DNA from: Naegleria gruberi
Lineage: Eukaryota
DNA: 64,000 bases
NCBI GenBank assembly: GCA_000004985.1
Contig: GG738864.1
Direction: 5' to 3' (one strand)
Shown here in pieces: positions 1 to 64,000 of this stretch (position 1 is its first letter; each line of letters starts with the position of its first letter). The position numbers and the translations under genes were made by a program. The notes under the pieces are model-generated. The model searched no databases. It was not told the DNA's origin and saw only the letters and a list, made by a program, of their open reading frames with translations.

Positions 1-1
1 T

Positions 2-1681
2 GAAATTTTCCTCTATAATTCAATAGTTTCCAACGATTTTGTGCAGGCAAACTACTTAATTGATAATTTTAAATTGGATATCAATGCATTTTCTTATATT
101 TGGAACGTAGAATCCAATATTCTTACTGCAATTGACTACACATTCTTTACTAACATTGTACTTATATTGCACAATATTTACAAAAAGTATCCCTATTTTA
201 GAGTATTTAGGATTCCAATTGACTCTATAGATTGCTTGGAACTAGTCAAATCATTTCCGTTTGTGGACATTAATCCTTCTAAAAATATTACCAGAGCTTT
301 TTTAGAAACTATTACCCAAAATGATATTCCACTTATTTATAGAGATTACAATATTAATCTCTCTAAACTTGGAACGCTTAATTTCTCTGCTAATTGCTTT
401 CCTAATAATTTACAATTTGAAAATAGTAATAATAGTGATATTAATGGTGTATCTCCTTCAATGCTAACCAAGAAGCAACCTGATTTTAATGCAAGGGACA
501 AGTTTGGAAATAATATCCTACATTATTACTTTATCGCTGGTTATGGCCATCCTGAATTCTGGGAACAGTTACCAAAAGAAGAGTTTGAAAGATTATTAGA
601 GGAACCAAATAAGTTTGGTGTATCTTCTGCTGAGATTGGTTTGTTAAGAAAGAATAGATTAAATTTTGGACAATTTAAGAAGACGCTTAATTATGAGGGA
701 TTAGTTCAAACCTTTGGCATGCAACCCCCTAACCTATTATTTTTAGATGGATTAATAGTGGATGCAAGAATATTGCTTTCAGTTATTGGTGATGTGGACG
801 AAACTTACAACTATGAAGATTACAAAGATATTGAGTACAGAGATGAAAATGGGAAACATTTAGTGCATTACTCAAAAAATTGTTTTGGTGATTCTTTGCC
901 GAAACATTTGAAATTACCATTGCAAGATATAATTTTTTGTAAAGATAATAAGGGTACAATGCCTATTCAAACAAGCAATAATTATTATTACCATTCTTTA
1001 GACAATTTGGGATTGCTTGACAATATACCTAGAGTGAATTTTGTATCACACCAAGATGAATTTGGAATGCTTAGAATTTTATATCAAATGGTTGATTCAT
1101 ACTTAAATACGGACAAGATGGTTTGTGAGGCATTTTCTGTTGGATTTGATTACTCTTCTGGTCAACCAGAGTTACTATCATTATTTTCACATTATTCAGA
1201 TGGTCGATATCATTTTTCAATTGATAGAAGCATTATGAAACAACTTCGAGGTATTAACTGCTTTGGATCAGTTGATGGAGATGATATTTCACATTTTGTT
1301 TTGAGGTTTTATTTCAACTTTATCAAAACAAAAGAGGGATGGTATGTAGACAACTCAATTCTCAAGGTGCTGATATCTAAGGGCTTGAGATTTGATATTG
1401 TTCGAAACTCTAAGGGACAAACTGCATTCGATTTGTTTGATGAGTTCACTGGAACTCCAACCATGATGAGGAGTGTGGCTCAAGTAAAGAAGGCTTGTAG
1501 GAGAGGAGTAACCAAATCAAAAGCATTGGCCAAATTCACCATTCAACACTCTCCTAACCTTCCTCAAGAGTTGATTTTGGAAAAAAGTGAAACACACCTA
1601 GTTGTTAAATCCAACACTGTTTCTTCTTTCCGTATTCATATCAAAAGAAGCTTGTATTTTGAAAAGAAACCTAATCAATAA
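2..1681 (+). CDS. Hypothetical protein, 5'-truncated by the window edge, with ankyrin-like segments
   Basis: The reading frame is open from position 2, and the track's M at 41 is a GTG. The ORF runs to TAA at 1679-1681. Ankyrin-like motifs are present (ARDKFGNNILHYYF, RNSKGQTAFDLFDEF). Codon usage is AT-rich like the neighbouring genes. Confidence 0.45.
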   Translation, partial: EIFLYNSIVSNDFVQANYLIDNFKLDINAFSYIWNVESNILTAIDYTFFTNIVLILHNIYKKYPYFRVFRIPIDSIDCLELVKSFPFVDINPSKNITRAFLETITQNDIPLIYRDYNINLSKLGTLNFSANCFPNNLQFENSNNSDINGVSPSMLTKKQPDFNARDKFGNNILHYYFIAGYGHPEFWEQLPKEEFERLLEEPNKFGVSSAEIGLLRKNRLNFGQFKKTLNYEGLVQTFGMQPPNLLFLDGLIVDARILLSVIGDVDETYNYEDYKDIEYRDENGKHLVHYSKNCFGDSLPKHLKLPLQDIIFCKDNKGTMPIQTSNNYYYHSLDNLGLLDNIPRVNFVSHQDEFGMLRILYQMVDSYLNTDKMVCEAFSVGFDYSSGQPELLSLFSHYSDGRYHFSIDRSIMKQLRGINCFGSVDGDDISHFVLRFYFNFIKTKEGWYVDNSILKVLISKGLRFDIVRNSKGQTAFDLFDEFTGTPTMMRSVAQVKKACRRGVTKSKALAKFTIQHSPNLPQELILEKSETHLVVKSNTVSSFRIHIKRSLYFEKKPNQ

Positions 1682-1900
1682 GATTCTGATAAGGGTGTTA
1701 ACTAACAATTCTAAAGATAAAAAGAAATATTAATATCCTAGTATTAATAATATTGTTCGCCTAACCAACAGTGAACTCTGTTTCCTTGTAACTCCTTTGA
1801 AATCGTTGAACTTGGAACTCAAGAAACTTGAATTAATAGTAAAACACTATTGAACCAACAGCATAACACAAAAAAACAAGAACACAAACCACTAAACAAA

Positions 1901-3085
1901 ATGCCTTCTCTCTTTTCATCAGCCACAAAGAAGAAAAATACAGAAGGAGAAACACCCGAAGAAGTTTTTCCAACTTCCCTGAGATCATCATCAAGAAACG
2001 TTATTGAAAGGAAAGAAGTTAAAAGAATGAATGTTGTTAATGGATCAGGAACTGGAGCACTTATTCGTGCCAATCACAAAGAAGAAGAGGGATATGATCA
2101 AGAATTAGTTGACCACAGCGAAAATATTGTAGATTTAGTTATTGTAATGGATTGCACTGGATCCATGTCAGGTGAAATAGAAGCTGCCAAAACAACAGTA
2201 CTTACAATTTTAGATAGTTTAAAGGATCACTTCAAAACTGATTTGAGATTTTCTGCCATTAGTTACAGAGATCACACTGATGATTATGCTGTGAGAGAAT
2301 TCCCATTTACAAAGAATTTCGAGAAGGCCAAAGGATATATTGATACCATGTCAGCTCAAGGTGGAGGTGACCATCCGGAAGCTTTGGCTTCAGCTCTGAA
2401 AGTTGTCAATGAATTGCCATTTAATAAGAAGGGCAAAAAGATCTGTATTTGGATTGCTGATGCTCCACCCCATGGTATGAATAGCAGCGGTGACAGATAC
2501 CCAGAAGGATGCAAGGATGAGGAAGGAAATGTCATTGATTGGATTAGATTGGGATCTGATTTACAAGAAAAGGGTGTTGTTTTCTATACATTAATTTGTA
2601 AAAGAGCTCAAAATGATCAACAATTAGCTCTTTTCATGGATTTCTTGGCCACCAAAACCGATGGCAAATGCATGCTATTGACAAATGCCAACAAGTTACC
2701 AAACCTAATTATTAATGGCTCCATTGAAAATGATGAAATGGATCAACTTATTGCCCAAAAGATAGAAGAATTAGGAGAAGATAAGGTGAAACAAATGAAA
2801 GAAGATGAGCTAATTGAAAATATTCAAAAACTTTCTAAAGATGCCAAGATTAATCATGTTCAAACCTATGAAGTAGTCTCGTCGAATACTAAGAACCTTA
2901 TGGAATGTAAATCTTTATCAGCTGTAAATAGAAATCTGTATTCTACTGGCTCCAATAGAGTCGAAATGAAGGGTGCCGAATCAGAATCAAGTTTCGAATA
3001 CGGTGCTCAATCAAGACAAGCTCCAAAGCTTGAACAATACAAGAAAGCTTGCTCTAGAAAGATGAACTCAATGAATATGAAATAA
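1901..3085 (+). CDS. von Willebrand factor A (vWA) domain protein
   Basis: The track ORF begins at a TTG at 1850, and the first in-frame ATG is at 1901 in an A-rich context. The MIDAS motif VIVMDCTGSMSGE (DxSxS) sits at the start of a vWA fold, followed by an acidic coiled tail. The stop is TAA. Confidence 0.7.
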   Translation: MPSLFSSATKKKNTEGETPEEVFPTSLRSSSRNVIERKEVKRMNVVNGSGTGALIRANHKEEEGYDQELVDHSENIVDLVIVMDCTGSMSGEIEAAKTTVLTILDSLKDHFKTDLRFSAISYRDHTDDYAVREFPFTKNFEKAKGYIDTMSAQGGGDHPEALASALKVVNELPFNKKGKKICIWIADAPPHGMNSSGDRYPEGCKDEEGNVIDWIRLGSDLQEKGVVFYTLICKRAQNDQQLALFMDFLATKTDGKCMLLTNANKLPNLIINGSIENDEMDQLIAQKIEELGEDKVKQMKEDELIENIQKLSKDAKINHVQTYEVVSSNTKNLMECKSLSAVNRNLYSTGSNRVEMKGAESESSFEYGAQSRQAPKLEQYKKACSRKMNSMNMK

Positions 3086-3565
3086 ACCAAATGGAAATAT
3101 ATTTTTTTTAATGAAACAAAGCTAAACTTGATTGTGGAGTTGGAAAGGTATTATTCCAATTTAGTGTTTTAATGATGAATTGGATAGATATGGGAATACT
3201 CTATGTTCAATCATGCTTTGTAAGTGATTGAATTTGCTTTGTGAGTACTCCAAATGTTGCCGTATTAATAGTCCTCTAATTCATTTCCTTAAAGAAGATA
3301 GGAGTTACATCAATTGCCGAAGAATCATCACTAAAACATAAAAATAGATTTAAAAAAATACCGTATTCAGCTCCATTCCCACATAAACTTCTTTTGCCAC
3401 TTGTAAATATTTACATTACACCCTCTCGGACTCGTGACGAGTGTACATCACAGGATTGAATTGTGTTGCATAACCACGTGAAAATCCAAAAAATTGGGCA
3501 ACAAGTTAATTCCTTCATACAAAAGAGTACTCATTATCATTCATCACTCTCATCATCAAATAGGA

Positions 3566-5987
3566 ATGTTGGATATTACTCATCAATTACCTCCGGAAAT
3601 ATTGTCAAAAGTATTTTCATATGTAGCTAGGGAACCATTGTATTTGTATTGCTTTTCAAATTTACCACTCGTATGCAAGACTTTTAAGAAATTATTGGAA
3701 ATGGCAATTTGCGTTCATCATGATGAGGGATGTATTGATGATCAATTAGAGTTGTCATTTTCAACAAATATCAAATCAACCTTTCAACATAATTTAGTGG
3801 TTGATTTTCTGACTCTTCCAATGCTATCAAAGATTGTAAACTCAAAAAGATTGAGTGATGTTTTGAGTGGTGTTTCTCAAATTTCAATTTTGGACCTTTC
3901 TAATCAGAGATTAATGTTTCAAGCACTACTAAAACAAAACATCAATGAATTACTCAATATTTTAGAGAGTATCTATTTGAAAGGAAAGATAATTAGCAAG
4001 ATTTATTTGTGTGGATGCTTTTCAATCGGAGAATCAATTCAAATGACTAATTTTGTAAAAAGTTTAATAACCATGCATAGAAAATCCACTTCAAAGAATC
4101 TATACATTGACGTTTCTCCTCTCTTTTCTCACAATGAGGCATCTAATGAAGCAACAGAATATTTGAGCTATAATATGGCTGTCACAGAATTGCAAGCAGA
4201 ATTTGAAGATCAGGGTATTCAAATAGTAGATTGGTTTGATTTATTATTCAATCCTATTGAAAGTGACACTGAGTTTTTAGAAAGATTGACCTCTGTAGAT
4301 CCAATGAATATTCCACACGTAAATGTAAAAGGGTGGACTCTTCTACATTCCTCAATACTCAACAGCTATTTCAAAAGTACTCAATACCTCTTGAGTTTAC
4401 CACAAGTTAATGTAAATATTTTCAGTGTTGCAAGTTTCTCCAATGATGACACAATTCGAATTGAACATGATGAAGATGAAATTTCTCCAATTCTTCACAA
4501 AACTGTTCCTACTGTAGATTTCAAATTGAAATACAAAGGCACACCATTATTCTTTGCCTTATATAAGTTGACTTCTAACACTCAATCCTCCTCCTCTAAA
4601 GATGGTGAAGTTGTAGATATGCTTATCCAAAGAGGAGCATCTGTTAATATTGTAGATAATTATGGAAGATCATTCCTACTGATTGCTTTATCATATGGTT
4701 TTCCATTTGATTTTATTACTCATATTGTAGAGAATTTTGGTCAAGTGCACCAATGTGACAACAATAAGAATAGCATTTTCCATCAAATATTCTATTCTCC
4801 ATCTCTATTGAAAGATACAAGGAAAACCAAAAAGGTCTTGGACTTCCTCTTCACCAAAGATTCTCTATTGAGTAATCAAGCTAACGCACCTGGTTTATTA
4901 CCTATTCAAATTCCTTTCCTCTTTTCCAATATGAAAAACATTCTCAATAAGGACTGTGCTTCAGAGTTAGTAATTGCTATTGCACATTTCATCAAATGTG
5001 TAGATGTAAATTTAGGATTGGAAGCATCCACCATGTATATTAATATGGCTATTGATGACTGCCTAACTCTTATCAATGAGTCTAAATTTTCCAAAAAGAA
5101 AATGTTTGTCATTACAAACAAGATATTTATTGGGCTATTGAGAATTAAACTAGATATTTCCTATCATATTGACAAGACAGATATTAATCAAGTAAGAAAT
5201 GAATTTATGAGATTGGATGACGAGTTGGGTCATAATGTTCTTCATAGAATGAAAAAATTGGATTGTATCAAGTCATTCTTTAAATTTCTAGAGCTAGATA
5301 GAGTATCCTATTACTTTTATATTAATAATCCAGATGTTAATGGAAATACTATCCTCCACCATTTAATATCATCGAGTGAAAATGAACTTCAACTCTCGAA
5401 CGATGTCGACAGAATAGTTGAAGAATTATTTGGAGATGTAGGATATAGAAACAAGGAGGGAGAAACACCAACATCTCTTTCAGCTTTGAACGGATACTAT
5501 GCAACAGTTCAGTAAGTTTTTCGAATATTTTTGTAAACTATATAATTATTTCAGTTTTATGCTTTCCAATCAACAAACAGCTCACTACTCTGAGAGACAA
5601 ATCATTGCCCACAACGATAATATACTTCACATTCTAAGAAGTAACAGAGAAAGTGCTTCCAAGAGTTCTGACAATAAGAGACCCTGCCATTCCATCAATT
5701 CTTGTATCAAACTCATTGAACAACAAAACGAAATGCTCATTCAAAATTCCAGAAATCCAAAAACCAAATCCATTAATTTAGCACTCCTCGAGGAGGAATT
5801 AAGAGGAGACAGCTACTCTGATGATAGTAGCACCTCATCAAGAACTAGCTCTGCACCCTCACTCTCTCTCATGGATGTCATCAATCTCAGCAAGGAAAAG
5901 AAACAATCATCCAAGAAGAAAGCTCAAGCCAACAAGAGAAACAAGAAGAAGAAAAGCAAGGAAAAAGACTTTGCCCTCGTCAAGTAA
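3566..5987 (+). CDS. F-box-like / ankyrin-repeat protein with a basic C-terminal tail (2 exons)
   Basis: Exons are 3566..5511 and 5555..5987. The track ORF starts at a TTG at 3494, and the first ATG at 3566 immediately precedes an F-box-like motif (LPPEILSKVFSYV). A 43-nt intron (GTAAGT...TTTCAG, 5512..5554) joins in frame to ORF 5499..5987. ANK repeats are present (GTPLFFAL...VVDMLIQRGASVNIVDNYGRSFLLIAL; NGNTILHHL). The unspliced alternative would stop at 5515. Confidence 0.5.
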
Positions 5988-6158
5988 ATATTTTACCAAC
6001 ACACTTTTATCCCACTATTCGGATTAAACTAATAGTCGTCATCATGATGCAAATAATATTGGACAAGTATTCGGATAATTATTATTGTGAAGAGAAAATC
6101 TTTATCAAAAAAGCAATGAATACGAAGAACAAGAAGGAACAATAACAATAAGAAAAAA

Positions 6159-7650
6159 ATGTCCACAACATTCCTTGGTATTGTCATTCATTTTGCCAAT
6201 CCTTTGAATGGCGAGAATCAGAAATTACTTCTCGGAAAGAAAATCAACATTAACGATTATGATCACTTGATCACTCTGATAAAACAAAAGATTAATGAGA
6301 GTAATTCATCATCGAGTATTGAATATAATTTTTATAACGTCTTGTTGGAGGTGGAAGATGTAAATAGTAAAGGATCGTTTCATAGGCTAACGAATTTTGA
6401 TGAATTAATAACAAACAAAGACAAGGCTATACAAATTAAAGTTTCATCAGTTGAAATTGTTTCAAAGAGTAAAGAAGCTAAACCAACAGAAACTTCATCT
6501 CCTACCGATCAATCATTAACATTCCGATTGAGTCAATGTGCCAATGATGAATTTACTGATTATCAAGAGGATTTTGAAGATAAATTAATTTATGGAGATG
6601 ATTTATCGACAGTGGAAAATAATGCACAAGCACAGAGAACTGCCAGATGGAATGGAAGATACGAACCAACAACACTATTGGGATCTGGAACTTTTGGAAA
6701 AGTATTTCTTTGTGGAGAGTATGCATTTAATGGTACTCATAAAGGAACTGTTGCTGTGAAATTGATTAATTTATTAGGAACTGTTGAAGATTTCAATAGG
6801 AAAATTAAGGTTAGTTTTCTTTTTGAGATTTATAATGACTCTTTATTAGGAAGCCCTCTTCATGTTAAAATTGAAACACGATTCTATTATGCCATGTTTG
6901 GACTTGTTTGAAATTTATGATAAGGATACAACAGAACAATCGTTGGCAATTGTGTCTCCATATTATATTCATGGTGATTTGATGAAACAATTGCAAACAC
7001 AAAAGGAAAAGAAGGAACCACTTCCAGAGGAAATTATTTTTTCAATCACAAAAGATATACTCAGTGCTTTAACATATTTACATTCTAATGTTGGTGTGGC
7101 ACACAGAGATATTAAACCAAATAATATTTTCTTGGAAAAGATCAATTTGGGAAGGAAAACAGTCAAGATGGTTCTTGGAGATTTTGGAATAGCTCGAGAA
7201 ATGACAAGTGAAACAATGAAAAATGCCACAACTGCAGGTACACCACTCTATCTTGCTCCTGAAGTCAATTTTGGTAATTACAATTTCAAATGTGATATTT
7301 ATTCATTAGGTGTTACCCTATATCAAATGCTAAGCTTGGATTTGGAAACAAATTTGATTTCAAAATGTTTTTCAAACCATCCTTTAGATACATTACAACA
7401 ATCTTCCAATGCCAAGTACATTTCTGATTACACAGAACAAATGATTATGAGAAACTATCCAAAAGAAACCAAAACACTGAAGAAACTGAAAGGTAAGCAA
7501 TTCTCTTAATAATGAGATTTTTAATCTTTTCAAAAAGAAATGATGTTTTTAATGTTGACATACAACTACAAAAAGAGACCTAGTGCCAAATACTTCCTAG
7601 AGCAACTTGAAAAGAAAGGAATTAAGCAGTTATTTGGATTCAACAAATAA
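6159..7650 (+). CDS. Ser/Thr protein kinase with an N-terminal non-catalytic domain (3 exons)
   Basis: Exons are 6159..6809, 6850..7492 and 7538..7650. A 40-nt intron (GTTAGT...TTATTAG) splits subdomain II-III (VAVK...NRKIK | EALFMLKLKH). A 45-nt intron (GTAAGC...CAAAAAG) restores subdomain XI (KRPSAKYFLEQL). Kinase motifs are GSGTFGKV, VAVK, HRDIKPNN, DFG and GTPLYLAPE. The stop is TAA at 7648. Confidence 0.75.
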
Positions 7651-7691
7651 ATATCTATTTATCAATTTTAGTGATATTTATTTTAGTTGAA

Positions 7692-8657
7692 TTATGAAAT
7701 GCAACATGTTCTACTCTTTACAACTTTTCCTTTTGGCTCACTTTCAGTTTCACTCTTATCTTCTGCAGTGTAATTTATAATTGGAGCTACAATTACCTTA
7801 GTAGCACCTTCCAATTGTCCTTGAGGAAGTTGCACTCCAACCAACATGGCAGCAAGCTTGATAAATGATAAATTTACCATGTCACCAGTTTTAGCAGAAA
7901 CAAAGAAAGAAGATAATTTGTGATATCCTGCCCATTCATCGTGGGTTTCTCTTTTGACTTTTCTTTCGTGACTCAAATCACACTTGTTAGCAAATATACA
8001 AATAACTGGATCTTTAGATTTTTCAGAACTCTTTCTTCCTTCATAACTATCAGAGAAAATATGTTTCACGTATTTTAACCATTCTTCCAAGTTTTTAAAG
8101 CTTTCCAAATTTGTAATATCGTAAGTAAGGATAACAGCATCGGAACCATAAATATAACTAGACAATAATTTTGATCCCAAACTTTGACCCTCTATTATTT
8201 TGTGAGTTAGATCATTAAAATCAAAAACACGTACCAACATCCCAAATTTGAAAGCAAACTTCAATCTTTTTGGTTTTCTTTTGTGATCCCTCTTCAGATG
8301 ACTCGGTATGGGCTGCTTGTTGAGCAGGAATTTCGGCAACTATCGAAACATTCTTGATGAACCAATCAACACCAACAGTCCTTACATAGGATTGCTGGAA
8401 TTCGTCCTCAGTAAATCTTCTAATTGTTGATGTTTTACCAACAGTACCATCTTATCATCAACGGAACGTTACTAAAATATTTAAATTTGATATTACATAC
8501 CACCAACAATAATCACTTTGTATTGATATTTATTATCACCATCGTCATCACTATCATCTTGAACTTCTTCAACTTTTAAATCCTCAAACTCGGCTTCTAC
8601 ATTGCTCTCCAGAATTTTACTGCCCGACATTTGTTTAGTCAAGTTACTTTGGCTCAT
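7692..8657 (-). CDS. Rab-like small GTPase with an acidic N-terminal extension (3 exons)
   Basis: Exons on the minus strand are 8501..8657, 8235..8450 and 7692..8191. The introns are 50 nt (GTATGT..AG) and 43 nt (GTACGT..ATAG). Motifs are G1 GDGTVGKTS, switch-I YVRTVGVDWF, WDVEGQ, G4 ANKCD, G5 SAK, and a C-terminal CCIS (CCXX geranylgeranylation-type). A 24-aa insertion lies between switch I and II. Confidence 0.75.
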
Positions 8658-8861
8658 TTTTTTCTTATTTAAATGATGATATTTAAAATTCGTAAAATGA
8701 AGGCGGGAATCTCATCCAACACCTTTTGAGGTCGACAAATAAGGATCGACCCCTATATTGGTAAATTTGAGTGCTTTTGTTAGACCAAGAAGAGATTCCA
8801 CATTTTATATTTTCATGTAAACTTTATATTCCTGGATGTAGTACTAATGTAAAATCAACTT

Positions 8862-9613
8862 TTATTCATTATTTACCTTATTATTGATAACTGATTGGAG
8901 AACTTGATTAGTTAAATCCTTAACAACAACACTAGCTCTAGATCCAACCTTTCCAATAGTTTCATTAATTTCAGTTTCATGCTTGTTAAGCAATGGTTCA
9001 ACATATTGGTGATAGAGCATTGTGGCACCTCTTGTTTGTGGAGCAATCAACCAAAGAATAAAAGCAATTTTAATTTCCCAATAGAATGGAATGAAAGTAA
9101 CAATGATCAACAAGTAGTATTCAATAACATGAACAAAAGAATAAATAATCCAATAAGTTCTATTTTTCATATTAAATAAATATTCATATTATATGATATT
9201 GATCAGTACATCATCATTATCAATTAATTAAATACGAAAGTAAATTAAATATTCGGAAAAAGTATTAGAAACCTACAACCACTGTTTATCATCATCTCCA
9301 CCAGGTGATCTGATTGCCTTGAAAGAAGCATAAGCAGGTAAGAGGAATGCAATCAAATGGCAAATAAATTGAGAAATGGCAGAACTGTTTTTCATCAATT
9401 AATTGATCAGCAAAACATTTTAAATTTTGAAAATTCCTACCTGAACAAGTATTCGACACTATCGGAAGAAACAGCTCCATCTTTTTCAACATAAACTACT
9501 TTAACATTGGCCGATGATGATTTATCTTCAGCAGCAGCATTTACAAATTGGTGATTCAAATAAGCTAAACCACAACAGACAAGAGCAGTAGAAGCAAGAA
9601 TTGATGTTTTCAT
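8862..9613 (-). CDS. TB2/DP1/HVA22 (REEP/Yop1) family membrane protein (3 exons; N-terminal exon less certain)
   Basis: Exons are 9441..9613, 9277..9384 and 8862..9159. The introns are 56 nt (GTAGGA..AACAG) and 117 nt (GTAGGT..AAATAG). Family motifs are [26 protein letters not shown] and IPFYWEIKIAFILWLIAP. Exon 1 (MKTSILAS...) is the only frame-consistent upstream exon. Confidence 0.6.
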
Positions 9614-9893
9614 TTTTTTTTGATTGTTGATTGATGGTTAAACAGAGCATTGTAAAACACTTCAATTTACATGTATTCACTTCTTGGGATTCAGATAGAG
9701 TTTGGTCCTTTTAATTGGTGGACTTGTAATAAATTTCCTCTTGCAAATTGACCATTGAAAATTCAACAAAGTTTAAATTGAGAGTACACCATGAATTGAA
9801 TAAGAATCTAATGATTTCAATTCTGAACCATCTCATAAAAATGAATTGTTTTTGTTTGCGATTTCAATCAATTTCAATCATTGAATAACTAAT

Positions 9894-10925
9894 TTATTTC
9901 TTCAGTAATTGTTCTGCTTCTTCTTGAGTTATTTCTCTCAGAATATCTTTTGAAACTATTCCTCTTTTGAGTGTGAATAATCTATCCTGTCCAATTAACC
10001 AGAAATACCCTCTGTCATTGTATAATCTATACACATCTCCTTTCTTTACAGGGAGGTAAATATTTGACAAGTCTCTTCCAATACTATCCTCTTCAACAAT
10101 TACCCATTTCTTTGCCTTAGAGTCGTGCATAAACCCAACGTATTTGTTAGCTTCCTTTGGTTCTGGGTTTGCTGCTTTTTCAACACTTCTGAATAATTTA
10201 CACAATTCGAAAGGAATTTGAGACTTGTCCATAATGGAAATGGATTCTTTCATTTGAGAGAAATCAATGGCTATGGAAAAATCATTTCTGATATCTTCAG
10301 CTTGGTTTCTCTTGTATTCCTTTGCTTCTTCTTCAGTGATTTGAGTAAATTCGAATCCATGTTCTTGTAACAAACACATCTTTTCCTCATCAAGTATTGG
10401 GACATCACCATCTCTATTACAATTCATAACTATTTCATAACCTTGATTGACTGAATACTTGTTGGAGGAATCGTTGCTTCCTTCAACTTGATACTCAGCA
10501 AAAACAGGTTCAAGCAAAACACATTTCAACAAGTTCTGTAATCCATCAATGAATTCACTTCTATCAATTTTTTGGTCATTATTCAAATCCATAAATTGGA
10601 ACATCATGGCCAAAGCTTTGTTTCTCTTTTCTTGAGTTGGTGGTACGACAAATTCCATTGCAACATAATACGAAATATTTCCATTACTCACCAAACATGG
10701 TGCCATTCTCTTTGTTCCTGCCTTTTGCCACACAAAGTAAAATAAATCTTCGAGAAATTCGGCAATTTCCTCATTGGATAGTACCATATCTTTATCCTTA
10801 TCCAATTTTTCAAAGAACTTTGAGAGCTTATTGTTCTTTGGCAAATTACTTGCTTGGTATTGAATGCCCTTAGAGAGATCCTTGTGGAGTTCTTTAATCA
10901 GTGATGTAGCTGCTGAATTGCCCAT
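9894..10925 (-). CDS. N-myristoylated EF-hand protein
   Basis: A single ORF starts with ATG. MGNSAAT matches the MGxxxS myristoylation consensus. Two EF-hand loops are present (DKDKDMVLSNEE and DLNNDQKIDRSE). The C-terminal domain is uncharacterised. Confidence 0.6.
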   Translation of the reverse strand: MGNSAATSLIKELHKDLSKGIQYQASNLPKNNKLSKFFEKLDKDKDMVLSNEEIAEFLEDLFYFVWQKAGTKRMAPCLVSNGNISYYVAMEFVVPPTQEKRNKALAMMFQFMDLNNDQKIDRSEFIDGLQNLLKCVLLEPVFAEYQVEGSNDSSNKYSVNQGYEIVMNCNRDGDVPILDEEKMCLLQEHGFEFTQITEEEAKEYKRNQAEDIRNDFSIAIDFSQMKESISIMDKSQIPFELCKLFRSVEKAANPEPKEANKYVGFMHDSKAKKWVIVEEDSIGRDLSNIYLPVKKGDVYRLYNDRGYFWLIGQDRLFTLKRGIVSKDILREITQEEAEQLLKK

Positions 10926-11432
10926 GATTATTAAATGCTATTTGTTTTTGTTTATTAAGTGTGAATCATCAACGCTATTGCTTCTTTTCATCTTTGATAC
11001 ATCATCCTCAACCGCGGCAATCTTCCAAATGTGAGATTAAGGCGCAGGACTCCTTCCAGATTGGGTATGGACATTAAGAAATTATTGTGCTGACTTAATG
11101 AATCCATTCTAGAAAATCGTGCTCCATTCCTCATCAAGTTTCTGAATCAAGGCAATCACCGGTACACAATTTGAACAATTTAAAAAAAATATTAAAACAT
11201 CAAACAGTGCAATGAGGTGCGATGACCGCTTCCTAGATTAAAAACCAGTTCAAATATTGTCAAGTTTGAATTTGGCAAAAGTAATGAAAACTAAGAGCCG
11301 TTATTGGCATTGTAATAATGAGAATGGTGTCTTTTGCATAAATAACTCAACCACTATGGAAGGGACGTTTCAACAAAAATTGACATTTGTGTGAACAATG
11401 TTAACGGCAAAATCAAGAAAAAAACCACAACA

Positions 11433-13391
11433 ATGCAAGCAAGTTTATTGACAATTTATTGTCTGTTCTTTTTCATTGCCGTAAAAGTTGTGAATGCCCA
11501 AACGTGCACAGCCTCTTCTTTGATCTCCAATTTTACATCCAGTCAAGCTTTATCCGTACGATGCCAAGTTGGTTATGCTGCTGACACTCATCAATTACAA
11601 TGTAGACCTTACGATGTTGTCTTTAATGAAAATTATGGTAAGCCATGTAATTTCACAAGTGAATGTTTATTGTCATTTGTGTGTAGTGATCTATCAAAGA
11701 TTTGTGTTCCTTCCAAATCAAGAAAACTTGGGGAGCCATGTCTTGCAAGAGAAAGCTGTGTTGCTGACCTCGCTTGTGCCAATGGGATATGTGCACCACT
11801 TGTTGATAGTTATGAAAAGAAATTAGGAGAAAAATGTAGATACTCTGACTATACAACTAACAAGTATTACTACTGTGCAAGCCCAAATAAGTGTGACTAC
11901 ACAACCTATCCTAATTACTATTGTTTTGAGAATGTTTACAATGGTGTTGGAGGTTTTTGTGGTATCAATGAAACCTCTTTCCAATTTGTTCTTTGTAATC
12001 CTGGGTCTCTTTGCAATTCTAAAACTCAAAAGTGTGTCACAACCTATTACAATGCAACACTTGGTGATGCATGCAATACGTTCACAACAGATTCCTTCAT
12101 TGATTGTAAATCTCCATTCTATTGTGATGCTGGAAAATGCTTTGCTTCAGCATTTGTTGGAGCTGGTGAGTCATGCAATTACAAAAATACTACTTCATAT
12201 ATCATGAATTATTGCAATAGTAATTTCTTTTGTGGTCCAGGATCAAAGTGTGCAACATCAATTTCATCTCCGTTGGGTGGTTATTGTGGACTGAATGGTA
12301 CTGATTACTACTCTTGTGCTTCTGGTACTGCTTCTTGTTATATTGATAAGTGTGTTCCAAATGTTAAGTCGAACGTTGGTGGATTGTGTGAAATTGTAAA
12401 CTCTACAGGATCATTTTCTTGTAACTCTTCATTATATTGTTTCAATAATACTTGTATGGAAAAGGGTAATTTGGGTCAAAGTTGTGAACACAATACTAAT
12501 TCATGCAACTTGGGTTTAGTTTGTAGATCTGTGCTTCTTGGGAGTAGTCCAAGAACATGTGAAAATCCTGGCAAGAAATATGATAATTGTACATCAGTAT
12601 CTGATTGCCAAAGAGAATTATTTTGCAAAAGATCTAAGTGTACTAACCTGAATGGAGATCCTGTTGGATCGACATGTACTTTCCACTCTGATTGTGATTC
12701 TGGATTATGCTTGAATAACATCTGCTCATTGAATTACAATGAAACTACATGTTCAAGTGACACAATTTGTTCGAATTATGAGTCCAAGTGTTCGTGTGGT
12801 TCAGGGAAGTCAACATCAAACAGTTCAGGAAAATGTGCTAGTCTGAAGAGATGTAACGCTCTCCAAAGCAATATCAATGTCTGTCTTGGTAACAATGCAA
12901 GAGGTCCTCTTTTGACAACCATCTTTGACAAGTACAGTTCTGTTCACAAGGCATGCGCCAAAGAATTCTCTCAATATTATTCATGCTTAAGAATTGGATT
13001 GACCAATGCAGGAAATGTTCCTGCTTTACCCATTTCTGGTTTAGATATTAATGCAGATTTCGATATTGACCCAGCTCCTACCAAGTTTTACAAGTGTGGT
13101 GCTACCATTAGTTTAGGTACTAATACATGCTCAGGAAATGGTGATTGCGTTGCTGATGAAGTGTGTAAATGCTACTCTGGGTACTTTGGATCATATTGCC
13201 AAAGTAAAGTTATTCCAAAGCCATCAAATCCAATTGTACCAAACAAGTCCCTAGGTAATAATAATGGAGGAGGAAGTAATAGAAATGAAACTAATCCTAC
13301 TTCAGGATTTGCTGCAAATAATTCGAAAGAAAATCTATTGCTGCTTACCTTTAACATGATCATCTTGTTTCTGGGTATCAGTTTCCAATAA
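11433..13391 (+). CDS. Secreted cysteine-rich repeat protein, probably GPI-anchored
   Basis: The track start at 11391 is a GTG, and the first in-frame ATG at 11433 opens a signal peptide (MQASLLTIYCLFFFIAVKVVNAQ). The body has many Cys-rich modules with C-x-C and CxxxC spacing and numerous N-x-S/T sites. The C-terminus is hydrophobic (LLLLTFNMIILFLGISFQ) after small residues, consistent with a GPI signal. Confidence 0.65.
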   Translation: MQASLLTIYCLFFFIAVKVVNAQTCTASSLISNFTSSQALSVRCQVGYAADTHQLQCRPYDVVFNENYGKPCNFTSECLLSFVCSDLSKICVPSKSRKLGEPCLARESCVADLACANGICAPLVDSYEKKLGEKCRYSDYTTNKYYYCASPNKCDYTTYPNYYCFENVYNGVGGFCGINETSFQFVLCNPGSLCNSKTQKCVTTYYNATLGDACNTFTTDSFIDCKSPFYCDAGKCFASAFVGAGESCNYKNTTSYIMNYCNSNFFCGPGSKCATSISSPLGGYCGLNGTDYYSCASGTASCYIDKCVPNVKSNVGGLCEIVNSTGSFSCNSSLYCFNNTCMEKGNLGQSCEHNTNSCNLGLVCRSVLLGSSPRTCENPGKKYDNCTSVSDCQRELFCKRSKCTNLNGDPVGSTCTFHSDCDSGLCLNNICSLNYNETTCSSDTICSNYESKCSCGSGKSTSNSSGKCASLKRCNALQSNINVCLGNNARGPLLTTIFDKYSSVHKACAKEFSQYYSCLRIGLTNAGNVPALPISGLDINADFDIDPAPTKFYKCGATISLGTNTCSGNGDCVADEVCKCYSGYFGSYCQSKVIPKPSNPIVPNKSLGNNNGGGSNRNETNPTSGFAANNSKENLLLLTFNMIILFLGISFQ

Positions 13392-13776
13392 AACTTAAAA
13401 TAAATATCCTTATTAAACTTTCCATGTTACAAACAGCCAACCTTATATACAACGAGGAGTTTAAACATCCACTTTTTTAACGAATTAGTAATAGCGTGTT
13501 CAGGCAAGTTCGGTTCCTGCACTTTGCGTATTTTATACCACTCCGTATAAACGCCCAAATGTGGCAATGAGAATATCACTACAATCTATTCGCACCTAAA
13601 GCAAGGATTAGGAAACGATTCTTTTTGGCTTGCTTTTCTCGTCGCACATGTTTTTTGTTTCACACTAATTTTTTGTTTTAGCTCATTTCTTGCTTTAGTA
13701 TCTTTCTGAGGTGTGTAGTTTGTAGTGCCAACGACGTGACCAACAGTGTGTTAAGATTCTTCCCTCCAAAAAAAAA

Positions 13777-16700
13777 ATGAAAGCATGTTTTTTCGTTCTA
13801 CTCTTGCTCTGCATCTTTCTGTTCAGCCTTGCAAGTCAAATTGACTCACAAAGCCTTCAATATAATATCAGCACGGTTGCAGGTGGTGGTTCTATTGTGG
13901 GTGATGGTTTATTAGCTAATGAGGCTATAACAAGCTACCCGTGTCAATTGGCAATTAGTTCGATTAGTGGAGATTTGTTTTTTGGAGAGGTGGTATCCAA
14001 TAGGATTCGTAAAATTACATCCTCAACTGGTGTGATATCTACTATTGCTGGAACTGGAACTGGTGCATATGGTGGAGATGGCTCCATGGCTACTGCTGCT
14101 CAATTGTTTTATCCTTATGGTGTTGCTCTAAGTTTGGGTGGTGAAATTTATATAGCAGATTCGAATAATAATAGAATTCGTAAAATAGCTACAAATGGTA
14201 TTATTACAACAATAGCAGGAACTGGAACACGTGGATATGATGGAGATGGTGCTTTGGCCACAAGTGCCAAGTTGAATTTTCCTTCATCCATAGCAATTAG
14301 TGCAACCAATGAAATTTATTTCACAGACCAATTGCAATCATAGGATTCGAAAAATAGCAACTAATGGTAATATCTCAACAATTGCAGGAACTGGAACTGG
14401 CAGCTATGGTGGTGACAATGCAATTGCAACAGGTGCACAACTTTATGCACCTGCATGTATTGCAATAGATTCTAATGGTGAATTTTACATTTCCGATTCA
14501 ATGAACCATCGTATTCGAAAAATAGCTACTAATGGTATTATTACAACAATAGCAGGAACTGGAACACATGGATATGATGGAGATGGTGCTTTGGCAATTA
14601 ATGCACAATTATACAGCCCCACGGGGGTTGTTGTCAACTCAAATGGTGATGTTTATATTGCTGACTCAGGTAATAACAGAATTCGAAAAATCTCAAAAGG
14701 ATACATCTCAACAGTAGCAGGAAATGGAATAGCTGGATATAGTGGAGATGGTGGACTATCAACAAGTGCTCAATTAGCCACTCCCCAATCAGTTGCTATT
14801 AATTTAAATGGCGAGATTATAATTGCAGATTCTAATAATAATAGAATTCGTAAAATAGCAACTAATGGAAAAATTTCAACAATTGCTGGAACATCATCAT
14901 TTGGAAATAACATACCAGCTACTTCAGCATCCATCTCACCAGTTGGTGTTCCCACTCTCTACAATAATAAGATAATTTTCGCAGATGAATCTCAAATTAG
15001 ACAAGTAGACCTTGCAACTAATATCATTTCATTAATATCTGGAACTGATTATTTGGCAAGTCCTACAGCAGCTATGTATTTCAACAATGAATTATATATT
15101 CTCTATTCAAAACTCAATTTAGATAAGCCAAAGATTAATATTGTTTCAAGAGTTGTTGGTTCTGAGGGATATAATGGCGATGATATTGCAGCCACTAGTG
15201 CACTGTTGAATTATGCTCGCTCAATTGCTGTCAATTCAAATGGTGATGTTTATATTGCTGACACTTATAATAACAGAATTCGTAAGGTCTCATTTTCAAC
15301 TGGAATCATTTCAACAGTAGCAGGAACTGGAATTGCTGGACAAAATGGTGATGGTAATTTAGCTACAAGTGCACAACTAAATTTTCCTTCAGGAGTTGCT
15401 GTGAGTTCAAATGGTGATATTTATATTGCTGACACTGAAAATCATAGAATTCGTAAGATAGAAACTAATGGATACATTGCAACAGTTGCAGGATCTGGAG
15501 CATCTGGATATAGTGGAGATGGTGGGCTGCTAACTAGTGCTAAATTCCAACAACCTCAAGGAGTGGCTGTGAGTTCAAATGGTGAGATTTATATTGCTGA
15601 CACTGAAAACCATGTGGTTCGTAAAATTTCAACTTCGAATGTACTTTCTACAATTGCTGGAACTGGTTCTTATGGATACAATGGTGACGGTGGATTGGCA
15701 ATTACTGCAAAATTATTCTCTCCCATAGGAGTTGCAATAAGTTCGAGTGGTGAAGTTTTTATTGCTGATAATAACAATCACAGAATACGTAAAATTGCAA
15801 AAGATGGCTATATTTCAACAATTGTTGGCACTGGTTTGAATGGGTATGATGGAGATGGCGATTTGGCTACGAATGCTAAATTGGGTAATCCTCAAGGTGT
15901 GACTCTAAGTCCAACTGGTGAATTGTTTATTGCTGACCAAAACAATCATAGAATTCGTAAAGTAGCAAGTAATGGATATATTTCAACTGTTGCTGGTAAT
16001 GGTAACTTTGGATTTAGTGGAGATGGTGATTTGGCAACAAATGCTGAATTGAATAGTCCTTCAGGAATAGCATTCAGTTCCATTGGTACCATGTATATTG
16101 CTGATCGTTTAAATAGAGTAATTCGAAGAGTAATCTCTGGTAATATATCCACCATTGCTGGAGGTGTTGGTGATGGAGGACCAGCTACTGGAGGATACAT
16201 TCAAGCACAATCATTTGACATTTCTTCAACTGGTGAGATTTATATTGCTGACACTGAAAATCATAGAATTCGTAAAGTTTCAACATTGGGTAAAATTTCA
16301 ACTATTGCAGGAACTGGTGCAATGGGATACAGTGGTGATGGTGGATTGGCAATTACTGCAAAATTATCCTCTCCCGTAGGAGTTGCAGTTAGCTCAACTG
16401 GTGAAGTTTTTATTGCAGACCGAGACAACCATAGAATTCGTAAAGTAACACTTTCTGGTATCATTACAACCATTGCAGGAAATGGAACTAGTGGTTTTAA
16501 TAGTGATGGAATTGAAGCAAAATTTGCTCAATTGAATAGCCCTTCCTCAGTCACAATTTCAGGTGGTGAAATCTATATTGCTGACACAAACAATCATAGA
16601 ATTCGTCAAATATCCAATACTGGTATTATTAAAACAATTGCTGGAAATGGATTTGGTGGATATATTGGTGATGGTGTATTGCCACCTAATGCTCAATTGA

Positions 16701-19700
16701 ATAGTCCTTCAGGAGTTGCAATTTCTTCCACTGCTGAAATTTACATTGCAGAAAATAAGAGAATTAGAAAACTTACAGCGTTCTGTACAGAGAATGGTGT
16801 GTTGATTGATGGAAAGTGTGTATTTCAATGTTTTGGATATACGAATAGTAATTCCTCACTTGTTTGTTCTGGAAAGGGCAACTGTATTGGAAATGATAAG
16901 TGCAACTGTTCATGGCCATACTCTGGTTCCAAATGTGATGAGTTTTATTGCAATGGAGTGTTGAATACTAACAAAACATTTGTGTGTTCATCTCATGGTA
17001 CTTGCTCATCTCCAAACAATTGTTCTTGTGTCGATGGTTTTTATGGAAATATTTGTGAATTCTTTTATTGTAATGGCGTACAACAAAATAGTTTAAATGT
17101 ATGCTCAGGTCATGGACTCTGCTCTTCTTTGAATAATTGCACCTGTCAACAAGATTATTCAGGCATTGATTGTGAAAATTTCCATTGTTATGGACTGTCT
17201 AGAGTTGATCCTAAAGTTTGCTCATCTCATGGAATTTGCTCTTCCATAAATAATTGCTCATGTGCAACTGGATATGGTGGATCTAAATGCAACGAATATT
17301 CATGTTATGATGTGAATTCTACGAATAAGACAGTTTGTTCTGGAAGAGGAACTTGTTCTTCTCCCAATAATTGTACATGCGATCCAGGATACTATGGATC
17401 AAATTGTGAATTGTACGATTGTTATGGAATATCCAAAAACAATTCGAATGTCTGCTCAGGACATGGTACTTGCATTGCTATCAATAATTGTACATGTACA
17501 GATGGTTACTATGATACCAAATGTGATTCATTCAATTGTGCAGGAGAGAAATTCACTGGTCAATCACTGTGTCAGAATAATGGTACTTGTTCTAATCCTG
17601 GTAATTGTGATTGTCCTTATCAGTTTGGAGGTGCCAGATGTGAATATTACAAATGTTATACCTATACTTCTAATGAAGCAAAAGTATGTGGCGGGCATGG
17701 TACTTGTTTAAATTACAATAATTGTTCTTGCTCTGGCAAGTGGATTGGTGACGATTGTACACAGACTACTTGTTATGGTAAAAGTTCAAACTCTAGCTCA
17801 GTATGTGGTGGAAGAGGTAATTGCACAGACTTTAATCAATGCACATGTTATGATGGGTATAGAGGTGTCGAATGTCAACACATTGTCTGTTTTGATAAGA
17901 TTGAAAACGATACATCAGTTTGTTCAGGAAATGGCAAATGTCTAACATCAAACAATTGTACATGTCAAATTGGTTATGTTGGAAATGAATGTCAATATCA
18001 CGAAATTTATTTGAATACCTCATCTGCCATAATATTTTCATTCCAGGAAAGTTTAATGAAATTGTTGCCAAATGAGAGTGGAATATTTTCATGTTCTGAA
18101 ATTTTCACTGATTCTGAAATTGCCAAATTTGGAGAAAGTACTTCGATTTCTTGCCAATGGAGAAGAAATTCACTCCTAATTCATCTTGGATTTGATTATT
18201 CTATTCAACAATACTCAATTATTCAATCAAAATTCAACTTTTCAATGAGAGTTTCTAGCTTGTCCTCAGTTTCTAATAGTGATGCTCCATCTCCAACTTG
18301 TTCTTTCGGATATGTATTGAATGAAGCTTCTCCATTATTGGATGTAGTGATACGTTTGAATTGTGATGAGAATTTGCATGGTTTTAAAAAGAGTAGAACC
18401 AGTTGGATGTGTAGTCAATGTACAGGAGCAATTTCATCAATTTTAAGTAACTATTCGAATAGATCCAGTGTTTATATTCCAATTTCGTATATGAACGCTT
18501 TGAATCCTGTTCAAGGATACAAGACAATTAATTTGCAAGCTTCTTATTCATCATCTGTTTCTTCCACCATTTCCACTAGTAAGGAAGTAAAGGTTCAAAC
18601 CTATACGAAATCTTTACCTCCAAGTTATTACTGGCTAAGTGATAATTATGATGGAAAAACCTATTCATGTGTTGGCCATAATTGTATCATTGAAACTTCA
18701 TTGAATAGTTTAAACTCCTCAATTTCTTATTCATTCTCTGGTTTATTTAGTTTATTGAACACTGATTTATATTCGAAACAAATGGTGAGATTGATAAATG
18801 AATTTTCAGGAGGAATTGTCGACAGTGAATTCAGTTCTAACATGCAAGTTTTTGGAGTTCAACTCAAGACCTATGTTTACTTACCGTATAGTATTGATTC
18901 ATTCAAATATTCCACATTTACAAATTTGGATTATGTCATGACAGGCGTCAATAGAACCTACTCAATCAATGCAGATAACTTAATAACTATAGGTTTGACT
19001 ATTGATGATCCATACATTTCAAAATACACATTAAGTGATTACATGGTATTCTCCTGGAAATGTTTCCAAGTTTCTCCTTCTAATAGGTCTTTAATTTTGA
19101 CCGATAATTTGTGTTCCTCAATAACTGACAATGCCAAATCAAATATTGAATTGGATATCAGCAAAATGTCTTTGAAAGAAGGTTCATATTTAATATCTGC
19201 TTCAATTTCATCGACTAAATACTTTGTTACAACAGTTTACAATTATGAAGGATGGATTGACTTGTTGGGAATTTCACAGGATTCTCCTCAGATAACTACA
19301 GATTATGTACCTGCTATTACTCCTTCTCATCACAATATTTATTTAAGAAATGTGGTGAAATCTTCAACAAGTGTTTCATTCTATTGGAAACTCAAAAGTG
19401 GTGAATTGAATATTGACGAAACTGTTGAAGATTTCCTTCAAAGAAATACAGTTTCTAAATCTATCTTGGGTAACAATGTTGAAATTATCTTGAATATTGA
19501 CAATGATTATCTCATCCAAGGAGAATATTATGAATTTGAATTGTCAACCAAGAATTCTAACGGTGTTTCAAATATTTCCATTTCAACAAGAATGGATTTC
19601 ACTCCTCGATTGTCATGTAATGTGGAAAATGTGAAGAATGAAGCTAACTTGACCAGTTTTGAATCTTTAATATCTATTACATGTGTAAAATTGCCATACG

Positions 19701-22134
19701 AAAGTATATCAAGTTTCGTCATGGAATTCCATTCACAAAACGAAAGATTAGGAGTCATTTCGAATACTCCAAAGAAGGCTCTTATTACCAGAGTTCCTTA
19801 TGCAATGGATGGAACAGTTACCTTAATCGTGAAACTTCAAAATTTATATGGATCTATTGGAATTTATAGAACTACTATCAGCGCTCAATTACCAAATGCT
19901 TTGACAAGTGACAACTCTATTTCTTCAAGATTTACATATGTATCCAAACAATTCCAAATTCTCAAAAATGCTCAACCAGCCAAAATTGAAGTTTCCAACG
20001 AAGTCAACACCTTACTTTCTTTATTAATCCAAAACGAAACTCTTTCTAAAATTTCAGAGAAAATTTCAAAGGAATTGAAATCTGATCAATTAGTTTCCTT
20101 TAATACAATGCTCAAAGAAATGCTAACCCTCACCAAGAGTCTACAAGACATTACTTACAAAGTTGATGAAAGATTAATTCAATTAATTCTGCCAATTGTC
20201 AACAAAATTTCCACAATTCTCAAATTAACTCTTGACACATCGTCATTATCCAATTTTGCTTCAGAATTGGAAATTTGGTTGGACTGGATTTATTCAGGAA
20301 TGAATAAGGCACTCAATTACTATCCAACTTTCATTTACAAGGAATTATTAGATGAATTTCATTTACAAGAAATTGTTTCGTTACAAAATATACTTTCGAA
20401 TATATACCAAAATAATTTGGATCAACAATTTAAATACCACAAGTACAATTTACAATATATCAAGCTTACAGGAAGTAATAGTGATAATTCAAGCTTTGTG
20501 GAAGATGTTGAGTTTTCTGATTTATTGAATGACAAGTCAATTTCACTTTCTGTTTCTAATTTTAAAGTTGATATGAAATTACCAAGTGATTTTACCAATC
20601 AAATTTCATTGAAATCAAAATCAAAACTATACTATTCCATTACCTCATTCAGTGATAATCAAACTGGTTCAAAACTTTTACAAAACAAACCAATAATTGA
20701 CCTATCTCTGTACGATACATCTTACAATGCAATATCAGTTGACAACATTAATCCACCAATAGTTTTCAAGTTCCAAGGATTGTTTTCCACTAACAAGACT
20801 AATATTAACACAACTTGTGTCTATTACAATACCATACTAGGAAAATGGTCAACCAATGGATTGCAAACAATTACAAGCGTTACCAAACGAACTGAAGAGT
20901 ACATGTACTTTGATATGGAATGTCATTCAAGTCACTTGTCTGTATTCTCAGTTCAAGAGGTTGATTACAACACCCCAATTATACCAGCCATTTCATCTAA
21001 CAAAGCTTCAAACCAACAAGAAAATCTCACCATTATTTTAGCTACTGTTTTACCTGTTAGCTTTTTAATCCTTATTTTCATTATTATCCTCTTTGTGTTT
21101 ATCATTTTACTATTCAGATTTAAGCAAAAGAAAGCAAATGAATTTGCCATTGCAACCAAAACCAATCTTGAAATGGAAGGTTTCTCAAGCAGTGATTTCC
21201 CATCCTCAGAAGGAAGCATGTTTATTCATCCTCTTATGAGTATTTCCTCAAATGGAACAACTAGTGAAGCATTCAATCCATTGTCAAGATATTCTGATTT
21301 AGTAAGAATTGGCCAAGGAGCTTTTGGAAGTGTTTTTAAAGCATTTGATAGTAAGACGTCAACTGTTAAGGCGATTAAGGTAATTAAATATTCATCCATG
21401 GAGGAGTTGAATAATTTCATGAAAGAAGGAACGCAGTTGATGAATGTGACACATCCTTATATTTTGAGAGTGAATGATTTCTTTGTGAGTAAGGATCAAT
21501 TGCTATGTATAGATATGGATTTTTATGAATTAGGAGATTTGGTCAAATTGACCAATGTTGAATTTGATTGCTCGGAGAAGTTAATCAAACAAATTATTTA
21601 TCAAATGTGTCAAGCTTTGGATTATATTCACTGCAATATGAAAATCATTCACAGAGATATCAAACCATCTAATGTTTTTGTAAAGAGTATGGAAAATGAC
21701 GATATTCACATTATTGTTGCCGATTTCGGATTGGCTAAATCAAATATTGGTGGATCAATGAATAATTCCTATGCAGGTACACCTATATTTATGGTAAGTT
21801 TTCAAATATTTCTTTCGATTCGAATAATTTTTAGTCTCCTGAACTTGGCTTGGGTGGAAAATATTATTACAATACTGATATTTACAGTTTAGGTGTTACT
21901 GTATATCAAATAATGACCAAAGACACCTCTACTTCAATCAGTCAATTGTATCTTGGAAAGGAACAAAATGAAGTTACAACGCTATTGAGAAAAAAGCTTA
22001 AAGATGGTGGACATTATTCTGAACGAGTTGTGGAATTGGTTTTACAAATGTTAACAAAGGATAATTTAACTAGGCCACAAGCTCAAGATATTTTGGAAAA
22101 TTCCTATTTTGATGATTTGAGAATGAAACGATAA
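13777..22134 (+). CDS. Giant receptor Ser/Thr kinase with NHL beta-propeller repeats, EGF-like repeats, a TM segment and a kinase domain (single-base frame disruption near 14332; one 41-nt intron)
   Basis: The signal peptide is MKACFFVLLLLCIFLFSLA. About 28 NHL-type repeats (...YIADSxNNRIRKIxxNG.ISTIAGTG...) run through ORFs 13777..14343 and 14300..21892, which differ by one base. About 15 EGF-like modules (C..G.C...N.C.C..GY.G..C) follow, then about 1000 aa of unknown ectodomain, a TM helix (IILATVLPVSFLILIFIIILFVFIILLF) and a kinase (GQGAFGSV, AIK, HRDIKPSN, DFG, GTPIFM). A GTAAGT...TTTTAG intron at 21794..21834 leads to exon 21835..22134 (SPELGLGGKYYYNTDIYSLGV). The stop is TAA. Confidence 0.7.
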
Positions 22135-22252
22135 AGTTTCTACAATATTTTCTCAATCTAAAATGATTCCTGTCAGATTATTTCACTTCCAATAAATCAG
22201 TAAGTTCCAAGACAATCACAATGGAATAAATAGTGATGAATGATATCATTAT

Positions 22253-23599
22253 TTATTCTTCATCTGATTCGAAAGCCACATTCTTCTTTTTAGGGAATGT
22301 TTGCAGAGCTCTAGATTTTCCTACCGGGCTACTAACCAGTGGATTTGAGATTAATCTACTAAAACTTCCACTATTTGTAGAAAGGGACAGTTGTGCAAGG
22401 GATTGTTTCAAGGTTTCACAAATCTCTTCCCATTCAGGTCTTGCATTCATGTCTGCTGACCAGCATTTAGTAATGAGCTTGATTATCAAATTATTTACAA
22501 CGTTATACTCAATTCTAAAGTGCTCACCAAAGAACATTTCCCTGAGCTCTGTTTGGGTTGGTATCTTTGGACGCATTTCTTCATGAATCACTTTGTGTGT
22601 AATATCATAAATGTTGAGTCCTGGATACAACTCCTTTTCAAAAATTAACTCATATATACAAATGCCAAAACTGTAGATATCCGCTTTGAATGAATAATGA
22701 CCTTCTGCCAAAATCTCTGGAGCAGTAATTTCAACTGTACCACATTTAGTGTGCTTCTTTTGTTTGTTGTTAAATAGCCTAGCAATACCAAAATCTGAAA
22801 TCTTTAGAGTCCAGTCATTAGTTACAAGGCAGTTAGATACTTTCACATCAGAGTGAATAATATTTTTTGATTTGAGATAGTTCAGTCCGTTAGCAGCGTC
22901 CAATAGCAATTTACATTTCTTTTTCAGGGTGAGTCCAGATTTGAAAGAGCTCTTTTGTAATCTTCCTTGTAAGGTCTCATCATCGATTGAAAACCTGGAA
23001 ATGTGTTGTGTATTGAGCTTTATCAGGTTGGTGTCATCTAGCTCCGTTGTCGGTGGGTGATTAATAGGACTCATGGTCATGCCTGCACCAGAATAGGATG
23101 TTTTCAATAGTTTGTCTAAACTTCCTCTCGAGCAATATTCTGTGACAATATAAAAGAATGGAGGTTTGATAGATGCAGCAATGAACTGCACAATATTTGG
23201 ATGTCTGATTGTACTCATTATTTGAGTCTCCTTCATGTACTCTTTCAGTGGATCCTCCAACAAGTCACAAATTAAGCATTGCTTGACTGCAACAAGAACA
23301 TTGAGATATCGTGCCTTATAAACAACTCCACTACTACCAACACCAATTTGTTCCATCAATTCCAAATCATCAGATGAAATACTCATACTTCTCAATTGCG
23401 GAGAGACTCGAATGATCGCATCATTCAATTCCTTTGACAAATCATTGTATGGTAACTCTTCTGGATTTTCAACAGGTTTCAACTTGTTGAAATGTGCATT
23501 CAAATCTTCAGCAATATGAGAGCTAGTATTTAAATCCGTTAAACCACTATCATTCAAATCAATTACTATCGAATTTGAATTATCAACCCTTGATCCCAC
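22253..23599 (-). CDS. Protein kinase (TKL-like, non-RD catalytic loop HSDVKVSN); 5' end unresolved
   Basis: The ORF has GVGSSGVVYKA, AVK, IIHSDVKVSN, DFG and APE-like motifs, and stops at TGA at 22253. The track's M at 23599 is a GTG, and no in-frame ATG precedes the kinase domain, so an upstream exon is likely. The overlapping TM-containing ORF 23566..23925 is a candidate (see findings). Confidence 0.55.
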   Translation of the reverse strand: MGSRVDNSNSIVIDLNDSGLTDLNTSSHIAEDLNAHFNKLKPVENPEELPYNDLSKELNDAIIRVSPQLRSMSISSDDLELMEQIGVGSSGVVYKARYLNVLVAVKQCLICDLLEDPLKEYMKETQIMSTIRHPNIVQFIAASIKPPFFYIVTEYCSRGSLDKLLKTSYSGAGMTMSPINHPPTTELDDTNLIKLNTQHISRFSIDDETLQGRLQKSSFKSGLTLKKKCKLLLDAANGLNYLKSKNIIHSDVKVSNCLVTNDWTLKISDFGIARLFNNKQKKHTKCGTVEITAPEILAEGHYSFKADIYSFGICIYELIFEKELYPGLNIYDITHKVIHEEMRPKIPTQTELREMFFGEHFRIEYNVVNNLIIKLITKCWSADMNARPEWEEICETLKQSLAQLSLSTNSGSFSRLISNPLVSSPVGKSRALQTFPKKKNVAFESDEE

Positions 23600-24686
23600 A
23601 TTGGTGATTTAATTTGCATACTCTTAAAATCCATCTCATCATTCATTCCATAATATTCACCACTATCCCTCTTTTTCATGAGTGGTTTCGTTTTCTCCGA
23701 ATTTTTACAACAATAATTACAAGTTAGTGTATTTACAAGTGTTCTACATAATCCTCTCCTTCCCAATCGACTCTTTATCATACATAGCAAACAACCACTC
23801 ATCATGATATTGACCAATAACATGGCAGAACTTAGCACTATCAATGACCACTGAATCACAGGAGAATCATTCAGTGGTAAAAGCAAGATATTGTTCTCAA
23901 CACTCATCGGAAAATAATAACACAATCACGTTTATTGGTGAAGTTAGAGTAAAGGAAAGCCACAGACAATAGCAGGTAGCAAAAATCTGTGTGGTGTAAT
24001 GATGAGGAGGTTCGTTGTTGTATTTTTTCTTCTAATTGGAAAGGAAAAATCATCACGTAACTAGAGAACAGCTTTGATCTGCACCATAGGACCAATTAGG
24101 GAGTGATAGATAACGATTGTTAGTATATAGGTTTGATATTTGTTGCATTCTAATTATTATTGAAAGAACACTAAGGTAACATGTTGAATCGAGATTGAAA
24201 TATAAATTAAAAAAAATAATGGCAATATCTTGACTTCTCTTAATAAAGGCTATGAATAGGATTGGTTCAAACCTCCTTATTGTTGTTGTTATTGAGAATC
24301 TTTCATCATGGATGGTAACAAGGGGTTATGCTCACAATCAAATTAAAGCATTCATTTCGCTCATAATTATGTTAATAATACCAACATTGGATAGAGAATC
24401 TCATCCATGTTCAATACTTTACTCGAGCTTTCCATCTACTTACTATTATTTTGCAGCCATACCAATATTTCCAAGGATTGCCAATTAAATCATCACTATT
24501 ATCCAAGATGGACCCTCTTTAACAAATATGTAATGATGCTTCTCGATATCATGAGCAAAAACCTTCTCCCATCGTACAAATCCTAATAGTCACATTGAAA
24601 GAAATAACACCCTATCCTTTCGGGAAGCTAGAGATCATTGAATATCAACCACCACTTCATCACCACAATATCGGACCAGTTAAAAG

Positions 24687-26729
24687 ATGAGTGGTGCTGA
24701 TTTTGTGTTGTCTGCCACTACTACCAATAATAACAATGGTGATGATACTATTCATCAAAAGATACAATTATTTACTCAAGCTATTGGTGAGGTAGACCAA
24801 GAAGGAAAGTCAACAACTAATGCAAGTAGTGCTCGTAGGTGGAGTTTTTCATCAGATTCTTCATCCTCCTCTTCTCATTCGTCAAATTCATCATCGGGTG
24901 CAGATGATACTGCTGATGATGAAGATGAAGAAATAACAATGGTTTGGAATAATGCAACTGACAGTAATGTTGATAATAATATTGAAACTAGTGTTACAAC
25001 TCCTTTGAATAATAAGATTGTTATTATTACGAATGAGGAGGACATTGGAGAGGAAGAAAATACATTATCAGACTCATCAGATATTATTTCGAATACTTAT
25101 AATTCAATAGAACAGAAGGAAGAAGATAAACCAGTCGTACCTTCTTATGAAAAGTTTAGTTTGAAAGAACAGTTGAAACTCAAGCTTCCTTCTTCAATAC
25201 TTCATCTCACTTCTCCTAATAACACAACTAGTAATAATAACAGTTCAACACAATTTACAACAACAACACTAACAGACAATAGTTCAAAATCAAGCTCTCC
25301 ACAAACACCAACCGAGAAACCAACAACAAATGGTGATGAATCACTGCAAATCATGGAATTAAATATTGAAAGTCCAAATGAAGAGTTAGACGATACATCG
25401 AGGAGATTTACATTCAATTCTACCGATATTATCAAGGCAGTTTTTGAAGGAAAACACGATGAGGAAGTTGGAAAACTGTTACAAACAGATGTTTCTGATT
25501 ATTTAACACAACTAGTCAAGAGGAAAAATCAAATTACCAATCCAGTGGTGATGCCGAGTCCCTCTCCTATCAAGAGGATGAACTCTACCTTCCTCACTCC
25601 TTCTACACCTTTAGGGATGACAAAGTCTGGCTCATCTAGTGATATATCCAGTCCTTGTTCATCACCAAATTTGGACAAATTGAATACAATTATTGAAAAG
25701 AAAAAACTTTCCAGGTCTAATACTACTGTTCACAATTATACACTCTCCCCAGAATTAAAGCAGAGAAGAAAAATTACAGCAATTGGATCCGGAATGATTC
25801 CAAATGATTTTAATATGGTACAATCTCCATTGAGTGATTATGGAATTGATTTTTCACAATCTGATAGCAAAATAACTGCTTCCAAAAGGTCGATGAGCAT
25901 TGGGCCAAATCTTCAATCCTACTATTCTTCATCTACAAATGCAATGAAGAGTGATCCTAACTCTGTTTCAACAGACGATATTTACAGAGTTACAATTCTA
26001 GGATCTGTTGGTGTTGGAAAATCATCATTAATTAACAAATTTATTAAGGGAACATTCTCCAATGAGTATAATTCTACAGTTTTCGAGGATATTTATCACA
26101 AGCCACTCATGTTTTTGAAATATCAGGAAATTAAGCTTTTGGAAATATTGGACACAAGTGCCCTACACATCAAACATTACAAAAATAAGGCAAATCAAGA
26201 GGATGAATCACCATCCATGGAGATACCTTCAAGTTTTCTTAGTGATTATATTATTAACTGTGATGCATACATACTAGTGTACAGTGTGGATGACATTCAA
26301 AGTTATAAATATTGTAAGGATATTTACAAATCAATTGTCGGTCAGAAAAAGATGGCTGGTCTTAAAAGAACTAGATCAAACTTGAGAGCTAGTGGAAACA
26401 GTCTCATAGCAACGCCAAGAACAGTTGCTCGATCTGATGTTCCTCTTGTCCTTGTTGGAAACAAGTCAGATGTTGGAATTGAGGAAAAATTTATTGATTC
26501 AAAAGTAGTTTGGGAAGATGTACATACAGAGCTAGCATTTGGTTCAAATTGTTCTTTTGTGGAAACTAGCGCCAAGAAGGAAGATGTTGATTGTATTTTC
26601 CAAGCACTTGTAAATAGAATTTGTTTGAGGGAAGAACCAAAGACTTCTTCCAAAATACAAATATCCTCTTCACTTCCAACCAAAAAGACAGGTCAACACG
26701 ATTCAAATAAAAAGTGTGTCATTCTGTAG
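24687..26729 (+). CDS. Ras-family small GTPase with a long Ser/Thr-rich N-terminal extension and a C-terminal CAAX box
   Basis: The ATG at 24687 is in a good context. The C-terminal GTPase domain has G1 GSVGVGKSS, G4 GNKSD and G5 ETSAKK, and ends KKCVIL (a CaaL-type prenylation motif) before TAG. The gene is intronless. Confidence 0.7.
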   Translation: MSGADFVLSATTTNNNNGDDTIHQKIQLFTQAIGEVDQEGKSTTNASSARRWSFSSDSSSSSSHSSNSSSGADDTADDEDEEITMVWNNATDSNVDNNIETSVTTPLNNKIVIITNEEDIGEEENTLSDSSDIISNTYNSIEQKEEDKPVVPSYEKFSLKEQLKLKLPSSILHLTSPNNTTSNNNSSTQFTTTTLTDNSSKSSSPQTPTEKPTTNGDESLQIMELNIESPNEELDDTSRRFTFNSTDIIKAVFEGKHDEEVGKLLQTDVSDYLTQLVKRKNQITNPVVMPSPSPIKRMNSTFLTPSTPLGMTKSGSSSDISSPCSSPNLDKLNTIIEKKKLSRSNTTVHNYTLSPELKQRRKITAIGSGMIPNDFNMVQSPLSDYGIDFSQSDSKITASKRSMSIGPNLQSYYSSSTNAMKSDPNSVSTDDIYRVTILGSVGVGKSSLINKFIKGTFSNEYNSTVFEDIYHKPLMFLKYQEIKLLEILDTSALHIKHYKNKANQEDESPSMEIPSSFLSDYIINCDAYILVYSVDDIQSYKYCKDIYKSIVGQKKMAGLKRTRSNLRASGNSLIATPRTVARSDVPLVLVGNKSDVGIEEKFIDSKVVWEDVHTELAFGSNCSFVETSAKKEDVDCIFQALVNRICLREEPKTSSKIQISSSLPTKKTGQHDSNKKCVIL

Positions 26730-27014
26730 AGTCAAATAGCAACAATCAAATTATTATTATTATTTGATTTCTTATTTATTGATTTAATCCATGTCATTCA
26801 AAATGCCCAAATTCTTCATTACAAACTCCTATTCGTTATTTAATATCCAGTTTTGACTCATTCCATTAATACACTTTGCCCCTTCCTCACCAATCATATT
26901 ATTGGAAATATTGAGAATGGTCAACTGTTTCATACCACTAATTGATTTAGCTCCTGCTTCACCAACAAAGTTGTATTTGACAACAAGACTTTTTAAATTA
27001 GACATTCCACTAAT

Positions 27015-28142
27015 TTAGGCTGCCCCCTCCGGTCCAATATTATTGCTGGAAATATCTAGTATTACCAAGTTGGGCAATCTACTTATTGCTCTAGCACCTT
27101 CCACACCAAAATGATTATAAGAAATATCTAGTTCAGTCAATTGTGTCATTTCACCAATGTAATTAGCTCCTGTTGCATTCATCTTTGTTGCACTAACATT
27201 CAAAATCTTTAAATTCTTCAATTTCTTAATGAATCTAGCACCCTCAGATTCTATTATATTTGATTGAACATCGAGGAGAGTGAGATTTCTTAGTTGAGAT
27301 ATAAATTTAATTCCTCCCAATTCAACAATATTGAAGGTAGCTCTCAATTCTATTAAATTCTTCATTTCTCCCAAATATTTAGCTCCTTCTGGATTAATTT
27401 CATTCCGACTCACATCTAAACTTGTCAAATTCACTAATCCACTAGAAAGAAGTCTCATGCCCTCTGGACCGTTATAATATCCACTAATCTTTAAGTATTT
27501 TAAATTATTCATCCTTGCAATAGCTTCAAACCCTTCCAAATCAATCATATTCCAGCAAATAACAAGTGAAGTCAACTGTTTCATCTTGCTAATTGAAATA
27601 GCTCCGTTAGGTCCTATGTTATTCAAAGGTATTTGCAATGTTTTCAAATTCTTCATTTTACTAATATATTTGGCTCCTTTACGCCCAACAGAATTTTTCC
27701 CAATATCCAAATAGGTCAATTCTTTCAGTTTGCTGATTAGTTTTGCCTCCTTTTCTTTTAATCCATTTTCATTAATCGAAAGACAAGTTAAATTTTTCAT
27801 TAATGACAAAACTGTTAAAAATTGTTTGTCTCTAATAAGATTCGCATAATTGACCTTAACATTTCGAATAGAGTTAAGCACTTGACTATTTCTCAAGTGT
27901 TGAACTCTTTCCTCTTGAATAATTTGATGAAAATCCAAACAAAGTTTAGAATATTGGTTGATCAAGAAGTAGGTCCATTGTTTGGAAATTAAAGGACAAT
28001 ATTTTAAAATTTCCCAACCTGTTAGAAAGCTCATAATTTCATGTATAATATCATCAGGAAGGAAATTATCTGAAAAGTTTCTAATAGAAACCTCGTGTGG
28101 TGTCGTTAATTTGGAGTTTCGCATTTTTTTTATTGTAAACAT
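27015..28142 (-). CDS. F-box / LRR (ribonuclease-inhibitor type) protein ending at an in-frame TAA inside the repeat array
   Basis: The first ATG is at 28142..28140, and the track start at 28157 is a GTG. An F-box motif (LPDDIIHEIMSFLTGWEILKYCPLISKQW) is followed by about 12 LRR_RI repeats. The TAA at 27017..27015 falls mid-repeat (IGPEGAA*). The same frame then continues with two more LRR units (ISGMSNLKSL...GAKSISGMKQLTILNISNN...) down to a TAG at 26829. Confidence 0.6.
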   Translation of the reverse strand: MFTIKKMRNSKLTTPHEVSIRNFSDNFLPDDIIHEIMSFLTGWEILKYCPLISKQWTYFLINQYSKLCLDFHQIIQEERVQHLRNSQVLNSIRNVKVNYANLIRDKQFLTVLSLMKNLTCLSINENGLKEKEAKLISKLKELTYLDIGKNSVGRKGAKYISKMKNLKTLQIPLNNIGPNGAISISKMKQLTSLVICWNMIDLEGFEAIARMNNLKYLKISGYYNGPEGMRLLSSGLVNLTSLDVSRNEINPEGAKYLGEMKNLIELRATFNIVELGGIKFISQLRNLTLLDVQSNIIESEGARFIKKLKNLKILNVSATKMNATGANYIGEMTQLTELDISYNHFGVEGARAISRLPNLVILDISSNNIGPEGAA

Positions 28143-28268
28143 TTCAATATGGAACACTCTTGGAACTTTTTCGAATAGTATGTCAAGTTGTATCCACTGA
28201 TTAATTGTAAACTATTCCACAACCTCTTAAATTTCCCTTAATTATGAAACAAAACTTTACAAAAAAAA

Positions 28269-29314
28269 ATGAGTCAAAATGATCAAGGTTCACCACTATC
28301 ATCAAATTTTGTATTTTCGGAACAGCGCTGTGATGATGAAGAAAATTCCTTCCCTTTGGAAACAGCGATATTAAAAATGAACATCATGATGATAACGGTA
28401 TTAATTTTAGAGATCAATTTCCTGATGAAATGTGTTATGAAGTATTGTCCTTCCTTTCGCATAGATTTATTTTGAGGACGTGTACGCTGATTTCGTCTCA
28501 GTGGTATAATGTTATTAAGGAACGTTGTTTGTTTTCGACTATGTTCAATTCACCCGTTACTAAAGAAAGAGCTCAATTGATGATTAATAGCCCCTTTCTG
28601 GAACGAATAATCTCTGTAAGTTGTACACAAGCAGCAACTACATGTAAACAATATTGGAAAGCCATTGGAATGATGAAACGATTGACTTATATTAACACAG
28701 TTAGTAACCAAATAACCTCGAATGTACTGTACATTATTAAGAATATTACAAAATTGAAATCGCTCCAGACATTATATATTGGATTTAATCCATTAGGAGA
28801 CGAGGGAGTTAAATTATTGGGTGGAATACCCAGTTTAACAAGTCTTAGTATTTGTGCAACCTCCTCAACTTTTGAATCAATGGGAGCTATTAGTCAATTG
28901 AAGAATCTCAATTATCTTGATGTTGCTTATTGTGACATTGGCGTGGAAGGGTCTAAAATAATTAGTGGAATGACCCATTTAACTGAACTTGATATTTCTC
29001 AGTCAAATATTGGGTCGGACGGAGTTAAATATATTTCTCAAATGTCAAATTTGAAAAATTTATTTATACCTGCAAATGAAATATTGGACGAAGGGGCTTT
29101 ATTTATTAGTAGTGGATTGAAAAATCTCACATTTCTCGAAATCAGTTGTAATGCACTGACGGATATAGGAATCTCAAGTATAGCTAAAATGAATCAATTG
29201 GAAGGTTTAGCCATCAACAAGAATAACATTGGTGAGGAAGGTAGAAAAGCTCTCACTCAAATGAAGGCATCCAGAACTAAATTTTATTTAGAATGTGATG
29301 ATTTGGTCCAATGA
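28269..29314 (+). CDS. F-box / LRR (RI-type) protein, apparently frameshifted between ORF 28269.. and ORF 28430..
   Basis: ORF 28430..29314 starts one residue into an F-box (FPDE|MCYEVLSFLSHRFILRTCTLISSQWYNV) and carries LRR_RI repeats. The upstream ORF 28269..28475 (MSQNDQGSPL...) overlaps it in another frame. One extra A in the A5 run at 28373-28377 would fuse them into a single protein. The two genes sit head-to-head about 130 bp apart, and the partner is the F-box/LRR gene at 27015..28142. Confidence 0.5.
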
Positions 29315-29396
29315 AGGTTTGAGTCCTCGCAACCAAAGACATTTAGATTATTAAAGGTGTCATCAAGTTTTAGTCAAACTGTTGCTGTAGCATGAT

Positions 29397-30902
29397 TTAT
29401 TTTTCTTTTGAAAATTTGAATCTATTTCCAAGGGCTAGTTGGAACAATGAGGAAGATAGAGAAATACCCTTCTTCAAACCAATTGCTTGATTCGAAGATC
29501 CTCCAACAGTTACAGACAAATCAGAGGCACTGTGTACATCTGGAATGTTCACTTTTTGTTTAGCATTCAGTTCTGGAGCTGAATTGCCACATACTCTTGC
29601 CTTAATGTTTGTCTTCCTAGAAAATATTGACCTCTTATTATTGCTGGCGTCGGATGTTGTGGTTTTAGATCTCTTTCTCGTTAAAAAGGCCTTATGTTCT
29701 GAGGAGGCCAGAGATTCTTCCTCTCCTTCTGAACAATCTGTGATATCACTTTCTGTATCACTACTCGTTTCATTGTTTCTATAGTAAAATAATGAGTCTG
29801 TGCTGCTGCATAGAGACTCACTTCGTGGTGTGGATGTTGAGGTTGGAGTTCCAGATTTGACTTTTCTTGGTGTTGTTACGAAACCAAAGTCAGTTCCTTC
29901 TTGTTGCAAGTTATAGATGCAATTCCAGGAATCAGTGAGCATGAGAACCTTTTTGAATACCTTATCAACGTGGTATCGTTGTTTGGCACTAACTTCAATA
30001 TAGGAGGAGAGATTGTGTTTCAATTTCATTTCTCTCATTGCTTGTCTGACTTGTTTCTTTGAAACAACCCTTGAACACATCATATCAATCTTATTGGCAA
30101 TTATTATTATTGGGAAATGTTCAATTTTGGATAATTGAAACTTTTTCTCTTGGACTTCTGCAACAAGTTGCTTCATTTTCTCAAAACTCGATTCGTTGGT
30201 AACGTCAAATACAAACACAAAAACTAAACTTTCTCTGATATAAGAGTCTTTCAAGTCTGCGTATTGATCTGAACCAGAAGTGTCTGTTATGTATAATTCG
30301 AAAGTTTCCAACTCTGTCTTTCTCACAATTTTGCTGTAAGATTCTTGAATGGTTGGATCATGGAAATTAGGGAAGGATTTTTGAACATATTGGGAAATGA
30401 TTGAGGTCTTGCCACATGCTTCATCTCCAACTAGGCACATTCTGACCTTTCTATTGTAATGTATCGAATAGTTATTCGATACATAATCGTCTTCTTCGTC
30501 CATTGTAGTGGACACTGTATCAAGAAAATCGCTTTGCATGGTGGCAACATCAAGTGATTGACTATGCAATCTATCAAAATGTTGTTTACATGGTGTTCTT
30601 GGAGTGATATCAGATTCACTCTTTGTAGCAGATGAAAGATTTGAAACAGTTCTCTTCAAAACTTGATCTGTTATAACATTAGACCTTTGAGTCAATCCAT
30701 CAGAGTTGGTAATAAAGCATGATCTCAATGAATATGGAGAACAATTACAAAAGATTGAATTATCATCTACAAAGAGTGTGTCCATCCCACTGCAATAACT
30801 TATCGAGCCACTCAATCCACACAAATCACTACTCGATGAATAAGTGGTCGTCATCCCAAAATTGACACAATTACTACTACTTGTCTTTTTATAAGCTGAC
30901 AT
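29397..30902 (-). CDS. Ras-like small GTPase with N- and C-terminal Ser-rich extensions
   Basis: ATG at 30902. The central GTPase domain has G1 GDEACGKTS, effector TIQESY, DTSGSDQY, G4 ANKID and G5 SAK. There is no CAAX, and the gene is intronless. Confidence 0.7.
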   Translation of the reverse strand: MSAYKKTSSSNCVNFGMTTTYSSSSDLCGLSGSISYCSGMDTLFVDDNSIFCNCSPYSLRSCFITNSDGLTQRSNVITDQVLKRTVSNLSSATKSESDITPRTPCKQHFDRLHSQSLDVATMQSDFLDTVSTTMDEEDDYVSNNYSIHYNRKVRMCLVGDEACGKTSIISQYVQKSFPNFHDPTIQESYSKIVRKTELETFELYITDTSGSDQYADLKDSYIRESLVFVFVFDVTNESSFEKMKQLVAEVQEKKFQLSKIEHFPIIIIANKIDMMCSRVVSKKQVRQAMREMKLKHNLSSYIEVSAKQRYHVDKVFKKVLMLTDSWNCIYNLQQEGTDFGFVTTPRKVKSGTPTSTSTPRSESLCSSTDSLFYYRNNETSSDTESDITDCSEGEEESLASSEHKAFLTRKRSKTTTSDASNNKRSIFSRKTNIKARVCGNSAPELNAKQKVNIPDVHSASDLSVTVGGSSNQAIGLKKGISLSSSLFQLALGNRFKFSKEK

Positions 30903-31846
30903 TCTTGTTAATTCTACTATTACTACTACTCTATTATCATATCCAAAAGGAAACCTTGCAATTTATTGGCTTGAAAGAGTTCTTTGCGCGAAAAATTAGA
31001 GAAGCCTTTGTGCGTTACAAGCTTATTGTTGTTCTGTTTTTTTTTGAGCGGTTCGTTGGGATACAAAGGTTTTTTGACTCGCAACGCACGAGCTTGTGGT
31101 TCAACTCACACACACGTGAGAGAAAAAGGCTTTTTGATTATCGGTGGAGTTCATCACTGCAAACACATGCAAAAGTTTCAAATGTCGTATTTATAGCATG
31201 CAAGTTTACGCAAGTGGTAAGGAACTTTATCTTCACTTTCCGAAATGAACATATACTTGTCAGAAATCTAAAATTCGCCAAAATACTGGATTGGTAGCTT
31301 CCTTCTTCAAGATAATAGTTGCATTTTGATAGCGCGGGAATGATTTACAATATCAATGAATTTGTCTTTATGGGGAAATTTTTTTTTGACTCGTTTCATG
31401 ATTTTCACTGATTTACAATCAACCAGAGGATTTCGGTATTTATTGACTTTAATTTTGCTTTATTTGAAGAAATTTACTGTGAATGTCAGGTGGTTTTTGC
31501 GATTTTGTTTGGCTGTTTGGGTTGCTGAGTTACATTTTAGAATTCTTCTAACCTATTCGAAAGTAAGAACTATGGCAGGTCAAAGTACTTTAAAGGAGTG
31601 ACCCATACCAAATAATATTAGTAATGTGTTTGTAGTAATTCATTAGTTTTTTTCTTTCAAAATAAAAAAGTGGGATGATACGTGAATCGAACACGTGACC
31701 GTAGGAGTGTGCAAGGTTCCATGACCTTTTTCAATATACCATTTATCCAAGATGTCGTTCTTTCCAATGCACTCCCGTCAACCAGTACCTTTAATAAAGA
31801 TAGTTTAATATAAGTTTGAGTATGAGAAGGTGAACCAAAAAGGGAA

Positions 31847-32887
31847 ATGTCAATTCCTCTTTTCAAAGATAAAAAAAAAATGTTTAAACTTGCAGTTCTG
31901 CGACCGACACACTTTAAATTGATCATAATTTTCATCATCATTTCCATCTCTTTAGTATTCATCGTTTTCACACTTTACAAAACAAATCGGAAATTACCCA
32001 ATAATGATGAAAAAAAACAAATTTTACATCATGAATGGAAAGATGGATTTTCTTATATTCCCTATCCGATGGGAAATAATCAGATCATTCCACGAATTAT
32101 TCATCAAACCTTTAAAAGTCAAACTAGAAATGAAATGACAAGTGGCATGAGGAATGCAACTTTATCCTTTGCATCCAATTTAAATTTTAAATATATTTAT
32201 TATAACAATGATGCAGTTTTACAATTTTTAATTGACAATTATGGGGAAAATTCTGATGAATTTCACACGTTTAACAATATTATTCCATTTGCATATAAAA
32301 TTGATTTTTGGAGATTGGCACTTTTATATAAAATTGGAGGTTACTATTCAGATGTTGATTCAGTTTTACTAAAAAAGGAATTGAATAGTTTAATTGAAAA
32401 TAATGCAACAATGATTCTACCAGTTGGATATGCCACAGAATTTGTTTGGTTTGGATTTGATTTTGCCTTTATTGGAAGTGTACCTCAACATCCATTATTA
32501 AGAATTGCCATGGACATGATTATTTATAATGTGAAAAATAAGTTCATTCCACAAGTTCCACAACGATTGAATGAAATTTGGTTTTTCAAATATTTCACAA
32601 TTACAGGACCTGTTCTAATGGGAAAAGCATTTAATAGATTTATGAATGAACCTGATGAAGCTCCACATAATATTGTAAAGGGAAGAAGTTTGGGAATTCA
32701 ATTTCTTGGATTTTGTGAAGTGAATGGCAGAAAGTATTTTACCACCATTCCACATCAGAGAAATATCAGGGAATGTAGAGGTGAAACTGTGATACAGTTT
32801 GCCTATGATGAATATTGGGAGGAGAGATGGAAAACAAGTAAGCCATATTGGCGAAATGTTATTGAGGGAAAGATTTTTAATTCTTGA
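31847..32887 (+). CDS. Glycosyltransferase family 32-type (DXD sugar-binding region), type II membrane protein
   Basis: An N-terminal TM anchor (LIIIFIIISISLVFIVFTLY) is followed by IPRIIHQTFK and PFAYKIDFWRLALLYKIGGYYSDVD (the Gly_transf_sug / OCH1-like motif). The stop is TGA. An alternative start ATG lies at 31880. Confidence 0.7.
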   Translation: MSIPLFKDKKKMFKLAVLRPTHFKLIIIFIIISISLVFIVFTLYKTNRKLPNNDEKKQILHHEWKDGFSYIPYPMGNNQIIPRIIHQTFKSQTRNEMTSGMRNATLSFASNLNFKYIYYNNDAVLQFLIDNYGENSDEFHTFNNIIPFAYKIDFWRLALLYKIGGYYSDVDSVLLKKELNSLIENNATMILPVGYATEFVWFGFDFAFIGSVPQHPLLRIAMDMIIYNVKNKFIPQVPQRLNEIWFFKYFTITGPVLMGKAFNRFMNEPDEAPHNIVKGRSLGIQFLGFCEVNGRKYFTTIPHQRNIRECRGETVIQFAYDEYWEERWKTSKPYWRNVIEGKIFNS

Positions 32888-33104
32888 TATTAAATGTTTA
32901 TTTTCAATGTTAATATATTGAAATATTCTAGAAATATGTGGTGATGGTATGCTTTCAAAGATGAGAAAATCTTTCAATTTATTAGTTAATTCACAGATCT
33001 TTAAAAAATGGCACAATATGCATATCTGCAAAACAATTTCACAGAGATTAAAGATTTTATTATTCAACTAGCTGGTAAAACACCATGAGAATTTCTCCAA
33101 TTTA

Positions 33105-33981
33105 TTGAAACTATACGATTTGAATCCGAAAGAATTTATTTGTCATGACGAAAGCAAACTATTCGAGAAATTTGAAATTGATATTAGTCATCATGATGAT
33201 CAACAAAATTATGAAGTTAAAACCATGTTGATGATTTACTTTTTTGGATTGTCAGAATTAGACAAGTATTCTCAACCAAACTTCCAAACAAAGTTTCGTA
33301 ATTTTATTAACAATATAATTCATGACAAATCACTCGCAGGAGAAGTAAATCTATTCGATACTGGAATTGAAACTTTGGAGAAACATCAACAGTTGATACT
33401 TCATTTGTACATTCGTTTGGCAATTGACATTAATAATTCTAAATGTGATTTAGGATTTGGTGGAGTCACTTCAATTCCACCAAGATGTCTTCTACTCACT
33501 CTCTCACAAAGTACTTTTGTGAAAAGAAATAAAAATTCTTGAGTGAAAATTCTGGTCAATTGTGGCAATTTACTGAGAGCGAAAGTTTTCTTTTTACAGA
33601 TATGATCAAATTTTCACATTTTGAATATGAAGCATGTGATCCAGTTGACGATCAAAAGGAACAATACGATCTGTCTGTTGCCAATATTTCACAAATTTCC
33701 ATTGAATGTTTGTATGACAAAATATGAAAATTGTGAAATTTCAAAGGAGATATTGGATGGATTATGTTACATTTCAGAGAAACACATTCCATTTCTTCAT
33801 TCATTGCTTCAATAATTACTTATTAGTGATTATTCAACAAAGAATAGTTGGAAAATATGTTTGGCTAATCAAACACAAGATATTACGAGTCATTGGTGCT
33901 TTATTTTCCAATGATGACCTCTTTATTGGAAAAGTTGACAATCATACACTTTCAATTGATGCAACCCAAAAAGACTGGTAA
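33105..33981 (+). CDS. Probable protein-coding region of unknown function; model unresolved
   Basis: Consecutive ORFs 33105..33542, 33539..33727 and 33724..33981 tile this region in three different frames with no recognised domain. A possible 90-nt intron (GTACTT...CTTTTTACAG, about 33513..33602) would link the first two, but the third junction cannot be explained by GT-AG splicing. This may be another frameshifted gene. Confidence 0.25.
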
Positions 33982-34111
33982 TTACAAAGAGAGTTTTACA
34001 AAAAATTCAAATTGAAATCGACGATGAATCAGAAGGATCACAACAAGAACATGATTCTGCGGATTCTGAAGATTATGAAGATGGAACTGATATATCAGAA
34101 GATGATATTTA

Positions 34112-36196
34112 TTACACTGATACTGAAACTTGTTGAGTTTCTTCTTCTGATTTCACAGCAGAAGTTGCTTCTGGAAGAGTTTCTTCTTTTTGAGATTTAA
34201 GTGCTTCCTTTTGTTCATGGAGTGATGGTTTGAACTTGGCAACAACCAAGTAAATGACACAAATCACTAATGAAACAACTGACATGAAGATACAAATTGT
34301 CATGAAACCAAATTCTGGTTGACCATTTTCCTTAAAACGATCAATAGCTTGAGAAAGTCCAAAGGCAATCAAAGTTGTCAAGATAATGTAACATGAGTAT
34401 AAGAAACTCATGACAGCTGCCAGCTCATTAACACCAGTCTTTTCGTTTGGTTCTTCAGACAGAGTTGATTGCAAATAAGCAACTTGAGAAATATCACCAG
34501 CAGCCCAAGAACCTGAAATTAACATCATGGCAGGAACCATACAAATAGCAAATATCAAGTTGTCATCAGTCTTTTCATTAAATGTCAAGAATGGGAAAAT
34601 CCACATCAAATTCAAAAACAAGCAATCCAAAACAATCCAAACTGTTGGAAGTTTCACCTTCTTGGCAAATATTAAGAGCATTCCAGCTCCACACAATTCA
34701 CCAAAGTTACTTCCACCCAACAGAATTCCAGAATAAGATCCCTTCTTGAGGATGTTCTTACTGTAAGCAGGGAGGAAGATATTTTCAATCAATCTATGGA
34801 GAACTTGTGGAATGACAAAGCATGGAATCAACCAAATGTAATATCTGTTGGTGAGGACTAATTTGGCACCAATGTACATGCTCTTGAAATAATTCTTGAT
34901 GACAGTTCCAATCTTTTTCAAAATTCTTAAAACTTTGTTGTTTGGTTGAGGAGTTGTTTCTTGAGCTGAGGTTGTAGGAGCAGATTCAGTTGAAGGAACA
35001 TTAACTTGTTCTTTGGTTTCAGAATCTTCAAAGATTTCAACTTCCTTCACAGTAATGAAGAAGAGGAAAATGGAAGCAGCAATGAAAAATACTGGAATGT
35101 GGAAGAGAGCAAAAATAGTTCCCATCTTTTCAATGAAAACACTTGATAAGAAGGCACCAACTGTACCTGCCAATTCATACGTTATGTGAACACCTGCATT
35201 AATTCTCTTCAGCACTGACGATTCATTATTACCTAAAATGGAAGCTGGTATAATCTTTCTCAAAACTTCCATCACACCAACGCTGAATCCAATGAAAATG
35301 TAAATAGGGAAGATAATCCAAGGAGTCCACCAACCAGCAGTGGTCAAAGTGCCACCTGTCGAAGCTTCCAAAATAATCATGACCACCACCAAAAGGGCAA
35401 AGAAAACCAAAGAAAGACAATACAATCTGGTAGCTCTAATAATTTTCAAGAGACCTTCAACAGTTGATGAAGAAATGGATTGAGCCAAACCAAATGAAAT
35501 TGTTAACAAGCTCAAAATTGTGGTAGCTCCCAAAGCATTTCCATCCAATCTATTCAAAATGGTCAACCCAATAGCTCCTGATAATGTTTCATATGAAAAT
35601 TTGAAACACATTGTACCTAGTAAGAATAATATCAGATTGGCAACTCTTCTCTTGAATCCCTTTGGCCTTTTCTTTTCAGTAGTTTGATCTTGTGTTTTGT
35701 GTGATTTGTGGTGGGTTTGATGTTGAAAATGATGAATTTGATTATCAGTGTGAACCATAGTTGGTAAAACGTTCTCGTTAAAGCAATCAAGCACATCATC
35801 AATATTATTGGCAACATTTTCTGAAGTATCCGAAACTGATGAACTCGATGTGATGGTATTAGTAGTAGTATTAGTTAATGTTACAGTGTGATTGTGATTA
35901 TGTTGGTGAATTAAATTCAATTGAGATGGAATTGTACAAAGTTTCAGATCTAAATCTGAAATATCATTTACATTGGTTTCTGGTGGAATATCTACATTTT
36001 CTGCTTCAAAAACAGCCCGTTCTTTAACTTGTTTAGATTCTGATTTGCCTAAATCAACAGCACGATGATTATCAGCAGTTGATTCTTCTGTTTGAGAATG
36101 CAAGTGAGGACTAGTCGATTCTTCAACGACAATAACTTGAATTGTTACTTCTTCTTCTTCTCTGTGTTGAGTACTATTTTCATTCGAAACAGTCAT
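34112..36196 (-). CDS. Polytopic membrane transporter (MFS-like, about 12 TM) with long hydrophilic N-terminus and loop
   Basis: A single 694-aa ORF starts with ATG and ends with TAA. It has multiple hydrophobic helices (LILFLLGTMCFKF..., LVFFALLVVVMIILEAS...) and Gly/Ala-rich helices typical of major-facilitator permeases. No specific family signature is recognised. Confidence 0.55.
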   Translation of the reverse strand: MTVSNENSTQHREEEEVTIQVIVVEESTSPHLHSQTEESTADNHRAVDLGKSESKQVKERAVFEAENVDIPPETNVNDISDLDLKLCTIPSQLNLIHQHNHNHTVTLTNTTTNTITSSSSVSDTSENVANNIDDVLDCFNENVLPTMVHTDNQIHHFQHQTHHKSHKTQDQTTEKKRPKGFKRRVANLILFLLGTMCFKFSYETLSGAIGLTILNRLDGNALGATTILSLLTISFGLAQSISSSTVEGLLKIIRATRLYCLSLVFFALLVVVMIILEASTGGTLTTAGWWTPWIIFPIYIFIGFSVGVMEVLRKIIPASILGNNESSVLKRINAGVHITYELAGTVGAFLSSVFIEKMGTIFALFHIPVFFIAASIFLFFITVKEVEIFEDSETKEQVNVPSTESAPTTSAQETTPQPNNKVLRILKKIGTVIKNYFKSMYIGAKLVLTNRYYIWLIPCFVIPQVLHRLIENIFLPAYSKNILKKGSYSGILLGGSNFGELCGAGMLLIFAKKVKLPTVWIVLDCLFLNLMWIFPFLTFNEKTDDNLIFAICMVPAMMLISGSWAAGDISQVAYLQSTLSEEPNEKTGVNELAAVMSFLYSCYIILTTLIAFGLSQAIDRFKENGQPEFGFMTICIFMSVVSLVICVIYLVVAKFKPSLHEQKEALKSQKEETLPEATSAVKSEEETQQVSVSV

Positions 36197-36753
36197 CTTG
36201 AATATAACTGATAATGCGCTCTATCACTTCTTTGTTCTTTGAAAACAAGTGGTGTTTCGATTTCAAGTTGTTTTTTTAGATATTGTTAATATTTTCATAA
36301 GATCTCAATTAAGATTTTCAACTTATCCATTGGTGCTCAATATGATCATCATCATCACCAGGTTTTTTATTAAAATAACGGACCGAGTATGGACCTCATT
36401 GTTGATGCAACAAAAACATGCGAATTACTATTCTAACAAGTTATTTTCCTCAATCGTGCCTGATGATGCGATAAAGCTGAAGATATATGACATATGTTGA
36501 GGTGCATACTAATGGTTGGTACCTGTTTTATTTTGTCTATTTCTCAATGGATAGAAATTTTCCTCAATAGTGCGCGATATGTTTTTTTGCTGTTTGATGG
36601 TTTCTATTTTTGTAATGGCGGTGTGACTTTAGAATTTGGCGCCATACTAACAAAATTTCAGTTTAATGCTGTAGTTGCGGACTTGGAAATCGAATGAAAC
36701 TTTTACAAAGTATCAAGTTTTTGAAAGTTTAGAATAAGAAGATATTGAGATTT

Positions 36754-37707
36754 TTATTGATTCTTTGAATGTTTCCAACATTGATAGCACAATTGACCAT
36801 TTTCCAAGAAATTCAAATGCTTTGGTCTCCATCCCAAAACTTCCATTGCCTTTCTTGGGTTTACAATAACTGAATTTTCACACATTTCAGCTAACAAATC
36901 ATTTTGTGGAATTGGCTCAACTTGGAGGGAATCTTCTTCTCTGTGTGGTGAGCTTGGTTTCCATCCAGTTAGTTTGGCTAATTCAATTCTGAGATGACCA
37001 AATTCTGGATGATCGTTCAATGCAGTCACATTGAAAACTTGACCTGAAATTAAGTTTCTGCCAACTGTCAAGACTTTGACGTATGCTTCACTGAGATCAT
37101 CAACGTGTACCCAACTCCATTTCTTGTGTGGAGAACCAATTACGATAAGCTTATTGTCAGAAGTGATTTTAGGTTTGAAATAATCTTCGAATATACCTCC
37201 ACCACTTTTGCCATATACGAAACCGGGACGAATCACAACATTATCCAAATGCTTGTATTGCTCATTAAGCAATTTGAATTCTACCTCTCTTCTCTTATCC
37301 AGAGCAGGATGATTAGGTCTTTGAGGAAAAGTTTCGTCTACAATCGTATCATTTGTTCCATACGTCAAGATTCCACTCGTAAAAAGAAACAATAATTTAG
37401 GATGTTGTTTCTTAAACCGTTCAGCAGCATGTTCTTGAATTAACTGAATCATTTTCTCAGTATCATTGCTCAATCCAACACAATCAAGAATTGCACTTGT
37501 TCTCCACAATAAATTCTCATACTTCTCATCAGTGAATAATTGAGTAACGTTGGGCAAGATGAGTGGAGTAATTTCATTCGACCACATGAGATGTTCATGT
37601 TTATCTGAACGAACGGCTCCATGAACTGTAAAACCATTTCTTTGAAGTGCCTGAGCAACTCCCAATCCAATGTAACCATTGGCGCCAAGGACAATAACGG
37701 TGGACAT
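36754..37707 (-). CDS. NAD-dependent epimerase/dehydratase (extended SDR) family protein
   Basis: The Rossmann motif VIVLGANGYIGLGVAQAL sits right after the ATG at 37707 in an A-rich context. The track start at 37797 is a TTG, and an alternative ATG lies at 37791. The stop is TAA. Confidence 0.65.
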   Translation of the reverse strand: MSTVIVLGANGYIGLGVAQALQRNGFTVHGAVRSDKHEHLMWSNEITPLILPNVTQLFTDEKYENLLWRTSAILDCVGLSNDTEKMIQLIQEHAAERFKKQHPKLLFLFTSGILTYGTNDTIVDETFPQRPNHPALDKRREVEFKLLNEQYKHLDNVVIRPGFVYGKSGGGIFEDYFKPKITSDNKLIVIGSPHKKWSWVHVDDLSEAYVKVLTVGRNLISGQVFNVTALNDHPEFGHLRIELAKLTGWKPSSPHREEDSLQVEPIPQNDLLAEMCENSVIVNPRKAMEVLGWRPKHLNFLENGQLCYQCWKHSKNQ

Positions 37708-37943
37708 TTTGTTTGGTTTTCGAAATTTGTTTTGAAAATTCAGAGATTCTTTAAATAGTTCATTTGTGTCCCAGGAATGTACAATTTCCATTCCCAAATT
37801 CTTTTAAACTCCATAAAAAGAACTTGCCAAAATCAAATTCTGAATTTTTACAATTTTTTTTCAAACACACAAAAATTTGTTCGAGCGATCACTAAACTTT
37901 TTTGGTGGCAAAAAACGAAACTCTGAAAAATCCACACAAAAAA

Positions 37944-39164
37944 ATGTCTGAATATCCTACCATGACATCGTCCTCAGTGGCATTGCCTCGCCACCAATCC
38001 AACAATAATTCGGCCAACAAACGAACCATCCATCAAGTAGTGGTCGAAACCAGACCACCTCAAACTCCATCACTGGACGAAATTAGTGATGGTGTTGAAG
38101 ATGAGCTTAATACCACAATTAATACTCATCCACAAACACAACCAATGAAAAAGTATAAATTTGATTTGGAAATTAATAGAATTGATGATGAAGATAATCA
38201 AGATGATGAAATTGGTTGTTCCGAAAAGATTGAAGATGAAGATGAAGAAGAACAAGAATTGAAACCAAGACAAAGTTTTACTCAAGAAAATACGACACCA
38301 AATGTTGATGATATTGAGATGGAGGTAGATAATGAAGAAGATCCATCGATCAGTGAAAAGAATGATGGAGGAAATAATCAAGATTTAAACAATGATGTTG
38401 CTGCAGGACAGGAACAGGAAACACAAGGTAATGATGATGGAAATGGTTTGGAAATTCCTCAACCAATCGAAACTGGCCATACTAACCATGGAATGTTGAA
38501 TTATTTTGAAGATTTTGCATTAGAGATGGATAGCTCTGGACGAGTTTATTTTGAAGTGGAGATTTGTCATCAGACACCTTTGGTTGAGGATGAAGTTTCA
38601 TTCGAGATTGGAATTTGTAATAGTAATGAAGAATTGATAGCTATGAATAATTGTGGAAAAGTTCAATTGAATATGGAAAGTGTCATGGATATGGGAGTTG
38701 GATTGTTGAAAGAGAATGATGTAGTTGGTGTGCTTTTCAGTTTTGGAAAGATTTACTTTGTGCACAATGGAAAGAGAATTGCTCATGGTTTTGATTGGAA
38801 AGATATTCAGAATAGTTCTGGAAAGATTGTTTGTAGAAATAACTCTCAAAAGTTCTGTATTAAGAATAATAATTTTCTCTATTCTGGATATAGGAAAGTA
38901 TCAGGAAAGGATGATGCTCTTTCTGCTGCCATTAAAACTCCATTCACTGAGGTGATTCAGAAAATTACTCAACTCGAGATGGATTATTTAGTGAAAGAGA
39001 AGGAGAATAGAGAAATGAAATTATTCCACAATAATTTGAGTGCTAGAATGACGTTGAGTGAAGAGGAAGTTTCTCAACTTTCTGATATTAATATTTTCAA
39101 TTTGCAAAGCGTTATTCTTCAATCAATGACCTTGTTAAATGATGAGCTGAAAAATCGTAAATAA
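37944..39164 (+). CDS. SPRY (B30.2-like) domain protein with an acidic N-terminus
   Basis: The track start at 37902 is a TTG, and the first ATG is at 37944. An acidic region is followed by a SPRY core (RVYFEVEI...FEIGICN...GDVVGVLFSFGKIYFVHNGK). Confidence 0.6.
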   Translation: MSEYPTMTSSSVALPRHQSNNNSANKRTIHQVVVETRPPQTPSLDEISDGVEDELNTTINTHPQTQPMKKYKFDLEINRIDDEDNQDDEIGCSEKIEDEDEEEQELKPRQSFTQENTTPNVDDIEMEVDNEEDPSISEKNDGGNNQDLNNDVAAGQEQETQGNDDGNGLEIPQPIETGHTNHGMLNYFEDFALEMDSSGRVYFEVEICHQTPLVEDEVSFEIGICNSNEELIAMNNCGKVQLNMESVMDMGVGLLKENDVVGVLFSFGKIYFVHNGKRIAHGFDWKDIQNSSGKIVCRNNSQKFCIKNNNFLYSGYRKVSGKDDALSAAIKTPFTEVIQKITQLEMDYLVKEKENREMKLFHNNLSARMTLSEEEVSQLSDINIFNLQSVILQSMTLLNDELKNRK

Positions 39165-39241
39165 GCAGAGCTCTCTACATTATAGAGTTTCAATAATCAG
39201 TTTGAAAATGAATTTCAATTTATAATATACAATACACCTTC

Positions 39242-41095
39242 TTATTCTGAAACAGAAGCTCCTTTTCTTCTCATTACCAAATTACCAATCATGTACTTGG
39301 TAGTCAGAGTTTGAGCAATAGTTCCAATACCATCCACACCAATCTTTTCATTGTTACCAATATCGACACGTTTGAGAGTTTTGTGATCGATAAGAGCCTT
39401 GACTAAACTCTTGGCACCTGCATTATCGAATGGATTTCCGTGTAAACTCAAATCCTTGAGTCCTCTATTGTAAAGGATACCGTCATTACATAAACGAATA
39501 AGACCCTCTGATCCAATAGCATTGAATGACAAGTCCAAAGTTGCCAATGTCTTATTGGCCTTCAATCCTTCAGCGAGAGCTGAGCAACCTTCATCTCCAA
39601 TATTATTATGACCCAAATCCAAACGTTTGAGAAGTGAATTTGAGCATAGAGCTTTGGAAATTGATTTGGCACCATCTGAACCGACTCTATTATAGGAAAT
39701 ATCAAGTCTTTTGAGTGAAACATTGCCTAGTAAGAGATCGCTCAAATAAACACAACCAACATTTCCAATATTATTATGTGAAAGAGTTAATCTCTTCAAT
39801 GTAATGTTAATAAATAGACCGTCTATTAAATCACAAATACCAAAATCAGAAATCAAGTTAAATGACATATCAAGTGAAGTAATAGTTTGATTATCAGCCA
39901 AACCATGGGCCAATAACTTTAAATGTTCATCACCAACATTACAATTGACAATGGATAAACTCTTGAGTGAAACTCTAGAACTTTGAATACAGGTTGTAGT
40001 AAGAGCTTTCAAATCTGAAATTGTGAAAGGATCTTCACCTTCCAAAACTAATTTTTCAATATTAGATTCACGTTTAGCATCATTTTCCTTGTCTTCATCT
40101 GAAGAAGTATCAATAGCAGCAACTGCAGTCAATAACATAACAACAGACAAGAGTGGTCTCTCAACTCCACAAATTTTACAATCGACAAAGTAATCCTCAA
40201 CGAAAATACAAGCTCTAATTCTCTTAACCCAATCCTTGGCATCTTGCATACTTGGAGCAGCCATAAACAGTTCACGATCAGCTGCAATAACACAAAACTT
40301 GTACTTGTAGGCATTGCTTTCGAGTTTTCTTTGAATTTTTGATTGATCACCTCCACCTGCTGAGCTTTCATTATTTGCAGATGATGAATTGGATCCCTTA
40401 GTATTGGTTTCTTCATCTTCATCATCACTATCTAAATCTTCATTATCTAAAACTGTATTAATTCTAATAGTTTGAAAGAAACTATCATAATTTTGAATAT
40501 CTCCCAAATAATAAACTTGAGCTCCCTTCAAATCCATTCTACCTTTGACATCATTTTCATTCTTTTTAGCATTTTTGAAATAGGTCAACACTGAACCTTT
40601 AATTTGGAAATAACGCTATTTACACATTCATCACAAATTTCACATAAATTTCACATAAATTGTTATTCGAAATACATTATTAAAATAAATTTTCATCAAA
40701 TTCAATTTAAATTTCATCACCAATCATCATTATAACCACAATACAAATTACACATTTCATACGAAACTCAACTAAACACTTACCTTCTTCCAACTCTTCA
40801 CCACACGTCCTTCCTTTATCAAAAACCCTTCCTTCCACACTTTTTCATTATATTCCGTATAAATATCGAATCCCTGTGATCCAGGTGTACCAACAGGACT
40901 CGAAGGAGAAGACAAATCATGATTTGAATTTGTTCTGGAAATTGTTTGCAAAGTTGTTGGAGTAATTTGTGAAGTTCCACCGAGGTAGGAAAATCCGCTG
41001 CCACTTCCTTGTTTTTGTAGAGGTGAAGTGGTAGTTGGTGATCCTGTTGGTGTAGAGCTGCCTGAATCCTTCTTCTTGTTGAAGATGCTACGCAT
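39242..41095 (-). CDS. PH-domain + LRR (RI-type) protein (2 exons)
   Basis: Exons are 40784..41095 and 39242..40615. Exon 1 ends ...VWKEGFLIKEGRVVKSWKK followed by GTAAGT. A 168-nt intron (40616..40783, acceptor AATAG) leads to RYFQIKGSVLTYFKN..., which completes the PH fold. The downstream part has about 8 LRR_RI repeats. The track's M at 40591 is a non-ATG start. Confidence 0.65.
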
Positions 41096-41340
41096 TTTTT
41101 TTTAAATGGTTTGATGACACGTGACAGTTTGTTAAGTGGATGAACAGATATGAGTGAAAGGCAAGATTGAGGATGATGATCTGGTGACACACTAGTAGGG
41201 TAAATGAAACGAATCGTTTTTTAACATTGTTTACAATTATAAATATTTTTGTAACATGTTAAATATGTTTAAATATGTTTAACATATATTTAATTGCCTT
41301 TTATCAAGTATTTAACAAATATTTAAATATTTTAAAAAAA

Positions 41341-42219
41341 ATGAACAAAAGCCAACCACAAGAATTTATTCATCAAAATAGCAACAAAGAATTTAAAGAT
41401 GATAATGATGAAAAAGTAAAAACAATTAAAACTCAAGTCGGAGTGGATAATATTGCAATTTCAAAGAGTTCGGAATATTCTCTTTTTGATTGGTTTAATT
41501 ATTGGTTTAGGGGAATTACCTTGTCTGTTTCAACATTTGGAGCAGTGAGTAATCCTCATAAATATATTGAAAAACAAGGAGATTTATTACCTGATAGGCT
41601 GTCTCATGATTTCTATTCGAGAATTTATCGATTTAATAAGGAGGAGTATGTGGATGCTATTGTAAATGCAAAAGATGATGTACATGCCCCACTCACTCAC
41701 AACTATGAAGATTGCATGCAAGCAAGGAGAGGAATGACAATATTTGGAGTCGTCTCGGGTGGAATTTTTGGATCTGCCTTTGCCTATGCAAAGAATTTTG
41801 GTACAATTACCAATAGAAAGAGATATTTGCCTTATACATTGAGTGGAGTGTTGATTGGATTTACAATGTTTAGATTTGTGATTGCTCCAAGAACTGAGAG
41901 TTGTTTTGAGCAAATTATAAATCAAGCTCTTTCAGAGAGAATTATTACAAAGGGATACAATAACATGATGGAATACTATAAACAAAACGAGAAACCAAAG
42001 ATGGTGAATTGGAGTGACTATGAACTCGATAAGGAGCAACAGGACTATCTCAATACCAAAATGAGAGAACACATGCTCAATGCAATGAAGAAGGCTGGAT
42101 GTAATAAGGAAAGTATTGAATCTTTCACTGATGGTAATGAACTGGTGTGGAAGCAACATTTGGATGTCAATTTTAAAAGAAAATATCCATCTCATAGAAA
42201 GTATTTCGAGTTTTTATAA
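41341..42219 (+). CDS. Hypothetical protein (possible membrane-associated, glycine-zipper segment)
   Basis: The ATG at 41341 has an A-rich Kozak context. The upstream ATG at 41275 lies inside a repetitive AT-rich promoter-like stretch. GMTIFGVVSGGIFGSAFAYAKNFG is a hydrophobic/glycine-zipper segment. The stop is TAA at 42219. Confidence 0.45.
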   Translation: MNKSQPQEFIHQNSNKEFKDDNDEKVKTIKTQVGVDNIAISKSSEYSLFDWFNYWFRGITLSVSTFGAVSNPHKYIEKQGDLLPDRLSHDFYSRIYRFNKEEYVDAIVNAKDDVHAPLTHNYEDCMQARRGMTIFGVVSGGIFGSAFAYAKNFGTITNRKRYLPYTLSGVLIGFTMFRFVIAPRTESCFEQIINQALSERIITKGYNNMMEYYKQNEKPKMVNWSDYELDKEQQDYLNTKMREHMLNAMKKAGCNKESIESFTDGNELVWKQHLDVNFKRKYPSHRKYFEFL

Positions 42220-42231
42220 ACATTAATTATT

Positions 42232-43449
42232 TTACACTTCTTGTGATTTCTTTTCCTCACTTGTTGATGAAACAGGAGTGGAATCTTCTGTTTCTCTTAC
42301 TTGCAAGGAAGTATCCTCGATCGTTGATTCAAGATCTTTAGATCTCACATCATCATTAGTTGCCACTGGTAAATACATTTCCTTCTTTAATTTTTCCATT
42401 TCCTCCTTATATTTAAAGTAAGAGTAAGCAATAGTTCCTAATACAGCAACAGCTATTCCAACAATATGATTAACATTCATTGGTTTATCATTTCCAAAGA
42501 ATAAATATCCTCCAATAAGAATAGAAATAGTTTTAGCATGTCCTAAAACTTGGAAGCTAATAAAAGTTAAATCCAACTGTTGTAATAATATCAAAATACA
42601 TACGTAAGTGGTGATAATTTACCAATTACCAAGTAACCAGCAATATTCACAACAAAAGCAGCAAAGCATGAAATGATTACAGAAATCTGATTTGATTAGT
42701 TGGAGATTTGAAATGAAAAACTTACGAAAAATGATGGATCTTGGATGAATCTCATAAAGCTATATGAAATTGAATCAACACCATCAATTGGAACTGCCAA
42801 AGAACCAACTAGAATTGATGAATACAATGAATGGTTCAATAATAATTCAAAACCATTGAGTTCATATTCTTTACAAAAGTAATTGATGGCCTTTAAGAAA
42901 TTAGAATGAATAATCTTTTTAAATACTCACAATCTGAGATGATGCTCCAAAAATGATTGCCAACAATGCAATGATCGATCCGAAAAAGTTTAAATAGAAA
43001 TCTCCTCCAATAACTAAAGCCATTCCTAAAACAATTAACATTAAACAGGCCAAAATCTTTGGTTCTACAACAGTACGGAACCAAACATAATTAATAGCAA
43101 GAATACATGGAATTACCATCAATTTAGCCAGCTGATAAACAGTGATGGAATTGTGAATTAAACTCAAGTTTCCTACGAGAATGGCCGAACCAATATTCAA
43201 TGCAAAGATTATTCCTGTCCTCACTGGTAATATTTTAGCTTTAAACAATTGAATGATCGGGTTGGATGAAACTCTTGTTAACAAAGTCAACAAGATGGAA
43301 ATTATATAGCATGATAAAAAGTGCAAAGCCATGAGCATTGTACCAGCCACTCGTTTATCCGTATAAATATACTTGTTCAGAAATATAATAGCCACACTAC
43401 TCGCATAGGAAAATAGCAAATAGCCAGCTTCTTGATATATTTTCGACAT
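42232..43449 (-). CDS. TPT / nucleotide-sugar transporter (DMT superfamily, SLC35-like), 4 exons
   Basis: Exons are 42931..43449, 42726..42890, 42604..42686 and 42232..42556. The introns are 40 nt (GTGAGT..TTAAAG), 39 nt (GTAAGT..AATCAG) and 47 nt (GTATGT..TATTAG). Splicing restores the family motif NIAGYLVIGKLSPLTFQVLGHAKT. The C-terminal tail is hydrophilic. Confidence 0.7.
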
Positions 43450-43851
43450 TTTAAAGTATTTACAAAAATAATCCTAGATAAATTATGATATATCGTAATG
43501 ATGATGATGATGATATTTAATAAATTAAAATTTAAATCCAATGAAAGCCACAAAAAGTACCCAATGATCGCTGTCCTTTGTGTGGCTTCTTTTTTTTAAA
43601 AAGTTTAAAACTCTTCCAATGTCATTTCCCGCCCTAGAAAATAATGACAGTATCAAAATTTGAACAGCACACGTAACTTACCACATCATCATCACCAGAA
43701 GAAAGTGTTGTTGGGGCTGCTGATTATTGCATCTAGTGTATTGAAAGCAATTTGATTGCTGAGTTTTCATTCGGACTCCAATGATCTACTGTATTAAGGG
43801 CATTCATTGTACAATGATGAAGGAGATGGCAATTATGAAATTTCCAGAAAT

Positions 43852-44843
43852 TTACTTCTTTTCAGACTTTTTCTTCAAATTGGTAATAGTTTCCTTAAGA
43901 ATCGGATCAGCATAGGCTTGAGCTTGAGCATCAGCTTCTCTGGTGATCATTTGTTCAAGACCTTGAATTTGTTGCATTCTCAAATTCTTTAAACATAATT
44001 TGGTTGCAATTGGAGGATTTCTTGCAATACGAGCTGCATAGTCCAATGCCTTTTCTCTGAGTTTATCTTCACCTTCGACAACTTCATAGACCATTCCAAT
44101 TTCGAGAGCTTTTTGAGCAGAAATCAAGTCACCAGTCAATAATAAAACACTGGCATTTTGATGACCAAGTAAATAAGGGAGGAATATGTAGAGGCCATAC
44201 CTGGTGATAAACCAATATTTACAAAGTTGACACCAAGTTTGGCACTTGTTTCAGCAAATCTGACATCTGTGGCCAAACTGATGGCCAAACCAGCACCTAC
44301 AGCATGTCCATTCAAAGCAGAAATGGTTGGAACTGGAGAGAATTTCAAAAGTGGTTCCAAGAATGAATTATAAAATTGAATCATTCTTCCAGAATTATTA
44401 TATGGTTGATCATTACAACGTTCCAATAAGAAATCAAAATCACCACCTGCACTGAAAGCAGATTTAACACCAGGAGTTTTAGATGGAGCACCTGTCAAGA
44501 CAATACATCCCAAATTCTTGTTTTTCATAATTTTATCACTTGTGAAAAGATCTCTAAATTGTTGAGCAGTTTTAACACAGAGTGCATTCATCTTTTCTGG
44601 CTTGTTAATAGTAACAATTCCGATGGTGGTTTCTTGATTGAATGGAGTGGTGAATTTTGGAGCAATTTGTGAGAGTGGAACTTCTTCAAAGACAATAAAT
44701 TGTTCTTGATCCGATGATGATGATGAACGATTCATGGACATGGTAGAGAAGGATCTTGATGAAGGCATCTTCATCATTGAAAAGCGAGAGGAAGAAGTGG
44801 CTCCAACAAGGGAGAGGACACGTCTTGAAGTGTTTTTGATCAT
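43852..44843 (-). CDS. Enoyl-CoA hydratase/isomerase (crotonase) family, mitochondrial-type; single-base frame disruption near 44188-44193
   Basis: ORFs 44136..44843 (ALNGHAVGAGLAISLATDVRFAE...NIGLSPG) and 43852..44139 (..FLPYLLGHQNASVLLLTGDLISAQKA..) align continuously to the crotonase fold (GLIPGAGGTQRLPRLVG...LTGD). They are offset by one nucleotide, and no GT-AG intron fits. The N-terminus is rich in R, S and M, like a mitochondrial presequence. Confidence 0.6.
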
Positions 44844-45143
44844 TTTTTTTGATTGGTGTGAAAAGAGGTTAAATTTTGAATGGGTGATTGATTTCTATTG
44901 GATAGTAATTTTTGTTTGTAATCTTTCAATTTATAATGTTTGAGAAATCAAATTGAGGTTGTAAAGTTCATGTTTTATTCAATTGAATCATTGAAAAACA
45001 AATGAAATCCAAAATCACTTGAAAATATATTTCCATTTTCTAATAAATATACGATTCTTTACACTAGTTTATTGAAGATTTTTACAAACCTTCCTAATTA
45101 ATATTTCAATTACCTTCCAATTCAAGGTAAATAGATAATTTAT

Positions 45144-46013
45144 TTAATCGAGGGATTGAGATGCAAAACGTCCAGTATAAACAGCTCTACCTTCAAGCTT
45201 CATAAAGACGAATTGACACAAGTGAGTGCCTGGATACAATGCAAGAGAATTAGGACTAATGGAGTGTCAAAATGCAAAATTCATTTCAATAAACTTACCT
45301 AGCATTGAAAATTTCCAAGACTTGCTTGTTGTTAATACCTGGTTGCATGAAACCAGCAGTGATGTGAATAGCAAGACCCATACGAGCGAATCTAGATCTA
45401 CCTTCCAACAAACCACAGAAACTTGGTGAAATACTGACAGTTTCTTCAGTGATGCCCAAAACAGTTTGACCTGGTTTGAGAACAAAGCATTCACCCTTTG
45501 GAACCTTAACAACCTTTGAGTATTGCTTATAGTCAACGTCATCAGTAATTGGAATAACATCTTCGGAAACTGTCATTTCTCTGAATTCATCTCCAAGAGT
45601 TCTGTATAAGCATTATAAAATTGCATCATATTCAATATTGCATTTTGTATCATCATTTTGTGGTCAATAACATTTTCATTGCATTTTGATGAAATTTTTC
45701 ATGAATTTAAAAACACAAAGATTTTAAAAAGACACCTACAAGTCATAAGAAGCAGGACCCAAGTGAGACAAGTTGAATGGAGTGATGGTAATTTGTCTAT
45801 AGAGTTGCATCATTAAAAAGGTTCATATCAAACGTTACATTGATCATCACAATGACACACAACAATACATTCAAACATGGTCATCATTCCGAGTAATAAT
45901 ATCAAACAAAAGAGTAGCAGATTTATTGTTGGCACCCTGATGTGTGTCCAACCTTCTTCAACTTACTTGGCTTGAATAGCTTTCAAAATCGAGTCGCGGG
46001 AGAGAACAGACAT
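45144..46013 (-). CDS. dCTP deaminase-like (dUTPase-fold, bacterial/archaeal dcd type), 4 exons
   Basis: Exons are 45967..46013, 45740..45796, 45299..45601 and 45144..45255. The introns are 170, 138 and 43 nt (donors GTAAGT, GTAGGT, GTAAGT). The spliced protein is MSVLSRDSILKAIQAKQITITPFNLSHLGPASYDLTLGDEFR...GRSRFARMGLAIHITAGFMQPG...LEIFNASPNSLALYPGTHLCQFVFMKL... These motifs match the dcd N-terminus (M.L.DRDI), the substrate loop (PASYDLRLG) and the GRSSLARLG / TAGFIDPG signatures. Confidence 0.7.
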
Positions 46014-46549
46014 TTTTTTATATTAATTTATATATTAAATAATACAAATGATATTATTAGAGTATCTTTGTCTTGATTACTTTTTTGGGTGCATCAAGAA
46101 TTTTCTGCTCCATGCAACTTTCCAGGCGGCGGAATATATGTGAGGATTTATTTGACTGTGTATTACTTCATGAAATTAATATTAAACACTGTTTGGTACT
46201 ACAGATTTTACACTTGGAAGATAACGGGTAAAATTTCATACTGCTTTCATTCATCTGGGTAATGTCAATCAGCTTATTAAGGTTCTAATGGTTTCGTATT
46301 GTTACACCATCACTTGGCTGGGATAAATGGAAAAAAAAAGAGTCAACTAGTTCAATATTTGCTTTCAATTAGTTGGTTGAGCATAGTGGTATTTTAACCA
46401 TGAACCGTTCTCATTACTTTTCTAAAGTTTAAAAAATAGCAAAATGAAACTTATCAATTTTCTAAGTCTTCTTGATAGCTGTTGGTGCACTGTCTTCTAA
46501 CTTGGTTTCGTCACAAGAAGTTAGGGATGTTTCTTTGAAAGTATGTTAA

Positions 46550-47877
46550 AAATCTCTAGATTTAGTCAATTACAAGCTTTTAAGATACACTGGCTTCTCT
46601 ATCGACCTAATTCAATTTCTTGTTTCCAAAATGACAAACGTGTCCATTGAATTTTATGAAGCTCCAGATGGTACCTTTGGTAGTCCAACTGCTGCGAATG
46701 TGAATGGAAACTGGTCAGGAACCATCGGTGAAATAATATCTGGTCGTGCTGATGTCATGATTGGCCCTTTAACAATTACTCAAAGTAGACATCAAGTCAT
46801 GGATTTTACAACAAGTTTCTTTGATGTTGGACTTTCTATTCTAACTCTTAAACAAGGAGAGGAATCTAATTTATTTTCATTCTTATTACCATTCTCGTGG
46901 GAGGTTTGGATTTTGATTTTCGTGAGTGCATTAATAGTTGCCTTGCTAACATGGGTTTTTGACCATGTTTCGCCTTATGGACATTCGAAACAATCAGACG
47001 AATCAAAGAATGAATTTGATTTTAGTGGTTCGTTAATCAATGTATGACAATATCTGGTCAAGACGGAAATCCAGGTAAAAGCTGGTCAACCAGAATCATG
47101 TTGTTAGGTTATTTCCTCTTTGTCATGATTATTCTCTCAACTTATACAGCTAATTTGGCAGCCGTCCTGACAACAAAGGTTCAATCCACAAGAGTTACTG
47201 GACTATCTGATATCAGAACCTACGGATTCAAGTTTGGTGTGGCTAAAAACTCTGCTCCTGCTTCTTACATTTCCAGCAGTGAAGACATGGCAGATATCAA
47301 AAAGAATATGGTTGTATTCGATTCCCTCGATGATTGTTTACAAGCTCTGAGAGATGGAAAGGTGGATGCTTTGATTTGGGCAAGTGCCATTCTCGAATAT
47401 ATGGCCAATCAACCACCATGTGATACTTTGGTCGTTGGTGATTTGTTTAGTCCTGGAAATTATGGTTTACCTTTTGCTAAGGGAAATTGGATGATTGGTC
47501 ATTTCACTTCGGTGTTGTTGTCGATGAGAGAAAGTGGACTTGTTGAGAAACTCAAAAGGAAGTGGTGGATTGATAAGGGAAGCTGTTCATTGGTTGAATT
47601 GACACAAACAGCAACAGGTGTAAAGATTCAAGACTTGGGAGGTATCTTTTTGATTTTGGCAGGTTTTGTAGTTGTTGGTGGTGTGGTTTTGATATTCGAA
47701 TTAGTATATAGGGCTGTATATGACAAGACAAAACACAAAACTAAACATCTGAAATATCTGAATAGATTCTTGGGAGGTGAAAAGCACCTAGTTCAACGTG
47801 AGAAAGATGTACAGGAATTGAACACCACGAATATTGCAACTCCAACACTCGAAAAAGATGGGAATATGAACCAGTAA
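46550..47877 (+). CDS. Ionotropic glutamate receptor-like channel (S1-M1-pore-M2-S2-M3, no amino-terminal domain); 5' exon unresolved; single-base frame disruption near 47024-47026
   Basis: Features are S1 (YTGFSIDLIQFL...NGNWSGTIGEIISGRADVMIGPLTITQSR), M1 (FLLPFSWEVWILIFVSALIV), a pore loop with the SYTANLAAV(LTT) signature, S2 (KVDALIWASAILEY...GLPFAKGN) and M3. ORF 46631..47047 and ORF 47044..47877 are offset by one nucleotide across the M1-pore linker (NEFDFS|WFVNQCMTISGQDGNP). The frame is open upstream to 46550, and a candidate first exon with ATG lies at 46444. Confidence 0.6.
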
Positions 47878-48055
47878 ATATATTTTAAAAGGGATATGTA
47901 GATATTGATATTTCGTAAATTAAGGTGTTTGGTGGCTTTCTTTCCAAAACTCTACAAGGCAAAACTAGTTAAATTTTCAGCCTCCAAAGACATTGAAATT
48001 GATAATGGGAATTAAGGCAGAATATATTTAATTACCTCGGGTTGAGATTGTCAAT

Positions 48056-48173
48056 GGCTACGGCCATATCACGATGAATGCACCTCATCCCGTCCGATTT
48101 GAGAAGTTAAGCATCGTCGAGCCACATCAGTACTGAGGTTGGAGACAACTTGGGAACCTGTGGTGCTGTAGTC
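48056..48173 (+). rRNA. 5S ribosomal RNA
   Basis: GGCTACGGCCATATCACGATGAATGCACCTCATCCCGTCCGATTTGAGAAGTTAAGCATCGTCGAGCCACATCAGTACTGAGGTTGGAGACAACTTGGGAACCTGTGGTGCTGTAGTC matches the eukaryotic 5S consensus, and its terminal helix pairs GGCTAC with GTAGTC. A T6 run follows. The 5' boundary is accurate to about 3 nt. Confidence 0.85.
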
Positions 48174-48179
48174 TTTTTT
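48174..48179 (+). terminator. RNA polymerase III T-run terminator of the 5S gene
   Basis: TTTTTT lies immediately after the 5S 3' end. Confidence 0.6.
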
Positions 48180-48321
48180 ATTTAACATTTTTTTATTCTG
48201 CCTTAATAAACTGTATTGTCTAGACTTTCTTTGAAACTGAATTTACGTGAATTTATTCGGCTGGAACTTGATTTTTACCACCTTATTAATAATACTGAAT
48301 TTAAATTTCCATAAGTCCATG

Positions 48322-49278
48322 TTACACCATCAAACAGCCTTTCTTTTTTTTATGTAGAGATAATACCTCTTCCAGCACTTTTTTTGGATCATCAATACGT
48401 ACTCGAAACTTTCTAACACATTCTTCCACTAATTTATCAATATTTTCATTTGTTTTTGCACTTGTTTTCAAAATTGTACAATTAGTCAATTCAAATTCTT
48501 TTACAACTTCTTGTACCATTTCCAAATTAATTTCATACCTATCAGGGAGATCACATTTGTTCATGGCAATCATACAGGGAGCATTCTTTCCCTTCCTATC
48601 TACAAATTTACTTATCAATATTTTCAATTCTTCCAAACTTTTCTGGTCTATCATTGAGCAAACAAGAATCAAAACATCGAACATGCAATTTTTCCAATAA
48701 TAATCAGTTTCTTCCTCACTACACGTATCCAAAAAGTTTACAGTTTCCTCTTCATCATCCACAGAGATTGTTCGTTTGTACGAATCATAACCGGTAGGGT
48801 CATATTCTAGGAAGAATTGCCCATATATAAATCTTGTTATGATTGAGGATTTTCCACTGCCTCCCCTTCCAATCACTAACAGCTCAATAATTGGTGTATC
48901 AAATTTTTTTCTAAATATTTTCCCTTGTTTTTCTCTTGTTCGAATCAAATGAATAAAGTAACCTAAACTTTTAACAACTCCAATCTTGGCGAATTTATCA
49001 AAAACATGCAAAGATTCCATTTCTTTTGATTCTACTGATATCGAATACTGATCAAATATCACACCAACAAAAATCCAACAAAATTCATCAATGTATTTTG
49101 CAATAAATTTCGAATAATTTGGATGAATCAATCGGAAACTTAATACATTCGGAATGGAGTTTTTTAATTGATGGAAATATTGTTCATGCAATTTTCTTTC
49201 AGCTAACTCATAAAACGGAGACAAGTATGAAATAATTTCTGTATGAATCTCTTGGGGAAGTTGAAGAAATTTGGACAT
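48322..49278 (-). CDS. F-box-like N-terminus fused to a Ras-family GTPase with a polybasic-CAAX tail
   Basis: ATG at 49278. The N-terminus has LQLPQEIHTEIISYLSP (F-box-like). The GTPase core has G1 GRGGSGKSS, G4 MNKCD and G5 TSAK. The C-terminus HKKKKGCLMV is a polybasic stretch plus CAAX before TAA. The gene is intronless. Confidence 0.65.
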   Translation of the reverse strand: MSKFLQLPQEIHTEIISYLSPFYELAERKLHEQYFHQLKNSIPNVLSFRLIHPNYSKFIAKYIDEFCWIFVGVIFDQYSISVESKEMESLHVFDKFAKIGVVKSLGYFIHLIRTREKQGKIFRKKFDTPIIELLVIGRGGSGKSSIITRFIYGQFFLEYDPTGYDSYKRTISVDDEEETVNFLDTCSEEETDYYWKNCMFDVLILVCSMIDQKSLEELKILISKFVDRKGKNAPCMIAMNKCDLPDRYEINLEMVQEVVKEFELTNCTILKTSAKTNENIDKLVEECVRKFRVRIDDPKKVLEEVLSLHKKKKGCLMV

Positions 49279-49393
49279 TTTTTAATGATAAGAAACCTCC
49301 TAAGTTGCTCCTTCAAACAACAACTCACTTGCCAAGGAATAAACATGGATTTAATTAGAAACATTGGGAGTAATATTTTGATGAGATCAAGAA

Positions 49394-49466
49394 GCCGACA
49401 TAGCTCAGTTGGGAGAGCGTAAGACTGAAGATCTTAAGGTCCCTGGTTCGATCCCTGGTGTCGGCA
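49394..49466 (+). tRNA. tRNA-Phe (anticodon GAA)
   Basis: The sequence is GCCGACATAGCTCAGTTGGGAGAGCGTAAGACTGAAGATCTTAAGGTCCCTGGTTCGATCCCTGGTGTCGGCA. It has a 7-bp acceptor stem (GCCGACA/TGTCGGC), a D-loop AGCTCAGTTGGGAGAGC, an anticodon loop ACTGAAGAT, a T-arm GGTTCGATCC and discriminator A. There is no intron, and it is followed by a T5 run. Confidence 0.9.
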
Positions 49467-49468
49467 AA

Positions 49469-49473
49469 TTTTT
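49469..49473 (+). terminator. Pol III T-run downstream of tRNA-Phe
   Basis: TTTTT lies 3 nt after the tRNA 3' end. Confidence 0.5.
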
Positions 49474-49864
49474 ATTCCGATAATAACTAATAAGGTGGTA
49501 AGAAAGAAGGGGTACAGAGCAAGACCTAGAAATAGAAGAAATTCTTCATCTAACTTCAAAGAAAGTTTATTAAGGTGGAATAAGAAGGAAAAAACGACAA
49601 CACAGGTTCCAAGTTGTCTCTAACCTCAGTACTGATTGGAAAATTCCATTCCTTTTAAACAATTTAAAACTTGGAAATCGTCTAATACATTCAAATTCCA
49701 CTGTTTCAATAATTCAATCATAAATTCCTTATCATTTCTTAGAGAAGGTGGTTATTTTGAAATGAAAATATTTCAAACCCATTTCCTTATCATTTCCAAT
49801 TTGGAAATGAATAAATTGTAGCAAATCTTAAAGCACATTGAATTATTGTAATTGTTGGATTATT

Positions 49865-50881
49865 TCAAATAACACCAATATCAAGTGATGTTAATTGTTT
49901 CATTTCACTTATGAATTTGGATCCTTCTACACCAATTTGATTGTAAGTAATGTCAAGTGATGTTAATTGTTTCATTTCACTTATGAATTTGGCTCCTTCT
50001 ACACCAATTTGATTGCCAGTAATATTAAGTGTTAATTGTTTCATTTCACTTATAAATTTGGATCCTTCTACACCAATTTGATTGTAACCAATATTAAGTG
50101 ATGTTAATTGTTTCATTTCACTTATATATTTGGATCCCTCTACACCAATCCCATTATAATATATATCAAGTGATGTTAATTGTTTCATTTCACTTATGTA
50201 TTTGGCTCCTTCTACACCAATTTGATTGTAACCAATATTAAGTGATGTTAATTGTTTCATTTCACTTATATATTTGGTTCCCTCTACACCAATTCCATTA
50301 TAATATATATTAAGTGATGTTAACTGTTTCATTTCACTTATGTATTTGGATCCTTCTACACCAATTTGATTGTAAGTAATGTCAAGTGATGTTAATTGTT
50401 TCATTTCACTTATGTATTTGGCTCCTTCTACACCAATTTGATTATCAGAAATATAAAGTGATGTTAATTGTTTCATTTCACTTATGAATTTAACTTTATC
50501 TGGAGAGTTACGCAACCTATAACAAAACTTAACATTTACAATACTATTCTTGAATTGGCTTTTCATAAACAATTCAATTCTATTTTCTGTAAATTGTTTT
50601 TTAAATTGAATAACAAGTCTTGAACGTTCCCGGATCACATTAAAGAATTGTTTTGAAATTAAAGAACAATTATTCAAAATAAACCACGAATCATCAATCA
50701 TGGAAATTATGTCAAAACAAACATCATCTGAAAATATATCTTGTTGGAGTTTCACAACTTTTTTTGCTTTCTCTTTCATCGAATAATTATCATTAATCAA
50801 TAGCTCCTCCGAAATTAATTGATTTGCAAAATCTTGGCTGATTCGTTTGCTCATTTTTTTATTACTAATAGTTTTCTTCAT
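49865..50881 (-). CDS. F-box-like / LRR (RI-type) protein with about 11 near-identical 24-aa repeats
   Basis: ATG at 50881. The N-terminus (FDIISMIDDSWFILNNCSLISKQFFNVI) is F-box-like. It is followed by tandem LTSL(N/D)I.YNQIGVEGAKYISEMKQ repeats. The stop is TGA at 49865. Confidence 0.7.
   Translation of the reverse strand: MKKTISNKKMSKRISQDFANQLISEELLINDNYSMKEKAKKVVKLQQDIFSDDVCFDIISMIDDSWFILNNCSLISKQFFNVIRERSRLVIQFKKQFTENRIELFMKSQFKNSIVNVKFCYRLRNSPDKVKFISEMKQLTSLYISDNQIGVEGAKYISEMKQLTSLDITYNQIGVEGSKYISEMKQLTSLNIYYNGIGVEGTKYISEMKQLTSLNIGYNQIGVEGAKYISEMKQLTSLDIYYNGIGVEGSKYISEMKQLTSLNIGYNQIGVEGSKFISEMKQLTLNITGNQIGVEGAKFISEMKQLTSLDITYNQIGVEGSKFISEMKQLTSLDIGVI
49871..50495. repeat. Tandem array of about 8.5 copies of a 72-bp unit (one 69-bp copy) inside the LRR gene
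   Basis: The unit tcaagtgatgttaattgtttcatttcacttatgaatttggatccttctacaccaatttgattgtaagtaatg recurs with more than 90 percent identity, and the differences cluster at a few positions. It encodes the 24-aa LRR repeat. Confidence 0.8.
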
Positions 50882-51715
50882 ATATCAATTATGCCAGCCA
50901 TTTCATTGAACTAATGTCTATTCGATTGGTCAATCAAGAAGAACAACCAACACAAACGAATGTAAGAGAAAAGCTAATGCAGTTACTCAACCAAGAAAAA
51001 GAAGGAATGCTCATTTCCCTATGGCATCGTTCTGCAAATTGACGATGGCGTATTTACTCTTTGAGCTCAAGTTCACTTTAAAATATAAATACTTGTACAG
51101 TAAGTTAATATTGACAAGTTGCTAGATAACCAATCTGAACCTTCGAATAAACCATTGCCATTTATTTCACTACATGGTTGGATGTATCAATCTTGTTTGA
51201 TCGAATTTAAGTGCAATATCTTTGCAAGGTCTGTAACTTTGGCGGCCCTTGGTAAATCTTGCTTATTAGCCCAAATTAAAAATTTGGCATTTGATGGATC
51301 TTCCATAACTTTACAGGATGAGGTGCATTCATCGTGATATGACTGTAGCCCTCACTTAATCGAATTCTTAATATAAAAACAATAATATATCAAATCCTAA
51401 GAAAATAAACTTAATTAAATTATGAAAATTACAATGTATTAATTATTTGGTCTTTTATCAAATATTGGAACTTTTCAATTTGTGGTCAGTCTAACCTTGA
51501 AGTTCGTTCATTCTGTTCCTTTTTCTTTATTATTCCAAAGAGATGGTTAATGAAAGACCAAATGAATAATATCCAAAACCCATGGCTACTCCTTCTTTGG
51601 AAACTCGTTAATCATATTTCTTTCCAAAATTATTAATTGACTGAGCAAGTACAAGTTTTGAAATCTATAAATTGTGGAAAGTAAAAAATTAAAAACAGAA
51701 TACAAAGAAAACAAA

Positions 51716-52114
51716 ATGAAAAGATTTATTTCAATTCTATTAATTGCATTGACGTTAACAGTTCTTGCTCTTTCATTCACATCAGGAGTTAGTGCCACCA
51801 CTGAAGAACAAGCATCAACTCTCTCCTTGTATATTAGAAAGTATGGAAATAAGAAGAGAAATCTCAAGAAATACAGATTAAAGAAGAGAAAGAACAACAG
51901 AAAGCTCAACAAGTACATTGATACCTATGGAAGAAAGAGAAGAGGATCAAAGAGATTAGGAAAGAGGAGAATTATCAGAAAGAAGGTTGATGTTTATGGA
52001 AAGAAGAGAAGATTGAATAAGAAGAGAAGAATTGATACCTATAGAAAGAAGAATAGAAAGAATAAAAGAGGAGGAAAGAGAAATAAGAAGGTTGATATCT
52101 ATAAGCGTAAATAG
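51716..52114 (+). CDS. Secreted, extremely basic (about 50 percent K/R) repeat protein
   Basis: The track start at 51674 is a GTG, and the first ATG at 51716 follows an A-rich leader. The signal peptide is MKRFISILLIALTLTVLALSFTSGVSA. The mature part is about 105 aa of K/R-rich sequence with 4-5 repeats of (I/V)D(T/V/I)YG(R/K)KRR, ending KRK before TAA. Confidence 0.55.
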   Translation: MKRFISILLIALTLTVLALSFTSGVSATTEEQASTLSLYIRKYGNKKRNLKKYRLKKRKNNRKLNKYIDTYGRKRRGSKRLGKRRIIRKKVDVYGKKRRLNKKRRIDTYRKKNRKNKRGGKRNKKVDIYKRK

Positions 52115-52486
52115 AATTTCCTTAAATTTTGTAATTATGAGTAATAAACGTGTGATTCCATTCAATCTTGTTTAACATGAGGCCTTAGAGTCTGAAAACT
52201 TGAATAAATGTTTGGAAGTTTGAATCATGTATAAAAATTCCTTTGGAATGTTTGCACTCCTCAAGCATGGAATAACAAAGAATGTATGTCCATGCACTCT
52301 TAGTCACTCCCGACGGTCTGTCTTAGGGCGTACAAATTTTTCCTCACTAACTGCGTACTATCTCTCTATTTTTATTTAAAAGGCCATTAATCGAAAACCT
52401 CAAATGAAACCAATAACAAAAAAAACTAATCAATTGATTAACTGTTAATAATAGTCATCTATTTAGCTCAAAATATTGAAAAAATC

Positions 52487-53410
52487 ATGTCCGCCTCATC
52501 AAATTCTAATAATTATTCATCTGTTGTAATTGCAGGAGCAAGTGGTAATCTTGGTAACCAAATTGTTAAAGCTTTTCTCAATCAACCAAATGTTAGAACT
52601 CATATTCTTGTTAGAAATGAAAGCAAACACAAGGTTGAAGAATTGATCAAGTTGGGAGCTCACATTATTGAGGGAGATGTAACAACCTCAAGTGTTGAAG
52701 AGTTGGCTCAATCATTCAAAGGAATTGAAGTTATTGTTAGTGCACTTTCTGGTGATCATTCAGTTGTTTTTGATGGTCAACTGAAATTATTGAATGCTGC
52801 CAAGTTGAGTGGGGTTAAAAAGTTTGTTCCTTCAAGTTACGGTTTCAATTTCCAAGATTATTTGCAATTAGGTGATAGTTTACTCATTGATCCAAAGAAG
52901 AAATTGATTAATGATTTGCAATCTCAAAACCAAGTTGACTATCTATTGATTCACAATGGTTTATTCTATAGTTATGCTTTCTTTCCAGGTTTCCTATTCC
53001 AAAAGGAAAATGACACTATTAAATACTATGGAGATTTGAATGTCAAAATCCAATTGACTGACACTTTAGATATTGCCAAGTATGTTGTCGAAGCATCTTT
53101 GAATCCACAATTAAAGAACAAATCCATCAACGTTGCTGGTGATGAAAAGACCTTGGAAGAATTAGCTCACTTGAGTTTCCCTCAAACTCAACTCAAATTT
53201 GAAAAGTTGGGATCCGCCCAAGATTTGAAGAATCTCATCCAGAAAGAAATTCAACAAGGATTGAAACCAGAACAAATTGGTCCAATTATTTATCAACAAT
53301 TACAATGGATTGCAATTTCAGGAGTTGCACATCCACCAAAAACTGATAACGATCTCTTCAATGTTAAACCACTTTCATTGAATGATTATGTAAAAAATCA
53401 AAAACAATAA
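52487..53410 (+). CDS. NmrA-like / isoflavone-reductase-like NAD(P)-binding protein
   Basis: ATG at 52487. The Rossmann motif VVIAGASGNLGNQIVKAFL is present, and the length and motif order (SALSGDH...KKFVPSSYGFN) are typical of the NmrA family. The gene is intronless. Confidence 0.7.
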   Translation: MSASSNSNNYSSVVIAGASGNLGNQIVKAFLNQPNVRTHILVRNESKHKVEELIKLGAHIIEGDVTTSSVEELAQSFKGIEVIVSALSGDHSVVFDGQLKLLNAAKLSGVKKFVPSSYGFNFQDYLQLGDSLLIDPKKKLINDLQSQNQVDYLLIHNGLFYSYAFFPGFLFQKENDTIKYYGDLNVKIQLTDTLDIAKYVVEASLNPQLKNKSINVAGDEKTLEELAHLSFPQTQLKFEKLGSAQDLKNLIQKEIQQGLKPEQIGPIIYQQLQWIAISGVAHPPKTDNDLFNVKPLSLNDYVKNQKQ

Positions 53411-53745
53411 ACCCTATCCTGTACTATAGTAACGTTAATATTAAATCACCTACAAATTCTCAATTTTTAACAAGCTTCTTCATTGCGCTTATCATTGATG
53501 GCAAAGAAAAACGAATAATTAATCAATTTAAAAAAAACAAACAACAACGCGTCGCAGCGAAAAGCGAGGAAAACTCTGTGTTTTTTAATAATAGGACCAC
53601 ACAACAACAGCAAGTTACTTGCCGACTACAATAGTACACGTGGTGGATCATCAGAAAGAGAGGATTATTTTAGATCGGCTCGTTTTTTATATTGTGTTAT
53701 ATTCTTCTGTATTATATATTTAGTTGTAAATAGTTTCGGAAGGAA

Positions 53746-56493
53746 ATGAACATTCTCTTCTTGGTTGATACATCTTCATCGATGAATCAACTCACAACCA
53801 ATGGGATGAAATTGATTGATATTTCCAAGCATTGTATTGAACATTTCATCAAGAATAGACAAAAACATTTAATGCACCAACAAAAAAGGGATAATTATCT
53901 ATTGGTAACATCTGGACAAAAGGTAGTTGTTGGATGGAAAGATGCCACGGAATCATCATGTTTCCTTCAAAGATTGAAATCCCTAAAGGCTAATGATTTG
54001 ACTGAAATTGGGCCATCTTTGAAAAAGTCTTTTGATGTTTTAAATCAACATCGGCTTCAAAAAGGAGTGGACCATTATGGCATGGGAAGACATGCAAGTG
54101 CTGTAGAAAATTCTGCTATTGTTTTAATTACGGATGGTGAAAGATTAACTCAATCTGTTAATCCATTCGACCAAAGAGTATTTGTAAATCAATTTTTGGA
54201 TGCCAACAAATTGACACTCCCTAATCCACATTCATATTCTACAAAATTGACAGAGGAACCATTTAGATGGGATCAAAGAGTGTTCAGTATTATTTTACAA
54301 TTTCAAGCTGTTGGTACTTCTTTGACAACTGTTTCTCCATCAGCTTCACTTAATCCCTCATTGGCCAATCAACAACAACAACAAGCCAATTTGACAAATC
54401 AAACACCAACTATTACAGATAATCCAATAGCTCCAATAAGTGAAGTTACAGGTGGCTTATCGAGAACTTTCTCAAATATGGTTTCTCTCCTAAAATTTAT
54501 GGATGATTTATCTGGTGTTCAGCTTGCTAGACCTTCAGTGGTTGTAAATTTTGACATTGTAAAAACATTGAATAATAAGCAATCCAGTGTTTTCCCTCCA
54601 ACAAATAATGAGGGTCTAGGAAAAACTGTACTACAATATATTACTCAACCTCAGCAAAGAGAATCCTTTTGGCCAATACCAGAGAACTATCTTCCAGGTG
54701 CTAACATGACAGAACTGCCAACAAGAAGAGCTCAACCATCTATTTCTTTACTATATACTGAAAAGAATGATATTCTTTTGACAATGGCTCTTAACAAATT
54801 CCCAATTTATGATATTTTTGAAATCAGTACTCAAAGTCCAATTGGAAAATATGTTATTCAACAGTCAAGCAGAGAAGGATGCTATAAAGCCTTTGTAACA
54901 AACAGTACTCCGAGTAATTATGGATTTGGAGAAAGTTTTGGATTTTTAAAGAAGATTGCTGTCCAAAATAGTACTGGAGAAGTTGAAAATAAGATTTATT
55001 TCTACCTTCTGCCATATAACTTTTTGAGATTATTTTATTTGATGAATGAGTTTGTTGTAACCCACAAGTCTCAACCCTCAGCTGCTTGGATCCAACAGTT
55101 CCATAAATTTGTACAGAATCTCCCTGCCTACTATATCAAACCACTTAAATCAGCGATGAACAAATGGTTTGGAGCATTTGCCCATTTCCCTGATGTACCT
55201 TACGAACTACCAAGCTCATTACAACTCTATTACAAGCAACTAGTTGATGAGGAGAAACGATTTAACAAAGATATGGAATTAGAGGAAAGTGGATCATCTA
55301 CCAATGTAAATTTACCAAATGACTCACTTCCAAAAAATGACGACCAAATGCAAGATCCTCCATCCTTCCCAATAATCAGTTTCACAAATCCATATGTTGC
55401 CAAAAAGGAAACCAATAATTTAATTAGAAATCCATTCGATATCGACAAAACATCACTCCTGAAACAAATGAAAATGATGAGCCAGTACCTTTTCCATTCA
55501 GTTGTTGTAGAAGTTCCAGAAGATGCTGACCATTCTAAAATACCTTTGGATCAACATTTAAGAGATTTATCAAAAGAAGAAATTAAGAAACACTCCACTC
55601 CAATATCTCAAATGGGTAACTTTGATAAGGTATTATTGTCTAAGGAGGTTTTGAGAGACCCATTCGAGCCTCAAAAGCAGAAACAAGTCAACTTTGGAAG
55701 CCCATATCAGAAAAAGAAAAAGAGATTGAGATCAATTCATATGAACGCCCCATTACTTCTCGATAAATTAGTTGATGAATCTGAGATGGATCTGAAACAA
55801 AAGGAGGAGGAAGAATCATCAGAATTTGATGCAAAGGTGGAATCAATGCTCTTATTAGAACCAAACATTGCCGATTCAAATGTATCATCAATACCAGTTG
55901 AACCTAGTTCAGCTCCACTTGAAACACACGAACCTTTTGAAACAGAGTTAGAAAAGATTGAACCAGTTCCACCAATTATTGAAGATGCTGTTCCAATTAT
56001 TGTAGATGATGTAATACCTGACCAATATGCAGCCCTAACACAAAGTAGTACTAAGCCACAATCCCCTACCTCAAATCTTCCTGGTAAAGCGGCCAATTTT
56101 AGACCTCCATCAACCAATAGAAAATCTAAAGCTAATCCTCAAAAAGAACATGCTCAATTATTTGTTGATAGTTTCCAAAACAACCATGAATGTTTACAAT
56201 TTGTTTCTCAACTTCCTGACCCTTTACTTTCAGCTGTTGTGACGAGAGTAATGCAACAAGAATTAACAGATGGCAAAAAGAAACAACAACTAGATGCCAT
56301 TAGATCAAAGATAAGAAAAAGAAAACGTAAAGACATGGAAGAATTGGAAGAAGCAAAAGATATTACTTCTGATATTAATAAGGTTCATTTCCCAACTAGA
56401 GAAAGTAGGACAGTCTTTGTTAGAGAAATAATCGCTATAGCCGCTTTATTTAAAAAAACCAAACTAGCTCAATTATTGACAGAAGAGCTCTAA
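53746..56493 (+). CDS. Integrator complex subunit 6 (INTS6/DICE1)-like protein
   Basis: The N-terminal vWA domain has the INTS6-type signature (ILFLVDTSSSMNQ...YLLVTSGQKVVVGWKD...TEIGPSLKKSFDVLNQHRLQKGVDHYGMGRHA...VLITDGERLT...LTEEPFRWDQRVFSIIL). It is followed by a long low-complexity middle and a conserved C-terminal helix region. The single 915-aa exon starts at ATG 53746. Confidence 0.7.
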   Translation: MNILFLVDTSSSMNQLTTNGMKLIDISKHCIEHFIKNRQKHLMHQQKRDNYLLVTSGQKVVVGWKDATESSCFLQRLKSLKANDLTEIGPSLKKSFDVLNQHRLQKGVDHYGMGRHASAVENSAIVLITDGERLTQSVNPFDQRVFVNQFLDANKLTLPNPHSYSTKLTEEPFRWDQRVFSIILQFQAVGTSLTTVSPSASLNPSLANQQQQQANLTNQTPTITDNPIAPISEVTGGLSRTFSNMVSLLKFMDDLSGVQLARPSVVVNFDIVKTLNNKQSSVFPPTNNEGLGKTVLQYITQPQQRESFWPIPENYLPGANMTELPTRRAQPSISLLYTEKNDILLTMALNKFPIYDIFEISTQSPIGKYVIQQSSREGCYKAFVTNSTPSNYGFGESFGFLKKIAVQNSTGEVENKIYFYLLPYNFLRLFYLMNEFVVTHKSQPSAAWIQQFHKFVQNLPAYYIKPLKSAMNKWFGAFAHFPDVPYELPSSLQLYYKQLVDEEKRFNKDMELEESGSSTNVNLPNDSLPKNDDQMQDPPSFPIISFTNPYVAKKETNNLIRNPFDIDKTSLLKQMKMMSQYLFHSVVVEVPEDADHSKIPLDQHLRDLSKEEIKKHSTPISQMGNFDKVLLSKEVLRDPFEPQKQKQVNFGSPYQKKKKRLRSIHMNAPLLLDKLVDESEMDLKQKEEEESSEFDAKVESMLLLEPNIADSNVSSIPVEPSSAPLETHEPFETELEKIEPVPPIIEDAVPIIVDDVIPDQYAALTQSSTKPQSPTSNLPGKAANFRPPSTNRKSKANPQKEHAQLFVDSFQNNHECLQFVSQLPDPLLSAVVTRVMQQELTDGKKKQQLDAIRSKIRKRKRKDMEELEEAKDITSDINKVHFPTRESRTVFVREIIAIAALFKKTKLAQLLTEEL

Positions 56494-56508
56494 TTATAAT
56501 GTACAGCT

Positions 56509-59500
56509 TTATTCATTCAAAAATTCAAAACTTGACTCTTCTTGATTCTCAGTTTTTTCTTCCTCCTCATTTCCAGCAATGAAATCAAACGATGATTTTT
56601 CTTCGCTAACTGGTTCTGATTCAGTTGGTTCTATAGTTGATTCAATAATTGGGACTTGTTCAGTTGGTTCTTCATCTCCTGATGCGATAAAATCAAAGGA
56701 CGATTCCTCTTGTTTTGGTTCTTCTTCATTTTGAGACTCTTCAGAAATAAAATTGAAGGATGATGGTTCAGTTGTCTCTTCAGTTGGTTCTTCAACTTGC
56801 TTAGCTTCTTCAACAACTTCTTCAACTGGTTCTTCTTCAGTTTTAATAAAATCGAAAGAGGTTGATTCCTCAACTGCTTCATTATCGTTACTGTCATTGA
56901 AGGTTTGATATTCTTCAACATGTTGCTCTTCTTCTTGTGGAGCCTCACTAACAGTAGTAGTGGCAACGGCTTCTGTTGATTCTTCTACTTTTTCTTCCTT
57001 TTCAGTAACCTTTTCTTCTACCAACTCTTCTTCCACCTTTTCTTCCTTTGGTTCTTCAGGAGGAATTTGAGATTTCAATTCTTCAATTTTAGTTTTGACT
57101 TCTGCAATCTTAACCTTTGTTTCTTCCAATTGTTGGTCCAAAACTTCACATAAATCAAATTGCTCCTTTTCTAAAGCATCATTGATATTGTCATTAATCT
57201 TACTTTCTGATTTCTTCAATTCTTCAAGATTAGATTCTAATTTTACAAGCTTATCCTTTGGAGATAAATTTTCCTCAACAACTTTGACTTCATTAACTTG
57301 GACTTGTTGTTGTTGATTTGGAGATTGCTCTTCAACCTTTTCAATAACTGGAGTTTTAGGTTTTGGTACCTCTGGACTATTGATTGACTTTTTCATTTCG
57401 AGCAATTCCTCATCTGATAGTGAAATAATTGACTTAAGCTGTCTAACTTGATAATTGAAAAGAGCAATTAATTCATCAATAACATCAAATCTCAACTTGA
57501 GTTGTTCAGGTGCTTCAACTTCTAAAAGCTTTACGCGATTTTTTTCCAAGAAATCTATTCTCTTCAAACACAATCTAATGAATCGTTTAGAATCCACCTT
57601 ATCAACTTGTTCAAGTCTGTTGTGGGTAGCATCAAGTTCTTGGGTCAATCCTAGCTTTTGTTCCTCCAATTGTGTTTGTTCTTGCTTTAAGCTTGGGATA
57701 CTTGATTCAAGTTCCTGAATCAATTTGGTTAATTTATCGCTTTCTTCTTTACATTGAGCAGCTTCCTTAAATTTACGTGCTTTAGCATATTCAAGCTTGT
57801 CTGCCTGTACTTTTGGCAATCTATCATTTGCTCTTTGAAGTTGTTGAGTTGAGTTATCCAATTCCATTGAAACAGATGAGAGATGAGATTTGAGGGTAGA
57901 CAATTGTTGACTGAGAGCTCCTAATTCCTTAATTATTTGAGGTCTACTGTCATTAGGTGAACCTGGACATTCTTCCAGTTTATCCAATTTTTCAACCATG
58001 TCAATTATTTGTGAAACTCTTACTTGTTGGGTTTGTAGGTAGTCCTTGTATTGTCTCTTATCCATCATGGCATCATATTTCTTGGTTTCTTTGGTTTCAA
58101 TATTGGTCAAGTCCTTATTAAGAGTTGCAGAAAGTTTTTCAAACGAATCAACATCATCCAAATAATTTTGCTTTCTCTTTTGGAATTGTTCCTCATCATA
58201 AGATATCAACTTGAGTTGTTCATTAAAATCTTCCTCATACTTCTTGATTTTGTCTGTAACATCACTAAGTAAAGAAAGAACAGTCTTTTGTTCTGCTCTC
58301 TTTTCTTTCAACTTTCTTTCAAGTTCAGCAATTTCTCTAGAGATTTCTTCATTTTGATCTCTTAAATTATCTTCTTGAATTCTCAAATCCTTTGTAGAAT
58401 AATCAATTTGGTCAGTAATTCTTGTCTTTCTCTTTTGGAATTCATTCTCTTCCAATTTAATGCTTTCACCCATTCTCTTGATACGATTAGTTTCTGATTC
58501 TAATCTTTCACGACGTAATTCCTTCAATGGATTATTTTTCTTTAAAAAGTCATCATAATCCTTCTTTGTTGTTGTAAATGAGAAATCAACTCTTGAGTAA
58601 ACAAGATTGATTTCCTTCTTCATTTCAGTCAAAGTCTTAGAAATTGCAGAAATATAAGAATCGTTATTTTTCTCGGTCACTTGAATTTCTTCAATTTTTG
58701 TTCTCAACTCTGTTAATTCTTGTTCAATTTGTTCAGCCTTCTCGAATTCTTCCTGTTCAGTATATTCATCAAGTAATTGTTCGAGAGATTGAATTTTTTC
58801 TTGAAGAAGAGAGAATTGGTTCTCCTTCTTTTCATCAATCTTCTTTTGTTCTTCATCAAGCAATTTTGAAATTCTAGTTGAATATTTTGTAAGAGATGAA
58901 TTAATTGTAGACTTGATGTTTATCCAATCATTATCTACTGTTTCCTTTTCCTCCTCAATAGTTTCCGATTTGAAGGAATCTCTTCTTGTTGGTTTTTCCT
59001 CCTTGATTGATGTAACAACTGGACTTTCAATATGCTTTACAGGAGTAGAAGCTACAGGAGTTGAAGCAGAACCAACTTCAGAACTTGAACTACCTCTATC
59101 AAGTCTTCTTGGCTTGACTTGTAAAGAAGCAAAATCAATATCATCAGAAGGGCTTGAGGATTTTCTTGGTTCTGCAACTACTGGTGATGGTTTTAATTTT
59201 GGTTCCTCATCCTCAGTAGTCTTCAGAAATGATGAAATTGTAGAATCATCTTGTTCCTCATCCTCATTAGTATTACTATTGTTATTTGATTGAATGTGTG
59301 TTGTTAATTGAGAGCTGTGATTCAACTTAATATTATTTTCAATGTTTGAAAATGTTTTTTGAGCCATTGAATATTCTCTATCCAATTCATCACTTGTTTG
59401 ATCCAATTGTTTTAATTCTTCATCAACCTTGCTATTTTTTGCATTCTTTCTTCTTCCTTTTCCTACAGATCGATTGATTTTAATTTGACCAGGAATTGGT

Positions 59501-59908
59501 TGAATATTTTCAGGTTCATCTTGAGGTGTTGTTGCAGAGGTTGTTGTATCATCATCGTTAATAAAAGAAAAAGAAGATCCAGTATCGTGAGTTGAAACTG
59601 TTGGTGTGACTTCTCTGTGGCTACTGAGTCTAGAAGAACTTCCGGATGATGTACTGTTTTGAAAATAATGTTGTTTTTAAATATTACTACTTTGTTTTTA
59701 AAACCTACGAGTAAGTAGAAGTATTTCCGTAGTTGCTTGAATGTACTGTCATTCCTCCAAACAATTCATCTCCTTGATTTTGTTGATTTATAGAAGAAGG
59801 TGACGAAGAAGCAGCTGTTCCCAAAGGTGGTTCATACTCGGCAGTGCTCTTAGTTGGAGCATTATTCCGTTGTTTTGAATTATTACCTCTACCGAAGAAG
59901 CCAAACAT
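56509..59908 (-). CDS. Large acidic coiled-coil protein with six S-S-F-[DNES]-F-[IL] motifs (2 exons)
   Basis: Exons are 59709..59908 and 56509..59653. Exon 1 (MFGFFGRGNNSK...NTSTY) ends GTAGGT. A 55-nt intron (59654..59708, acceptor AAACAG) joins in frame to the long ORF, whose track start (M at 59406) is a TTG. The middle has heptad-rich coiled-coil segments. SSFSFI, TSFDFI, SSFNFI, SSFDFI, SSFDFI and SSFEFL motifs sit in acidic tracts, and the protein ends ...SSFEFLNE. Confidence 0.65.
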
Positions 59909-60123
59909 GCTTTACTTTCAAGATTTTTTTTATTGATGATGTAATTACTCATAGTACCCAGCAATTACTCATAATGAAACACAGTAAAGATTATTTATCA
60001 TCAAAATATGATTTAGATAATAGAGAACATTTTACAATCCTAATGAAACTACCCAAGAAGAAAAATTATACAAGGAAATTATAATTTAGAGTTTTGCTAG
60101 TTGATGTATTATTAATAATTAAA

Positions 60124-60638
60124 TTATTCAATCTTTGGGTTAACTGGTGGACGGAATTCAACACCCAAAACGTGGTGAGCGCATGATTCAAAAGCACTTC
60201 TTTGTGGATAACAATCTAATATAAATTATATTATTATGTTTAAACATTCCGATTCATTAATTAATTCCTTACCTTTGTAGTCATATTCACGCTTTCTCAG
60301 ACATTCAACGAGAGTAGAGAACTTTGGTTGACAAGGAGAGTTCATAAATTCAGAAGCAAGACTGAAGACACATTTACGACAGTTAATGCTTTCCTTCAAA
60401 CAATCTACAATATTATAATATTAATTCGACAATTAATGTTGTGTGATGAAAAATAAAATAATAATTTTGATGATCGTCAAATTAAAACACTATTGCGAAA
60501 TTTACCTTCTGGATTTTCGCTCTTTGATTTACATTTCATATATTCAGTATTTTCAGTTGAACACTTGGTCAAGAGAGCAGGAGCCAAGGCAGCAATGACA
60601 GCGGAAGAGTCAATAGAGTATTGTTCGGTGGTAGACAT
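60124..60638 (-). CDS. Twin-Cx9C (CHCH) protein, NDUFA8-like candidate (3 exons)
   Basis: Exons are 60506..60638, 60273..60404 and 60124..60215. The introns are 101 nt (GTAAAT..TTGTAG) and 57 nt (GTAAGG..TATTAG). The protein has Cx9C pairs CSTENTEYMKC, CQPKFSTLVEC and CYPQRSAFESC, plus CLKESINCRKC. It is 118 aa. Confidence 0.65.
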
Positions 60639-61082
60639 TTTTTTCGTGTAATTACAACATCGCAACAATAAGAGAAGGCTTTAAAGTATTGCAGTCTACT
60701 GATTGAATTCTCCTACATGATGGTTTGGAATGAAGAAAAGAATAGAATAATGTACAATCAGTTGCATCATACATGTTTTCTTCTTAGTAATCTTCAGCTC
60801 AGTCACAATGAATAAAATTATTGTCTATTAAAATATTTGAAAGGCCAATAAAAAACTGCAAAATTTTATGAAAAACTAACTTGTTAAGGTAAAGAATTAG
60901 CATTAATAAACACTAATTTTACAAAGTTACAAAAATTGTGTATGTGAAAATTGTACATCAACACTATTCCTTGTTCATTGACTGTGGTTATTCCGTTGAT
61001 GCTTTGTGTTCAATAACAAAAAGGAAAAACAATAAAAAAGAAATTGAGGAGGGAAATACAAAGCCAAAAATAACTCAAAAAA

Positions 61083-62435
61083 ATGGCAGACGATCTATTA
61101 ATGAGTTTTATGTCTATCACAGACGAAAACAACGTTGAAACTGCTCAACATTACTTGGAAGCAGCTGGATTTGATTTGGAGACTGCTGTAGAATTATTCT
61201 TCTCTAATCAACCTGCAAGTAAATCCAATTCAAGTGCTACTACTACTACAAGTAACAAGCCTACAATACCCTCCGATTATGAAGATATTAGATCACCTAT
61301 TCCGCAACAAGCCTCCAGACTGTATGACTCATTTCAAGGAAATGATTATTCCTATGATAATTCTCAATCCTATTCTGTACCATCTTTTGTAACTTCAAAT
61401 CAATACAACAATAGAGCAAACCAACAATTCCAATCATCAAGATTAACAAAACACGGTGATGAATTTTCGGAAATGTTTAAAAAGCCAGATATTGTATTTA
61501 AGGGAAGTTTTGATGCTGCCAAACAAGAGGCTGAAACATCAGGAAGATGGCTTATTGTAGAAATTCAAAAGGATGATATTTTTGACTGTCACAGAATGAA
61601 TAGAGATACTTGGAATCACGAAGTTGTGAAAACAATTGTGGATACATTCTTTGTTCTTTGGCAAGCTGATGATGGAACTAATCAGGCTGAATTATTTAAA
61701 ACAAGATATCGTATTCGTTCCTATCCTTTCGTTTGTATTATTGACCCAAGAACTGGAGAAAATATGAAGACTTGGGAAGGTAAATATATCGATGCCAGCA
61801 CAATGGTAGATTCTCTTCAAAACTTTGCCGATAGTCACTCACTTATGGATCACCTTCCTTCACCATCTCCAAATACTTTACATACTCCAAATCCATTCGA
61901 TAATATTCCAGTTCAACACCTTCCTTCAACAACGGCAACAACAACAACTAGTCACCATACTGATATGTCAACAGGTGATGAAACAGAGGAAGAAATGATT
62001 AGAGCTGCTATTGAGGCTTCACTCCAAGAATCTAATGCCATGCAGGACGATGACGTGCAAATTTTAGATAGTTTCCCAATTGCTCAACCAACAACAGCCA
62101 CTAATACTATATCGACACCAGTTGTTCAAGAACCACCAAAACCTCAAGAAACACCTGACAAGCAAGTTAATGTTTCCGATTTTGTCGTTGAACAAGGAGA
62201 TACAACCAGAATTCAAGTTAAATTACCAGACGGAAAGAAGGAAGTTATTAAGATTTTGAAGAGTGCTCCATTGGCAGCTGTTTATGCTGTCTGTAGACAA
62301 AAATTAGGAGACAGTGTACCATCATTTACCATTACTTATTTTGACAAGACTCAAAAGACTTTGGAAAATACCTTAGAAAAAACTTTAGGAGGAGAAGGAA
62401 TTTTAGGAGCTGCTTTATCAGTTGTTCCTGAATAA
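61083..62435 (+). CDS. UBX domain protein 7-like p97/VCP cofactor (UBA - UAS - UIM - UBX)
   Basis: The N-terminal UBA-like region is LLMSFMSITDENNVETAQHYLEAAGFDLETAVELFF. It is followed by a thioredoxin-like UAS domain (GRWLIVEIQKDDIFDCHRMNRDTWNHEVV), a UIM (EEEMIRAAIEASLQES) and a C-terminal UBX domain (TRIQVKLPDGKKEVIKILKSAPLAAVYAVCRQ...FTITYFDK). The gene is intronless and stops at TAA. Confidence 0.75.
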   Translation: MADDLLMSFMSITDENNVETAQHYLEAAGFDLETAVELFFSNQPASKSNSSATTTTSNKPTIPSDYEDIRSPIPQQASRLYDSFQGNDYSYDNSQSYSVPSFVTSNQYNNRANQQFQSSRLTKHGDEFSEMFKKPDIVFKGSFDAAKQEAETSGRWLIVEIQKDDIFDCHRMNRDTWNHEVVKTIVDTFFVLWQADDGTNQAELFKTRYRIRSYPFVCIIDPRTGENMKTWEGKYIDASTMVDSLQNFADSHSLMDHLPSPSPNTLHTPNPFDNIPVQHLPSTTATTTTSHHTDMSTGDETEEEMIRAAIEASLQESNAMQDDDVQILDSFPIAQPTTATNTISTPVVQEPPKPQETPDKQVNVSDFVVEQGDTTRIQVKLPDGKKEVIKILKSAPLAAVYAVCRQKLGDSVPSFTITYFDKTQKTLENTLEKTLGGEGILGAALSVVPE

Positions 62436-62570
62436 ATGACAAATCCATTACTTTAAAGAAAGTGTATAGCGTAAATACCATTTAAATCATCAAGAAGCAA
62501 AAAACAAATTAGCTCACGATCGTAGGTGACAATAATAAACAAGTAAAATGTCAAAAAACTAAACACAAAT

Positions 62571-62928
62571 TTATTGGTGCTTGGCGAGCAATTCCTTGAC
62601 GAGAGCAACGTATTGTTCCATGGCATCTTCCTTGGTCATACCTTCCTTACCCTTCCAGGCGTCCCTATTTTAATATTGTTGTTATTAATAAAATATCATT
62701 TTAAAACAACTTACCATTTAGCTCTATCCTTCATGTAGAAGATAGATGGTTGATCAGTGTTGCAATCACCAACAGTAGCTTGCTTGTACTATAAAATTAT
62801 TAGTTGATGACATGATGAATATTTAAACATACCAAAGAGTACAACAAAAGGAGATCATCATTGGTTGGTCCAGAGGTCAACTTCTTGATGTCTTCAGCAG
62901 CTTGAGTGAAATCTTCTTGCAAACCCAT
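62571..62928 (-). CDS. Acyl-CoA-binding protein (ACBP), 3 exons
   Basis: Exons are 62833..62928, 62715..62788 and 62571..62664. The introns are 44 nt (GTATGT..TTATAG) and 50 nt (GTAAGT..AAATAG). The 87-aa product MGLQEDFTQAAEDIKKLTSGPTNDDLLLLYSLYKQATVGDCNTDQPSIFYMKDRAKWDAWKGKEGMTKEDAMEQYVALVKELLAKHQ matches ACBP throughout. Confidence 0.8.
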
Positions 62929-63185
62929 TTTTATGTGTTGTTGATTTTTTGTTTTTTGAAAATTTATTTTCCTTCTTCCGAAGGCCATTTAATTCGGCCC
63001 AAGACAAGTCATCAAATTTTTAGTCCGTTGTTGATTGTCGACGTTGTAAAGTTGCTTTCAGTTTATTGGTTTGAATTATCAATTAACAGCTTTGGCACGT
63101 CAAGAGTTGAGGATGGCCATTAATTGCATGAAAAGTTTCTTAATTGTTAAATTGTCTAATTTGCAATATTTTCAAATATTAAAAA

Positions 63186-64000
63186 ATGTCAAAGTATGAT
63201 CCATACGTTGTCGATGACAATGAAAGTAGTTGTGAGGAAGTTGATGATGAAGAAAATGAAGATGATGATGATGATGACGATGAGGACATTAATACATTAG
63301 AAACAAAACCAGCCTTGGGATCCTTATTTTCTAGTGTTGTTGAGATGGGTGGAGGTAATTTTACTTGTGGAGGTGCATTGCAAAGTAATTTTGGCTTACC
63401 TGGATTGGAAATTATCATTCCGAAGTCATCATCGGATCAATCATCAAGTAATGTTTCTTCATCAAGTGAACAATTTGAATATAAACCAATTGCCTTACCA
63501 ATTGTTTCAAAAGAACAAGCTAATGAATTAATTTCTCAATGCTCTAAAGCTCCTTTTGGAAAAGGAGAAGAAACAATTTATGATGATAAGGTTAGAAATT
63601 CATGGCAATTGTCACCTTCACAATTTAGAATTTCTAATAAGAATTGGAATGTTATGTTAAATGAATTAATGAATGGTGAATTGAAACGTGGATTGGGAAT
63701 TAATGAAAATGTTAAAATTAAGTGTTCACTATACAAATTATTATTATATGAGGAAGGTGGACATTTTGAATTTCACAGAGATACTGAAAAGGAAGATCAA
63801 ATGTTTGCTACTTTAGTGATTCAACTTCCATCAGTTTATAAAGGAGGTAATATTATTGTAAAACATTGATCTAATGAGGAAGTTTATGATTTATCAAACG
63901 AATCATCATATACTCCATTCTATTTCAGTTTCTATTGTGATTGTAAACACAAAGTAGACGTAGTTACAAGTGGTTATAGAACTTGCTTGATTTATAATGT
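63186..64000 (+). CDS. 2OG-Fe(II) oxygenase-like protein with a poly-Asp N-terminus; in-frame TGA at 63867; runs off the window end
   Basis: ATG at 63186. An acidic tract is encoded by a GAT repeat. The oxygenase core has the motif LLLYEEGGHFEFHRDTEKEDQMFATLVIQLPSVYKGG (H-x-D). After TGA (63867..63869) the same frame stays open to the window end and encodes FYCDCKHKVDVVTSGYRTCLIYN, which fits the H...R second-His strand. Confidence 0.5.
63261..63285. repeat. GAT trinucleotide repeat encoding poly-Asp
   Basis: gatgatgatgatgatgacgatgaggac lies within the CDS at 63186. Confidence 0.6.

What the first reader, a model, noticed from the sequence alone, without database searches (positions are those of the whole stretch)
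51716..52114. Small secreted polycationic repeat protein
A clean signal peptide is followed by about 105 residues that are roughly half Lys/Arg. They are organised in DxYG(K/R)KRR repeats with no acidic counter-charge. The protein resembles secreted antimicrobial, nucleic-acid-condensing or cell-penetrating polypeptides. It lies divergently from the LRR gene across an 830-bp intergenic region.
Basis: seen in the sequence. Interest (0 to 1): 0.5.

Follow-up and report, generated by a model that had tools for sequence, protein, structure and literature searches.

The report
Secreted polycationic orphan protein of Naegleria
This is a real but apparently unannotated small gene of the amoeba Naegleria gruberi, one of at least six copies of a Naegleria-only family whose product is a signal peptide followed by an unstructured chain that is almost half lysine and arginine; it probably acts by sticking to negatively charged targets such as bacteria, but its function has not been tested.

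Summary
Window 51716-52114 (+) encodes 132 aa. A 27-aa signal-peptide-like N-terminus is followed by 105 aa with 47% K+R, net charge about +42, pI 11.7, and no Cys, Pro or Trp. Four [IV]-D-x-Y motifs hold every Asp of the basic part (0 of 200,000 shuffles reach this).

The window is eukaryotic, from Naegleria gruberi NEG-M, so the upstream GTG start is irrelevant. The exact protein is not in the public collection. Five other N. gruberi paralogues lie on other scaffolds, two of them mis-modelled, and three environmental contigs carry relatives. Exhaustive profile searches found nothing outside this set, and there is no Pfam or PDB match.

The gene is under purifying selection (dN/dS 0.17 against a paralogue). 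Its start context, a TATA-like box, its stop position and the -3/-1 cleavage residues are conserved. It strongly prefers AAG over AAA for Lys. AlphaFold2 is confident only for the signal peptide.

Best reading (confidence about 0.4): a secreted or phagosomal disordered polycation that binds polyanions, protamine-like, for handling or killing bacterial prey.

Rivals: a precursor cleaved at multibasic sites (like fungal Kex2-processed repeat proteins or the TRH prohormone), or a Lys/Tyr-rich wall or adhesive protein. No expression data were found. Interest is moderate.

The parts
51716..52114 (+). Complete intron-less coding sequence (132 codons + TAG) of a polycationic secreted-type protein; sixth member of a Naegleria gruberi family
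   Evidence: Paralogues are 66-83% identical by BLASTP (70-88% in the alignment). dN/dS is 0.17 against the L002 paralogue. The exact product is absent from the public collection.
51716..51796 (+). Signal peptide, residues 1-27 (MKRFISILLIALTLTVLALSFTSGVSA); predicted cleavage after VSA
   Evidence: Hydropathy and the -3/-1 rule. MKRxxSILLIALTL is invariant in the 7 aligned members that have this N-terminus (P0004's mis-modelled N-terminus is excluded). The -3 residue is V and the -1 residue is A, G or C in all of them. It is the only part with confident AF2 pLDDT, 81-83. dN is lower here than in the mature part.
51797..51838 (+). Short acidic/neutral N-terminal segment of the mature chain, residues 28-41 (TTEEQASTLSLYIR)
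   Evidence: EE and STLS are conserved in all members that have the N-terminus, including the 45%-identical environmental homologue. Inferred role: it keeps the flank after the hydrophobic core acidic, so the chain inserts N-in/C-out despite the polycation; it may also be a pro-piece.
51839..52111 (+). Polycationic, low-complexity, probably disordered region, residues 42-132 (about half K/R; no C, P, W)
   Evidence: Composition. AF2 pLDDT is 44-68 and pTM 0.19. The K+R fraction is 0.43-0.51 in every family member. AAG:AAA is 25:4 against a 40% AAG background.
51917..51928 (+). Motif copy 1, I68-D-T-Y71 (context KYIDTYGRKRR)
   Evidence: Conserved in all N. gruberi paralogues and lost in L001/L003.
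51986..51997 (+). Motif copy 2, V91-D-V-Y94 (context RKKVDVYGKKRR)
   Evidence: Conserved in N. gruberi paralogues and absent in L001/L003.
52031..52042 (+). Motif copy 3, I106-D-T-Y109, inside the most conserved block of the family (NKKRRIDTYxKK)
   Evidence: The invariant columns K103 R104 R105 D107 T108 Y109 K111 K112 hold across all members, including the environmental ones.
52091..52102 (+). Motif copy 4, V126-D-I-Y129, followed by KRK and the stop; conserved C-terminus KK[VF]D[ILF]YK[RK]K-stop
51664..51673 (+). TCTATAAATT, a TATA-like box 50 nt upstream of the ATG
   Evidence: TCT(A/T)TAAATT is conserved at about -50 to -60 in the window, L001, L002 and L003, while the surrounding sequence diverges. 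Promoter function is inferred.
51617..51629 (+). Second conserved upstream box, TTTCTTTCCAAAA, about 100 nt upstream of the ATG
   Evidence: TTTCTT(T/A)C(C/T)AA is invariant or nearly so in the four upstream regions. Function unknown.
52143..52148 (+). AATAAA, a candidate polyadenylation signal 29 nt after the stop codon
   Evidence: Read from the sequence. L001, L002 and L003 also have AATAAA shortly after their stops. Inferred, not shown.

Best explanation
Window 51716-52114 (+) is a real, intron-less protein-coding gene of Naegleria gruberi NEG-M. It appears to be missing from the public gene set. It belongs to a dispersed family of at least six paralogues, known so far only from N. gruberi and close environmental relatives.

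The product enters the secretory pathway through a cleavable 27-aa signal peptide. The conserved Glu-Glu just after the cleavage site keeps that flank acidic, so the chain inserts N-in/C-out despite what follows. The mature 105-aa chain (+42, pI 11.7, no Cys/Pro/Trp) is an intrinsically disordered polycation punctuated by four hydrophobic-Asp-x-Tyr motifs.

Most likely it works largely intact. Released into the medium or into phagosomes, it binds polyanionic surfaces purely by charge density: bacterial envelopes (LPS, teichoic acids, acidic lipids) or nucleic acids. That would agglutinate, permeabilise or kill prey or competitors, as protamine, polylysine and Lys-rich non-amphipathic antimicrobial polypeptides do.

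Shown here: the gene is real, the family exists, and the signal-peptide anatomy, charge, motif non-randomness and lack of a confident fold are as described. Inferred: secretion, an intact active form, the target, and the role of the D-x-Y motifs (perhaps recognition or trimming sites, or Tyr 'stickers').
For: Organism and gene reality:
- The neighbouring ORFs are exact matches to N. gruberi XP_002677914 and XP_002678008.
- dN/dS against the paralogous locus L002 is 0.17 (signal peptide 0.07, mature part 0.23, dS 0.38).
- Start, stop position and frame are kept in a homologue that is only 45% identical.
- A TATA-like box, the ACAAAATGAAAAGA start context and a downstream AATAAA are conserved.
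- Lys codons are AAG 25: AAA 4, against 40% AAG in 27 other ORFs of the window (p = 8e-7). L002 shows 26:2. This fits selection on translation or avoidance of poly(A) tracks.

Secretion signal:
- n/h/c anatomy with V at -3 and A/G/C at -1, then EE, in every member that has this N-terminus.
- It is the only AF2-confident segment.
- The signal peptide evolves more slowly than the mature part (window vs L001: dN 0.27 vs 0.48). That is the pattern of defence-peptide precursors (own knowledge).

Charge as the conserved property:
- K+R is 0.43-0.51 in all members.
- The environmental homologues L001/L003 have lost two of the four D-x-Y motifs and swapped many R for K, yet keep the polycationic character over the whole length.

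It is a lineage-restricted, dispersed multigene family, as is usual for defence or offence genes. Naegleria is a bacterivore already known to make antimicrobial peptides from processed precursors (naegleriapores, cited in PMC5850478).
Against: - There is no experimental or expression evidence of any kind.
- The chain is not amphipathic. The best 18-residue helical hydrophobic moment is 0.54, with mean hydrophobicity about -0.8. It is far more charged than typical antimicrobial peptides.
- There is no sizeable anionic pro-piece to neutralise +42 during transit.
- The exact conservation of the K-R-R-I-D-T-Y block, including which residues are K and which are R, points to specific recognition such as by a protease. 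Pure charge-based action does not explain that.
- The 18-residue hydrophobic core is long for a signal peptide, so an uncleaved signal anchor is not excluded. SignalP could not be run.
- The family was not found in the annotated proteomes of other Naegleria species, although small genes are often unannotated.
Confidence: 0.4

Rival explanations
1. Polyprotein precursor. The chain is cut in the late secretory pathway at its many KR/RR/KK sites and trimmed by a carboxypeptidase. This would release short [IVF]-D-x-Y peptides as signals. Copies followed by Gly + basic residues (IDTY-G-RKRR, VDVY-G-KKRR) could be C-terminally amidated. The architecture is that of fungal Kex2-processed repeat proteins, yeast alpha-factor or prepro-TRH (KR-QHPG-KR repeats).
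For: - It meets the three screening criteria used to define KEPs (PMC6339444): a signal peptide, internal repeats, and KR/RR/KK between the repeats.
- The short motif is the only non-basic element conserved and is highly non-random (0 of 200,000 shuffles).
- KKRR|IDTY is invariant, including the K/R identities.
- Gly follows Tyr in copies 1 and 2 in all N. gruberi paralogues, and in copy 3 in four members.
- The last copy is followed only by K-R/K-K and the stop, as in many prohormones (own knowledge).
- Multi-peptide precursors exist in Naegleria (naegleriapores).
Against: - The spacers are almost entirely basic and far longer than cleavage sites need.
- The residues before the motif are inconsistent (NKY, RKK, KRR, NKK), whereas true precursors have uniform boundaries.
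- The number of motif copies varies from 2 to 5, while the polycationic character is constant.
- Half of the copies lack the Gly.
- The presence of a kexin-like convertase and of an amidating enzyme in N. gruberi was not tested. As I read it, one survey (PMC2770060) reports the convertase P domain only in its Excavata, Heterokonta and Opisthokonta samples, not in the group that held N. gruberi.
Confidence: 0.2
2. Structural or adhesive polycation. A secreted Lys/Arg/Tyr/Gly/Asn-rich disordered protein bridges anionic surfaces: cell coat to substrate, cyst-wall polysaccharide, or polyphosphate. It might also form complex coacervates or Tyr cross-links. Analogues are mussel-foot and sandcastle-worm cement proteins, plant extensins, or the basic tail of Giardia CWP2.
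For: - The five commonest residues of the mature part are K, R, N, Y and G, and Tyr is 7.6% and regularly spaced.
- Tyr 'stickers' in a polycationic 'spacer' is the layout of coacervating adhesives (own knowledge).
- The chain is disordered.
- It is a multigene, lineage-specific family.
- Polylysine-type polycations glue anionic cells to anionic surfaces (own knowledge).
Against: - Tyr and Gly contents are far below those of known adhesive proteins.
- There is no Ser/Pro/Hyp-type repeat and no Cys.
- There is no evidence of stage-specific (cyst) expression.
- The environmental homologues have only 4 Tyr in the mature part.
Confidence: 0.15
3. Not secreted. Either the N-terminal hydrophobic segment is an uncleaved signal anchor that tethers the polybasic chain to a membrane, or the protein acts inside the cell as a nucleolar or RNA-binding basic protein.
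For: - The hydrophobic core is 18 residues, at the long end for signal peptides.
- K/R-rich chains are typical nuclear or nucleolar proteins (own knowledge).
- SignalP or DeepTMHMM could not be run.
Against: - Small residues at -3/-1 are conserved across the family, and a polar c-region with Gly follows the core.
- The flank charges (+2 to +3 before the core, -2 in the 15 residues after it) favour N-in/C-out, which puts the polycation in the lumen or outside whether or not the peptide is cleaved.
- A cytosolic or nuclear protein would not keep such an N-terminus under purifying selection (signal-peptide dN/dS 0.07).
Confidence: 0.1
4. Non-functional ORF. A purine-rich low-complexity stretch happens to stay open, or the window copy is a decaying pseudogene of the family.
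For: - The product is absent from the public gene set.
- AAG/AGA-rich sequence contains few stop codons by composition.
- No expression data were found.
Against: - The frame is intact, with the conserved start, stop and length of the family.
- dN/dS is 0.17 with dS 0.38 against a paralogue.
- Upstream boxes are conserved.
- Lys codon bias is strong.
- The motif pattern is non-random.
Confidence: 0.04

Closest known systems
Protamine, polylysine and Lys-rich non-amphipathic antimicrobial polypeptides (e.g. salmon protamine, abalone hdMolluscidin)
   Same: Extreme K/R content, no fold, no disulfides. Action is expected through charge density on polyanionic envelopes or nucleic acids (own knowledge). 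hdMolluscidin is cited as a conserved cationic AMP in bioRxiv 10.64898/2026.08.23.746575.
   Different: There is no sequence relationship. Protamines are nuclear and have no signal peptide. This protein is about three times longer, mixes K and R, and carries conserved D-x-Y motifs and a conserved N-terminal segment.
Kex2-processed repeat proteins (KEPs) of fungi, yeast alpha-factor precursor, prepro-TRH
   Same: Signal peptide + short repeated core + KR/RR/KK on both sides of the cores. Gly-dibasic follows some cores, as in amidated hormones (criteria in PMC6339444; TRH layout from own knowledge).
   Different: The cores are only 4-5 residues with inconsistent N-terminal boundaries. The spacers are themselves polybasic and make up most of the chain. 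Copy number varies from 2 to 5. Processing and the processing enzymes are untested in Naegleria. There is no homology.
Defence-peptide precursors with a conserved signal/pro-region and a variable cationic mature part (amphibian preprodermaseptins, Hydra arminin, honeybee apidaecin polyprotein, Naegleria naegleriapore precursors)
   Same: The signal peptide is conserved better than the mature part. There is a short acidic stretch before the cationic part. It is a multigene family in a microbe-exposed organism. Naegleria processes multi-peptide antimicrobial precursors.
   Different: The acidic pro-piece is only two Glu. The mature part is not amphipathic and is not saposin-like. No activity is known.
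Polycationic Lys/Tyr-rich secreted adhesives and wall proteins (mussel foot proteins, sandcastle-worm Pc proteins, plant extensins, basic tail of Giardia CWP2)
   Same: Signal peptide, basic pI, disorder, K/R + Y + G + N-rich composition, and short repeats (own knowledge; composition).
   Different: Much lower Tyr and Gly, and no Pro/Hyp or Ser. Charge density is higher than in any of these. There is no evidence of wall or substrate localisation.
Arginine/lysine-rich cell-penetrating peptides (HIV-1 Tat basic domain YGRKKRRQRRR; PR-39, poly-GR)
   Same: The local string TYGRKRRGSKR resembles the Tat transduction domain. Highly cationic peptides are endocytosed and reach nucleoli, including in N. 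gruberi itself (bioRxiv 10.64898/2026.08.23.746575).
   Different: The resemblance is compositional, not homologous. Here the producer is the amoeba, and no target cell is known.

Membership tests
Any curated protein family (Pfam-A) or solved structure | Significant profile or sequence match | tested here: not met
   Pfam gave 0 families for the window protein and for P0001, P0004 and P0005. PDB phmmer gave 0 hits at E <= 1. The exhaustive profile search of 1.84 billion representatives returned only family members.
Naegleria polycationic family (XP_002673524, XP_002673814, XP_002676724, XP_002676161, N-terminus of XP_002675247) | Full-length homology: MKRxxSILLIALTL signal peptide, EE/STLS segment, KY, NKKRRIDTY block, KK[VF]D[ILF]YK[RK]K-stop | tested here: met
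   E-values are 2e-58 to 4e-27, identities 66-83% by BLASTP and 70-88% in the alignment, over the full length. All the listed blocks are present in the window protein.
Kex2-processed repeat proteins (KEPs) | Signal peptide | tested here: met
   n/h/c anatomy and the -3/-1 rule, conserved in the family. SignalP itself was not available.
Kex2-processed repeat proteins (KEPs) | Internal repeats of nearly identical peptide cores | tested here: inconclusive
   There are four [IV]D.Y cores, which is non-random. But they are only 4-5 residues long, the surrounding units differ in length (23, 15 and 20 residues), and no DNA or long peptide repeat exists.
Kex2-processed repeat proteins (KEPs) | KR/RR/KK cleavage sites between the repeats | tested here: met
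   There are 18 runs of two or more basic residues, including on both sides of cores 2-4. The criterion is met trivially, because half of the chain is K/R.
Kex2-processed repeat proteins (KEPs) | Actual cleavage by a kexin-type convertase present in the organism | not testable with these tools
   The N. gruberi genome could not be searched here. The literature hint is ambiguous (PMC2770060).
Amidated prohormone (prepro-TRH type) | Every core followed by Gly + dibasic site | tested here: not met
   Gly follows Tyr in 2 of the 4 cores in the window protein. Copy 3 has R and copy 4 has K, and copy 4 never has Gly in any member.
Amidated prohormone (prepro-TRH type) | Peptidylglycine alpha-amidating monooxygenase in the organism | not tested
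   Literature searches gave nothing usable.
Linear amphipathic cationic antimicrobial peptides | Net positive charge | tested here: met
   +42 on 105 residues.
Linear amphipathic cationic antimicrobial peptides | Substantial hydrophobic fraction arranged as an amphipathic helix or sheet | tested here: not met
   Mean Eisenberg hydrophobicity of the best 18-residue windows is -0.8 to -1.2 and the maximum helical moment is 0.54. Only about 15% of the mature residues are I/L/V/A.
Protamines / histone H1-like nuclear basic proteins | Nuclear protein without a secretory signal; sequence homology | tested here: not met
   A conserved N-terminal signal peptide is present. There is no Pfam match to protamine, linker-histone or any other family.

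The most novel reading that the evidence does not exclude
The family is a protist prohormone. Naegleria would cut the chain at its multibasic sites and release tetra- or pentapeptides of the form [IVF]-D-x-Y, some C-terminally amidated through the Gly-dibasic signal. These would act as secreted cell-cell signals, for example for density sensing, encystment or amoeba-to-flagellate switching. That would be a TRH-like repeated-peptide precursor in a heterolobosean, far outside animals and fungi.
Probability: 0.1. Interest if true: 0.8.

Novelty: new variant of a known kind. Interest (0 to 1): 0.4.

Why it matters
If the protein is secreted as predicted, Naegleria makes an endogenous 'polylysine-like' polypeptide with a charge density (+42 on 105 residues) well beyond ordinary host-defence peptides. 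It is encoded by a family with no relatives outside the genus.

That would give a new, easily synthesised class of protist effector to test against bacteria, biofilms or other protists. It would also give a handle on how a bacterivorous amoeba captures or kills prey.

If instead it is a processed precursor, it would be evidence for repeated-peptide signalling in an early-branching eukaryote.

On the practical side, the locus shows that the NEG-M gene set misses or mis-models small low-complexity genes. In this family one copy is absent, one is fused to a NOT2/3/5 gene, and one has a wrong 5' end.

Tried and rejected
- **Exact-sequence look-ups of the encoding contigs.** Look-ups for the window protein, its GTG-extended form, the NmrA-like neighbour and P0001-P0004 and P0012 all found nothing. 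That index evidently does not hold the N. gruberi assembly, so no genomic context could be obtained for the annotated paralogues.
- **JGI metagenome scan with the family alignment.** 600 pattern matches, none confirmed.
- **Second k-mer homology search with a 7-sequence alignment.** No new members.
- **tblastn of three family members against the window.** No second copy in these 64 kb.
- **Expression and literature.** No paper mentions the paralogues' locus tags or accessions. One N. gruberi RNA-seq preprint has no held supplements. The copper-proteomics supplements do not list the paralogues. A protein this rich in K/R would in any case yield almost no usable tryptic peptides.
- **Amidating enzyme or convertase in Naegleria.** Literature searches gave nothing decisive.
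- **AlphaFold2 with the shallow family alignment.** No confident fold (mean pLDDT 59, pTM 0.19), so no fold search was run because its matches would be meaningless.
- **Apparent positive selection between L001 and L003.** There are 14 non-synonymous changes against 1 synonymous. I rejected it as evidence because most changes sit in one about 20-nt complex substitution cluster.
- **The GTG start at 51674.** Rejected: the genome is eukaryotic, the upstream sequence is not conserved as coding, and the ATG context is conserved.
- **The antisense ORF 51586-51918.** This is the pyrimidine-rich mirror of the coding strand, and nothing supports it as a gene.
Full report
**1. What is in the sequence**

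Window 51716-52114 (+) is an open frame of 132 codons ending in TAG. Its product is:

MKRFISILLIALTLTVLALSFTSGVSA | TTEEQASTLSLYIR | KYGNKKRNLKKYRLKKRKNNRKLNKYIDTYGRKRRGSKRLGKRRIIRKKVDVYGKKRRLNKKRRIDTYRKKNRKNKRGGKRNKKVDIYKRK

- The first 27 residues have the anatomy of a cleavable signal peptide. There is a basic n-region (MKR), an 18-residue hydrophobic core, and a polar c-region with Gly, with V at -3 and A at -1.
- The remaining 105 residues contain 28 K and 21 R (47%) but only 4 D and 2 E. They have no Cys, Pro or Trp. The calculated net charge is +42, pI 11.7 and mass 13.1 kDa.
- All four Asp of the basic part lie in a hydrophobic-D-x-Y motif: YIDTYGRKRR, VDVYGKKRR, IDTYRKKNR and VDIYKRK-stop. 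None of 200,000 shuffles of the mature sequence gave four such motifs.
- Tandem Repeats Finder sees no DNA repeat beneath them. The periodicity is therefore maintained at the protein level and is not a recent microsatellite expansion.
- The LRR gene (49865-50881, minus strand) is divergent, 834 bp away.

**2. Where the window comes from**

- The window has 33.5% G+C. It carries eukaryotic genes: an INTS6 homologue, a Ras-family GTPase, an RI-type LRR protein and an NmrA-like reductase.
- Two neighbouring ORF products are exact matches to Naegleria gruberi NEG-M proteins XP_002677914 and XP_002678008, on a 441,990-bp scaffold.
- The tool's bacterial-code GTG start at 51674 is therefore irrelevant. 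The first in-frame ATG is 51716.
- Neither the 132-aa protein nor its GTG-extended form exists in the 15-billion-sequence collection, which does hold the N. gruberi proteome. The best N. gruberi hit is 83% identical by BLASTP (88% in the alignment). I infer that this copy is not in the public gene set.

**3. It is a member of a small Naegleria-restricted family**

- Homology searches returned four annotated 'predicted proteins' of N. gruberi on four other scaffolds: XP_002673524, XP_002673814, XP_002676724 and XP_002676161.
- An exhaustive HMMER profile search of 1.84 billion cluster representatives added XP_002675247. This is a 565-aa model. Its first ~130 residues are a family member and residues 436-557 are a NOT2/3/5 C-terminal domain. 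It is almost certainly a chimeric gene model.
- XP_002676161 lacks the signal peptide and begins with a TQ-repeat, so its 5' end is probably mis-modelled.
- Three environmental ENA contigs also carry members.
  - L002 is 2.3 kb and close to XP_002673524.
  - L001 and L003 are about 0.6 kb, nearly identical to each other and about 45% identical to the window protein.
  - The ENA gene calls on L001 and L003 read through the real TAG stop. The true products end ...VD[FL]YKKK-stop, like the rest of the family.
- Nothing else was found in the profile search, in two k-mer searches, in a JGI metagenome scan, in Pfam or in the PDB.
- There is no second copy in the window.

**4. The gene is real**

- A codon alignment of the window gene with L002 gives dS 0.38 and dN/dS 0.17. 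The signal peptide scores 0.07 and the mature part 0.23. That is clear purifying selection on this frame.
- Start, stop position and frame are kept in the distant L001/L003 homologues.
- The four available upstream regions diverge except for three elements: a TTTCTT(T/A)C(C/T)AA box near -100, TCT(A/T)TAAATT near -50, and the ACAAAATGAAAAGA start context. AATAAA follows each stop within about 30-70 nt.
- Lys is encoded by AAG 25 times and by AAA 4 times, against 40% AAG in 27 other large ORFs of the window (binomial p = 8e-7). L002 shows 26:2. This fits selection against poly(A) tracks or for efficient translation in a Lys-dense message. That interpretation is an inference from established knowledge of poly(A)-track stalling.
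- I could find no direct expression data.
- L001 and L003 come from two different samples, end at the same base 15 nt after AATAAA, and one begins with an adapter remnant. They may be transcript-derived, but I could not check the sample type.

**5. What is conserved**

- Across the 7 aligned members that have the native N-terminus, these elements are invariant or nearly so:
  - MKRxxSILLIALTL;
  - V at -3 and A/G/C at -1 of the predicted cleavage site;
  - the following Glu-Glu;
  - STLS;
  - K-Y before copy 1;
  - the block N-K-K-R-R-I-D-T-Y-x-K-K.
- The C-terminus KK[VF]D[ILF]YK[RK]K-stop is shared by all members except the chimeric XP_002675247 model.
- The signal peptide evolves more slowly than the mature part (window vs L001: dN 0.27 vs 0.48).
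- The K+R fraction is 0.43-0.51 in every member. This holds even though L001/L003 have lost motif copies 1 and 2, are longer, and use K where N. gruberi uses R. XP_002675247 has five copies.
- So charge density is the most robustly conserved property of the mature chain. The KRR-IDTY block and the C-terminal VDxY come next.
- AlphaFold2 with the family alignment is confident only for the signal peptide (pLDDT 81-83). The rest scores 44-68 and pTM is 0.19. This is consistent with intrinsic disorder, so no fold search was attempted.

**6. How it most likely works**

- The flank charges (+2 to +3 before the hydrophobic core, -2 in the 15 residues after it) and the conserved small -3/-1 residues predict N-in/C-out insertion and cleavage. 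That places the polycation in the lumen or outside the cell. This is an inference from the positive-inside and -3/-1 rules.
- The conserved EE then has a simple rationale. It shields the translocon-proximal flank from the polycation.
- For the mature chain I favour action as an intact, disordered polycation that binds polyanionic targets by charge (confidence about 0.4). In a bacterivorous amoeba the most likely targets are bacterial envelopes in the medium or in phagosomes, leading to agglutination, permeabilisation or killing.
- Four observations support this:
  - charge is conserved over motif;
  - the pattern of a conserved signal peptide with a faster-evolving mature part is typical of defence-peptide precursors;
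  - the family is lineage-specific and dispersed;
  - Naegleria is known to make antimicrobial peptides from processed precursors (naegleriapores, cited in PMC5850478).
- Three observations count against it:
  - the chain is not amphipathic;
  - there is no sizeable anionic pro-piece;
  - the exact conservation of K-R-R-I-D-T-Y, including which residues are K and which are R, suggests specific recognition rather than bulk charge.

**7. Rivals**

(a) *Processed precursor* (about 0.2).
- The protein formally meets the three criteria used to define fungal Kex2-processed repeat proteins (PMC6339444): a signal peptide, internal repeats, and KR/RR/KK between the repeats.
- Copies 1 and 2 have the Gly-dibasic signature of amidated hormones. 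KKRR|IDTY is an ideal convertase site. The layout recalls prepro-TRH (own knowledge).
- Against this: the spacers are themselves polybasic and make up most of the chain. The N-terminal boundaries of the cores are inconsistent (NKY, RKK, KRR, NKK). Copy number varies from 2 to 5. Half of the copies lack Gly.
- Whether N. gruberi has a kexin-type convertase or PAM could not be tested. One survey seems not to find the convertase P domain in its N. gruberi-containing group (PMC2770060).

(b) *Adhesive or wall polycation* (about 0.15).
- K, R, N, Y and G are the five commonest residues, and the Tyr are regularly spaced. This recalls coacervating cements, extensins and the basic tail of Giardia CWP2 (own knowledge).
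- However, the Tyr and Gly contents are far lower than in those proteins, and nothing links the family to cysts or substrate.

(c) *Uncleaved signal anchor or intracellular basic protein* (about 0.1). The conserved cleavage-site residues and the flank charges disfavour this.

(d) *Non-functional ORF* (about 0.04). The evidence in section 4 contradicts this.

**8. Comparison with known things and novelty**

- The protein belongs to no curated family.
- In kind, it is a secreted cationic polypeptide, which is a well-known category. It is an extreme and unusual variant of it: about three times the length and several times the charge of typical host-defence peptides, non-amphipathic, Cys-free, and punctuated by a conserved D-x-Y motif.
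- The local string TYGRKRRGSKR resembles the HIV-1 Tat transduction domain. That is compositional resemblance only.
- I rate it 'new variant of a known kind', with moderate interest (0.4). It is a clean, conserved, previously uncharacterised and partly mis-annotated orphan family with testable alternative mechanisms. There is no functional evidence yet, and nothing forces a surprising conclusion.
- The most novel reading not excluded is a TRH-like repeated-peptide prohormone in a heterolobosean (probability about 0.1).

Noticed in passing
window 48056-48174 (+) and 49394-49466 (+): A 5S rRNA gene (Rfam 105 bits) and a tRNA-Phe(GAA) gene flank the Ras-family GTPase gene (48322-49278, minus strand), about 2-3.5 kb upstream of the finding.
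   Followed up: no
window 49865-50881 (-): The divergent neighbour encodes near-identical 24-aa RI-type leucine-rich repeats (ISEMKQLTSLxIxxNxIGVEGxKY; Pfam LRR_6 1e-36). This exact ORF product is not in the public collection, so the public gene model must differ.
   Followed up: partly
P0012 = XP_002675247 (N. gruberi, another scaffold): This is a 565-aa public model. Residues 1 to about 130 are a polycationic family member with a signal peptide, and residues 436-557 are a NOT2/NOT3/NOT5 C-terminal domain (4e-35). It is almost certainly two neighbouring genes fused by the gene predictor.
   Followed up: partly
P0004 = XP_002676161 (N. gruberi, another scaffold): This family member is annotated without the signal peptide. 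Its N-terminus is MVMGFRHTQTQTQTHTQ..., so the 5' end is probably mis-modelled.
   Followed up: no
L001 110-529 and L003 127-549: The ENA gene calls on these environmental contigs read through the TAG stop and add 24 spurious residues. The real products end VD[FL]YKKK-stop, like the family.
   Followed up: yes
L003 1-17; the 3' ends of L001 and L003: L003 begins with an Illumina adapter remnant (cgacgctcttccgatct). L001 and L003 come from two different samples and end at the same base, 15 nt after AATAAA, with an identical 87-nt 3' flank. They may be transcript-derived contigs. The sample type could not be checked.
   Followed up: partly
L001 about 462-480 vs L003: Nearly all amino-acid differences between the two environmental copies (14 non-synonymous against 1 synonymous) include a cluster in one ~20-nt stretch (NFHKLNRKS vs KHQHKNRKG). 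This looks like a single complex mutation or a conversion tract, not diffuse positive selection.
   Followed up: partly
window 51716-52114 (+): Lys codon usage is AAG 25: AAA 4, against 40% AAG in 27 other large ORFs of the window (p = 8e-7). 20 of the 22 Arg codons are AGA. This fits avoidance of poly(A) tracks in a Lys-dense message, or high-expression bias.
   Followed up: yes
window 51586-51918 (-): A 110-aa antisense ORF rich in F and L overlaps the 5' half of the gene. It is the pyrimidine-rich mirror of the purine-rich coding strand, and nothing supports it as a gene.
   Followed up: no
window 14300-21892 (+): A very long open frame (2,530 codons as listed) lies elsewhere in the window. 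It was not examined.
   Followed up: no
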